A stretch of 61,559 nt of DNA, the filler included, from Asterionella formosa (lineage: Eukaryota), in the NCBI GenBank assembly GCA_002256025.1. It is 9 parts of 9 records of this genome, joined end to end, with 100 filler letters (N's around TTAATTAATTAA, not from the genome) between each part and the next. Parts side by side here need not be neighbours in the genome. Positions count along the whole stretch, not along the records: positions 1 to 6,760 come from NKIB01012615.1; 8 more parts are not named here. One strand, 5' to 3'. Within the stretch, counting starts at the first letter, position 1. Every line of letters begins with the position of its first letter. Position numbers and translations under genes: made by a program. The notes under the pieces are model-generated. The model was not told the DNA's origin, did not search any database, and saw only the letters and a list, made by a program, of their open reading frames with translations. Shown one piece after another: positions 1 through 61,559 of the stretch.

Positions 1-160
1 TTTATATTAAATTATCAACGATCGTGGAGAGCCCATCATCCGCCAATTCTTACATTCCTCCATATGTACCGCACCCTTCACATTAGCATCTCCCCTCGCT
101 TTGACGGAGGTATAAAGTTACATTGATTCATCTTAGAGCGAGGAGAGAAAGCCATCCACG

Positions 161-1969
161 ATGGCTTCCACGGTTGCACCCGGCGTGACACCCATGCTCC
201 CAAAAGAGGCGCTCACTGTTGACATGGTGCACTATGACTTTGAAGATTATGCGCTGGAATACGGTATTCCCGAGACACTTGATCCTCTCCCGTACCGAAA
301 GGCTGGGTCAGTGTTTGCAACAGGAGAAGAGGCTGAACCAGTCCTGACATCCGCAAAGCACGATCCTCGCCTCAGAACTGTTGTTTGTCGCCATTGGCTT
401 CGCGATCTTTGCATGAAGGGCGCTGCTTGCGAGTTTCTTCATCAGTACGATTTGTCTAAAATGCCGCTTTGCCGTCATGGAGATCGATGCAAGATTAAGG
501 ATTGTCCTTTTCGGCACATTAGTGATGCAGATAGATTGGAATGCGTGTTTTACTCACAAGGCTTCTGCATTCACGGGCCCTTTTGCCGGTACAAGCATGT
601 GCGGCGAGACAGAATCGATCTACCAGCAGTGGCTGACTTCACCCTAGGACTAAGTCAAATGCAAGCCAAGGATGGTGTGACTACGAAACGACCTGCGCCC
701 AAGCCAAATGAATTCTACAAAGTCAGTCTCTGTAAACATTTTATGCAAGGGGACTGTCCCTTTGGCGACGGCTGTCACTTTGCTCACGGCGAGCACGAAC
801 TTAAGAAATTTCCGAGAGCAGAAGAAGGAGAAGGTGGAGTTGTAGGAGGTCGGGATGGTATGGACGAACCGGAAACGACAGGAGGAGCCGATTACTTTCA
901 AGGTGGCGCTGCAGGTGGTGGCAAACCAAGTCCAATTCTAGAGCCCGAGCAAGCGTCGTTTTTTATCGTACGTGCCGCGACACAGAGAGATCTTGCCTTG
1001 TCATCGAGTAACGGACAGTGGTTTGTCGAAAGAAAACATGCGGAAAAACTTAACGACGCATATAGGAATGGTCGCCGACAAGTAATGATATTCTTCACAG
1101 TGAGCGACTCACTTCATTTACAAGGAGCTGCCATCATGACGTCTTCAGCAACTTTTGTTGAAAATGAATCCGATTTCTGCTATTTATTTTCTGTGGAATG
1201 GTATCGGACGTGTGAGCTACCAATGAAAACTGCTATCGAGGCTGCTCCAGACCTCCTACTTCCAACTCGAACCACTCAGTATTGCCAAGATATGTCGTCC
1301 ACAACTGGCGAATCTCTCATGAAAGCAATTTGGAACTCGCCGCTTGTTACTCTCTACGAATCATGGTCAGGCGAGCAGGATCCCCCAGCCGATATATTGA
1401 CAGACTTTCGTTTTCCAGCCCCCGATGAGATATCTTGGCCGACCATGCCTGGACCTGGCTTTGTTTTTGGATGTAGTCAAGAAACAATGGATGAATGCCT
1501 TGGAAGAGGCGTATTCGGACTTCCAGCTAGCATGAAAGCTGCGGCAGCGATAATTCAACCGGGCTGTACTATTTTCTTGTTCAATGTGACAGATCGACTA
1601 TTCTTTGGGGTTTTCGAAGCGTTGACAGCAGCTGCTATGAATTTAGAACCAACTGCTTTCTCCAAGAACCCCAACGCAACCAGTTCACCGTTTCCTATCC
1701 AAATCAGAGTGCGGGTAAGCCTTGAATGCCCTCCATTGGAAGACAATGATCCAATTCTGAATGACATCTTGCGTAGTAGAGGGGGAGGTCGGATTGGAGC
1801 ATTGACGCATGCACAAACAGAAGCAGTAGCAAGTTTGCTTGCTAGCCAATGTGGCGCATTGCAGTACATGATCGAATACAAAGAAGGTCTTCGTCGAGGT
1901 GACGTGGTTGTGGCGCCTCCAATTGCATTACCACCACGAAAGATTGAACGCAATAGTTCAAGGCAATGA
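161..1969 (+). CDS. CPSF30: CPSF30/CPSF4-like protein: 3 CCCH fingers + 4th TTP-like CCCH finger + degenerate YTH domain + C-terminal DCD domain
   Basis: Plant-type CPSF30 fingers (CRHWLRDLCMKGAACEFLHQYDLSKMPLC...CVFYSQGFCIHGPFCRYKH). Extra finger YKVSLCKHFMQGDCPFGDGCHFAHG. YTH-like FFIVR...NGQW...KLNDAY...VMIFFTV...LQGAAIMTS...FSVEW. DCD-like GFVFGCSQETMDECLGRGVFGLP...IQPGCTIFLFN...FGVFEA...FPIQIRV. Intronless 602-aa ORF. Confidence 0.9.
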   Translation: MASTVAPGVTPMLPKEALTVDMVHYDFEDYALEYGIPETLDPLPYRKAGSVFATGEEAEPVLTSAKHDPRLRTVVCRHWLRDLCMKGAACEFLHQYDLSKMPLCRHGDRCKIKDCPFRHISDADRLECVFYSQGFCIHGPFCRYKHVRRDRIDLPAVADFTLGLSQMQAKDGVTTKRPAPKPNEFYKVSLCKHFMQGDCPFGDGCHFAHGEHELKKFPRAEEGEGGVVGGRDGMDEPETTGGADYFQGGAAGGGKPSPILEPEQASFFIVRAATQRDLALSSSNGQWFVERKHAEKLNDAYRNGRRQVMIFFTVSDSLHLQGAAIMTSSATFVENESDFCYLFSVEWYRTCELPMKTAIEAAPDLLLPTRTTQYCQDMSSTTGESLMKAIWNSPLVTLYESWSGEQDPPADILTDFRFPAPDEISWPTMPGPGFVFGCSQETMDECLGRGVFGLPASMKAAAAIIQPGCTIFLFNVTDRLFFGVFEALTAAAMNLEPTAFSKNPNATSSPFPIQIRVRVSLECPPLEDNDPILNDILRSRGGGRIGALTHAQTEAVASLLASQCGALQYMIEYKEGLRRGDVVVAPPIALPPRKIERNSSRQ

Positions 1970-2419
1970 AAGAAACTTTTAGAAATTCGTTTTCAACCCA
2001 ATGTGCTGATCTTTGAGTGTGAACCAACGCAGGTGAAAACAGCTTCAAACTAGCACAGCGTAAAATTCACGTTTTACCTTTCATTCTGTATTTTTTCAAT
2101 GTCGAAACCCCACCCTGCACACATCTTTCCTTCTGGATTGTGCAAAAGTTATTACTTTGCTGCTGCTGCCATACCGGTTGAACAATGTGGCTAGATGTTC
2201 ATGGGGTCACACCACCACGAATAAAACCATGTGACCGGATTTAATTGATTCCGGTCGTATTTTAAAAATGACACATGTTGTATGGCCCATTCATACTTGC
2301 CTGTTGCTAAGGACATTGGGGATATGTAGCTACAATTGACAAAAGAAATTGTGACTACCAAATTAGTCCAGGCTTTACTATATTGATAATATAGCCTGAG
2401 CTGGTAGATGAAGTAACCA

Positions 2420-2870
2420 TACGGTAAAAAGCAGACTACGACCATGAACGGGTTTGGCGTTAGTGCCACCTTGATAGGAGGACATTGTCAGCCTAGGCAC
2501 AACGCAATGTAGCCCACAAATTCCTGGTGCCTACATCATCTATCAAGAGTCAGGATTTTATTGTTCAAAGTGAATCGAATGTAGGTCAAAGCGAGAACAT
2601 GTCTGGATTTTCAAGTTTCAACAGTTTTGTGGTAATTTTTCCGCCATTTGATGGAATGCATAAGGCAAATCATATCTGGTCTTAACAATTTCATGGGGAT
2701 GACTCTGTAGTTAATAGACAAGTGATTGTATAGCATCTATTGTTAGATGCCTTAAGCAAAGTGTTTTGCTCCTCTAGAAAAAGGCCCGTTTATTGATACA
2801 AATATGAAAGTTGTGTTGCAGTCTTCTGTTACACCCCGCTGACGAAGTTTCTCGAAAAGACTTCCTCGCC
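2420..2870 (-). pseudogene. Possible highly decayed sulfatase fragment
   Basis: Colinear remnants across frames resemble sulfatase C-terminal motifs: GSLFEKLRQRGV..NTTFIFVSINGP..RGAK, then NLWATL, then PVHGRSLL. Many stops. Confidence 0.3.
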
Positions 2871-4392
2871 GTTCTTGAACCGGCTGTTTTTGGTTTCGAC
2901 CGAACCGGCAGAGCATGGTAGAAACATAGGGGCAAAAGAGCTGCTTAGGTTTGGTGCCTAACGATACTGGGGCATGAGTTGATTTGGATGACAAGTCGTT
3001 ACTGGAAGGCTGATAACACAATGATTTAGATTTTGCAGCGACGCAGCATTTGCATGAATCATGGAGCTTAGTAGAGATAGCAGTCATGCTTAATAAGTTG
3101 AGATGTAGGACGAGCAGTTTACGATCTAACAATGCAATGTAGAGTATCTTGTGTACTCGTCAATCGGGAAGAATAAAGTGATAGACTTTACACAGAATCA
3201 TTTACCGGCATATCAAAGGAAAAATGTATGTAGAAACCTGAAACTCATTTTGTAACAAAATTATTTCGGGAAGTTGTCCTAGAGTCTACACCGTCACTAC
3301 CGGTACATACCTACCCGTGTTCTTCATCATGATACCCTGGTACTGGTAAATATCCAGTAAACGTGTTTTCAAAAACCGTGATTGTCAGTGTTGGTCATTG
3401 CAATTGAAATGACGCACTTTGTTTGCAATACGTAGAGGACCAAGCGTCATTCACTAATGTGAACCGTGACATAATGATATCTACCTATGGATATATCACT
3501 GCAGACAAGCATGCTCCGACTTAAACAATGACAATGCACTGCTGTAAATCACAAACAAACCAATTTTGAGCATTTCAGAAATGGGCACATCATGGCTGGA
3601 TCACCTCTACATGTATAATTGACTCTATCATTACTCTAGTATGTCACGTACTTGAAACATGTAGGACATCAGGAACAAACTGAACATGGCGATGTGTTTG
3701 CAAGCATCAAGAGCAATCACTGTAATCCCAGCTATTGTATACACATCTCAATAAAGCAATGATTGCTCATCAAAGCAATCAACCAACATCCATGCTGCAA
3801 AGTCAATCTCTGATATGCTTGCTAGCTCTTCAGCAAAATTGTAAGTGAACTTAGCTATTAAATATTCATGAATCTTTTCATCTACCTTCTATCATTTGGT
3901 TGAGGTTGAAATGGAATGATAGTGCATCATACTTTACATATTATGTGTATCCTATGATTGTAACTTTTTAACCGTATTTTTTGTTGCCTGCTCGCCCTTG
4001 CAACGTATTATCAGTTCTTTCTGTATTAGGTCTGGTTGGGTGTGGTCCGCCCAAGGTAGAAGTCATTCTCGTGTGTACATTTTCTAGCGACCATTTTTTG
4101 GGTGTCAGTTTGACGTAAAGTTCAGGGTGTGAAGACGTGCTGGTACCAGGTACCCGTATGAAAAGACGATATCATAGCTGGAGCAGGAATTGCTATGTAC
4201 AGTATCCATCGTCCGACTCAATTTTCTTTTATATCGCTCTATTCATACATTAATATTAATACATCATCAGGCAGGGTACCGGTATGGTTTACCAGGTAGA
4301 CTACCGGTACTGTATATCCGTGTTCTAGAAAGCAACATAATTATATTTCTATAAAGCTTCCAAATCACAATCACTGAGTGCCGGTATTAATA

Positions 4393-6051
4393 ATGATAAT
4401 GATGCATGCTTTCCCCCGGTTCCTGAACTCCTTCAGTCGCCTTGTCTTTCAAGATGATTTTCGCTTGGACGTGACTGCAGCACCTGGACTGATCACGATT
4501 CTTGATCAAGCGTTATATCGAAGCGTTGAAGGCGAGTTGACAGCCACCATATGTGCGTCGCACGCACTTTTGGCTTGTTGGTTAGACCTCAAGCATCAGG
4601 CCCAAGCTACTTTGGTGTTCAGTCTGCCACCCAAGCTGGAAAGTTTAGCGCGGATGTGTCTGGATGCCAGCTGTGACGCCATTGAAAAGCTTAGTACAGA
4701 TAAATTGGCACAGTCCGCCAATCTCAGTGATGCTTACGAAACAACTGGCTCGTTTAGCAGCACCGGTATCTTGTCTGGGCAAATAAGCATTATTGACTCT
4801 CTGGGAGATACAGGACGCCGCCTACCCAAGCTGCAACGATCCAGAGATTGCTGGGAGACATCCCGTCTGATTTGCCCGGACCATGTCTGGGCTGACGATG
4901 CATATTTGACGTGTCAACGGCTGCTTCGGCATCTTTCCAAATGCCCCATTCCAACTAACATTGCCGGGGAGTATTGGTCACACGATATCAAACTATTACA
5001 GTCTCTTGTGCAGCAAGATATTCCCGTTAGACTTCATCAGTTCCGAGCGGCGATTGAAACTAATTCATCCATCACGAAGCGATTGTACCTTGTCAAGTGT
5101 GAATACCGAGCACCATTTCGAGCCTTTCTCGAAGCTCACCAAACAGTTCAACGTGCACCATCCTTAAAACTCGTCGAGTCTTACATTTCGGGTGAAGAAA
5201 CGAAAGACGATACTTCTCTCCAGTCGCTCTTGGACACCCCAGAACTCATTGAAGCCTTGTCTCTAGAGGAGCACCTAGAAGGCCTTGAGACTAACATGGC
5301 GCAGGCTTTATACGGATTTACCGAGTTAGCGCGATTCCTGGATCACAAACGAGCAAGGATCAAGGCTGTCAGTCAAATTTTGGAGGAGGATAAAGTCAAG
5401 GACGTGCAAAATTTGGTTAGACACCTAAAAGTATGCAACTGTCGAAAATCGGGACCAGAAACGTCGACTGGTATCCGACCATTACTTCTTGACCTTCAAG
5501 GGGTTCGGCGAGACGAAGACGTAACGAAGGACACGAGAACAAATGAGGAGAGAATCAAGATATTTTTGGATCAGCTCAACACTCTCAATCAACTCTGTCA
5601 AACTCGAAATGCCTTCTTGCTTGAAAAGAGAGGTGATCTTGATTTGCCTCCGTCAATCACAAAAGAATGTACCAAGTTTGATGCTGAGTTATGGCAGGCC
5701 TATTGTGATGATTGGTTTGAGCTTGTCGTAAGACAGCATGAAATCGCCAAGGATTTCTCAAATCTTCAAGACCTTATTCGCAAAGCTGAAATGTCAATAT
5801 CAATAAAAGCAGCCCCTAAGAAATCCTTGGAAGTTGTTCGACAACGGCTTGAATTGATTTCACAAGACCGTCAAAAACGATTCGACGTCTTGAAGGAAAT
5901 GGTCGAAGAAGTTTGCTGGCGTGAAATGAATCTATACATAAAAGTTATGGAGCCCGCAGAAGATAAAGTCTTGAAGTTGCCGAATACGAAAGTTCTTGGA
6001 TTATTGGGAGTGCACTTGCAAATGGCTGGGGAAACACTACCAATAGGCTAA
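4393..6051 (+). CDS. Hypothetical helical/coiled-coil protein (about 550 aa)
   Basis: Long uninterrupted ORF with coding-like composition. First in-frame ATG at 4393 (alternatives 4399, 4402). No family recognised. Confidence 0.75.
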   Translation: MIMMHAFPRFLNSFSRLVFQDDFRLDVTAAPGLITILDQALYRSVEGELTATICASHALLACWLDLKHQAQATLVFSLPPKLESLARMCLDASCDAIEKLSTDKLAQSANLSDAYETTGSFSSTGILSGQISIIDSLGDTGRRLPKLQRSRDCWETSRLICPDHVWADDAYLTCQRLLRHLSKCPIPTNIAGEYWSHDIKLLQSLVQQDIPVRLHQFRAAIETNSSITKRLYLVKCEYRAPFRAFLEAHQTVQRAPSLKLVESYISGEETKDDTSLQSLLDTPELIEALSLEEHLEGLETNMAQALYGFTELARFLDHKRARIKAVSQILEEDKVKDVQNLVRHLKVCNCRKSGPETSTGIRPLLLDLQGVRRDEDVTKDTRTNEERIKIFLDQLNTLNQLCQTRNAFLLEKRGDLDLPPSITKECTKFDAELWQAYCDDWFELVVRQHEIAKDFSNLQDLIRKAEMSISIKAAPKKSLEVVRQRLELISQDRQKRFDVLKEMVEEVCWREMNLYIKVMEPAEDKVLKLPNTKVLGLLGVHLQMAGETLPIG

Positions 6052-6129
6052 GTGGAAAAATTTATGACTGGGACCCCTTCCTTATTTTATCTCTACTGTA
6101 TTCATAATTGATTACAACACACAGCTTGG

Positions 6130-6760
6130 TTACTTCTTTTGAATGAGTAAATTTCGGCACTTGCAAGACACACCATCAAATAGCAACGCGTTATTGGCGG
6201 GTTCGCCTTTACCAGAAATGACCTTGATGACTTCATTTCCAATTAACCCTCCCAAGACAGCACACACAGGTGATACCTCCGCCCTTGCTAGAGCAGCCCA
6301 CTTTCTCAGCGTTTCCTCTTGAAAGCATTCTAGGTCCTTAAGTGCAATCGCTTCGTGTTTTACCCATGCTTGCACTACGTGTACAAAGTCGTCAGCATTA
6401 CCTTTCGACGGCCATTCATTCGTTTGATGTTGATATTCCAGCAGCGATCGATACTGTAACCATGTCACCGGCGGAGTTGGGTCCACTCGCTTCATGGTAA
6501 CATCAGCTACAGGGACCTTCCAAATTTCGGGAATTGGAATGTAAGCTGGCAAGATTTTGACGATTGCCAACTCCTTGCCGCCTTTTATTTCGTCGCGATA
6601 TTCGTGTTTGTCTCCCAAGTCCAATACAGCCGCTCCACACCATCCAAAACAATCAACAAGATAAAACTTTCCCCCCTGGCTCGTCGCTGCCTGGCTGATG
6701 CGAGATGCTTCGTTTATACCAATCTGACTAGCAACGACAACGTCAAACTCGGCAATTGTC
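6130..6760 (-). CDS. SAE1: SUMO-activating enzyme subunit 1 (Aos1/SAE1), C-terminal part, 5' truncated by contig end
   Basis: Frame is open to the gap (EFDVVVAS...KFYLVDCFGWCGAAVLDLG.HEY). E1/SAE1 C-terminal motif EVSPVCAVLGGLIGNEVIKVISGKGEPANNALLFDG. Confidence 0.85.
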
Positions 6761-6860
6761 NNNNNNNNNNNNNNNNNNNNNNNNNNNNNNNNNNNNNNNN
6801 NNNNTTAATTAATTAANNNNNNNNNNNNNNNNNNNNNNNNNNNNNNNNNNNNNNNNNNNN
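6761..6860. other. Artificial contig linker
   Basis: N44-TTAATTAATTAA-N44, giving stops in all six frames. Confidence 0.99.
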
Positions 6861-7643
6861 TAAGTTCAACGTTTGTTGGTGGTGGTAAGTGCGAATTAGC
6901 GGCCGACCAACGTTATACTCTTCGGAACGGTGGTTGTCTGCTTCTGAGAGCTCAACGTAGTCACGAGAACGCTGACTACCACCGGAGCGGCGCGACCAAG
7001 ATTGTTGAGAAGCATTACATTGCGAGCCACTGTACTGAGACCCACTGTAGCGCGATCTGGGGATAGAAAAACTATCTCGTACGGGAGGAGTGCGCGACCT
7101 CGTCTCAACCCTAGAACTTGTATACTCGGGGCGACGATATGCACCGTTAGCCATCAAAAAGCGGATTAAATCATCACTGTTTGATCCGCGGGACTCTCTT
7201 GATCCTTGGCTTTGAATGTCAATAGAGTTGGCATGTTCCTTATTCTCGAAGCGACAAACGATTTCGGTCTGGTTGCATTCTTCCTGTTCCATAAAGGCGC
7301 TCGAAAGTTCAGGATGGGGCAGTCCTTGAGACTGTTTTAGGAGAGTAGGCTTTGGTGCTTGCTTGAGCTTGCTGGAAGGAAGTGGCTCCATTGTGTCCAC
7401 CTTGTTCGACTTCTTTTTTTTCAATTTGATTGATGTAACAGCTTCGAGAGGGTTCGAGCCTTGTGACTGTTCAACCCTCGCATCATCATGGTGACTGGAA
7501 CTTAGTGAGTGCATAGCGTGCGTGAGCGATGTTCCATCAGAGAGGAAATCATCCATTTTACGTCTCGTGGTTGATTGGGAGTGGTCGTACCACTTCGGTT
7601 CCACTCTTGGGGACAACCATCCATCGCAGGTAGATGGATCCAT
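6861..7643 (-). CDS. Ser/Arg-rich low-complexity N-terminus of an unknown protein, 3' truncated
   Basis: About 260 open codons from ATG 7643 to the gap, with coding-like GC. No domain recognised. Confidence 0.6.
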
Positions 7644-8520
7644 CTTTGGTCAGGTGACAAACAGGTTTCAGGTTGTGCACTAGATGACAAGGGAACAAAC
7701 CTTGGGCCTCTGTTGCGTTAGCTTGTTCGTGTACTTTCTGTCTGCGTGGTAGATCACAGCAGATGCAGATCTTTGAACCCGAAGATCCAAACTGACTTAT
7801 ATGAATATTCCCGGATTATCTCCTAGGGTCTGCTTTCGTGTTGTCAGGCTATTGGGAGGTGAAAAAATCGCCTCATTATTGTTGTGAAATGATCGTGGAA
7901 TGTGTTGGTAAGGCAGTTGTATTTTCGCCTGGCACACCTACAAGTAAAAGTACCAGGTAGCTAAGAACTGATACCGCGCCCCCATAGCCGTTACGCACTT
8001 GGAGCACAGGTTTTCCAAGTTATTTCTACGTGAAATGCCAGTACTTTAGTACATACAAAACAGTACACATACTTTTATATGTATGGCTGGGGAGGTGCTA
8101 AATCTCGCTAGCACTACGTACACCGGTACCGGTACGGTAGTTTGCTGCATTTTTCATGACACCATATGCAATCATTATGACGGACTCCTACCACCTGGTA
8201 CCAGGTACCAGAAATATGTTACCTGCTGATGCGACCAGGTGGCATGTACAAGGGAGTATTATGTCACCTTTTGTTTGTGGTTGCGTACTAAGTACGCACG
8301 ACATGAGTACCGGTATGTACATTCCAGAAATGGACCGCGGGGTTATGTATGAATACGGTAAACGAATCTGGTGTCAAGTATGTTTGGATGTAGCGTGGCT
8401 GATATCAGATTACAGATACTGGTACGTACTCCGCTCTATGTCGTAAACACATCATTTTGTGAAAAAGAACTGCGATGTGACATCTAGACTCTCAACTCGG
8501 CACCAGGTACCAGTAAAAAT

Positions 8521-8723
8521 CTGCATTGACCCAATGTTTTATCCGATTCGTTTGATTAACTCGACTAACACATATCTCGCACATCTCTCAAATTTGTTCG
8601 GAGGTTTCGATGTCATAAGGCGTCGGTACATTAGCATCCTGTTCCTAGTTAAATTGAACATCTGGTTCAGAAGATATCAACATTTATACAGACGTAAAAT
8701 TCAGTTTCAGTGGGTCAATGCAG
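8521..8723. repeat. 13-bp perfect inverted repeat bracketing 203 bp (possible MITE relic)
   Basis: CTGCATTGACCCA at 8521-8533 and TGGGTCAATGCAG at 8711-8723. No clear TSD. Confidence 0.4.
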
Positions 8724-10640
8724 TGTATAAAAATTTTAACATACCTGAAAATATTTTTATTTTCATGCGTGAACACGGATTATCCTGTTTGATTTTACCT
8801 AAAACCTTGTTTTGACATCAACACTTAAATATATTTTGGACTGACATGAACTCGATTATTTGCTTCTCTTGTTGTGCTTCTCATGTTTATTCCCTTCTTT
8901 GCTTGCAGGTACTGGTACTATCGCCTCAACACTCCATCTGCAAATAAAAAGTATCATGCATATAGGATCAAGGGTATCGTACGCTAAGTGGCACAGGATT
9001 TTCGTATATATGATAATTTTTGGATCAAAAATATGATCAAGGTATCTTGTAACTATGATGATTTATTAATACTTTACTGACCTTGAAGTATAATGATAAT
9101 AAGAAAATTATCATTACACAATGTATATAAACTGATCAACATCATTTCCCATCAATATCATAAACCTTCTCATATAATTTTCACTTCTCGTGATCGCCCG
9201 ATGTAAATTATAACTACAACTTATCCTAAAACCAGCTCAACTCTATGCTATCATGTGAATTGTTGCATCGCAAATCTATCGTAAACATGATCATAATTCT
9301 ATTCACAAGCATTGTTCAAAATGGATCGTAATTTAACTATCAAATTATCTATTTACATGCCAGCGACCCAACGTTTCTCTCTCTGCTTGGCTCAATGTAT
9401 ATTGTTCCTGTCCCACCCTTTTCTTCCTCTTTTCTGAATCTTGTGCCAAGCAATGCCTTACTAATGTTGCGTCTCTCTCCCTGCTATTAGTGTCATTCTG
9501 AACTCGCCGACTATTCCGTTGTTTGATCGGTTTTATTGTCCTATGCAAATACAAAAACAATGAGAAGGAATGACTTGTTAGCTGGACATGTTACACTGAC
9601 ACAACATCACGCCATTCCATTGTATCCTCTCGCTTGCTTCACTTACCACAGCCAAATCAAAGCAAATGATGCATAAGTCTGTAATAGTAACTTGTCAGTA
9701 AATTCTTGAAAAGGTAAGTTTCGGGTATCCAATGTTGTCAAATAAAACTTACCGGTTCATTTTTGTCATCTTAACTTTGAGAGAAGGTAAACGTTTTGTT
9801 AGTTTTGTTCCAACAGAAGTGAATAGGTCCAACGAGCGACAAGAACACTTTCGTAATTTGTTTTTGTTTTACATTGGTGCTCCCCAACAAGCGAAACGAG
9901 CAGTTGAATCAACTGAGAAAAAAGGAAATGTGGCTGCGTTTAGTTAACAATTTGTTGTTGTCCTGCCTCCCAACGATTGTCATCCAAGTACCACATTGAT
10001 GGCTTCATTACAAGGGGTACCTTAAACATTCTCCATCCTTCGAATGCGCAATGTGTCGAAGTCACAATGTTTTTCGTTATGTATTGCGTAAACTTTCTTT
10101 TCTAGTCATCTGCTTTACTACGACCTATCTTTTCATGAAGCAGCAGGCATTGTTTGTTAACATGACAGAACGATTTCAAAATTATATGCCATGTATATAG
10201 TAATAAAATTTTTAAATATATATATGTAGTGTTATACATTTATAAAATTCAAAGGCGCTCTCGATATGGAACATCTGATATGGTTGAGATGATCATGCTC
10301 GCATATACATAATTCGAAAATACTCAATGCACTATATGTCCATTGTTTTCCACGACTACGTGTACCGGTATTATTTCTGAAATTTGTTTGCATCGATATT
10401 TTCTACATCCCTTGAAACTAATTATTTAGACCATTCAATTGGTGTAAGTCATAACCGCCAGGGTTTTGGTAGCAAATTGTTTAAGCCCCTTTTTTGGGTG
10501 GGAGCTCTTGATGTGTGTACCGGTACATCATATGACAATAACAATATATCATATATATACAGAGTACCAATAACAGGTAGTAAGTGATATACTGGGGGTA
10601 GTCGGAGTAGTAAACTAGCAACAGAACACCATTTGTTATA

Positions 10641-10890
10641 ACTGCAGTGGGACAGTAAATCATCACAGTTTTAGGATTGTATGATCGTAAAACTAAAAAC
10701 CAATAGAACACCATATGTTTAGGACTGTTGCTACTGCAGTGGGACAGTAAATCATCATAATTTTAGGATTGTATGATCGTAAAACTAAAAACCAATAGAA
10801 CACTATATGTTCAGGACTGTTGCTACTGCAGTAGGACAGTAAATCATCATAGTTTTAGGATTGTATGATAGTAAAACTAAAAACCAATAG
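10641..10890. repeat. Tandem repeat, 92-bp unit, about 2.7 copies
   Basis: ACTGCAGTRGGACAGTAAATCATCA...AAACCAATAG units start at 10641, 10733 and 10825. Confidence 0.95.
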
Positions 10891-11183
10891 TCCGAGTAAT
10901 TTTAATCATACGGGGTAGGTATATGTGTTTATGTATGGTACTGGTATGGTACCTGCACTCTTTCTTAACTGGTCTATACCTGCTACAGTACCAGGTACAC
11001 AGAGTCCGGGAAGGTCTTGGTGCGGTCATTTGCTTCCGACGAAAAGATGCTCGCCTTTCACATGCATAGCTACCGGTATGTCCATCCATGCACAGTGATC
11101 TTGTACACCTGGTACTTTTACATGGGACTCCTCTATTTCGTACATTAATGTTTTTATTGAAACCGACACTCCCGGTATATAAC

Positions 11184-13101
11184 GGCAATTCCCGCTCCAG
11201 CTATCGTCTTGCCATTCGGGTACTTCTAAGTAATTTTTAGGCTCTAAGTAATTTTTATTTTAGGGCAATACGGGGCACATCGAATTTTTCGGCAATAAAG
11301 TTGCCGATTTTAGCATGACAACCAGAATAACGGTAATATGCATAGAGTTGGTACAACAAGCGTTAAACACACGAGGATGATTGTAACATCATGCAACATC
11401 AATGAAAATTGAACATAATGTTTGGAGCAACCAAAGTATGAAATGCGATGTAAAAAGTAGCATCAAATGTGAAATAGAAAAAATTGTTTTGGGTTAGAAA
11501 TGAAGTAAAAAATAAGAGTTTCAATGGAGATTTATGTATGCATTGTGACATTGTAGTACTTACACACCAGGCAACATTGACTTTCCATCACCACACAATC
11601 GAAGACCGAAAGAAGAAGAAAAAAAGCTCAACCCAATGTAGACCTGCATCGTTATTTAGCGTCAATGATCTGGTTGCTGCAACCATGCGCATCGCTGTAG
11701 TAGCCTGACACCAGTAGCAGTATTTCCGCCACAGTCATTCCTATCTGCCCAGCAAGCAAGCAACCCTGATCATTCCATTCTGAGCAAGCGTGATTGCCAC
11801 GCTGCTCCAGCACTATTGACTCTCTCTAGCTGAGTATTCATGTAGCTTCTGATACAAACTCGTAGTAGAAATGTAGCAAAGCGTGTTAGTACAAGAAAAG
11901 CATTGCTTGGCGCCAATATTGACATCATTGTCAACGACTATACAAATCAACAACGGCACAATACCAGCCACATCTTCAATGAGTAGTCATTGATAAATGC
12001 ATTGGTTCTTGTGTAGATATGTACAATCGAAACAAAACGACAGTGCGTAACGACAAACAACGATGGAAGCGACCAAAACAAACCACGGAAGCATCAAATC
12101 GGAAAGTCGATAAATACGATCTACAATCCACATTCAGTGTTTCACTGTTGTACTTACCGATCCGCTTCAACTAGCATAACAAGCAGCAGACGATGGGATA
12201 AAAGAAAGACGAACGTTGCCTATTGCAAGCCCGAATAGAGCAAAGGCAGGCAAGATAGAGTGAGAACTATATTTGTGAGGACGAAATCGGAAATACGGTA
12301 CGTAAAATCAATGAATATGTGAACGATATAATTCAACATTTCAGGTCTCGTAAAAATAATACCGAGTCTACAGAGATAATATTATTACGTGTTCAAAGTA
12401 AGCGTTAAAGCATAGCTTAAACCATGCATGGTTGTTTTTAGCACCACGTACGTATGTAGACTAGATGACTGCTGGTACCAGTAGAATATCCGTTAAGCAT
12501 CATTACATACATGACCGGAGCAAAAACTTGCCACCAACATCAGATGTATCGATATCATCGTTTGTCCAACGAAAAATGGACGATGCGACTACATGAATGC
12601 CTCGAGAAGACAAGCAATCCAACAATCAACCGCATCCGTTAGGCAAAGAATCGCTACCGGCATCATTGCGGAACTGATTTCGCTTCAAACCGGTCATGAT
12701 GGACGACGATTGGCATGGTGAAAGGTGAATTGCCGGAGTCCACTTTTCAGGAGACGAACAAAAACGAGGTGAATTCGAGATATAAATTATCAAAATCTGT
12801 AGAGTATATAAAATGGTTTCATTAAGTAGGACCCCTTGCCAATTTCGGCAATCCCAGGGCTTGACAACCGAGGGGCAATTGGCGTCTGTTGTCTTGCCGA
12901 AATGCGAACATATAAAATGCACGAAATATATATTTAATGATGGGCAATATCGGACCTTTGGCAATTTTCGAGGTGAAGATAGGAAAATACACAAAATATA
13001 TTTTATATGATGGGCAATAGTAGACTAAAATTGACATTTATGCTAAATTTGTGGCCACTAGGTAAGCGAATGAGGCGACGATAGCTAGAGCGGGAATTGC
13101 C
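11184..13101. mobile_element. Non-autonomous TIR DNA transposon (1.9 kb, about 35-bp TIRs)
   Basis: Left GGCAATTCCCGCTCCAGCTATCGTCTTGCCATTCG versus reverse complement of right GGCAATTCCCGCTCTAGCTATCGTCGCCTCATTCG (24 of first 25 identical). GGCAAT/TTGCC motifs cluster near both ends. No coding capacity recognised. Confidence 0.75.
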
Positions 13102-13617
13102 TCAACAATACCCTTCTCGGCGGCTACTTGCCTTCTCGTATACATGTGCACTCGCAGGCAGAGACCACCTCGGGCGTGTATTGCCTTCAGCACAAACAAA
13201 AGATTTAGATGATATTGTCCATGTTTATTTTCATAAGTACCACTACGTGACACAAGGCTTCTGTCACAGCCAAAAAAAATTCATCAACCAAGGAAGAATA
13301 CTGGGTAGATCATACGCTGGATTGATATATAGGTGCCCCTGGTACCTGTTACCTGGTATACCCCATCCCGCATACCAGTACGTGAACCGGTATTATGATA
13401 ATCTGGTATAGGCATATGACCCGTTTGTTGGTTCTTCAACTGAAAAGTACAGTATAATCAATATTACTTTTTCATTTCCCCGCAACAATTGCCACGTATA
13501 CATCGAGTCCAGACGAGAGGCAGAGACGGATCAAAGAGGAGATGGAAAGCTCCGAGCGAAGAAGCCGTGAGGTAGATACTGACCCTCGGAGCAGTGACGA
13601 AATCTCACCACTGGCTT

Positions 13618-13717
13618 NNNNNNNNNNNNNNNNNNNNNNNNNNNNNNNNNNNNNNNNNNNNTTAATTAATTAANNNNNNNNNNNNNNNNNNNNNNNNNNN
13701 NNNNNNNNNNNNNNNNN
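13618..13717. other. Artificial contig linker
   Basis: N44-TTAATTAATTAA-N44. Confidence 0.99.
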
Positions 13718-13758
13718 CACACAAACGTTACCTAAGTACTCTCCCAACTATTATTAGT

Positions 13759-14460
13759 ATGAAGGTGTTACTATTCGCCATTCTCGCTTCGGTCACTGCC
13801 TCGTTCGCATCTGGCCTACTGCAAAGAGCCGGCAAGAAGTCAAGCGCGGCCAGCGAAGCACTCAAGGTCTTCAAGACAAAGTTCTCCGACCGGACACCTG
13901 TAAAAGCGGCTGCATGGAGGAAGATCGGGATGCCCTACCGCGACATTGATGGCACTACCTATAAGATAACCAAAACTGGGGAGCTCTCCAAGAGACTTAC
14001 AGACATTTCCGACAAGGATGCTCTTGCCTCCTTCGATGAGCTTGCCAAGCTGTATGGAGCGGAGGAAGCCCTGGGAATGGTCAAAACGATGCCTATCATA
14101 CTTGCCTTCAACAGGAAAGAGTTTGCTGGGTGCCGGAAGGAATGGAAAGAAATTTTTGGAGACGAGGAGAGTAAGGCCATGGTAATTCGAAATCCTGGTT
14201 TGCTCGCAGTAAGAGCATTTGAGGCAGGCAAAGCTACGGATCAGACAATGACATTTTCCTACATAGTTGCTGCCACGCGTCCCGCTGGAGCGTTTCTTCT
14301 TGCTGGTACATTCGCCTTGTTGCTGACTCCTTTGCTTGAGGCTGTTACCGGTATTCCAATCCGCACAACATTTCTTGCATCGTTGTCAGGAGCTGAGCCT
14401 GCTGATGTGGCCAGAACCTTGAATGCCTTGTCGATCCATTTACCCAGTTCAAATAAATAG
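13759..14460 (+). CDS. Probable plastid-targeted protein of unknown function with C-terminal hydrophobic segment
   Basis: Signal peptide with an ASAF-like site (VTASFAS). Helical segments MVKTMPIILAF and MVIRNPGLLAV. TM-like AGAFLLAGTFALLLTPLL. Confidence 0.75.
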   Translation: MKVLLFAILASVTASFASGLLQRAGKKSSAASEALKVFKTKFSDRTPVKAAAWRKIGMPYRDIDGTTYKITKTGELSKRLTDISDKDALASFDELAKLYGAEEALGMVKTMPIILAFNRKEFAGCRKEWKEIFGDEESKAMVIRNPGLLAVRAFEAGKATDQTMTFSYIVAATRPAGAFLLAGTFALLLTPLLEAVTGIPIRTTFLASLSGAEPADVARTLNALSIHLPSSNK

Positions 14461-15265
14461 ACTATGGCGAGTAATCTAGTGCAACTGTAATCAAGAGGCA
14501 ATAGTCTGCACATATGATCAAGAACCGAAGCACCTACCCGGTATCTGAAGTAGGAAGTAGTTCTTTCCGCCTTTTTTACATCCACGTGACCAAAAATACC
14601 GTTAGTGGTATTCGAGTACCATATCACAAAAGTGAAATAAACACCTCAACCTATATACATATATTCGTTAGGAAATACCGGTATGCTTTCGTTAGAATCG
14701 AGAATCAGGACATCAAGCCCCGGTGATTATTCCTGTACTTTGGGAAAACAATTCAACAATTTTTTGCTCATGTCGAGAGGGAACTGGGGCACCCTTCGGG
14801 CATCATGCGAGGCACTAAATGATGAGTTCTGACACCCTGTTTGGTGTCGAAAATATAAAATATGCATATAACGGTATGTTGGCACGATAACAATAGTAAA
14901 CTTAGTAGTGTACCGGTAGGGACTGAAAACGAATGGTCTCTTCAGCAAATCAGGTGCTTTTCGTTTTGAGATGATTGGCATACCACTTTAACTTCCTTCA
15001 TCCACAATATGATAAGCTTCGCAGCCGTAAGTTAGATAATTTAATAGTAACTATTAAGCCACACACTCAAAGCAGGAAACGACATCGACTTTTTGTGAAT
15101 CCCATAAAACCGAAAATAGTGCGAAGGGTTCTCATTTATTTTCCGAGACCCGGCCAAATACGATCCGGGGAATCAACAAATGGAGGCTCTTTCAAACATT
15201 TAACATTGTTTTGGGTATATATACATATATTATAAATTTTTTTCAAACGCAGGTAAATACGAGCA

Positions 15266-16027
15266 ATGAAATCATTCGTCACTTCTGTCCTTTCCCTTGT
15301 CCTCCTCCTCGGTGTGACCAGTGCCTTCTTGTCGGCATTCATTGCCACTAAAGGAACAAAATCAACGATGCAGACTGCTCCTCTGTTTGGATATGTCCCT
15401 GATGGCTTCACTGAGGAATCTTACTCCAAATTCAAAGAAGATGAAAAGAAGAAGAAAAAAGTAACAAATTTAGGTCATATCGGACCCCGTGGGTTCCAGT
15501 CGCGTTCGTTACGAAGCTTTCATGAGGCGTTGAACACTGGAGAAGCTTCTCATCTGTTTCCCGCGACAGATTCGAAGAAAAGACTCGCCAAGAAAGAAAT
15601 TAAACACGATGACATTCCCGTAAGTAGAGCAATGACGGATCGTGACCTTTGTTGTGCGGATGTTTGCTCATTCAGTTTTGTTTCTTGAATAACAAATGTT
15701 CCTGAATGCTTTTAGTACATGCAACGAGGGGGTGCTTGGGACAATTCGGATATAAAGGGATCCAAGAATCAGAAGAAGTGGCGTGATTCTGACAAGGAGT
15801 ATGAAGCAGATGGATCGAAGAAGCAAAATAGTGCATCCATCTTAGGGTGGGGAGTTGGACTGGATTGGACCGGAACTCAAAAGTCCGCAAGCGCATCCCC
15901 AGCCGCCAAGTTTGGTCGCAATTACAAACCTCCAAATGTGAACGAAATCGCGAAGGAGGAAGATCGCTATGCTGACATTAAAAAAGACTCGGCGGTTAAA
16001 AAGCATAAATTGTTTGGTCTCTTTTGA
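15266..16027 (+). CDS. Two-exon plastid-targeted protein of unknown function (exons 15266-15619, 15716-16027)
   Basis: Signal peptide plus SAF motif. A phase-0 intron GTAAGT...TTTAG at 15620-15715 joins HDDIP to YMQRGGAWDNSD. Confidence 0.85.
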
Positions 16028-16280
16028 TCATGCAAAAAAAGTGCCGAAGTGAGGCGGCAACTGGCGAACCTGAAAACGTGCACATACACAAAATGATGCT
16101 GTTGAATAGGACAAATCATACATAGTAGCATATGCATACAGTATACGCAATAGAATCAACCATGAATATGAATCAGGCAGCATTCGTAATGAAAGTACAT
16201 GTTAGAAATTGTCCACATAGTAGCAAAGTGTGCAACTCTGTCAAGCTGCAAACTCCCATGCATATTTTGAGTTCGCATGC

Positions 16281-17501
16281 TCACACATTCGACCGAACTA
16301 AGGGCATTGGCATTTGCTGAGTCACACAATGAATGTTTCCTCCACCGAGCAAAATCTCTCGGCTGGGTACTCCAATAATTTTGTGATTAGGAAACGCGGA
16401 TTGAAGCGTGCTGATAGCATCACCATCGGACGGCTCTACTCCAAATTGAGGCACAATGATAGCCTTGTTGGCTATATAGAAATTCACGTAACTTGCAGCC
16501 AACCTCTCTCCTATTTGTCGTTCCGATGTTCCATCCTTGATGTTGATAGATTGCACTTCTTCTTGGGTATAGCGTAGAGGAGGGGGAAGATACAGTTTCT
16601 GAACAGTCAAAGTTCGTCCATTGGCGTCAGTCTCGTGGCTGAGGTATTCCATGGCTTGTCGGCACCTGTCATAGTTCTCTGGGTCCCTCTCGCAATCATC
16701 AGTCCAGCTTAAAATAATTTCCCCTGGTCTGACAAAACATGCCATGTTGTCAATGTGACCATTGGTATCTTCGTCATAAGCTAGGCCTAGAGGAAGCCAC
16801 AACATTTTGGTGCACCCCAATGCTGTCAGTACTGTGATTTCAATTTGTTCCTTAGTCATGTCTGGGTTTCGATTTACGTTCAATAAACATTCCGCAGTAG
16901 TCAAACAAGTTCCTTCTCCATCCACATGAATGGACCCCCCTTCGAGAACTATGGGGACATGCGCTATGTGAATAGGAACAGAGTATTTGTCAGCTATAGC
17001 TCGACACATGGTGCTGGCAACCTTCTTATCCAAGTCACATGGCCAATAAGTCCCAAGAGCGGGGCCTCCGTATCCATTAAATTGCCAATCTATGGCAATC
17101 AGGCGAGATTCGTCGTCTTCGTCCAGCACAAACGTCGGGCCAGTATCTCGCGCCCAGGTATCGTTGCTACTGCACTCCATCACATGAATTCGTGGTTCGT
17201 CTCGAAACTTTTCCGTCACAGCATTCATGGCAACATGATCCAGTGGTGAACAAAAGAGGATCACGTCTTCGTCGCCATGATGCACAATCGCCTTTGAGAT
17301 GGCATCGATCTCCAACTGAGCATATTGGCACTGTTGTCGAAAGACGGCAGTGTTGTGTGGATACAAGATCAAGCAAGCCTCATGGCGACGGGCCTTGCTG
17401 GTCCATTCAGCGGGCATGCGCCATTTAGCAGGAGAATTAGTTCTATTACTATTACTATTACTAGTAGTAATAGAAGTTGATGGAGTGCCAATGAGGCTCA
17501 T
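16281..17501 (-). CDS. AIH: Agmatine deiminase (agmatine iminohydrolase)
   Basis: Motifs WRMPAEW, DTWARDTGP, LEGGSIHVDGEGT, DTNGHIDN, ASYVNFYIAN and catalytic GGGNIHCVTQQ. First ATG at 17501. Confidence 0.95.
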   Translation of the reverse strand: MSLIGTPSTSITTSNSNSNRTNSPAKWRMPAEWTSKARRHEACLILYPHNTAVFRQQCQYAQLEIDAISKAIVHHGDEDVILFCSPLDHVAMNAVTEKFRDEPRIHVMECSSNDTWARDTGPTFVLDEDDESRLIAIDWQFNGYGGPALGTYWPCDLDKKVASTMCRAIADKYSVPIHIAHVPIVLEGGSIHVDGEGTCLTTAECLLNVNRNPDMTKEQIEITVLTALGCTKMLWLPLGLAYDEDTNGHIDNMACFVRPGEIILSWTDDCERDPENYDRCRQAMEYLSHETDANGRTLTVQKLYLPPPLRYTQEEVQSINIKDGTSERQIGERLAASYVNFYIANKAIIVPQFGVEPSDGDAISTLQSAFPNHKIIGVPSREILLGGGNIHCVTQQMPMPLVRSNV

Positions 17502-18227
17502 GGCTCGCTGATTCAAGTGTCGTTTTGTTGTGGTTGCCTTCTAACAGGTACCGTGGTCGTCTACAACTGGTATTGTCCTTGTCATCGGATTCGGTTCTGC
17601 CATTGTGATATGTGAGCAATGTGTTATTTTTTATTCGCTCGTCTTCTTGATATCATGTCTTCTAGGGAAGAGAATACCAATACATTCGTACATGAATAGT
17701 GTATATTTTTTATTCGTCTATTTATGAATGGATATATTTTAGAAAAATCATGATTTCATCCTACGACTTTGGTATCAAAAATTTTGCTCGGCTGGGGCAG
17801 ACGTATTTGCTTCATTGCAATATCTGCGAGGTATTAGATACGTACACGAATATCCTCAAAGTTCGTACATTCCGGTACAAAAGCTATGGATATACAGGTA
17901 TACCGGTAGTGAAATTTTCTACCATCTTAGGCACCACATACCGGTACGTAAGACCACAACCATTCCTTTGTACTTGACAGATGCAAGCTTTACATACTTA
18001 TACCGGTAGTACCGGTACTGGGAGTTCTACCTGGCGACTGACCGACCGAAGCACTACAGGTACTGGTAGTTCGTTCGCCTTCCATTGGAATACCGGTAAT
18101 TGATTCCCCACAATCATTGTGGATGCAATTTCAATCCCAGAGGCTTACTAGTACTTAGTTTCGTTCCATTTCGATTCGCCCCTTCTTCCCTCAGCTCACC
18201 GTCTCAGCAACTTCAACTGCAATCATT

Positions 18228-19610
18228 ATGCCATCACCAACAACAGCAGCAACAGCTTCAGCATCGATAAGGGATGAAGAAGAGCGCCTCAGAGAGCGAT
18301 TGAAGCGCCGTCAAGAAACCCGACGGGACCACCAGCAACGAAACCCGGAAAGGGACCGACGCATGCGTCACGGCAACGCGCGACAACCGTTTTTCCGTGA
18401 TGGCCGGGATAGATACGATAACCGGCACGCGCCACGCCGCCGGTCCCGATCTCGATCTCCTGCCGGTTATCGTGAGGAAGACTCCAGGTCCTCCAATAGG
18501 TCTCGGAGCAGTCGGTCCTCACGATCCTCGTCGTATTCCAGTCGATCATCCAGGAGCCGGTCCTCGCATTCCTCCGGTGACGACTCCTCCAGGGCTGGCC
18601 GCAATGGTGCGGCGGCTGCGGCTGCTGACCCATTTACGAAGGATCAGCGCACCGTCTTTGTCTCGCAGCTTGTCATGCGCGCTCAAGAACGAGACATCAA
18701 GAAGTATTTCAAGGCGCAAGCGATCAAGGTCAATGACATCATCATGTTGCGAGACAAGCGCACTGGCCGGCACAAGGGATGCGCCTATGTGGAGCTAAGA
18801 AATCTAGATGACCTGTCCAAAGCAGTCCTCTTATCAAACATCGTACCTGACTTTCAAAAGTTTCCCTTGCTAATCATGCCCAGTCAAGCCGAAAAGAATT
18901 ATTCTGCAGCTGCCCCTGCACCGAAACAAACGACTTCGAACAAGCCACCGCAGGTCTATCTCGGCAACCTTGATGCTCGCGTCACGCAAGACCAACTTGA
19001 CACTCTTTTCAGCACTTTCGGCGATCTCGAGTCTGTCCAACTCCAAACTGACTCATCCACGGGGCTCTCTCGGGGGTTCTGCTTCTTGAGATATCACGAT
19101 GCCCGCGATGCCAATTTGGCCATTCAAACGATGGCAGGACAATTGTTGGCTGGACGACCCCTGAAGACGGGATGGGCGACGGCAGCCGTTGGGGCCTCGG
19201 CGGAGTTTCCGCCAGATGCAACGCTCAAAATCAAGGACGCTCACGCGACATTGGCAGAATTGACGGGGGATGGGTTGTTCGCGACGGCTACTGTGGATGC
19301 CACGGTTATTGGAAATGACGACACCCCAACATGTACTGTCTTGGTACACAACGTGTTTGACAAGGATGAAGAGACGGACAAGGGGTGGGAAGAAGATATT
19401 CGATTGGATTTCGAAGAGGAGTGTTCCAAGTTTGGAAAGATCATCAAAGTTGTTGTCATTGCAAATGAACCGGGTGGTAAGATTTACACAACGTTTTCAA
19501 ATACCAATGAAGCTAAAGAGTGTGCATCCAATCTTGCAGGTCGATGGTTCGACAAAAGACAATTGAGAGTAGAGTTTGTTGAGTCCATACCTGGAATTGT
19601 ACAAGAGTAG
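18228..19610 (+). CDS. RBM39: RBM39/CAPER-like splicing factor (RS domain, 2 RRMs, UHM)
   Basis: RS-rich N-terminus. RRM1 DQRTVFVSQL...RHKGCAYVE. RRM2 VYLGNL...SRGFCFLRY. UHM VHNVFDKDEE...DIRLDFEEECSKFG...LAGRWFDKRQL. Confidence 0.93.
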   Translation: MPSPTTAATASASIRDEEERLRERLKRRQETRRDHQQRNPERDRRMRHGNARQPFFRDGRDRYDNRHAPRRRSRSRSPAGYREEDSRSSNRSRSSRSSRSSSYSSRSSRSRSSHSSGDDSSRAGRNGAAAAAADPFTKDQRTVFVSQLVMRAQERDIKKYFKAQAIKVNDIIMLRDKRTGRHKGCAYVELRNLDDLSKAVLLSNIVPDFQKFPLLIMPSQAEKNYSAAAPAPKQTTSNKPPQVYLGNLDARVTQDQLDTLFSTFGDLESVQLQTDSSTGLSRGFCFLRYHDARDANLAIQTMAGQLLAGRPLKTGWATAAVGASAEFPPDATLKIKDAHATLAELTGDGLFATATVDATVIGNDDTPTCTVLVHNVFDKDEETDKGWEEDIRLDFEEECSKFGKIIKVVVIANEPGGKIYTTFSNTNEAKECASNLAGRWFDKRQLRVEFVESIPGIVQE

Positions 19611-20472
19611 ACCGAGACAGGCTTTAGGTAGAAGCGACTACGGATCGAAGGTGACAATACGTTCATGGTGAGGGAATAGGTGGGAACGCATGCAAATACC
19701 GAACATTCTTGTCTTTTCCTTGTGTTCAACCTTGCAGGTGGTTTGACTGGGAAAGGGGATACTTTTGAATGCGAAGGCTGCAAAAGGTCTGTGAATATCT
19801 AGGGCGGTGAAGATACGAAAGGAACGAGAGCGTAGACGATGGTGAGGAATCTGCTCATGTCACAAAGGACTGCCACCGAATGATGTCTCTCCCCTTTTTC
19901 TTTTCCTTTTATCGAATTTCAGGGGAACAGTTTTATTCATATTCCAAATCTTTTTTTAGGTTACAAGCAACACGGTTTGAGAAGTGCTGTGCACTGAATC
20001 ATTCTGGTATATTTCTTAAATGGTCACTGATATATTTTGTACGTTGTCTTGGTTGATTCTGTTTTATACCTCACACTTCATGAATTGAGGTATTGAACTT
20101 TAGGAATGTTTCTTTCATTATCAGCATTGCCTGCAGATAGCAAAAGTAAATGATTTATAATTTAATTGCAGTCAATTCAATAATGTTTATCCTTTTTGAG
20201 CATTACTAGTAGTCAATTCACTTGTTCAAATAAAATAATGGGTCTCATAAGTGAGTGAATCTCAACAAATGCTACTACCAAGAAGTTCAATGGTGATGAG
20301 AATGGCTGGTGAGCTTTGTTAAAAAGTGTTTGCCATGATCATACAGATGCCCTTTTCTACCATACCAACACTGCTCACACCACATGGCCATTAGAGTGTA
20401 CTTTTTTGATTTTGGTGAACTTGAAAGTGTAAAAGGCGAACAGCAAATCAAATAGTTGCAGCATGTGGAGGC

Positions 20473-20572
20473 NNNNNNNNNNNNNNNNNNNNNNNNNNNN
20501 NNNNNNNNNNNNNNNNTTAATTAATTAANNNNNNNNNNNNNNNNNNNNNNNNNNNNNNNNNNNNNNNNNNNN
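20473..20572. other. Artificial contig linker
   Basis: N44-TTAATTAATTAA-N44. Confidence 0.99.
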
Positions 20573-20716
20573 ATCGTTGGGTGGCTCCAATGCAATCTTC
20601 AGGTTTGATACGACGGGGAGAGTCTTCAATTCTCCGCGAAAGGTCGGCAGAGTTGAGAACGCGGCTGAAATCCGGCACCCAATTGCCAAAGCTATTGATG
20701 CGCCATGGAATCTCAT
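20573..20716 (-). CDS. 5' end of a plastid-targeted protein, truncated by contig end
   Basis: MRFHGASIALAIGCRISAAFST gives a signal peptide plus AAF cleavage motif, open to the gap. Confidence 0.6.
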
Positions 20717-21379
20717 GGTGGCGCTTCCTTGAAGAACAGAATATTAATCAAAAGTATAGCCTATCTTTTCAATCAACGTTGGTTGTGTGATGTACTACAT
20801 ACATGATTGATATTTGTATGTATGTAGAACCGGTCGGTGGAGCCTGCTGGTAGTTGTTTATACATAGGGATTCGGGTACCGGTATATCTTATAAACCGTA
20901 GCACCGTATGTATATATACGAATATTTTCAAACAAATCTGTTGAACCAATGTATGATTGTGTAGTATTACCGAACAATTTTATACACCAATAATGGCATT
21001 ACGCATTCATTCCAGCTGTGCTAAAGTCTTCGTAGACAAGGCAATGTAGACAGCAATGTTTGGCTTCCATTTTTAATTGTGAGCTCATCAAACTAGAAAT
21101 CGATTTACAATTGATTCAGCTCCACTTGTTTCAGAACAGTTAGCTAGATCTTTGATCTTTTGCACAAACTTTCATATAGATAACCAAGTAATGATAATGA
21201 TCTGAAATTGATCCTCATTCAATCATTCTTTAACTTCATAACATATATAGAATATCATTTACTCATGTCATCAGCAACTCAAATGGTAACAATGTGCCTG
21301 TGAATATTTCAGTACAAATAACATTCAGTACCCTTCCAAATATTCCATCCCATCTTGTTAATTGCATGTTCATCGTCAT

Positions 21380-22340
21380 TATGTCATCTGCATCAATTAG
21401 AAAATTGTGAAGACGTCAAATGCAATACACGATAACAGGTATCAAGTCATGCTTAAACATGAGAGACCTCAACAACACTCCCCATCTTGCACACACCATA
21501 CCAAAAAACCCGGGCCCTGTTCAATATTGTTATTTCGTTCCCCCCCCCCAGAAAAAAGAATTTGAATGAATCTTTGTATGGAGCTCTTGACATAAAAAAA
21601 CTGACTAGGCCATTGTGAAAATAATCTTGAATTTGATCTATATGCTTCATCCCCTACTAACCAAAATTGTTTACCTATTTCATCAGCTGTTGACTGTCAA
21701 AACAACCAATAATGTTGTGACAGTTTAGGTAAGTGAAATGTAGTTGATTCATGTGTACTGCCTGGAGACTCCATAGAAATCCAAATGAAGCGGCAATCAC
21801 CACCAGGAATGGCCTGTAAGTTAAAAGATGCAAATCCTTTTTGTTTTTATATGACAATGATGATGAACATTCGTTTTTCTGGGTTGCCGAACACTAATGG
21901 AAGAACCATCAATAGCCCCAACACAACAATGGAATTCATGACGCTTTGTTCTGACTTTATCCATTTTATGAGAAGCACATTGCAGCTTGGCAAGGCTCTC
22001 TGGGAATATAATTTCGTCAGGAATTTATGTATTTACAACAGCTATTAACTTCCCATGTGTCCTGTACAGCATGGAAGTAGTACCAACATTATAACCCCAA
22101 CATGCATCGATGTACTATGTTGAACCTCCAAAAATGCGAAGCGACAAAGACATAATTTCATCAATGTAAAGTGTCCGCCTGTTGCTTTTTCTTCCAGAAG
22201 CACGGCTCATTCTTTTGTCCAATTTTGAAGCAAGCCCTGGACCAATGAGGTTACTCAATGAATCATCAGCATATTGAGACATTCGAAATATTGCATGGAA
22301 AGTGACAGCATCCAGCATTTGGAACTTAAGCATGATTTGG
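21380..22340 (-). pseudogene. Decayed HARBI1/DDE_Tnp_4-type Harbinger transposase
   Basis: Colinear motifs across frames: FHAIFRMS, CCVGAIDGSSI, PGSTHES, VGDEAY, KDSFKFF, GVLLRSL...IVYCI*RLHNF. Confidence 0.8.
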
Positions 22341-22970
22341 TTACAAAATAAGGAATAAAGTTGACCTCCTCTTTTTTGGCGATAGAATCTGCTCTTTTCC
22401 TTACTTTCTTCTGCTTCGGTGCCTCTTTCAATTTTAGCTGTTATTGTGTGGCAAGGGCGGCATATCCCAATAACTTTAGGAGTCTTGTTATCATTTGATA
22501 ATGACGCTTGACATGGTGATGTAAATGTTTTTTACATCTGTCATGTATGATTAAGCACTTTAATGCTGATCCCCTGCTATGTCACAGAATAACGTTTGAC
22601 TGTTGGGAGCAACAACCCAATGTCCAATTAAAATGCATGAATTCACCGCAAAACCTCCCGCTACTGACTCATTTGCGGATTATGAACAAGTTCATGATGA
22701 AAATGGGCGATCTATAATAGCATCTCCACCGCATCGACCAAATAACAAAGCCCAATTGAAAATATCAAAACACGTCACTTGGTCGAAAAATTTTGTGTAA
22801 TATATAGTCGAAATTTTCATATTTTTTCCCACCGCATCGACCAAATCCTAAAATAGTCAAATCTTGCGGCCAAAATTTTAGCAAATAGAAATAGAGCTAT
22901 AACATCTTTTTATGTGTGTCGTTGATATAACGGTACTTACTACATAGCTATATTAACACAAAATGAAACA

Positions 22971-24260
22971 ATGAGCAATGATAGCGACTCATCTGATGAT
23001 GATCGCCTCTACTATTTCCGCAAGATGCATCTTCCACAAAGAAGTGCAAATGATGCAAAGAAAATACAAAGTAGCGGTGGAGGTTCCAAGGTGGGCAAGG
23101 CTACTAACGTGAATTGCTTTCGTGCAGAGTACGACCAGCGGTTGAAGGATAACTATTTCGGCGAGAATCCAATCTAATCTCCTACACATTTCAGGAGGTG
23201 CTTCCGGATGCGTCGCTCCTTATTTAAAAAGATTCTTGAAGATTTGGTTGAGGCGAATCCATAATTTTTTGAACAGAAGAAAGATGCCTTGGGTCTGGTC
23301 GGATTTTCACCACATCAAAAGTTAACCTCAGCAGCGCTTCGAACGTTGGCTTTCGGGATTTCGACGGATCAGCTGGATGACCTCACAAGAATGGCTGAAT
23401 CGGCTACACTCCACAACCTAAAAGTGTTTTGTAACTCAATAATCAGCAGGTACAGAACAGAATATTTGCTAGCTCCTACAAATGACGATGTGGATGTGGT
23501 TCTATGTATCCATGAAACAAAGGATTGGCCGGAACTTCTTGGTTCATCGGATGTGATGTAGTGGGAATGGAAGAATTGTCCCAAGGCACACAGAGGAGAA
23601 ATTCAAGGAAAAGATTGACTGGCTACTGTTGCTATGGAATCTGTTGTTGATTGTAGACTTTGTTTCTGGCATGCATGGTTTGGGATGCCAGCTGATAACA
23701 ACAATCTCAATATTCTGGATTGTTCTCCGTTTTTCCGGGATTTGACAGCTGGAAGGAGAATTCCTGCCATCAACTTCATAATCAACAACAAAGAACACAA
23801 TCCAGGTTACTATTTGGTTGATGGCATCTATCCAGATTGGCACATTTTTGTAAAAACAATTTCGGAACCACAAGCAAGGTTCAAAGCGTGCACATTTTTC
23901 ATTGGTTCAAGAGACCCAACGCACAGACATAGAGTGAGCATTTGTTGTGCTACTGGCAAGGTGGAGGATCCTGCCACTTCCGTGCAAGCTTTGGTCAGTG
24001 GGTGCAATAAATCATGTCATCATTGCATGTATCATAGTACATAACATGATTATAGAAGATGAGTGGGACAAAAAAGACACAAACAAATATTTATTTGATA
24101 ATATTTAGGATGATGGCTTTTTGGTCAACAATGTGAATCAAAACCACAGTGTGCGTACTTTTCTAGATTTCAAAGCAATTCGAATGAGCTACATGAATGA
24201 AGGTGAGCATTTTCGATTGCGAAATGATTTGATTGAGCACTTGTGGACTCCAAATGAGGA
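22971..24260 (+). pseudogene. Harbinger transposase (plant-transposon-protein type) with stops and frameshifts
   Basis: YFGENPI*..FRRCFRMRRSLF, GFSPHQKLT, LGSSDVM*WEWKNCP, WHAWFGMPADNNNLNILDCSP, YYLVDGIYPDW, LRNDLIEHLW. Confidence 0.92.
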
Positions 24261-24464
24261 TTTAAAAAATATACTATCATCTTCTCTATTTTTATTTTTA
24301 ATCTATTGACACTTATAATGTAAATCGGAAACAATGAAATGATACTAGCAGAGTAATTAACAACCAAAATATTTTAAAACTCTAGTTGTTCAGTTTCTAG
24401 AATCGATTCATCATCATCAGTAGATGCTGATGGAGAAGTTGAAACATCTACTTCAGCAGAACTG

Positions 24465-25208
24465 CTAAACTGCAATAGTTTTTTTGGCCTTTTTGGCTGC
24501 CGGTTTCCAAATCGCAGCATCAATATCCTCCATTGCTTCTTGTGCCTTCATGGCAAACCACCTTTCTTCTTCTGCTGATTCACTATTCATTGAAAATATC
24601 TTGGTGAATGGGAACTCATCAAGTTGAGTTTTCACCTTTCTTTCAAGCATCATATCATGCTTCTGCTCAATGACAAGCTGAGCATTTGCAACATGTTTTT
24701 CAATCTTGGTGGCTTTTGCCCTCATGGGACACAACTCATACTTCAAATCTACAAGCTTCAATTTTGAATGGTCCTGAACATAACCGCAACCACCCTTCCA
24801 CTTCGGGGCTTCCTTTAAAATACGCCAACACCCATCGAAAAAAAATTCTTTGCTTAGCCTTTTCACTTTTCCTTCTAATTTAAATAGCTCCGTAGCTTCT
24901 TCAATGTATTTATCCTCCATCCATCACGATTTTGGAACACTTGTCATCTGTACAAAGAGGCTGCAGAACTTTGTGACGCCTTGATCTATCATTCCCCATC
25001 GAGCCGTGCATGCTGTTGAATTCCGCTTCTTGCCATCCGGGATGAGACCTTCATAGATCTCAAACACCTGGCCCCAAAACTTGCTTGTCTTCTGACCTGT
25101 CCCACCAGTGATTAAGTCTTCACTGGCTGCAACCCAGGACAAAGCAAGCGCCATCCTCTTCCTTCTCCCATGATGTAACACCTGAACCCTTACTGACAAA
25201 GTTGACAA
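24465..25208 (-). pseudogene. Harbinger ORF1 (Myb/SANT-like, NAM-associated region) with one in-frame stop
   Basis: LALSWVAASEDLITGGTGQKTSKFW...RW..I...VTKF, then KS*W, then FFFDGCWRILKEAPKW. Confidence 0.85.
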
Positions 25209-25787
25209 TGTTGAATAAATTATGCATATATTTATGAATCAACACCAAACACACACACATTGATGGTTGTATTAGTCTACATGAAGATTGAACTGAAAAT
25301 ATATTGCAACTATGTATGCACTCATTAAACCATAAACGTTAGGTTGACGGCGCAATCCACATTAAACCAATAGAAATGATTCTTTTATTTGGCTATGGTT
25401 GGAGTCTAATCGACCGAATACCTGATATTTGGTCAATAAGCAAGGGTGTCATCCTCGAACAAGACCATAGCATATTTGGTCTTGGTCGATGTGGTGGCTA
25501 AAATATTTTTGTTTTTTCGTCCAACACAACGAATAATGATGTTCAATGACTCCCAACTGCAATTGGCTTGGTATTTGGTCGATGTGATGGAGATGCTATA
25601 AGGGAACCAACAGACAATTGTGATAAAACGTCTTACGTCATAACATGTTTTATCAGATGCTTTATCGGGAAAATTTTATTTTTATCAGCCCTACATAAAG
25701 AAATGGCGCTCATCCTCACCGGTATTTGCTTAAAGGAAATGGAACGAAAGAACAAAGCACATTTCCCTCTGTCGAATCTTGTTGACC

Positions 25788-26531
25788 ATGACGTTCTACG
25801 TATTGCTTCGCTCTGTTGCTCTTCTTGCAGTCATTTCTTCGCCCTGTGAAGCTTTCATGCACACAACGAAATGTTTTCCTGTCTCGCCTAAACTTCAAGC
25901 ATTACCATCGATCGACGACTTGAGATCTGACGGATTTATGAAACAAGTTGGTCACGCTTCTGAACTAGTAGAGATGATTGGTAGCGACGACATGGAACAG
26001 TCCAAGCTGACAGATATGATCAAGGTACAGCTCTCGCATTCGGATGGAATTCGAGCATTTTTCGCCAACTATCTTACAAAGGCCGATGGACCAGCTGATT
26101 TGGAACAGGTACCAGCATTAGTTAATGCTGCCATGATGTCCATTGACGACCAGTCGGATCTAGTGGCAATTAGTTGTATGAACGTTATCATGCCAATTGC
26201 CATGTCTACCATTCACAAACAAGCTGAGTTGCAAATTAATTCTCGCAAGACAGCAGTTCGAGCGTTGAAGATATTAGTGGCGTTGAACTACAATCCTGAA
26301 GTAGAACGTAATTGCAAGGCCATCTATGCAGCTGCAACAGAGAATAAAAATATCGATTCGGAGCCTTCTTTGGTGGAGGTAAGTTGATTAGATCTGTATT
26401 GGGAGAACAATTGAGAAGGCTATACGACTAACGTCATGACAAAGTACTGGACCAAGTTTTTCGATAGGTATGGCTATCAAGAGCAGCAACGGAGCGACAT
26501 CGCAGACGCCATGAAAGCTTTTCTGTCATAG
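25788..26531 (+). CDS. Two-exon plastid-targeted protein resembling an uncharacterised cyanobacterial family (exons 25788-26378, 26445-26531)
   Basis: Signal peptide plus EAF motif. Intron 26379-26444 (GTAAGT, CTAAC branch point, AAAG). Motifs DGIRAFFANYLT, MNVIMPIAMSTIH, YWTKFFDRYGYQEQQ. Confidence 0.85.
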
Positions 26532-26645
26532 TGGCACATGATTACTATTTATTCAACCATTAACTGGATTGTGCAGTGGTATTACATCTTTTCTGTCATA
26601 GTGACACATGATTATTTCTTATTCAATCATTTGCTGGATTGTGCA
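26518..26645. repeat. Diverged tandem duplication, 70-bp period, spanning a stop codon
   Basis: TTCTGTCATAGTGRCACATGATTA...CTGGATTGTGCA at 26521 and 26591. Confidence 0.85.
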
Positions 26646-26792
26646 TTTCTTTTCCTGGAGGGCTCATCGACGATGTAGTAGTTCTGCTATGCTCGACGAA
26701 GTGAAGTGATCTCAATTTGACAGGAGAAAAAATCATAAAGCCAACCTTTTTTGTCTTCGCATCTACATAAATTTAATATTCGTTGCCCTATA

Positions 26793-27326
26793 CTAATCCC
26801 ACTTAGGGACACCGAAAGCAGCTCCTCCGCTGCCTAATGAACTACCGTGGGATGAGCCACCACGACGATGATCATCTTCGTCGTCGAATGATGTATCAGC
26901 ACAAGCTTGAATGAGCATTGTAATCGTCGCAAGGAAGGTAGCAATAAACATGACAGCACCTGCTCCCACAATATCCACGTCTTCTTCTTCGATCCACTTG
27001 TAGTGCACCCTGACATGCTTGCTTTTGTTATCTCCTATATGCGGCGTGCTGGAGATAGAGTGAATAGTTCCTGATTTCGAGTAAACAAATATCACTTCTA
27101 ATTTGTCCAAAATTTCAGCAGAAATAAAAGGGAGAGGCCGTAGACCTTCTTCAAACGCAAGGGCAAATTTCTCGGATACGTCAAATCCGGCAGTGGACGA
27201 CACGCCAAAGATTGGCATTTGGTGGCGCAGGGCGTCTTCTGCGGATGTTTCCGTCCGAATTATTGTATCTATGGCATCTCCGACTCGATAAGAAACACAA
27301 GCAAATGGAAGGCAGGAAAGAATAGA
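26793..27326 (-). CDS. Single-pass membrane protein resembling plant NPU (At3g51610), 5' truncated
   Basis: Frame is open to the gap: end of signal peptide, YRVGDAI...LRHQMPIFGV, then KHVRVHYKWIEEEDVDIVGAGAVMF and a TM helix. Confidence 0.7.
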   Translation of the reverse strand, partial: SILSCLPFACVSYRVGDAIDTIIRTETSAEDALRHQMPIFGVSSTAGFDVSEKFALAFEEGLRPLPFISAEILDKLEVIFVYSKSGTIHSISSTPHIGDNKSKHVRVHYKWIEEEDVDIVGAGAVMFIATFLATITMLIQACADTSFDDEDDHRRGGSSHGSSLGSGGAAFGVPKWD

Positions 27327-27426
27327 NNNNNNNNNNNNNNNNNNNNNNNNNNNNNNNNNNNNNNNNNNNNTTAATTAATTAANNNNNNNNNNNNNNNNNN
27401 NNNNNNNNNNNNNNNNNNNNNNNNNN
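27327..27426. other. Artificial contig linker
   Basis: N44-TTAATTAATTAA-N44. Confidence 0.99.
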
Positions 27427-27428
27427 CG

Positions 27429-30372
27429 CTGACAGACAAAGAGAAACAAGATGGTGTGGCAAAGCCCAGGGAGTTGCAGTACCCCCCGCGACATCCCGGC
27501 GCATATCTGACAAATTCGTTTACTGCTCGAGAGCAACCGCAGCACCAGCAGTATCCTCCACCTCACTATGATGGAGGTTCACGACCACATCCGACGGGGC
27601 GCGGAGCCGACTTTTCGCCCCGGGAACGACAATTTTACAGTAGTCGATCACGCGCAATGCCGACTGTATCTCCTGGCGGGGCAGACGCTCAGTACAGAAA
27701 CCATTACCCAACAGATGCGTCATCACGTTCTGCCGGTGATTCTGAGTTTGCTGCTCGGACTGGGGCCATCTATGGCCAAGCGCCTCCTTCATATGACAGC
27801 TTTAGGCCACCGCCGCAAGGGGACTATCGTGCTTTCAGTAATCAGCAACATTTCGGCTACAATAGTGGACCCTCATACCCACCAACTGGGCCCTACAACA
27901 GGGCTTACCCTCCCAGAGATGAGTTTCGTGGTGGCAACCCTGCAGCCTACCAACCGCCTCCGTATCTCCCTCGAGAATATCAGCAACGGCTTACTCCTCA
28001 CGATGCTCACTACCCAGAACAGGCAGGTGCAGTCACCCGTGCTGTCTCGTCGTCGTTTGACCGATCAATCAAGTCAAGGGAAGAGGCGGCCAATCATAGC
28101 AAGGCCTTTATGGAAATCAGAACACACTACCCTCCTCAATCACAGGAAGCGTCGGTTGGGGGTGCTTCCGAAGACTCATCGTGGCACAAACTAAATCAAG
28201 TTGCAAGTATCGACGACGCTGCGATTCAAGAACGATTGCTGAACAAGAACACACCACGGCATGCGAAAGAGCCTACGTCGACGTCATCGTCGCTTACAAA
28301 CTCTCCCAATGACGACAACAAGCTTCCACTGCCAACACCAAGTAAGTTGGCTGCTCTGGACTCGCTTTCGTCAGTAGCTTCGGGTCAAGAACCAATCGAT
28401 ACAAAAGTTGGCCCTCCGTCACCCGGATCGTCAACAGCCAGCTTGGATCTCATGAAATGTCACAGTGGGTCAAGTGGCTTGCTGCATGGATTTCCAGTTG
28501 CATTACATTCACGCGATATGTCGAGTGGCTCGCTTCAAATCCCTGCAGAGTATCGATTAGATAACAAGCGATCTAGGGAAAATCGTGGTGATTCGAATAC
28601 AAGTCTTAGCAAAGAGGTGGATCTTCGACGTGCACCTTCTGGTGACGGAACAATACCACACATAACCAAAAAACAAAAAAAAGGCAAAAAATCGCCTCTT
28701 GGAATTGATTGTAGTCCACCCTGTTCACCTGCGAGGGAGCAGTCACGTGATACAGGCAGAGGACGATCCATCGAACAAGGCAATTCATTCAACTCCTCGC
28801 CCAGTCAAAATTACTTTGACAAGCCCCCTATACATACGTATTCCATGGAATCTATGGGCCGTGGTGGATATCCACTTATGCGTCCTGGATCATCCACGTC
28901 GTCGACAGCAACTCCACACGAGGGACCCAGAGATACGATTGGCCCTACCTTGCCATCTTGGGATATTCAAGCGCAAGATTCCTTTGGAAACACAAGCATT
29001 GGTGTAGGGCCTGTGATGTCCAATTTTTCGTTCTCGAACGATTATCCCATGTTATCCGGAAGTGGAAGCAATTTAGAACGCCCCTCTGGAATTCCGCCTA
29101 GTTCAGATATTATCCATCATCAACGAAGCGGCCCTCCACCCCCTTTGCGCCATCCAACAGTCGAAACGAGAAATCCGTCCTTTGACAGTGGTAACTATCA
29201 TGGATCCTTTAATCGTACAGACACAATGGATAGTGGTGGTGGATACCATCGTCACATGCCACCTCCCCCAGGGTATCATGAACAGAATCACTTCAAACCG
29301 CCAGGTCCATACCCTCCACATCCACCCTCTTGGGGGCCAACGCAGCCACATCATGGACCACAGTATCCTGTCCCTCCGCCTCATGCACATTACAATCAGT
29401 TTAATCCTCGAACTGCTCCTCCCCCAACTCAGCGCTCACCTCATCGTGGTCCTTTTATGGGGAGCCGTAACTTTTCCGAAGACTCGGGGGCGCGAACATC
29501 GCCTCCTGTTCCTCATATGCTTGGTCGACATTCCTTTGTGCCTCCACCTGAGTTTTCAGCGCCACATAATCCTCATTTGGTGCGGCGTCCGCCTCCAGCT
29601 GTTTACATAATGTCAAGCACCGGGGGTGGCGGCCCACCGACAGAGCCCCATGCCCCAGGACATGCTCGACCTGGTACAGGCATTTATTCGTGGACCAAGG
29701 AAGACGATCGTCGTTTGACGGAAGTAATGACGAAATACAAGAATGCTCGGGATTGGGAACCCATTGCCAAGGAGCATGGACGAGGCAAAAGGTACGTTGA
29801 TGTCTCACGTGCGGTATGCTTGGATTACTATTTCCGTCGCGCTAACGATTGTCGTTTGTCACTGTAGCGCCAAAGAATGCCACGAAAGATGGATTCGTTA
29901 CCTTAAACCCGGTGTCCGCAAAGGACAATGGCAAGATCATGAAGATGCTATTGTGGTTGAAGCAGTGTCAACATCTTCCGAGCAGCCGTTCACTCGCTGG
30001 TCTGATTTGGCTCAAAGGCTCCCTGGTCGTGTAGGAAAGCAAATTCGTGATCGTTGGGTGAATCACTTAAATCCCGCGATTAATCATTTGCCGTTTTCAA
30101 AAGAAGACGACCTCTTATTGTGGAATGGGCACATGAAGCATGGGAAGAGATGGGTCGAAATCTCAAGCAAGTTCTTTGTTAATAGTCGTTCAGAAAATCA
30201 TATCAAGAACCGATGGTATTCGGCTTCCTTCAAGAAGTTCATTTCTAATGAATTTGGGCCCGATGCTTACACTGGTGGCAAAACTCAAAAGAAGGAGAAA
30301 GATCTTACAGGGAAGGATTCGATGGATGCAGACGCGGATGCAGAAACCGATGTTTCTGTTGAATCAATCTAA
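27429..30372 (+). CDS. MYB3R: Three-repeat MYB transcription factor with long Pro/Ser-rich N-terminus (exons <27429-29791, 29868-30372), 5' truncated
   Basis: Intron 29792-29867 (GTACGT, GCTAAC, TGTAG) joins GK-SAKECHERW. Repeats WTKEDD..W..KECHERW, KGQWQDHED..RW..GRVGKQIRDRWVNHLNP, FSKEDD..GKRW..RSENHIKNRWYS. Confidence 0.92.
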
Positions 30373-30623
30373 ATTATTTCAATTTGACTAAATGGGGGAA
30401 CTCACACGAGGCTGATTCTCAGACAATGGATTGATTATGATCCGTTCTGATATTTTTCCTTCATTTGAGGCTGCAATTTTGCCTTTTGGAAAGACATAAA
30501 TTGCCGGGCTAAGCAAAACACATTTTATTGTTACACATTTTTATTATGCTTGTGTAGTATGAGAAACAGGGGTTCGTTAGCCCTCCATAGCTGTTGTCAA
30601 GCGCTAAAATATCTGTAAGTCTA

Positions 30624-31551
30624 TCAAGGCAATCTCATAACATGCTTCATCAACACAGCTTTTTCGTGAGTAATTCCGTTTTCGTCGCTGTCGTCGACAA
30701 AATTTACCATTATAAAACTTCCTCCTCCTGCAACCTTCCTAGGCCCCTGCACTACTGACGCTTGATAAAATGACGTTGTATCCGGATAGACAGCATAGAC
30801 GCCATCACCTTTGGATAATCGTTCTATGCCTCCGAGAACCACCACTTGAGATTCAGGCAAATGAAATGTTTTGTTGCTTTCAAGGTCTTCATCGCTGAGT
30901 GTATACATGGCAGTCTCTTGATTATGTGTCATGACTTTGGCGAGAATCCAATCACTGCTCCCTGGTGTGACTTGAATCGCAGCAAGATCATTTGGTTTTG
31001 CTACACCGCTGATCTCGTACTCTCCCGTTTGCTTCAACAGTGCTTCCAGCGCCTGCAGGTCTCTGTCCAAGCGACCAACAGTGGCATCCACGAGAGCAAG
31101 TGTTTGATCCGCAATGGCAACCTTTTCTTCCGATTGTTGCAGAGCGTCTTTTCGTAAGTTTGAAATCTTCTGGAGAGCATCTTCGTCGTATAGATATTCG
31201 CTAAAGTCCTCGGTTGTTGGCACTACGAATTCGCCTGAGCCGGTCAAGACCTTGACCCCGGGCCGTCCATCCTTAGTCATGCCTAGTTCCAGTTGGTTCA
31301 TTTTCTCGTCACATTGTTTGGCGTACAATTGTTCTACTTGTCGGAGCTCTTCCGCAAGCACGCTGTAAATAAGTTGCGAAACGACGGATCAGCCAGAGGT
31401 ACTTCGATTGATGAAAGGACAGCTGCATGAAGGAGCAAACTTACGAACAAGACGTGTCCAGATCTCGCATGAGGTCAAGATTCCGTCTCACCTCATGAGG
31501 AAGAGTAGAAATATGCTCGATGAAGGATTCTAGGTACGTTTCGTCGCCCAT
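30624..31551 (-). CDS. SGF29: ING N-terminal coiled-coil fused to SGF29 tandem Tudor (exons 31551-31445, 31362-30624)
   Basis: ING-like YLESFIEHISTLPHEVRRNLDLMRDLD...SEEKVAIADQTLALVD...RLDRDL. SGF29-like WILAKV...YTLSDED...VYAVYPDTTSFYQASVV...VNFVDD. The GT-AG intron 31363-31444 keeps the frame. Confidence 0.88.
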
Positions 31552-31963
31552 AATGGCGCAGCTTGAGATGAACAAGAAACAAAGCAAGGGAGGAGGGACT
31601 ACCGGTTCAAGTATTTTAGTCCAAGAGCCAACTAAACTCTCGATGGCCGTGGTCTTGGCAGAAAAATGATGATCGCTCGACGATTCTTTTATAATACACC
31701 ACTGCTCCAGTTTATAACCATAGTACCGGTTTCTACGCACCGGGATTATAAGAATGATGATCAGCCATGGGCTGAGCGACAAATATTTGGTTCGATCTAA
31801 TCGGAGATACACATGAAAAATTGAGCAAGGTGGATGAGCGAAGTGAGAGAAATAATGGTCGTTTTTTTCCTCACATTTTATCCCAAAGCCGGCTTCGCTC
31901 ATTTTATTCGTTTCCTTTGTCTATGTATCATAATTCTTTGGCAACAAAGTCTCAGTACGACTT

Positions 31964-32932
31964 TTGAATATGTTCGACATCGCAATGATGAAGCGCAAGG
32001 CTTCCGGGATCAGGGACAAGGTCATTGGTCGATTCCGTAATATGAAATATGGAGAAAAGTCGAATGGGCGAGATATCCGACCACTCCTGAGGTCCAAACA
32101 GATCAAGATGACACCATGGGAGCAGCCTGAGCAACTGCTGACTCTGAACACTAAAAGCAAAGAAGGGAAAAATATGATGTCAAATTTCGCCATCTCTGGA
32201 TCTGCTGTTATTGCTACAACTTTTTCGGAGGACACACACAGCACCCGCTCGAGTCACCTGTCAAAAGACCTTTATCGCCAACAACATTCTCCTAGGGATG
32301 GCAGCCGCATTGTCCACCCTGTTGTTTGCAAGCGTGATATGTACGTCGAACTTCAAGAGAGCGACGAGAACTCTCAAGTCAGGAAGCAGGCGACTGACAT
32401 GTCACGGTCCAGCGGTCGCCAAGACTCATTCGATGATATTATGAATGATTATCAGGAGGATTTTCGTGACACCACCAATTCTTTGCCCTCTTATTCCGTT
32501 GCAGGATCGACGATATTCTCCAAAAAAGACGAAGGTGGCAAGATAGTGCCATTTACAAAGAGTCAGCTGGGTACTTTTATGGGTCCTCCCCAGTCTTCAG
32601 GTGTTCCACCTAATACCATCATGGCATCCATGCTTTTCCGCAACCTCGAAATCAATTCAGAAAAAAAAACATCGAGAAATGTATTGGATAATGATGGTGA
32701 GAAAGATGATGAGGAACGTGAAAATGAATTTAGCTACGAAAAGCGTGTCCCTCATAACATTCGCAAGCACCGTGAATATGAGCCTTCCAGTGTCTCCAGT
32801 GTGACGATGTATTCTTCTTACCAACATGACCCTGTAGTTCGCGCTTCGAATAAATTGTACAATATTTTGCGTGTCAAAAGTCTTCAGCAAGTCAACGCAG
32901 AAACTAATGATATTGGACTTTTCGAGGCCTAA
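31964..32932 (+). CDS. Hypothetical low-complexity protein
   Basis: 322-aa ORF divergent from the ING-SGF29 gene. No domain recognised. Confidence 0.65.
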   Translation: MNMFDIAMMKRKASGIRDKVIGRFRNMKYGEKSNGRDIRPLLRSKQIKMTPWEQPEQLLTLNTKSKEGKNMMSNFAISGSAVIATTFSEDTHSTRSSHLSKDLYRQQHSPRDGSRIVHPVVCKRDMYVELQESDENSQVRKQATDMSRSSGRQDSFDDIMNDYQEDFRDTTNSLPSYSVAGSTIFSKKDEGGKIVPFTKSQLGTFMGPPQSSGVPPNTIMASMLFRNLEINSEKKTSRNVLDNDGEKDDEERENEFSYEKRVPHNIRKHREYEPSSVSSVTMYSSYQHDPVVRASNKLYNILRVKSLQQVNAETNDIGLFEA

Positions 32933-33494
32933 TTCATTCACAATGTGCACTCTTGGAATAAAAGAATGAGTGTTGTTCGAGCGATTGCCAATTCACCTAT
33001 TGGGCTGCCATGCAATGCACATGCCACTTCGTTTCACCCTTGATCGTAGTCGGTCCCAACCATGCTGTTATACGACATCAAGTTGTAATGTTTCAAATAT
33101 ATGTTGAATCAATTATATTGGGAGTCCTCCTTTAGAGCAACTAGTACAGTAGTTGTTGGTTGCTGAGCCTCATTCAATATTGCTATCAAATTCTTTCCAA
33201 TCCATGGAGGGGAGATGAGTGTTGATATTCCTTCAGAAAGTGCATGTTATTTTACTTGGTCGTATGTTGAATTGGGAGCAACGTTGAGTCAATTTGTAGG
33301 TGTTCTTCACTCTTCCTATATTAACGGCAGCGAATCTCAAAGAATTTGATGATGTCAAGCTAATTCAAACTCTTCAGACATACATACTATTCATGGCAAC
33401 CCTTAGAGGTGACCCTAAGTATTAGAGTATACGTATTTTTCTCCAATAGGAGCGTAGATCTAGGACACGTATCGGGGATGCTGATTGTGAATGT

Positions 33495-34136
33495 CTAAGG
33501 GTTCGTAATAGCGTTATTGAAACTGTATGCTCTTCTCCGCATTTCGAATTGTTGCCGTTGACCATGATCCAAAAGTGCATTATTATCTGCGATGGCTAGT
33601 CGATATGCAAAAAGTCTTGGCGCTAAGCTTGCCTTGGTCGATAGGTCAGCAAGGCGCTCAGCAATTTCGTCGGGGGAAGTGCCGGACTGGATCATTTGGG
33701 ATTGGGCTTGAAACAAGCTCTTGATGAGAGCTTCTCTTAGAATATATCTCTGCCTTTGGTGGGAGAAGTTAATCCAACCCTCTAGGCCTCGTAGGGAGTG
33801 TCTAGACCATCGATCTAGTGCTTGTTGAGGGGTCTGATAGTCGGCCTCAAGAAGTGCGCTCAGTGGCGAGCACCTTGCCTCCAAACAAACCATTTTCCCC
33901 CTTTGCTTGAATAACTGAAAGTCAGCATTTGTAAAGTATAATGATTTTTTCTCATCACAGCTAATTTCGCGACGGAGTGGAACACAAAGATGGACAACCT
34001 CAAGATCCGCTTTGAACGTTACAGTCTTTTTGGTTGCTTTGCTCGCGCCTAGCTCCTCCGTTAAAGTCCTTGCCTTCGAGAGTACCTCGTTGTGATATGA
34101 AGAAGGACGCATCATGAGTTCATCTGTTGGATTCAT
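33495..34136 (-). CDS. Member of an expanded diatom-specific family of unknown function
   Basis: Family pattern KTVTF...EKKSLYFTNADF...LRGLE...ERLADLS...RLA..D. Confidence 0.75.
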   Translation of the reverse strand: MNPTDELMMRPSSYHNEVLSKARTLTEELGASKATKKTVTFKADLEVVHLCVPLRREISCDEKKSLYFTNADFQLFKQRGKMVCLEARCSPLSALLEADYQTPQQALDRWSRHSLRGLEGWINFSHQRQRYILREALIKSLFQAQSQMIQSGTSPDEIAERLADLSTKASLAPRLFAYRLAIADNNALLDHGQRQQFEMRRRAYSFNNAITNP

Positions 34137-34175
34137 TCATTTGATCTGCATTTGGCGAATAGGACCAACTAAGAA

Positions 34176-34275
34176 NNNNNNNNNNNNNNNNNNNNNNNNN
34201 NNNNNNNNNNNNNNNNNNNTTAATTAATTAANNNNNNNNNNNNNNNNNNNNNNNNNNNNNNNNNNNNNNNNNNNN
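34176..34275. other. Artificial contig linker
   Basis: N44-TTAATTAATTAA-N44. Confidence 0.99.
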
Positions 34276-37028
34276 TTCCTAGGCGGTCGGAGTTTCCCCT
34301 AACGCTGCGGCTAAGACGATCATCTTTCGTGAAGGGTGGCTAGGGACTCACCTACGCTAACAAAACTAGGGAAGCAAAGGTCTTGTCGGCAGGCAGCACA
34401 ATGAATACTTATTGCCTTGAAAAAGGGGAGTAGGAATGGGCTATAAAACAGATTATCATTTATAAGAAAGAGAATGTCGCAACTGCATCATGGTTGAAAC
34501 AATGGGGTAGCACCATTCATATATGAATTGAATTGAATGAATCTAATTTACTTCGAGGTCATAAGTCAGAGGGCATCAATAGTGATCAATCACAGGAAGC
34601 CCTTAACCCTAAAATTCATCCACAACATGTCATTCATGTTAGAGGGCGGATTGTTTCAAGAAAGGGGATCTATCATTTTGCTTCATTCTACACTCATCGG
34701 TTCACTTGATCAACATATTGAGAAAAACCAAAAAGGAGAAGCACCATGTCTCTTCTTAGAATTACAATTAATTTCAAGTGTGATGAAATTTGAATTTCAG
34801 AGCATTCATTTCAGATTAAGATATTGTCATTTGTTGACATGAACATATTAATGTATGCTATGCAAACAATTTGGTCGCAGAATGCTTCAGTTGCATTGTC
34901 ACATCACATTCAGGTATACCAATCTCAAAAAATGTATCTTTAAATAGGGAACACGGAATCAGGTGCTGCCCTAAGTGTGATTCAATTGATAAAGAAAAAC
35001 AAGATGCATGATGACAAGTACAAGCATCATCTCCGAAATCCTGAACAGCATAATGAAAGCCTCATAAATATTGTTTGATTGCAAGTCAGTGAAAATGTTT
35101 CCGCACCTCTGGACTTGCACCAAAGGAGGCTATTAAAGGGCGCTCCAAAGACTACCTTACTCAAGTCAAGGTTTCTCAGATTGTGAGCTAATTGTAATTA
35201 TTTCTAAACTATCAAGAATCTTACCAAATCTATTCTGTCAAACTTACTAATCCTGCCATTTTCAATCTTACCAACTGCAATTCAAGACTTCTACTTCAAA
35301 TAATTATAATCCTCTTTTAATCCCACAAGTCATTTCCACGATTCGACTCATTCGACTTGTCTTTTCTATAATCTCCAACAGACTCATGGAAGCGTCGAAG
35401 ATTAGTAGCAGCACAAGTTCTTTCCACACGCGCTTCATCGAATCCAGAAATATGAAGACAAAAGAGAAGAAATCAAGAGTAGAAAGGTGTAGGAATTTTG
35501 TGATAACAATGATGCCACAAGCGAGCGAGGGAAAGCTGGAAGCGTGATGTTGAGGATGACAACATAGAATATGTATCAGGATTTCAATAATTGATGGATT
35601 GTTTTACCGGCAAAAATATCTGCCTTTTTTTAAATGTACAATCGCGATCCCATGTTCAATACACACAACGATCATGTCAGAGCACATACAATACAGACTA
35701 CCATAGTATACTTCAGTGTCCTGGACCCCCCAATTTATGGCATTTCTTTAGTTCGCATCTCCTTAAGATTCCTGAAATTTCCTGAAAATCTTTTTCTCAG
35801 TTTCGAGGATGCGAATGAAGTAGAAACATTGTTGAGTCCACGGTGACTAGCTTGATAACTTTCTATCTACTAGACAAATAGATGAGGAGAAAACATTAAC
35901 GATAGTAATCTCAGAGAGGGTGCAACAACTCAAAAATTAAGAAAATACCTCAATATATAATTTTTTACTGGTTAATAATCCTATGGAATCTTGTGTTGGT
36001 CATGGTATAATGCATATTGATAAAAACTGTTATTTTTTGATTTATATGATCATACAGTAAGGTATACTTTCAAAATTTTCAAAATTTGATTATGTGTCTA
36101 CAATACGTATTGATCATATAAAACCATCATTTTTGTTTCATATGATCATACAGTTATGTATATATCAAACTTTTTAATGTTTCTTGCTGGCATATGATAT
36201 CTTGTTGCTAAAATTATTCTGTGCTGACTCTGTATATCTAGCACAACAAATACTGGTAAATCACTACTGAGTCGACGCTATTTATTGACATCACAAAAAT
36301 AATACCTCCAAGTTTTTTCTTATCCTTAACAATGATGTGCGGAAACCATTGTTTAACTGTTTCACTCACCTCCACCGGTTGAATAGAGACAATCATAGGT
36401 AAGGTGCCATGTTTAAGTAATTGAAATTGGTTTGCGCAATATCATGTAGGTCCTGCGGCTTTCTTGGACATACCAAAAAACTACCTTTGAATTATTTCTC
36501 ACCTGTGATTTTTTTCTGTTCAGTTCAGGAGTGCTTCAGAGACACCATCTCTCTCTCTCAATGGTCCTATCGATACAACTGAAGGATCAGTGAAAAATTT
36601 GTGATTGAAAAGGCCACAGTCTGCTCTGGTAGTTTTATGCAAAATGATGTAAGTAGTCCAAGTTGGTGAAGGTTTCATTGTTGAATTGTTCATGCATACA
36701 ATTTCTCAACCGTACTTTTGCTTCTGTCATTGAGGTGCTCTACTGTCAACATCGTTCAGAGTTCTCCAATTCTTATCGAATGGCAAAGAAGGATTGGTGA
36801 ATAACGATGACGGCAATGCTTGGGCTTGATTTCCAACACATGATTCAAAAATTTTTATTAATTCTCTATTGCTGTAGGACTCAATAATGTATTCATTTCT
36901 TGTCAAAATAGCAAAATTAATATTAATCTTAGTAAGAGAATATAGTATTATAGATATTGGTTTTCAATTAACCTTAAAATGATTTTCCTCATATTCTGTA
37001 TTACTGGCTTTTTTTGCATTCAAGGGCT

Positions 37029-37423
37029 ACCTTGTATTGGTTCCAAATCAAGGTACACCTGGTTGTATGGGCATGTTCAAAACAAGGTATACCTTAAATT
37101 GGAACAGATGATCTGATTGGTTAACCAATACAAGGTATATGCGAAAAAGTAAAACCAATACAACAAGGTACACATGAAATTGTATTGGACATTAAACAAC
37201 CCTATGTCGGAGAAACTATTCATACCTTGTATGGGAAAAAAATTCCGGTCATATCACGATATACCTTGTATTGGAAAAACGAGCCTATTTCCTTGTACTG
37301 GCAAAAAATCACAGATTCGCAACTCTAATGACAAAGCTAGCCAATACAAGGTCAACCTTGTATTGGTAATTGACGTTTTCACCTTGTATTGGATTCCAAA
37401 ACAAGGTATTTTCGTTTCCTGTG
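37029..37423. repeat. Cluster of CCAATACAAGGT motifs in both orientations (probable transposon subterminal region)
   Basis: Exact or near copies at 37029, 37125, 37224, 37263, 37341, 37355, 37381 and 37396. Confidence 0.8.
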
Positions 37424-39373
37424 CAGTCAGCCATGTTCGATCTCGTGTGCATAAAATTTTTTACTTCGATTTGATTGCTGCTATTTACGTGAATACATGT
37501 TAATAAAGTTAGCTATGTCTGAAAAAAGATGCCATTGGTATCACTCTCAACCATGCCTTTGTTAGAGTAAGTAAACAAATTGACTTGCTACGTCTGATTT
37601 CTTCTTGACTTGTTAAACATAGAACATGATGGTTACTAACAATTCATTCCATTCTAGCTAATCTACAAATTTCCAGGACTATTTCGCGGAGGTACTATGC
37701 AAATTCATCTGAATAACCATACAATTTCCAACAGCTGTTCTGATTCTATTCAGGAGACAGCTGATAGAGAAAGAACCAATAATTATCCTTTCTTCCTGCT
37801 TCTAGTTGAGTAGTTTTATTCTTGCAAATGTCAGAGTGCTACGAGGCTTGTCAGTGATATTGTAAGTGTTCTGAAGAGGTTTTTCCTTTTTACTAGCCCT
37901 GGAGTGGTTGGCGCATAAGGCAATGATGAAGGGTAATGACAACGATACTTGCTCCTGCATCAACAAAGTAACTTTATAAAATTACTGGTGGACGACAGGG
38001 AAAGAAATATGGGGGCTAGAATAATGCTAGTAAGGGTTATGCTAGGTTCAACATTCTGCAGAAACTAGTTGTTCATCAAAAGATGACTGCCATGAGCACA
38101 AAGTTAGAGGTCAGCTTTAAGTCGAATCTTCTTTTTTTGGTTGGAGTTCCCCAAGGGGCTAGGTCACTTCGGTGAATAGATGGCAGCATTGTTGCACTGA
38201 GGTCCAGTGAAATTATTGACTAACTGTTGCTCATTTACGTTGAAGTTACGCCGGGGAACAACAGTGTGCCTGCCATTAGAGTTTTTAATGATCTAGTTCC
38301 CATTAATCTTCCAGTAACCACAACTCCGGCTAAATGGAGTGTACCAACAGAATGCTAGTCATAGTGAAGAATACTTATTAACAGAAAAGTAGAAATATAG
38401 AGATAATAAATGAAAATATTATTCTTCGCATCGACAGAAAATACTGTCAATTGGCCCCAAAAAGATGTGGGATTGGCAAATAAATTATGGAATTTATTGA
38501 AACTATTTTAGTTCACTTCTATCACATATATTATATGATGCATGACATTTTATATGTGATGTCATACTCTTAAATTATGTATGGATTCCAATTTGTCAAA
38601 TTGGCCCACCCAAATTATTAATTTGGGTGATCATATTTGACCAGCATTTTCTGGCAGCTGTACCAGTTATTGGGATTGTAGATGCAGCGGCCTCCTCCCA
38701 ACAGTCAACCACCAGTCTATCTACTACCATTCTACTACCACCATGAGCTGACTCCAACCCCAACCCCAACCTCCACCCACCCACCACAACCTCACTAGCA
38801 TTCTGTTGCATACACAATCAAATTTTTGAAATAATGATGGCAAAACAGAGTGCAAGTTTTTTGCAATTTTGAAGCAATTTGAAAATATTCTTCAACATCT
38901 TCTAACCCATCATCTATTCCTTTCTTTTTTCTCCCTTTCCCTATTTTTAATCACAATAGCATTGCTTACCAGCAGTGCTTAGCTGATGATTCATTTTTTA
39001 AATTATACTTTGGTTACAAAAGACCTGATGCTCAAATTTTGACATCCCCATATGTTGTATTAGTACAGTCATTTTCGTGTGAATTTTTCAATGGTCCAAA
39101 ATTTTCCATTCATGCTTTTCATTGACCAATTGAAAAACCCGACTTTGTAAAGCGTTTTTCTGGCTGCAATTGGAATTGCGCGCAGACCGGTATACTGATC
39201 CTATATTCCTTCGAATTGCACAATGATACATAATGTGTCGTAGTAATAACCAAAGAGCTGTAACGGTACCGGTAGTTGAAATGCGCCACAAACGTTCGAT
39301 TCTTTCATCTTTGGTATATACCTGTGCCTGCTCGTCGGCTCGATCATACACCAAAAGAACATTTTACTTGGCC

Positions 39374-40000
39374 ATGATGTTTGAGGAAATTAAAGCCCAA
39401 AAGCAAGAGCTGCGAAGGGAAGTTCGCGCTCGAATGAAGGCCTTTGATCAAGTCAGCGAACAGAGTGAACAAGTGTGGGACCGACTCTTTGCCTTGCCAG
39501 CCTATCAACAAGCAAAAACTATTGGTCTCTTCCTATCCATGCCGAAGGGTGAAATCAATACAGATTTCGCACTTCAACATGCAATTCGTAACGGAAAAAC
39601 AATTTATGTGCCCCAGGTTGGAGCAAACTTTGAATTGGCAAATATGGACATGTTAAAGTGCCCCAAAGTGGAGAATTTTCACAAATCATGGCCCACCAAC
39701 AAATGGCTGATTCCTGAACCTCCCATTGAAATGGAGAGGATACTGGCTCAACCGGGCGATATCGATATCTTGGTGGTTCCAGGGTTGGCGTTTGACGAGA
39801 AAGGTGGGCGTTTGGGCCAAGGAAAGGGGTACTACGACAGGTTTATCGCGAAAATGAGAAAGGATTATCCTGACAAGCCTATCTTAGTTGGGGTGTGTAT
39901 GGAGCCTCAGCTGGTAGATCGGGTGCCGACCACCGATCTTGACTATGAAATGGACATGGTTTTGTTTCCGAACAAGACGATTGAAGTAGAGAAGAAATAA
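39374..40000 (+). CDS. MTHFS: 5-formyltetrahydrofolate cyclo-ligase
   Basis: KQELRREVR, FLSMPKGEINT, IYVPQV, WLIPEP, DILVVPGLAFDEKGGRLGQGKGYYDRF. Likely ATG at 39374. Confidence 0.95.
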   Translation: MMFEEIKAQKQELRREVRARMKAFDQVSEQSEQVWDRLFALPAYQQAKTIGLFLSMPKGEINTDFALQHAIRNGKTIYVPQVGANFELANMDMLKCPKVENFHKSWPTNKWLIPEPPIEMERILAQPGDIDILVVPGLAFDEKGGRLGQGKGYYDRFIAKMRKDYPDKPILVGVCMEPQLVDRVPTTDLDYEMDMVLFPNKTIEVEKK

Positions 40001-40058
40001 TTTCGCGGCTGCATCATGGGCGTGCCTAAGTTAACTACCGGTATTCGAGAAACTTAAG

Positions 40059-40853
40059 CTAGTATTCCTTGCTCCGAAACACAAGTAGGGCAGCCTCCCA
40101 AGGGCCCTCAAAGGGAAGAACTATTGCTGAGCGGAGACGGATGCTATCACTTGCCTCTGATAGTGAATTAGCCACTAGAATACCACTTTGCGTTGTTGTG
40201 CTAGTTGATAAAAGGGACTGCAACGTCGCAGCGGCGTGGAAGACATCGGCCCTAGTTGGGCACGTCCATGCAATTCCTCCCATTTCAAAAAGGCTATCAG
40301 ATTCGTCCTTTTTCTCTCCCAATACGAAGGCGCCAGTAGAGCCGCCAGCTGATCCTGCCACAAGTAGTAGTTCCACAAGACAGGTAACCGCCGACACTCG
40401 GGCTTGACCATCCGAAATACTCATGGTGTCGATCAAAACCCAACCTCCTTGAGAAATCGTTTCCAAAGCGGGCATGGGATCTGTAAATTCACCTTCAGCT
40501 AGAGAGATCAATTTCCCGGAAAACCCCGGTGATCGACTGGAAAGATCTCCGTTTGAACCATCAAGGAAAATTTTGTTTTCTTCTGCACCTCTATTGTTGT
40601 CGTTTCCATCGTCCCATAGAATTACTCGATCCACAATTGAGGAAATTCCAAAGTCTTCCTCCAATCGATCTAAAGCGGTTGATGGGAAAATTCTAGTTCC
40701 TCGCAAGTCCAGCCACAGTTCAACGTTGCTCCCACCTGATGTGACGCTTGAATCTGTGCCCAACAGTATTGGTTTGCGCGAACCTATAATTGGCGTTTGG
40801 AATCCAATTGCTGGATCCAATAAGTAAGTTAGTACCAGAATAGATTTTAGCAT
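40059..40853 (-). CDS. Probable plastid-targeted hypothetical protein
   Basis: Signal peptide with AIGFQ cleavage-like motif. 264-aa ORF convergent with MTHFS. Confidence 0.72.
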   Translation of the reverse strand: MLKSILVLTYLLDPAIGFQTPIIGSRKPILLGTDSSVTSGGSNVELWLDLRGTRIFPSTALDRLEEDFGISSIVDRVILWDDGNDNNRGAEENKIFLDGSNGDLSSRSPGFSGKLISLAEGEFTDPMPALETISQGGWVLIDTMSISDGQARVSAVTCLVELLLVAGSAGGSTGAFVLGEKKDESDSLFEMGGIAWTCPTRADVFHAAATLQSLLSTSTTTQSGILVANSLSEASDSIRLRSAIVLPFEGPWEAALLVFRSKEY

Positions 40854-41024
40854 TCACTTTCCGTTTTATGTTTGCGCTGATGAGAATGGTTCTAGTGAAG
40901 CAAAGAAGTAGAAGAATGAGGCGGTACCGGTAGGTACCTGATGGTGCTATTATTCGTCGGGATTCATTTCCGTAAACTGAAACGGTATTTGTAATGGTGA
41001 TGGCGTAGAGTTCCGGTACCAGGT

Positions 41025-41124
41025 NNNNNNNNNNNNNNNNNNNNNNNNNNNNNNNNNNNNNNNNNNNNTTAATTAATTAANNNNNNNNNNNNNNNNNNNN
41101 NNNNNNNNNNNNNNNNNNNNNNNN
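41025..41124. other. Artificial contig linker
   Basis: N44-TTAATTAATTAA-N44. Confidence 0.99.
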
Positions 41125-42915
41125 ATGCCCTCACACAAACGCGCCACTTACATCCGCATTGTGTGTGCCGATCGCCCTGAAAAAACCATTCCCCAACGCG
41201 TTCGTTGGACTGCTGGGGGTGATCGTGTCATTTACACTGGCAATGTCAGCACCAAGACTGCTGATCTCACTACTGCAAAATGTTTGTTCAACAGCACCAT
41301 CAGTACCCCCGGTGGCCGCTTCATGACTCTGGATTTATCTGATTTTTATCTGGAAAGTCATCTTGCACCTGCCGAGTATGAATACGTGCGCATCCCTATA
41401 TGGATGATTCCCCCACACATTCAAACCCTCTACAACCTAGCTCCAAAAATCATTGATGGGCACATCTATGCCGAAATCCGTCGTGGCATGTATGGGCTGC
41501 CTCAAGCTGGTAAACTTGCCAATGATCAACTTGCTCAGTTCTTGCTACCACATCATTACCTCCCCTGCCCAGTCACCCCTGGCCTATGGATGGATACCAC
41601 CAGTGATCTCATGTTTACGCTTGTTGTTGATGATTTTGGTGTACGTTACACCAAACGTAGTGACGTGGACCGTCTCCTCACCACTTTACGTACCAAATAC
41701 CGACTCACAACTGATTGGACTGGCTCTCGATACATTGGCCTTACACTGACGTGGGACTATGAACATTGCACAGTTGACCTCACTTTGCCTGGTTACATTG
41801 TTCGTGCTCTACAACGATTCACGCACTCCACTCCAACACACCCACAACATGCCCCCCATGCCTGGACTGCACCTAGTTATGGCGCTCGCCAGCAATTTGT
41901 TGTTTCTGATGTCACCCCTGTCCTTGACCTCCATGATAAAACACGTGTGCAAGAGATTCTTGGTACTTTATTGTATTATGCCCGTGCTATTGATTGTACT
42001 ATGTTGCCGGCCCTTGGTACATTGGCTACACAACAAGCAACCCCCACTGTGGCTACCTTGACTGCTATTACTCACCTTCTCAATTATTGTGCCACGCATC
42101 CTGAGGCCACACTTCGCTTTACTGCCAGTGACATGGTCCTCCATGTTGAAAGCGATGCTTCCTATCTCTCTGAAACACGTGGTCGCTCCCGCGCTGCCGG
42201 CATTCACTTTCTCAGCTGTAAACCCGTGTCTCCACCTAGCCTCACTACATCCATCCCTCCTCTTAACGGTGCTATTTACGTCCACTGTCAAATTCTTAAG
42301 GAGGTTGTATCAAGTGCTGCTGAGGCTGAATTAGCTGCTTTATTCCACAATGGCAAAGAGGCATATGCTATTCGCACCATTCTTGTTGAGCTTGGTCATC
42401 CCCAACCTTCTACCCGTATTGTCACCGATAATAGCACTGCCAGTGGCATTGCCAATGATACTGTCCGACAAAAACGTTCCAAAGCTATGGATATGCGTTA
42501 TTACTGGGTACACGATCGGGTTCGCCAAGGCCAATTTCTTGTATACTGGAAAAAAGGTAGTTTGAATCGTGCTGATTATTTCACTAAACATCATCCCGCT
42601 TCCCATCATATGTTGATGCGCCCGCACTATCTCCATTGCCCTCCATCCCTCCCTAGTCCTCCTAACTATTATGCCTGCTTGGCTTCCGATGCTGATATCA
42701 TCTCCACCCCCGCTCCTGTTCTTCTGCCTGCATCTGTTGGTGAGGGTGTGTTAATATCTGCATATGATGCTCCATACATGCGCCGTATGAACCATACCGA
42801 TGCAGCCACCAGATTAGGTACATGCGTGAGTGCTAACAACGATGTACTTGGAACAGCAATAGAATAGTCATAATATTGTAGTTCACCTTTTTCCACGATA
42901 AGGTTCCCCTCAACA
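41125..42915 (+). mobile_element. 3' part of diatom-type (CoDi-like) Ty1/Copia retrotransposon: RT-RNase H, PPT and 3' LTR
   Basis: Intact ORF 41125-42867 with GMYGLPQAG, LVVDDFGV, SDASYLSE, SSAAEAE, TDNSTA, ADYFTKHH. Purine tract GGTGAGGGTG, then TGTT...AACA LTR at 42749-42915. Confidence 0.92.
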
Positions 42916-43743
42916 CAGGGTTGGTACTCAGCCACCTTGGGGGGCAATATGCCATTTTTTTTCGTTGCTTTTTTTGCAACTGGCACGTACGACAATATTT
43001 ACAATGTCGTAACGTGTCTCTAGTTAGACCCGGCCAGTACAAGTGACGTCGGAGCGTCTGCTCGGTACGGGTGGAGCCTGGGTGACTTAGGTATTCATCA
43101 TACCATGCCAAGGTGCGTTGTGTAAGGGAGTGGGGCACATACATTTTTTCCCTGTGCATAATGACTGCATTCCCTTCAATCACACGTTTGGTGAAGCAGG
43201 AGGATTTGTCCGCCTGCATTTTATTTGTTAGGACTGTGTCCTTGGTTTGTTCATATGCAATAAGTGCTGTATGAATCGGGAACTGTGTTTGTTCCGTCGA
43301 CAGAAAGGATGATTCCGTTTTGTCCTTAGGGTCACGCGTCACAGAATGAAATGACAGTCCGGGAAAGAGCGAAGCCAACAGGTACACCAATTAAATTGAA
43401 GTATCATACATAGCTATTCAGCAACGATTGAGCAACCATCCGTCGGACGAATTACAGGGTTGGCGATAGTGGCACAGTAAACCGCTCCCGGTGTGAGTGA
43501 TATGCTGATGATGTGATGCTCGATTTCGACATCAAGCATTACATCCAAGCTGATTCTGGATTCCGTTTCTCAATTTGCGTACTCGAATTCTAATCAACAC
43601 CAGCGCCAATAAGCAACTACTCCTGATATCTCACGGTCGCCTCAGTGTCGTAGCAGCAGAACCAGTCACTTACAATCAGATACATCTTCCTGGGCTCAAC
43701 GAGACGACGTCATCGATGGAGACCCTCGGAAACGTTACGACCA
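42916..43743 (-). mobile_element. Internally deleted Ty3/Gypsy relic: integrase zinc-binding region, PBS and putative 5' LTR
   Basis: MYVP...HPGSTRTEQTLRRHLYWPGL...CRTCQLQKK, then GILPPKVAEYQP in a shifted frame. PBS-like TGGTGTACCTGTTGGCTTC at 43389-43371. LTR outer boundary uncertain. Confidence 0.75.
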
Positions 43744-43865
43744 GGAGCCTCACTCACAGCTTCAAAAGATTATCTGGCTGGAGAGGTAGCTTCAACCATG
43801 GCTCCAGAAGTAATGGAAGTCAACCGAGCAGCCAAAGAAAAGGGAGGGACTGCACTTTTTGGTAA

Positions 43866-44470
43866 TGGTTGTCCTCGGCACACAATCAAGTGTGCATGAC
43901 CATTAATCCACCAAGCAGTGAGTCATGGTTGTAGCTATGTTGTTTTGGATCAATTTTTTGCTATTATTCACATCATAAATAAATCCTCCTTCCCATGATA
44001 CAGATATATCCTGCCATGATGATTACCTTGTCTATTATCGATTCCTTGGCCATGTCATGGGCCGAGCACTCTTTGATCGGCAACTTATGAAAGGAGATCT
44101 GGTCAGTCATCTCTACAAACATCTGATGGGCTTGCCAATTACCTTTCAAGATTTAGAGCATGAGGATGATGAGTATTACAAGTCTCTAAAGAAGCTCTCT
44201 AATATGGAGGATATTTCAATGACATGTGTTGATTTCACTGCTACTGAAGAGACTCTTGGTATCCGCAAGGAGGTAGAACTTATTCCTGGTGTTTCTATGA
44301 AAGAAGTAACAAATGAAAACATTTCTAACTACTTGGAAGCTAACCTCAAGTATTGCATGTTGGATCGAGTTCGTCCTCAATTGACAGAGCTCCTTCTTGT
44401 GTTCATTGATGTCATTCCTGAGCCAGCTCTGTCTGTTTTCGATCACCAAGAGCTTACATCATTTAAATAG
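43866..44470 (+). pseudogene. HECT E3 ligase fragment (N-lobe only) retaining an intron (43918-44003)
   Basis: INP.S/..DYLVYYRFLGHVMGRALFD...LYKHLMG...DLEHEDDEYYKSL...VELIPG...VTNEN...FIDVIP..LSVFDHQEL. Stops before the catalytic C-lobe. Confidence 0.85.
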
Positions 44471-44545
44471 CCAAAATAAATAGGGTTAGGTAAAGGAAGG
44501 AGCTACAATGACAATTATTCAATGACTTTGGGGGGGGGGGGGTGA

Positions 44546-45040
44546 TTACTCAATTTGCCAAAAAGTACTGAGACTACCAGTATTGTACTTTTCGCCTGTA
44601 GCTTGGGTTAGGGTTAGCTTGTAGTGATACCATCTCAACTTGTTTTGGTCAGTATTCACACCAATTTCTGACGTGTTGTGCAACCATCTGAAGTGCTGTG
44701 AAACCATAGAGTACTGCACAGTATCATTCTCATTTGATATCAGATTCTTCATAGTGATACCTTTATTTGCAGCAATAGTCGCTCTCTTGTTGTAAGTCAC
44801 AGCCAAGTTCCCAAGTATTGAACAACCAGATTCTTGCACAGTAGCATTCTTTGGATGTTCTTCCATAGCAGACAAAACTGTAGTGATACCTCCTTCTTTA
44901 GCAATCATCAACTTGTTATTGTCATTATTCACAGCGAAGTTCTGAAGCTTAATGAGATCTTCTTCTTCTCGCCCCGCAGCATTGACTAAAGAAATCATCA
45001 TCATAGAAGGCATAATTGTTGTAATTTCTTCCATAGTCAA
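44546..45040 (-). pseudogene. Armadillo-repeat gene fragment
   Basis: NKLMIAKEGGITTVLSAMEEHPKNATVQESGCSILGNLA, decaying on both sides. Confidence 0.75.
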
Positions 45041-45130
45041 GTCAGCATTGACCTTGTGGATACAGTTCTTGTTTAGATTACTAACAAGTCCCTCAAATTT
45101 TGTTAATAAATTATCATCATGAATTGGATT

Positions 45131-45487
45131 TCACTTGACAAAAAGTGAAATCCTGACTTTATGGTCCTTGAGTGCCTCAGGTATGATGGCCTTGGTACCC
45201 TCATTACCAATTGAATTACCATTGAGATATAGTGGTAGCATACTGAGATCAAGTGCAGTCAAGATGGTATTGACCGTGAGGAGGGCCTCTGCAATGGCCT
45301 TGGCATGATCAACAACAATAGATTTACCTCCAAGATAAAAAAGTGTGGTCAAGACAGCATTGACCAAGATGGCCAGCAATGCAAGAATTTCCTTGGCGCC
45401 ATCATCACCAATTGAATTATAACTGAGACTAAGAAGTTCAGTCAAACTTGGATCATTTTCTTTCAACCATTTGACATATCTTTCCAA
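45131..45487 (-). pseudogene. RI-like leucine-rich-repeat gene fragment
   Basis: LKENDPSLTEL..LSYNSIGDDGAKEI, AIAEAL.VN..LTALDL, LNGNSIGNEGTKAI, with irregular insertions. Confidence 0.78.
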
Positions 45488-45830
45488 TTCCTCTGTTACT
45501 GTTTTCCCTCCAGATGATAGTCAAACCATTGTCAATCTCATCTTGAATGAAATTGAAGTTGTTGTTTTTTTTAGCAACTTGCTCCCCATCCCAGTATAAA
45601 AGTGTCCAGTGTTTCTGACTTGGTATATAATAACCAGGTTATAAATACTGCCTCACTAAAATAATGCATAACTGTGGTTATTTGTCATCAAGACTGACTT
45701 GGTGGCATCAGACTTTGGACTCTAGTAGTCCAGACTTGGAATAAATAAGTCAGTGTATTCATTTATAAATATATATATACTATGAATAATAATATACATG
45801 TACAGCCGAATGTTGGCACAAGGCAACCTA

Positions 45831-47874
45831 TGTTGAAATAGTCCGTACTCCTTCCCGCGGGTTGGGTCTCTCTTCACGTAGACTCTTACGTGATTGTAGT
45901 ACTACCTAGTACCACTCACTTTCTCTCTTGTCTCTGCTTCTAGCCTTTCTGCTAGATAGACTAATTGACCTTCCTGTCAATTAACACACTGTTTCCTCGG
46001 TTGATAATCTAAATCTCAAATTAAATTATAAGCTAAACTAAATGTTTCCTTTCCATGCATCTTTGCTTCCTGCAAAGTCATTCTAAGACTCTCTTCGAGT
46101 TTCCACTTAACATTTCCTTAGAAATCTTCAATCTCTGATCTCGTTAGACAGCTGATTGACGTGGCAATGCAATATTCGACTCGTTCGATTACAATCGAGT
46201 CCACAATCCTTGTGACTCGGGCTAATATTCTTGACATCCTCCCCATTGCCACGCTCAAGAGGCTGTAACATCGTTCCACTCTGAACTGGTTCAGACAATC
46301 TCGTATGTATCTGTTCCTTCATGTTCTTGGTCATAATGTCCGCAAAATTATCTTCCGACCTTATAAAAATGACTTCCAATTCTTCATCCTCAATCATGTC
46401 CTTTACATGATGATACTTAATATCAATATGTTTTGTCCTGGTTCCGATTTGCTGATTCTTCGCGATAAAAATAGCTCCTGTATTGTCTTCTCGCAGTAAC
46501 CTCATTCAGTAGCATTGCTATAAACTTGATCTCTTGTCCACACTGGGACATCGCCACATACTCGGCTTCCGTGCTGGACAGCGTAACCGTTTGTTGTCCC
46601 TTCGACTGCCAACTGATAAGTGCCCCACCAATAGTAACAAGATAGCCAGTCGTGCTCTTCCTGTTAACCTTATTAGCAGCCCAGTCACTGTCCACGTAGG
46701 CAATGACTCTTAACTCTTTTGGCTTACGCAACTTGAGAACTCTATCCTCCATATTGGATAGGTAACCAATGACTCTTGCCACTGCATGCCATTGTTCTTC
46801 ACCTGGGCAACTTAAATGAGCCGATAGTTCCCGAACCGCATTCGCACAGTCCGGCGAATCCTTCTTTGTAGACCATAGTAACTTGCCCACAATTTTTCGA
46901 TATTCTCCTTCCATAATGACTTCACCGTCATTCTTGTTCAATGTCTTTCCTGGTACGCCCGGCGTTGCGTACGACTTAATTTTCATACCGGTCAACTTCT
47001 CGTATTCGCGTAGAAGTTGCATACGAAATTTCTGCATTTGCACCTCCCAGTATTCACCATACTTGTCCTCTTTCCAAGCATATTCCACTCCTAGGTGTTT
47101 CTGTAGAATACCCTGCTCGGTAATATTGAAATCTTCCTTGATAACATTTTTCATATACTCCACTGCACTTGGAGTCCCACATACAATACCGTCATCCACG
47201 TAATTAACAAGTAGACCATCAATTTGTCCATCCTTGTTCCGGTGCATAAATAACATAGGGTCGATCTTGCTCTTCGTCATACCTGGTTTATTGGTGACAC
47301 ATTTCGCAAACGTCCTGGACCAGCATCGTGGAGCTTGTACTATCCCGTACATAGCCTTCACAAGCTTGCAAACATGTGTATCGGAATCGACTCCGATCAA
47401 ACCTTGAGGGGGCTCAATATAAATGTCCTCATCGACGTCAGCATTTAGAAATGCTGCTTCCACATCAATAGCCTCCGCTCGCCAACCGTTGTACATCGTC
47501 ACTGCGAGTACCGTTTTGATTGTCGCATCGCTTGCAACTGGAGCAAATGTCTCAGTAAAATCGACACCTGGGATTTGCTCATATCCCTTCACGACCAATC
47601 TTGCCTTGTAAATGGTCTTCCCGGTTAACACATCTTCTTTAATTCGAAACACCCATCTCGTTTTTAGTGTTCGCTTCTTAACAGTATCACGTTTGATAAC
47701 TTTCCACACTCCTCTCGACTGGAAGTTTTCATATTCTTTGTTGATCGCCTTGATCCACTCTTTCTTGTCTGGTCTTGCCATTGCTTCATCGTAGCTTGTT
47801 GGTAATCCTGGATCAGAAGCCAGACTTGCGTTGTACACAAAATTCACCTGTGTATTCTTCGTAATTTCCTTCAT
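45831..47874 (-). mobile_element. 3' part of a second Copia lineage: RT-RNase H (frameshifted), PPT and 3' LTR
   Basis: YKARLVVKGYEQIPGVDF, IDVEAAFL, YVDD, YVDSDWA, SSTEAEY, then shifted EDNTGAI..RTKHIDIKYH..ADIMTK. PPT GGGGAGGA, then LTR TGTCAA...TTCAACA at 46236-45831. Confidence 0.92.
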
Positions 47875-47974
47875 NNNNNNNNNNNNNNNNNNNNNNNNNN
47901 NNNNNNNNNNNNNNNNNNTTAATTAATTAANNNNNNNNNNNNNNNNNNNNNNNNNNNNNNNNNNNNNNNNNNNN
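47875..47974. other. Artificial contig linker
   Basis: N44-TTAATTAATTAA-N44. Confidence 0.99.
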
Positions 47975-48623
47975 AACAATCTGTAAAGACCGAATCGTAT
48001 GCAGGATTACCAGATCTAAGTAGAGCAGGATGACCCTTGTGGGTACTGCATCCCTTATACCACTCATCAAAGGGCATATCACGACAGTCTTGACAAGCCT
48101 GTATGTAGTTACCAGTTTGATTGTGAGCCTTATGAATGCACCATACTGCCGTACGAAATCCCTTACGCTTTTCAGGGGCATTCCAATCCCCACGACATTT
48201 TATAAGATGCCCCATGACATCGTAAACTTCCTTTCCACCAAGATCCAATAATGTCATACTTGGTGCATTGTATTTCCACCATACATACATTACAAGGGAT
48301 TCTACCTTCATCGATGGACAGTTTGCAGGACATTTGTCCCTAAGCATCAACAGTGACTCATAATCACCAATCAACTTGAAGAATTTTGTAAGACCACGAA
48401 AGTGAACCTCATAGCTTAGCTCTGTACGATACCGGAGTGCACTTGTACCAGTCAATTTTGCCAAGCGTCGGTCAACAGATGTCTTTTTCAATTTGTCCAA
48501 AGCATTCAGAATTCCTTGGGCTACTTTATCTTCAATATCTGCTGTTGTATCCTTGGCATATAAGACATCCCGAGGTAGATTGGCAAGCTTTTTAGTCTCA
48601 CCGCGTGTATTCTTCTTACTCAT
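47975..48623 (-). CDS. N-terminal part of a probable tyrosine recombinase (Crypton-like) with Cys/His insertion, 3' truncated
   Basis: TELSYEVHFRGLTKFF...LVMYVWWK...RTAVWCIHKAH...CQDC...GCSTH...GNP resembles a core-binding domain ending in NP. The catalytic domain would lie beyond the gap. Confidence 0.5.
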
Positions 48624-48770
48624 TCTGACAATTCAAGTATATGGATGCGAAATTGGCAAGTTAAGTGAACAAATTATTCATCAAATGTTGGCGGGCTGTA
48701 ATTTTTAGGATCACATGTATTCCTATACAGTTATGTATATTTATATAGTTGCACGGATTTGATATAGTCT

Positions 48771-48841
48771 GGTGCAATTCAGGTTACTCTAAGTAAAGTG
48801 GTGCAATTGGTGGTGCAATTGTGGTGCAACGGTGGTGCAAA
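48771..48841. repeat. Five GGTGCAA direct repeats upstream of the Crypton-like ORF
   Basis: ggtgcaattc...gtggtgcaattggtggtgcaattgtggtgcaacggtggtgcaaa. Confidence 0.8.
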
Positions 48842-49529
48842 TGCCAATGGGCAGTTGAATTTACGAATAGTTTTTCCAGTTTCATCCCGTTTTGGGAAAA
48901 GTCCCGGTATACATCAAAGATATATGTACATTGACTACGATTATATGTTAGACGGTACCAGGTACCTGTCTTGTGTTTGCCGGTATAACATGATTATATT
49001 ACGACAGGTACCAGTAGTAGGTGGGTGTGATGGCAGTGAAGGGTTGAAATGGTGACATCACACACTGAGCAAAATTGCTACTTTAACCAAAACGGTCCTA
49101 CTTTAAGCAAAATCAATGGAAGCAAATGGCAGAATAAGCAAAACAGATTGGTCTCAATATTTTAGGCTTAAAATAAAATCAATCTAAATATAATTCGGAA
49201 CAACAAGCCGGCCGGTTGATTAATCAAACGGCCGTCAAAGAGATACACATGTATCAACTTCAAAGTGGAATCACCATATTGCCGGGACGACGACGTACAT
49301 AGTACTATAAGCAAAATTACCGGAACTTGCTGGTACCAGGGTACCTGGTACCTCGGAGTCTACCTGGCACTATGACTTTCAGGAAAACTTAAGGAAACTT
49401 CAGGAAATGTCAGGAAACGTAATGAAATGCGTAAGGAAATTTCAGGAAATGCATGGAATTTCCTGAAGTCTCCAAAATTAGTCTTTTCTGGCCAAAGTGA
49501 AAAACCGTATACCTTCGATCTCGATTTAA

Positions 49530-50755
49530 GGTTGCTGCATTTGAACCCCTAGCTCGAGGTAGGGTTAAAAAAAAATATTCAGTCAGACTAATCAAACACA
49601 TACTTTTCATATTCAAATTAAATATGTATAACGCTCAACGGAGCTTTCACCAATACACACCCTTTCCATATGCTTAAATACAGTCTTCGGACAAAGTAGG
49701 GGTGTAGGTCCACTCTATATATCGTCAGTATATAGGATCTGGTCAGAAACTGCAGAAAGGAACTTCGGTTTTTTAACTAGGCTAAAAACACTCGAAATTT
49801 CGGGGGAAATCTGTTTATTTGGCATAGTAAAAAAACCGAAGTTCCTTTCTACAGTTTCTCGCCAGAAGTTATATACTGATGCTATTTGAAAGTTACCGAT
49901 GTATCTAAATCGCCGTCAGACCCAGCCAATGTTTAGCTATCGTCGTCCAAAAACTCGACAAAATCGGCCTTTTCTACGGTCGCCAAAATATCGGAATCAG
50001 AATTATTAAGTGCCGAAACGTCATCATCGGAATAGTAGTCGTGTGCCGGAATTTTTAGTCCTAAAATCTCCTGTCCAAATAATTCCATTGTAAGTGCCCG
50101 CTTCCACATATATAATATGATTGGTGAACATGAATTGCATTCCTCTGTTTGATTGGCCTGGTTTGCGAGGTCGTGCAAACCCACGCTGGCCACATTGGAT
50201 TAACATGTAACATTTTCTTGGGTGTACTGACAGTCCGGTGCTATATTCACGACGGGTACCAGTAGATGATCATCATTGGACATACTGGTACGCGTACCGC
50301 TCCTTGGGTGCACTTTCAAATATTTGCCGAGCCGCCGGGTCGTATACATGACCCATATTCGTCGATAGGATATACATTGTAGTACTGGTGTCTGCACATG
50401 AAGCGATGTAGAACCTAAATATATATTTATATATGCATATATTAAACGATTTGAATGTGTCGAACGGATTCAATGCATAGCATATAAAATCGTTAATCGG
50501 AGTATAGAGTGTCCATGCATAAATGTTGATCGTATTTTTAGCATATATATACATTCAGCGACTAAGAGTGTCAATATATATATTTAGCGATTTTGACAAG
50601 GAATCTATGTACGTATTCGCAAATTTCCACTGATTCAAATATTTCAAATGGAATCACTTGATTCAAAAAAAGCTGATTAAATTCTTAATTCCAGGGAATT
50701 TTCGCAACCCTAAGCAATATTTTAATTTTTGCCTAGGGGTTCAAATGCAGCAACC
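49530..50755. mobile_element. Non-autonomous Kolobok-like DNA transposon (1226 bp)
   Basis: Perfect 23-bp TIRs GGTTGCTGCATTTGAACCCCTAG. TTAA on both sides (49526-49529, 50756-50759). GG...CC termini. Confidence 0.82.
49725..49879. repeat. Long imperfect inverted repeat (hairpin) inside the Kolobok-like element
   Basis: AGAAACTGCAGAAAGGAACTTCGGTTTTTT pairs with AAAAAACCGAAGTTCCTTTCTACAGTTTCT. Outer TCAGTATATA pairs with TATATACTGA. Confidence 0.9.
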
Positions 50756-51147
50756 TTAATGTATCGGGTACCCTATCGGTAATAGTTAGGATCATTTTTG
50801 AAATCCGGTACCTAGTGGTGTTACTAACTATTATATATATATATTTAGTCTGTAGTTTGTATGCATGGCTTTGGTGCAATTTTTGGGGTCTCGAGGTAGA
50901 CACCGTACATAGGAATAGTATAAGCAAAAACCCTGACCCTACTGTATATAATATTTTTCGCCTAAAAACCCTTGCTACAATCACTTTGACCATGTCGGTA
51001 TTATTCTGTTGGTTTACTCAACAATTTTACAACCTCCCGTGCCGCTTGATTTATCTTTATAACCGTCATGATCAGCGCTATCAGTAAATGTATCAAGCGG
51101 CGCGGGAGCACACGATTTCGTTTATATACCGAGTAAGAAACAAAAAT

Positions 51148-51770
51148 TTCCATGGGGTCATTTAACTCTATATTACATACCAGTATAAATTGGCTAAAAC
51201 TTCGACCTTCTCCTACATACTGCCTGACGATGATTATTACAAACCAGCCGCCACCCTGGTACCAGGTACCAGGTACCATCGGTATTTTTCGAATAAATGT
51301 ACCTGTTGCACTGATATCGGTGTACAATGGATACAATGTAAAGTAATAGCTCGTAATTTCTCAAAATGTCCTCATTTGTCATGAAACGTTTAAATACATT
51401 TTTCCATCGGGGTCATTTAACTCTATATTACATATCGTTAAAAATTGGCTAAAACTTTGACCTTCCCCTAGATACTGCCTGACGATGATTCTTACAAACC
51501 AGCCGCCACCCTGGTACCAGGTACCATCGGTATTTTTCGAATAAATGCACCTGTTGCACTGATATCGGTGTACAATGGATACAATGGATACAATGTATAG
51601 TAATGGCTCGTAATTTCTTAAAATGTCGACATTAGTCATGAAACGTTTTAATACAAGATCCATCCTTTATTCCATATAAGTTTATCTACAGAATATTTTA
51701 AGCTCGTTATTTCTCAAAATGTCTTCATCAGTCATGAAACGTTTTCATAGAAGATCCATCCTGTATTCCA
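51148..51770. repeat. Tandem duplication with about 255-bp period plus partial third copy
   Basis: GGGGTCATTTAACTCTATATTACATA at 51154 and 51409. The GCTCGT..TTTCT.AAAATGTC...TCATGAAACGTTT segment occurs three times. Confidence 0.92.
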
Positions 51771-52069
51771 TCTAATATAAATATTCATAAAAATATGCGT
51801 AAATAACAAAAATATTCCATATATATATATGTACAAATAAGCCCTTTCATCACCACATATTCCTTTCATGGTATATAATGTAGCGCGCACAAACATAGAT
51901 TATGGACAAAGTTCCGGCATGGTGATGACTGAATGAATTTGGTCCTTGCACGTAGAATTCAATAAAAGATGGTACAGACTCATGCATTACAAACACTTCA
52001 CAAAGAAGAAAAGGGGTTTCACCTCACATGCCATAAAACAATCTACTAATCAACGAGAACAAATCAAAC

Positions 52070-53509
52070 ATGGGGGTGCGTCTTTCTTCGTTCACGGGGA
52101 ATGCAAATAGAGGTACACCTGATCTTGAACAAGGAACAACAACTGTTACAGACGAAAGTCTTTCTTCGTTAACGGGGAATGCAAATAGAGGTACACCTGA
52201 TCTTGAACAAGGAACAACAACTGTTACAGACGAAAGTGTGATTGTCGTTTTGAGTGAATGGGTTGTTGAAGATTTAGACTCTAACAACCCTGACGAAAAA
52301 TGGAGTTCAAATTTAGACTCTAACACATTCTGGAGCAAAAAGCTTGAGCTACTTCAAAAATGTAAATTGGCTGAATGCGATGAAAAAATCAAAAAACACG
52401 AACCATTTCTGAAATACGACATAATGGCTTCAAATATATATCATACCATTTTTAAAGATGGTGGACGGTTCTATAAAGTTTTGGCCCTATCCAACGAAAA
52501 TTTGGGATGGCAGCTCACCACGATGACGGCTAATGAGGCTGAAAATTATATCCAGACTCCTTTAGAAGAAGCACTCAAGAATGAGTGGATAGGTTACATT
52601 AAAAATCATCATCATTTCGGCCTGGTGACCTTAGTTAGTTATCATAAAACAACTGGTGGCATGTTTGGTGGTGGAGTGGGGTTGAACCAAACCAATAATC
52701 CCGGCAACCCTGCTTTTATATTTTCCAGATTCTTGCTTTCTCTTATACTCATCATCCAGATTTTTGTTCCATTGGGGGTGGTTTACAATATTTTTGAAGA
52801 AAATGGTGATCAATTCAAAAATTGTAAAGGAGAAGCAACCTTGATTCAGAAATTATTTGCTTTTGCTGTTGCTGTCATTTTCTTTGCAAAGCTCGCTTTG
52901 CTTGGAATCCAAAAACACAAAGAATTAAAAGGGGAAAAATGTCTACTGCCTCAAACTGGAATCAATAAATGGCTTCAGAAAAGTTTGATTGCTGACCAAA
53001 TATTTTACTTTGGATATGTGCCTTTCATTTACCTGGTCAATCTAGTCAATGCTTTCATCGAGCCAGACTCTTATACCATTATTATAAATGCATTGGCATT
53101 ACAATTTATTATTGAACTGAGCAATGTGGCAAAAGACATGTTTGTCAATGCATTCCCGCCTGACATTGATTATTACTGGGAATTGAAATCTTCTAATGAA
53201 AGCAACATTGCTGACTCTATTCCAAACCCTGACATGCCAATCTCTGATGGCAGAAGCAATGCGGCCTCCTCTAATAGTGACAGCCTACAGTGGCCCATTT
53301 TCCACTTTCTTTACAGCAAGGTAGAGAGATTTTTTGAAATGGTTAAAAAACAGGTGCATACCCTTATCAGGAAAAGGAATGTGGAAGAAAAGAAAAAATT
53401 ACTTCTCATGTGGAACATCATAGCCACTGTTCTTTCTTGCGTTTTCGTGGTTTTCTGTTTTTTCTATTTTCCATTTTGCAAGCACAGTTCACAAACTGGA
53501 TCAACCTGA
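52070..53509 (+). CDS. Multi-pass membrane protein of unknown function, AT-rich, with N-terminal 26-aa duplication
   Basis: 479-aa intronless ORF with about 5 hydrophobic segments and the motif IIINALALQFIIELS. Confidence 0.8.
   Translation: MGVRLSSFTGNANRGTPDLEQGTTTVTDESLSSLTGNANRGTPDLEQGTTTVTDESVIVVLSEWVVEDLDSNNPDEKWSSNLDSNTFWSKKLELLQKCKLAECDEKIKKHEPFLKYDIMASNIYHTIFKDGGRFYKVLALSNENLGWQLTTMTANEAENYIQTPLEEALKNEWIGYIKNHHHFGLVTLVSYHKTTGGMFGGGVGLNQTNNPGNPAFIFSRFLLSLILIIQIFVPLGVVYNIFEENGDQFKNCKGEATLIQKLFAFAVAVIFFAKLALLGIQKHKELKGEKCLLPQTGINKWLQKSLIADQIFYFGYVPFIYLVNLVNAFIEPDSYTIIINALALQFIIELSNVAKDMFVNAFPPDIDYYWELKSSNESNIADSIPNPDMPISDGRSNAASSNSDSLQWPIFHFLYSKVERFFEMVKKQVHTLIRKRNVEEKKKLLLMWNIIATVLSCVFVVFCFFYFPFCKHSSQTGST
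52080..52237. repeat. In-frame 78-bp tandem duplication
   Basis: Near-identical units at 52080 and 52158 encoding SSxTGNANRGTPDLEQGTTTVTDES. Confidence 0.95.
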
Positions 53510-53841
53510 ATGATAGGGTAAGGGTAAAGGCTAGGGTTAAACCAAAAAATCGAAAATATTCATAAAGAATTATTAAGCAAATACCGTAGTAACGGAGAGG
53601 AATTAAACACACATGTAAACTTTGATCATTTATATAGAAAAGCATTTTGTCTGTTGATAATGACATAAACAACAACGTTGTGAATGAAAAATGTGTTAGA
53701 CATAACACTTTTTCTTTTTTATCGACTGCCCCAAAATTATCGCAGTATAACTTCTTTTTTGTTATTGATCATACAGATAAAGCTATTGATCAATATCTTT
53801 TTGCGCATTTGACCATAAACATATATGTAATTGATCACACA

Positions 53842-53862
53842 ACACACACACACACACACACA
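53842..53862. repeat. (AC)n microsatellite
   Basis: About 10 AC units. Confidence 0.9.
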
Positions 53863-54716
53863 TCTTTTCCATTCTGTATCCTTTAAAATAATCGAGTACA
53901 CTTCCCGTAGCGATGATCGTTTGGATTGATTGCTTTGATATGTTCTCTTCAAGAGTAAATGAAAACGAAAGCGAAATAGTTGATGTTACATTCAAAATTC
54001 TTCCATTAGCTAGATAAGAATGACAGAAACTCGCATGCTCCAATGTCGTCTGCAAAAAAAACTATCATATTTCCATGATGCATCATAGGATTGTGATCAT
54101 CTGATCATAATTTTTCGTTATATCATCTAATAATTTTGATAAATGCTTTTGTATTTTAAATAGTAACCCTTTTGACTACAAATATTTAATTATTATATTC
54201 ATTGTTTCTATTTGATTCCTGTATTCGAATTTCTTGGTAGGATAATGTACCAGTTCAAGTAATGTAATTTGGCTCGTCATTTCCATCCGCCCCTCATCAC
54301 TCCGATTTTTGCAACAACAACGAAATACTAGCGATGACAAGCGGAATGAATGTTTGCGATAACGTCTTCAATTTGTTGGTCAAGTGATCTTTATATCTTC
54401 GAGTAATCGTCATGTGCAGTGAACCTTTGTTCATAATCATTCAATTCAGAGTTTACAGGAGAGAAGAAACCATTCGAACTCGTAATGTTTCCGCACACAG
54501 CGCACAAAGTATATCCGTTTCGTCCACTTCAGCATAACAATCTCGCCAATCAACCCGTAAACAAACACATTCTACCGGTACTTGTTCTCGTTGACATTTT
54601 CAATTCTCACATGATACTACATCTACTATTGAGATTCAGCATAGAAAGAGATACGAAAATGTGCGTAACAGACTACTGTCCACATAGCTATAGTTATAGA
54701 ATGATTCTGATTAGAA

Positions 54717-54816
54717 NNNNNNNNNNNNNNNNNNNNNNNNNNNNNNNNNNNNNNNNNNNNTTAATTAATTAANNNNNNNNNNNNNNNNNNNNNNNNNNNN
54801 NNNNNNNNNNNNNNNN
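54717..54816. other. Artificial contig linker
   Basis: N44-TTAATTAATTAA-N44. Confidence 0.99.
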
Positions 54817-55959
54817 GTGATCACATAATATAGTGATGATCAGGAATGCATGCATGATACTTTGATCAAATATTTAACGTGATGTATTCAGATAATATAT
54901 AGATATATTCAACTACGTATTTTGATGTATTCAACTAATTCATGTAATGCATTCAAAATCAACTAGGCTTATTTATGTGATGGTCACTTCACGTAATACG
55001 CGGCTTAGATGTGAATGTCGCCAGTGTTGCACATCCAAGATTAACAACCAGTCTTTTGAATCAGGAAAATGGTGAAACAAAATTCCAATACTTTGAGTAG
55101 TAGTGCTATGTAAAAGCATGTTATATGCAAAGGGAGAATTATATTCTTGTGATGAAGAGAATAGAGAATCAAAGTAATAAGTAAACTTACAAGAATCAAG
55201 GATGGATGGTATGGAATCGTCAACCTATCAATCATCTTGTGGCGCCTTGACTTCATCAATGAAAAATGCAGGATGGCGAATAAAAGCAGGGGTGGTGGTA
55301 ATCTTGACCCCATAGTGCCAGCGATTAAACTGTGCTACCAAGAGAAAATTAAGAAAAGAAAAATTCGATGAAAAATTTGAGATAACGTTTTGAGAGTAAT
55401 AAATCAAAGTAATTTGAAAGTTTGCAAGATGGGCATGCTGTTGACATTGTATAAGAAGTTGATGAAGCAACAAAACAAGAATAGACAACAAAATATTGGC
55501 AAATTGCAATTGACGAGCTGATAGCAACTAAATGACATACCATTGTGGTGCCATGGATTTCTAATACAGTTTCATGTAAGCGCAATGGAACAGAAAAAAA
55601 AGAAATTATCATCAATAATTTTTTGTTTGTAGCAGAATAATATTGAATGTATGTTTCTTTGAATTATGTATGAATTTTTTATCAATTTAGTGACCTCCTA
55701 GCTACTACTATATGAAATATGGCAGAGTAATCATGAATGTACGTTTCTTTGATTTATGTATCCATTAAGTGACCTACTGTCATTTGAATTAAAGAACTAT
55801 ATACTAGCTAGGAGTGGCTTTAGTTTTCTGTAGAGTGTGATCCAACCCAAACCTGTATCATTCACTGGATGTGATAAAAACTAACATCCAACATTTTCAT
55901 TGGAAGCATAGTGACAAATTGTATCTCATCACTGCATCGAGACAGTGTGCTCCACCAAT

Positions 55960-56600
55960 ATTTCCATCATATTATGTGCCATGTTATTATGACGACATGC
56001 AACTGCTTACAATCGAAGAATCATTCCATTGACACTCTTGTCCTTCTTGACACAATCAGGATATTGCTCAACTAAGAAATTCACAACATCAAGTGGTGCA
56101 CCCAAAACACATGCAGACTCAAAGGAAGAGCTCCATCGCAATGATCCTTTTACTTGACAGAATAAGGATATTGCTCAACTAAGAATTTCACAACATCATC
56201 TAGTAATGCCTTCTCCCCACACGCACAATGCAAAGGAAGTATTCTAAAATTGCCCCTTTCTTTGACAGAAGCAGAACATTGCTCAAATAAGACTTTCGCA
56301 ACAATGAGTGGTGCCATTTTCTCACATGCAACATGTATAGGAAGCATTCCATACTTCTTAATTTCTTTTACAGAATCAGGATATTTCTCAACTAGGAATT
56401 TCACAACATTGAGTGGTGCCAGATTATGGCATGTAAGATGCAAAAGAAGCCTGCCGCAAATATCCTTTTCTTTGGGAGAATCAGGATATTGTTGGACCAA
56501 GAATTCCAAAACATTGAGTTGTGCCTGATGTACATAGCCTCATAGTAATACTCCTTTCAAGTGCATATAGTACGTACCAGTAATTGATGGCGAATAAATA
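55960..56600 (-). pseudogene. Decayed diatom-type ankyrin-repeat gene
   Basis: Repeats LPxHxAC...APLxVVKFLVEQYPDSVKE with stops and frameshifts on both sides of the 56150-56509 ORF. Confidence 0.82.
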
Positions 56601-57977
56601 TTTCAGAATATCATGATTTTTCCTGTAGAACATGAATTTGTTTCTACAGAATTCCATGATGTCCTCCTTGCAGACCACCAAATATTCTTCAGCATGTGGA
56701 ATCCACGAACTACTCCATTTTACAGGATTTTTTCAGTCAACCTATCATGCATGGCTGCATTCGTCCTGATCATCACTATATTACGTAATCACCTTCACGA
56801 AATTATTTGAAATACATCAAGTAATTATTTGAAGCACTTCACGTAATTCTGTAATTTAGTTCACATTGCCTTGTAATTTCGTTGACGTAATTCTAGAATA
56901 TAGTTCACTTAATATATAAAATTTGTTCACGTAATTTTCTTGAGTTCATTCAACTAAGGTTGTTCAACTAATTATCTGAAGGCCATTCCACTATTTTAAG
57001 AACACCGGTAGCTAAAGTTTGCTTAAGAAGTATCAGTATCAGTCTCTAATGTGCTTTAGGCTTCTGGATTGGTAACTTGAATGGACCTTCAGCACCTATT
57101 TGGCAAACAATACCATCCTCGTCAGCAGACATGATTCTACTAGCTAGTAGCTAGCTGGTAGTACAGTTACCTAGTACTGGCGATAGTAACCTACATTACA
57201 TGAAAACTGGAAAGAGTGAGCATTTTTACCGGAAAAGCGTGAGTTCTTTACGCGATGTGTACAACCGTAAAACTTTGATCTCAGATGCATGACATAAGAC
57301 ACCACAAATATCCTTACTATTTCACAAAGGAAGAGGCATGTCGTAAATGAATTATTTGAAACATCAACTAATTCAGTCTCAAGTTCAAAGTTTTTCTTCA
57401 CATGAAACCGTTAAAAGTAACCTTTTCTACTTAGAAGAGTAGCATTAATTCTTGTGAAGTACTACATAATTAACACTCCTACATAGAACAACTTTCGAAA
57501 AGTGCTGTATTTCATGGCTTAAATGCCTCTTGACCTCTTCTTTTCTTGAGCTTCCTTCACTGAGCTGTCATTCTTTCAAGGATATCATGATTCCTGATCC
57601 ACAATGATGGGTGAATTTAATTGGAAAGGCATTAAACAATGGCACCTTTTCCAATTGTCAATTTTCATTTTCGAATCATCCTGCAGACATGCCGACACAG
57701 ACACAGAAAAAGTTGAGATAATTTTGACAGTCAGGCTTCTTATGAATCTGAATTTATGTTTGAACCTAACATAGGATCTTATTGCCTTGCATATTTCCAG
57801 AGTCCTTCAGTTCTGTACATACATATAAAGAGAACAATTTCAGAAATGAAATATTCGATGAAATGAACAATGGCAATGGATTGAACATTCAGACTGAATC
57901 CAGTCTACTAGACTGAATTCAGCCTAGCCGGAAAGTATCCGATCTACAAAAAAATTTAATTTTCACAATTTGTTGTT

Positions 57978-58647
57978 ATGGCAAACGCTGCTGCGAAAAA
58001 GGCTGCCGCTGGTGAGTCGTCGCTTCTGCTGTCGCAAAGTGGTTAGCTCTTGATGGACTGTCTGGATAATTTTCCTCTAATGGCCCACGTGCGACTGCTT
58101 TCGAGTGGATAGATGAATACCATCTGTCATTTACATCCCACTCAAACTCTCTCACACTGCTTCGGATTTCCCCACAAACACACACTCAGCCCGGTCTTCG
58201 GCCAAGTCAACGTACCTACCTATTTTTGGGATTGTCAATACCCTCTATATGCTCCTCAAGCTTGGAGGAGGAGGATCCAGCGGATTCAGTCTCTACAACA
58301 TTATTGGCATTTCTCTCTTGCTCGGTTTGAATTTCGTTGCCTACCACGGGATTTTAGCCGAATCAGAAACTCATCGAGATGCAGATACATTGGCCGGGGG
58401 AATGTTTTTAGATTTAACCGGATTGGTTTGGGTGGTACAATTTGGAACTTCTCTTTTATCTAACAAATGTTATTACTTATTGATTCTCATTCCAGTTGTG
58501 GGGGCGTGGAAATTGTATTCCACATTGAAAGGAACCAAAGATGCATTCATGAGTCCTGGTGACACAACGGCAGCGGCTACAGGATCACAAGAGAATGACA
58601 CCAAGAGAAAAAAGCGAGCGGAACGACGACAGCAGAAATGGAGCTAA
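57978..58647 (+). CDS. TMEM208: TMEM208/SND2 ER-targeting protein (exons 57978-58011, 58190-58647)
   Basis: MANAAAKKAAAA exon. GTGAGT...CAG intron 58012-58189 keeps the frame. TM helices, FLDL..LVWVVQ...YYLLILIP..GAWKL, and a basic tail KRKKRAERRQQK. Confidence 0.85.
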
Positions 58648-58849
58648 TTACTTTTTGGTTTTAATCCATGACTACTTATATTGAAATTCATTCAACGTGA
58701 GATCACTAAAACATTAATAAAACATCGATTATCACACTTTTTCAAGACATTCAACTTCAGCGAAAAATCTCCACTTTCACTGTCCCCAAAGGCAATATAT
58801 GCCAATCGTGCCGAAGGGAACAAGGTGCTGTGTGCCAATGGCTCGTCGC

Positions 58850-58978
58850 TAAACCATACTCCATTGCGATTTCACTCAACGCTCATATCTTGGTCCATAA
58901 TCATAATCTAAATCATACTCCATTGCGATTTCACTCAAAGCTCATACCTTGGTCCATAATCATAATCTACACCATACT
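58850..58978. repeat. 59-bp tandem duplication spanning the stop codon of the TLC gene
   Basis: CATACTCCATTGCGATTTCACTCAA.GCTCATA.CTTGGTCCATAATCATAATCTA at 58855 and 58914. Confidence 0.93.
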
Positions 58979-59888
58979 TTACAGCACTTATCCCATTTCG
59001 TGCCATTTCAATTGTCTCCATAGTCCAAGGAATGCTTCCCAAAACTACACCCCACATTAAAACCAACCAAATTAAGGAAATGTATATAGGTACATTGTTG
59101 CGTCCATTTCTGCTCAATAATTCATAGAAGATGTGAATTAATACGACCGGTCCAATCAAAGTCCGTACTACTGCATACGACACAGCAAAGAGCCATTCGA
59201 CATATGGGTGAATCGTATGCCAAAATGTCTTTGGTTCCTCCAGTTGTATGGCAAATTTTGTAATGGAATGTAAACTTCCCAAAGGATTGGTACACTCTCC
59301 TAAGAGCATGAGCATCAATACACTGTCCTGTCCAGCTCCAATCCATTGACAGGTGATCATACAAAACGAAGTGGCTGCATGATGTGCTAAAAACAAACAG
59401 TCCACATCATTCAAACCTCCTGTATTCCAATTGTCTCTGACCATGCCCAGGGAATCATACAACATGTATCCAGTACAAAACTGCAGGAGAGCCGTAGTGG
59501 CGTCATTGATCATTGACGAATTAGAACCAGCATCCTTGCGTTTCGCACCGGATGGTCGGTACGGTCGAGATGTCGCAAGGAGAATCGCCAAGCTGACACA
59601 TAATACAATGGCGTGCACCATTGATGCAAGGGAAGCAGCAGCATCCTTGGTTTTTTTGGAGTTAGGTGGCCATCCAAGTCCACGTTGAAATATTCCTTCT
59701 CCTAAAAGACGAATGGCAAATAGAAACATGGCGCAAAGGACCGTAAAGCCAACATTGCAGCATGATGTTTCTGCTCTCCATAAATAAAGTTTCGGTGCGT
59801 TGTGGAGTCTCGCAGACCAGAAGCGGAGGACTTTAGAACCCTCCTTCCTTTGTTTCAGCTTTATGAGCGGTGGCATGTGATTGAGCAT
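58935..59888 (-). CDS. TLC (TRAM-LAG1-CLN8) domain membrane protein
   Basis: SMVHA, FCTGYMLYD, FLAHH, GECTNP, FAVSYAVVR and multiple TM helices. Confidence 0.88.
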   Translation of the reverse strand: MLNHMPPLIKLKQRKEGSKVLRFWSARLHNAPKLYLWRAETSCCNVGFTVLCAMFLFAIRLLGEGIFQRGLGWPPNSKKTKDAAASLASMVHAIVLCVSLAILLATSRPYRPSGAKRKDAGSNSSMINDATTALLQFCTGYMLYDSLGMVRDNWNTGGLNDVDCLFLAHHAATSFCMITCQWIGAGQDSVLMLMLLGECTNPLGSLHSITKFAIQLEEPKTFWHTIHPYVEWLFAVSYAVVRTLIGPVVLIHIFYELLSRNGRNNVPIYISLIWLVLMWGVVLGSIPWTMETIEMARNGISAVKYGVDYDYGPRYEL

Positions 59889-59964
59889 TCAACTTTCAAT
59901 GGCAATGGCAATGGCAATGTGATGAAGGAGGAGGAGCAAGGAAGAGCTATTTGACGGCATACAT

Positions 59965-61559
59965 TGTTGGAGAAAATATTTTAGGAAAGAAAATCCCGGT
60001 ATAAATTACCTACTACATATTGAATCGAATGAATCAAGAAAGAATATGGTACCAGAGAATTCGAAAACAATCTACGCCAACAGTAAAAACCCATAATTCT
60101 ATTAAAACTCTTAGGAACGATTACAATCGATCACGGAGACATCGTTGTTATATCTACAGCCTATTTGGTCCCTGACGTGTCCTTACAGGATACAAGAAAG
60201 CATAGAGTGCTTCGGGACGCAATTTCAACAGTTTTAATAGAATTAGCCGGCCAGGAAGAGCCGTGATACCACAATCAACAACAAGCGGACAATTGAGAGT
60301 CCGGAGACAAGATCTGAGGGTACCAGACCATCCAGAGTCTGAAGAAGTCGCACAAGGCGCAACATGAGTGGCAAAGGGAAGTTTACCAAGAAGGCTCAAG
60401 CCAAGGGCAAGTTTCAAGCCAAGGGAGGGAGCAATATTGCTTCTCACTCCATCAAGAAGTCAGTCAATGACTATAACTACTACCTCGGATCATCGAAGCA
60501 GGCATCTGACTATGAGACTACTACTGAGTACCTCATCAATCATATCAAGAAAGTGTTCGACTATGGCAATGACATAGGAACCGCGCTCGAGTTATTAGAA
60601 CCAATGAGCACATTGGCATGGAAGCCAAGAATGCAAGTGAGCATTGCAACAACAGAAGAAGATCGCGCTGCAGAGAATCGACAATATGAGATTGAGTTCA
60701 AGGCTGACTATGACACCTACAGTAAAAGGGTACAGGCCTACGAAAATAATAATACCAAGGCATATGCGTTGCTCTGGGAAAGATGCAACAAAGCCATGAA
60801 GAACAAGATTGAAGCGAGATCCGATTACAATAGGATCAAAAATAACCCAATAACATTGCTTATGGCAATTAAAGAACACGCATTAAATTTTCAAGAGAAT
60901 CGATATTCAATGTCGATCATTTTAGATGCGATGAGAACGCTTTTGTTCACGAAGCAAAAAGAAGGAGAAAGTCTACAAGACTACACCAAGAGATTTCGTG
61001 TGGCACGAGATGTGCTCAAGTCACACATGGGAGGACCCATTATCCTCACCAAGTTCGTTGAAGCCATGGATGGATACAATGAGAATGACATCAAACAACG
61101 AGATAAATTTCGCGAACAAGCTTTCAGTCAATTTATGGCATATTTATATCTCGATAATGCCGATAAAGCTAAATACGGTTCAATTATGACCGGGCTGAAC
61201 ACTCAACAATCACTCGGCAACGATCAATACCCAAAGACCATCACCGAATCAAATAATGTTCTCAGCAACCATCGGTTTGACGTAACAAATAAATCTGTCT
61301 ACAAGAAACCAGGAGATAATGATAAAGAGAGGAAACAGAAGGATGCAGGCAAGGAAGACGAAGACGTGAACTTATCGTTCGCACAGTTAGAAGGAAAATG
61401 TTACTGCTGTGGAAAAGCAGGTCACAAATCTCCTTCGTGCCGAGACAAGAATAAACCCAAAGAGGAATGGGCTATCAACAAGGCTCAAAGCCATGCACAG
61501 GCACAGGCTACTAATACATCCGACACGAGTACAGTTACCTCTGTTAATTCCAACAACCC
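59965..61559 (+). mobile_element. 5' part of a diatom Copia-type LTR retrotransposon: candidate LTR 59965-60082 and gag ORF from 60364, open to window end
   Basis: TGTTGG...CCAACA short LTR candidate. An uninterrupted frame missing from the ORF track contains KAYALLWERC, QKEGESLQDYTKRF, GNDQYPKTITE and the zinc knuckle CYCCGKAGHKSPSC. Confidence 0.88.

Follow-up and report, generated by a model that had tools for sequence, protein, structure and literature searches.

A long CPSF30 of the diatom Asterionella formosa joins a divergent YTH domain to a well-conserved DCD domain

We describe a gene of the diatom Asterionella formosa which, in our preferred reading (probability about 0.6), encodes a diatom CPSF30-L-like polyadenylation factor with a DCD domain as the more likely operative reader. 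CPSF30 (CPSF4/Yth1) is a subunit of the factor that recognizes the poly(A) signal. The identity and architecture of the protein, a diatom orthologue of the long heterokont CPSF30 (CPSF4/Yth1), can be stated with high confidence; we also propose, tentatively and with somewhat less than an even chance, that its DCD domain reads a modified base and in this way influences which poly(A) site is chosen. The gene lies in a window of 61,559 nucleotides, the whole stretch of DNA that was analysed, which consists of nine parts of the assembly GCA_002256025.1 joined with filler. Positions below count along this window, and column conservation throughout refers to an alignment of 121 diatom sequences.

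161..1969, + strand: coding sequence of the long CPSF30 (CPSF4) orthologue, a single, complete, intron-free ORF of 602 aa plus stop
218..367, + strand: conserved N-terminal segment, aa 20−69, with a DFE motif followed by a diatom-specific conserved insert (alignments)
368..607, + strand: three CPSF30-type CCCH fingers, aa 70−149, corresponding to human CPSF4 ZF2, ZF3 and ZF4 (phmmer against the PDB)
608..709, + strand: conserved linker, aa 150−183, with conservation of 95% or more in 22/32 columns of the diatom alignment
710..805, + strand: fourth CCCH finger, TTP/TIS11 type, aa 184−215, C-x8-C-x5-C-x3-H with a YKVSLC lead-in
806..946, + strand: Gly/Glu-rich low-complexity linker, aa 216−262, variable in length and sequence, with 14/47 columns at least 95% conserved
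947..1345, + strand: divergent YTH domain, aa 263−395, with W287, D277, F339 and W347 invariant and the second cage Trp absent
1346..1450, + strand: flexible inter-domain linker, aa 396−430, with pLDDT below 50 for aa 400−419
1451..1855, + strand: DCD domain, aa 431−565, with a predicted EVE/YTH-like PUA fold
1856..1966, + strand: extra helix, aa 566−579, and disordered tail with an APPIALPPRK motif; pLDDT 55−62

The frame at 161..1969 is the sole long frame at that locus in the A. formosa window. The gene is intron-free and its whole ORF lies inside RNA-library contigs: X6 (2133 nt) is colinear with 76..2208 and X3 (2318 nt) with 24..2341, both with 0 joints, these being assembled contigs from which transcription, strand, expression level and true 5' and 3' ends are not provable. 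Two further contigs, X1 and X4, extend beyond the gene and are therefore uninformative on the transcript. The earlier note on this DNA had allowed for a transcript end before the DCD region; the transcript-sized contigs reach across it. A scan of the neighbouring genes showed surroundings of the usual nuclear kind, which are uninformative on CPSF30 function. More than 120 diatom orthologues, 68−100% identical over 95−100% of the A. formosa protein, carry the same Pfam domain set, and some of them are named CPSF subunit 4 or CPSF30 in their source. Pfam, PDB matches and these orthologues together confirm the identity that had been proposed, a CPSF30 with both YTH and DCD domains; zf-CCCH, YTH and DCD all score above their Pfam cut-offs, and the folds of the latter two were also matched.

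In the phmmer search, aa 70−149 aligned with residues 62−145 of human CPSF4 (6fuw_C, E 4.5e-25), and the same block matched residues 64−145 of yeast Yth1 (6eoj_B, E 5.8e-14). Within the protein, conservation is highest in the N-terminal segment and ZF2−ZF4, with a mean majority frequency of 95% across diatoms; at least 95% conservation is reached in 28/50 columns of the former and 62/81 columns of the three-finger block. The DFE motif is common to all relatives, the plant-type protein P0250 included, and the linker at aa 150−183 is partly common to non-diatom relatives (alignment). In solved CPSF complexes the ZF2−ZF4 part reads the poly(A) signal, which ZF2−ZF3 contact; in human CPSF4, the N-terminal segment and ZF1 anchor the subunit to CPSF160-WDR33, and ZF4−ZF5 bind Fip1. 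Because phmmer against the PDB found no equivalent of ZF1 or ZF5, returning weak re-alignments of ZF2 or ZF4 only (i-E 2.1 to 340), contacts of the diatom protein with CPSF160-WDR33 and Fip1 are assumed here.

The fourth finger is of another type. Residues 186−219 matched TIS11d (1rgo, E 2.5e-7) and TTP (1m9o, E 7.3e-7) in the PDB search, and the Pfam zf-CCCH match (56.2 bits, above cut-off) has its best stretch at aa 186−211; the expected set of three CPSF30-type fingers plus a fourth with the YKVSLC lead-in was thus borne out by both PDB and Pfam matches. The resemblance to TTP/TIS11 amounts to one finger's worth at most, and membership of that tandem zinc-finger family was ruled out, since there is one such finger only and the other three are CPSF30-type. 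The alignment finds the TTP-like finger in nearly all YTH-DCD relatives and not in plant-type P0250, which marks it as a trait common to the YTH-DCD clade at large and not peculiar to diatoms.

The order of CCCH fingers, YTH and DCD is not new. Bell et al. 2020 (PMC7641849) identified heterokont YTH-DCD proteins with this same order as CPSF30 orthologues by computational analysis, as the A. formosa protein also is, and put forward modified-base binding by DCD as a prediction; a previous computational description had been suspected, correctly. The text of that paper names no diatom, and the supplements consulted list diatom EVE, not diatom DCD, proteins. The C-terminal KH domain of the heterokont proteins is absent from the A. 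formosa protein, in which Pfam gave no KH match at E ≤ 10 (nor any in P0122), whereas KH (PF22675 or PF00013) occurs in 15/33 non-diatom YTH-DCD proteins scanned. The lack of KH in the diatom proteins is a point added to the published architecture. Only 37 aa follow the DCD domain, as one helix and a disordered tail, whose APPIALPPRK motif is conserved in 20/20 aligned diatoms. Relatives of the same layout, among them P0130 of Chrysoparadoxa australica, are 33−45% identical.

Two better-known fusions resemble this protein in part. Arabidopsis CPSF30-L (5zuu, in complex with m6A RNA) likewise has three CPSF30 fingers followed by YTH, but plant CPSF30-L (P0250) has neither the fourth, TTP-like finger nor the DCD domain, both present in A. 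formosa. The Arabidopsis protein takes part in selecting poly(A) sites with the help of m6A. Toxoplasma gondii CPSF4 (7ng2) is also a fusion of a CPSF30-family protein with YTH, from a non-plant protist, and functions in an m6A-dependent manner; its YTH matches both A. formosa modules by fold, but it has no DCD, and its sequence match to the A. formosa YTH is weak (E 0.05).

The YTH domain was recognized by Pfam (PF04146) at aa 266−390 with E 4.7e-20, its 72.2 bits exceeding the cut-off of 22.1, in agreement with the block placed beforehand at 950−1330 (aa 264−390). Its best PDB match, by sequence (E 1.2e-11) as well as by fold, is the Arabidopsis CPSF30 YTH 5zuu; Foldseek with the YTH model reached 5zuu_A at E 5.0e-11 and TM 0.72, among 159 PDB chains at E ≤ 0.001. 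Known m6A cages are WWW in YTHDF, WWL in YTHDC1 and WWY in plant DC/CPSF30 proteins, and an Asp or Asn hydrogen-bonds N1 of m6A (PMC7384225). Against the Trp-Trp-Tyr of the plant cage (PMC7384225), the alignment gives Trp, none and Phe in A. formosa, which departs from the canonical three-residue methyl cage. The first cage Trp, W287 in the motif NGQW, is kept in 121/121 diatom sequences, as are F339 at the third cage position, W347, and D277, the N1-contact Asp (a position equated by alignment to relatives with Asn in that column). Position 332 is mostly aromatic (Tyr or Phe in 92/121). The second cage Trp is found in 0/121 diatom sequences and in 0/34 non-diatom YTH-DCD relatives (alignment); its absence is common to the whole YTH-DCD clade and not diatom-specific.

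In Arabidopsis CPSF30 and YTHDC2 this Trp sits on a loop whose diatom counterpart is shorter and free of Trp. Its length ranges across the diatoms between 14 and 44 aa, and it has 1/14 columns conserved at 95% or more; the whole domain has 41/138. In the A. formosa protein the short loop is modelled at pLDDT 91−96. The RDGQE-type motif, retained in some relatives, is replaced by QYCQD, and the closest KH-bearing relatives have Trp as the third cage residue where A. formosa has Phe. The sequence features noted earlier (first cage Trp of NGQW kept, the second-Trp loop shortened and Trp-less, RDGQE changed to YCQD) were all recovered, the first two in the alignment of 121 sequences. The label "degenerate" holds in part: the second Trp is gone and the RDGQE-type motif replaced, but F339 and D277 are kept throughout. 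The alignment therefore points to a pocket that is altered, not erased. Because W287, D277, F339 and W347 never vary, the domain appears to retain some conserved function, and a functional methyl pocket might yet be built from W287, D277 and F339 together with the mostly aromatic position 332.

Published tables bear on what such a pocket might bind. METTL3 is scored 0 in 14/14 heterokonts, and both METTL3 and METTL14 are scored 0 in Phaeodactylum and Thalassiosira; the table covers species other than A. formosa and MT-A70 enzymes only, METTL16-type writers being outside its reach. Oomycetes, too, are reported to have neither METTL3 nor METTL14 (PMC11449341). With the second Trp missing, the cage loop variable in length and the lineage scored without METTL3/METTL14, canonical reading of METTL3-type m6A has probably been given up by the YTH domain.

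A different view, in line with the prediction of Bell et al. 2020, is that both domains are readers, YTH binding m6A from a non-MT-A70 writer (e.g., METTL16-type) through a cage reshaped around W287, F339 and position 332, and DCD binding m5C. The invariant residues, the mostly aromatic position 332 and the confidently modelled cage loop fit this view, and cages tolerate variation, since YTHDC1 uses Leu at the third position (PMC7384225). In addition, m6A was reported in an oomycete that has neither METTL3 nor METTL14 (PMC11449341). Against it stand the missing second Trp in every diatom and every one of the 34 non-diatom relatives, the variable second-Trp loop, the change of an RDGQE-type motif that some relatives retain, and the scored absence of MT-A70 families in model diatoms. 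We regard two working readers as rather unlikely.

The DCD domain presents another picture. Pfam (PF10539) matched aa 433−529 with E 2.1e-25, over profile positions 2−94 of 126 only; the 89.4 bits of this match exceed the cut-off of 27.8, and none of the 33 YTH-DCD-type proteins scanned had a higher DCD score. The modelled fold extends over aa 431−565; the block proposed at 1450−1850 (aa 431−564) corresponds closely. Conservation is higher than in YTH, as had been anticipated, with 67/136 columns conserved at 95% or more. The β4−β5 loop (aa 488−512) is 25 aa long in 121/121 diatoms, with 14/25 columns at that level, in contrast to the variable loop of YTH.

The DCD model (pLDDT 88.0, pTM 0.81) is predicted to adopt a PUA-like fold of the EVE/YTH/ASCH type. 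VIA-align with aa 431−565 gave PH1033 (EVE) as the best match (Z 13.7), followed by Mmi1 YTH (Z 12.0−12.3), Toxoplasma CPSF4 YTH (Z 11.8), VcaM4I (Z 11.2), THYN1 with 5mC DNA (Z 9.2), ASCH (Z 9.0) and the McrB N-terminal domain (Z 6.6−6.9), and Foldseek returned 77 chains at E ≤ 0.001. By sequence, DCD plus tail had 0 matches in the PDB at E ≤ 10. The domain has its PUA-like fold in common with EVE domains (PH1033, human THYN1) and the Pfam DCD profile with plant DCD proteins, but has no PDB sequence relative and matches the profile in part. Profile comparison did not detect a similarity between YTH and DCD (hhalign probability 0.14). In the models, W287 may correspond to F452 and loop 327−340 to loop 488−512 as pocket elements, equivalences that rest solely on secondary-structure order in the two models. 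The two-domain model has a pTM of 0.58 and no confident packing between the domains. YTH and DCD are two independently folded PUA-like modules; two such folds in tandem within a CPSF30, as the earlier note had proposed, agree with both Pfam and the predicted structures.

A shared fold proves no function in either direction, and the two modules might instead be ordinary sequence- or structure-specific RNA- or protein-binding modules, Mmi1-like, which add further contacts to the reading of a diatom poly(A) signal that is itself very short. S. pombe Mmi1 is a precedent for a YTH doing something other than m6A reading: its YTH binds an unmodified sequence motif, and S. pombe is not known to have an mRNA m6A writer. 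Few folds match the DCD model better than the Mmi1 YTH, but Mmi1 is not a CPSF subunit, has neither fingers nor DCD, and has marginal similarity to the A. formosa YTH (E 0.054−0.12). This alternative also draws on the incomplete YTH cage, on the scored absence of MT-A70 writers in heterokonts, and on the poly(A) signal itself, which PMC11529991, citing Zhao et al. 2019, reports as UAA trimers and which would leave room for auxiliary RNA contacts. On the other hand, the fold lies closest to EVE and is also matched by the modification-dependent VcaM4I, THYN1 with 5mC DNA and McrB, and the fixed-length, nearly invariant loop on the pocket side of DCD fits a small, defined ligand. We judge modules that read no modification to be less likely again than two readers. 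Among the freely accessible papers searched, we found no binding test of any eukaryotic DCD, no DCD ligand, and no experimental work (binding, localization or complex) on this diatom CPSF30 protein.

Finally, the core CPSF30 might be a short, finger-only paralogue, the long form acting elsewhere by means of its TTP-like finger and reader-like domains, e.g., in the surveillance or decay of RNA. In Seminavis robusta the long form (P0102, 602 aa) is accompanied by a finger-only form of 258 aa (P0137, on a 110-kb contig, 58% identical to aa 20−215 of the query), because of which the long protein may be an accessory form; in plants, short and long CPSF30 forms come from one gene, in contrast to the two genes of Seminavis robusta. 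Although short forms also occur in Tetraparma gracilis and Chrysophaeum taylorii, and TTP and TIS11d, to which the fourth finger is similar, are mRNA-decay factors, we hold this to be the least probable alternative: the N-terminal segment and ZF2−ZF4 are preserved in the long form as expected of a protein in CPSF, some short matches are incomplete gene models, and the TTP-like finger does not separate long from short forms, since the short forms carry it too.

We therefore return to the preferred reading, a CPSF30-L-like factor in which DCD is the more likely operative reader, because of the two modules it is under the tightest constraint. The finger block would be placed in the polyadenylation-specificity module, and the YTH-DCD tail, on flexible linkers, would probe the RNA around poly(A) sites as it is made and bias site choice or termination, by analogy with the YTH domains of Arabidopsis CPSF30-L and Toxoplasma CPSF4. 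A bolder version, which we consider doubtful, is that in diatoms, and perhaps in all heterokonts, DCD and not YTH is the working reader, recognizing either m5C (or one of its derivatives) in nascent RNA or the 5mC of template DNA, so that methylation would be linked with termination or the choice of poly(A) site, and YTH would be a repurposed relic. A cytosine modification is suggested because the lineage is scored without any MT-A70 methyltransferase; Phaeodactylum DNA contains 5mC and no 6mA (PMC12695648).

No known case ties an RNA mark to the choice of poly(A) site more clearly than the CPSF30-YTH fusions of plants and apicomplexans. The diatom CPSF30 adds to such a fusion a second, better conserved reader-like fold, in a lineage where, by published tables, the usual m6A writer is missing. 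What is new here is the absence of KH in diatoms, the second-Trp counts, the contrast in loop length, and the short paralogue of Seminavis robusta. Diatoms are major primary producers for which genetic tools are available, and Phaeodactylum, with PHATRDRAFT_50624, is a tractable place for asking whether DCD or YTH is the reader. The question is directly testable there, since targets for mutation can now be named: W287, F339 and D277 in YTH, and F452 and the loop aa 488−512 in DCD. Members of the DCD family have so far been known from cell-death genes of plants and from restriction systems of bacteria. If the diatom DCD binds a defined modification, this would be the first ligand for the DCD family, and 3'-end formation would be seen to take input from a new mark.

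The reading frame for the CPSF30 (CPSF4) orthologue at 161..1969 (+) is single, encodes 602 a.a. and is overlapped by no other long frame. More than 120 orthologues (68-100% identity, 95-100% of the protein covered) have an identical Pfam domain set, and wherever a source is named it is a diatom: Phaeodactylum (PHATRDRAFT_50624), Seminavis robusta ('CPSF30'), Skeletonema, Chaetoceros, Thalassiosira, Discostella, Epithemia and Nitzschia. The window is accordingly of diatom nuclear origin. Four RNA libraries yielded contigs that match it at no less than 99% identity, with neither joints nor indels, and two of these contigs are gene-sized:

76..2208: contig X6, 2133 nt, poly(A) library
24..2341: contig X3, 2318 nt, RNA library

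Both contain the DCD region and the stop codon, rather than ending before the DCD, the case that the earlier note had named against its own proposal. This coverage is moderate evidence for an intron-free mRNA including both, although such contigs do not prove transcription, strand or ends. Four single-base differences from the window within the frame (769, 1525, 1645 and 1687) are probably strain differences; 1525 A>T is common to all four RNA runs.

A Pfam scan, in which three families exceeded their curated cut-offs, delimited the domains as follows:

a.a. 186-211: CCCH fingers, best stretch
a.a. 266-390: YTH, 72.2 bits, E 4.7e-20
a.a. 433-529: DCD, 89.4 bits, E 2.1e-25

The zf-CCCH, YTH and DCD families sought in the earlier note are thus all present, within a few codons of the nucleotide blocks it had described as YTH-like and DCD-like. 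In a search of solved structures, a.a. 70-149 aligned with human CPSF4 62-145 (E 4.5e-25) and with yeast Yth1 (E 5.8e-14), the three CPSF30-type fingers being ZF2-ZF4, and the proposed extra finger (a.a. 186-219) matched TIS11d (E 2.5e-7) and TTP (E 7.3e-7). The matches of the fingers, YTH and DCD are far beyond chance. The TTP-like finger was found across the YTH-DCD clade and is missing in the plant type. The middle CPSF30 finger (window 470-517, a.a. 104-119) has the spacing C-x5-C-x4-C-x3-H, with a first loop three residues shorter than that of human ZF3 in the alignment to solved structures, a spacing common to plant-type and heterokont relatives. Between a common DFE motif and the first finger lies a highly conserved, diatom-specific insert (a.a. 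33-69, window 257-367), which differs or is missing in non-diatom relatives and gave no match in a search for a family.

A model of a.a. 255-602 (51-row alignment, mean pLDDT 86.3) contained two well-folded domains with a linker of pLDDT below 50 between them (a.a. 400-419); its pTM of 0.58 leaves their mutual packing not confident. The YTH part, which matches the Arabidopsis CPSF30 YTH (5zuu) by sequence (E 1.2e-11), also superposed on it in Foldseek (E 5.0e-11, TM 0.72), and YTHDF and YTHDC structures matched too. A separate model of a.a. 405-602 (pLDDT 88.0, pTM 0.81) provided the DCD fold, whose a.a. 431-565 gave these matches:

EVE protein PH1033: Z 13.7
Mmi1 YTH: Z 12.3
Toxoplasma CPSF4 YTH: Z 11.8
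YTHDC1: Z 11.4
VcaM4I: Z 11.2
THYN1 with 5mC DNA: Z 9.2
ASCH: Z 9.0

The known kinship of DCD with EVE/YTH PUA-like folds therefore holds for this model, and one protein carries two such folds in tandem, even though hhalign detected no sequence relation between YTH and DCD (probability 0.14).

PMC7384225 describes the YTH cage as Trp-Trp-Trp in YTHDF1 (W411, W465, W470), Trp-Trp-Leu in YTHDC1 (W377, W428, L439) and Trp-Trp-Tyr in the plant CPSF30 type, with Asn or Asp contacting N1 of the base. Alignment to 5zuu and YTHDC2 showed that the first Trp is retained (W287), that the stretch bearing the second is deleted, and that F339 occupies the third position, opposite Tyr or Leu. All 121 diatom sequences carry D277, W287, F339 and W347, and none of them has a Trp in the β4-β5 loop, as the earlier note had read from one protein. 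We compared these with 34 non-diatom, non-plant-type relatives from an exhaustive HMMER search (33-45% identity; 33 scan as YTH-DCD). The first Trp is kept in 32 of them and a third-position Trp in five, including P0130 of Chrysoparadoxa australica, and a Trp at an earlier loop position occurs in none; in the joint alignment, the second Trp appeared only in the plant-type relative P0250. The whole YTH-DCD clade thus shares the incomplete cage, and within that clade the diatom cage is an intermediate state, subject to the uncertain loop alignment. Diatoms carry Asp at the N1 position, Phe where their closest relatives carry Trp at the third, and QYCQD where those retain RDGQE-type motifs, the replacement noted earlier.

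The DCD is the better conserved domain, with 67/136 columns at least 95% conserved in diatoms versus 41/138 for YTH. By order of secondary-structure elements, its β4-β5 loop (a.a. 488-512) corresponds in position to the YTH cage loop, and an FGLP motif in strand β2 lies at the site of the first cage Trp. This loop is 25 a.a. long in all 121 sequences, with 14/25 columns at least 95% conserved (S501, S509 and P512 in 121/121, F500 in 118, F511 in 119), whereas the YTH loop varies from 14 to 44 a.a., with 1/14 columns so conserved. The fixed DCD loop, set against the loose YTH loop, provides the chief new argument for regarding the DCD as the putative constrained ligand-binding module. Only 37 a.a. 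follow it. They hold a Pro-rich APPIALPPRK motif (window 1898-1945, a.a. 580-595), modelled as disordered (pLDDT 55-62) and kept in 20/20 aligned diatom orthologues; non-diatom relatives have Pro-rich tails lacking the motif.

A search for shorter proteins, compared with window 161-940, found separately encoded forms of 242-258 a.a. (P0137, P0133, P0149) that have the N-terminal segment and all four fingers, the TTP-like one included, and lack both YTH and DCD. P0137 of Seminavis robusta (258 a.a., on a 110-kb contig) is 58% identical to a.a. 20-215 of the protein studied here, and this species also encodes the long form P0102. Tetraparma gracilis and Chrysophaeum taylorii likewise have short forms, whereas some further short matches were clearly truncated models. 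The Seminavis robusta pair resembles the short and long isoforms of Arabidopsis CPSF30, as two genes, and thus the long protein may be the counterpart of CPSF30-L, its short form being encoded by a gene of its own.

Elsewhere in the window, we recognized:

16284-17516, minus strand: PAD_porph-type deiminase
18228-19607, plus strand: two-RRM protein
30627-31361, minus strand: SGF29 tudor
39233-39997, plus strand: 5-formyltetrahydrofolate cyclo-ligase
46426-47874, minus strand: copia-type reverse transcriptase ORF, 483 a.a. (RVT_2, E 1.6e-44)
58938-59888, minus strand: TLC-domain protein

The copia-type frame is a retrotransposon remnant or copy; the other five, matched by Pfam, are ordinary nuclear genes. 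For nine further ORFs of at least 220 a.a., Pfam gave no family at E <= 1e-5.

Heterokont proteins of this architecture were described as CPSF30 orthologues by Bell et al. 2020 (PMC7641849), who proposed modified RNA, primarily m5C, as the target of the DCD and m6A as that of the YTH. Neither the architecture, which the earlier note suspected had been seen computationally, nor its idea that diatoms read a modified base through the DCD is therefore new; its observations stand, and that interpretation is partly supported. As it supposed, we found in the literature no experimental test of this protein or of any eukaryotic DCD. The protein is the published YTH-DCD type with a modified YTH cage; diatom proteins differ from that description in having the fourth, TTP-like finger and, by Pfam scan, no KH domain (KH in 15/33 non-diatom YTH-DCD proteins). 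A published survey of MT-A70 writers counted METTL3 in 0 of 14 heterokonts, and an oomycete study (PMC11449341) reports METTL3 and METTL14 as not found, both in species other than this one. Both the cage data and the METTL3 survey weaken the case for an m6A-reading YTH. In addition, a stand-alone THYN1-like EVE protein is listed for each of Thalassiosira pseudonana and Phaeodactylum tricornutum (PMC7641849, supplement file 2), which brings the PUA-like reader-type folds of diatoms to at least three (EVE, YTH, DCD).

In CPSF30, the poly(A) signal is contacted by ZF2-ZF3; in Arabidopsis CPSF30-L and Toxoplasma CPSF4, the YTH links m6A to the choice of poly(A) site. For the diatom protein, the data show which domains it has, how they fold and are conserved, and that RNA libraries contain it in full length. 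Beyond this, we propose that the finger block would place the diatom protein in the polyadenylation-specificity module and that the flexible YTH-DCD tail would touch the nascent transcript. The DCD may recognize some small, defined feature, a modified base being the most plausible, and the YTH would serve a conserved, non-canonical role. The diatom poly(A) signal is given as a minimal UAA in PMC11529991, citing Zhao et al. 2019; speculatively, so short a signal would make auxiliary contacts useful.
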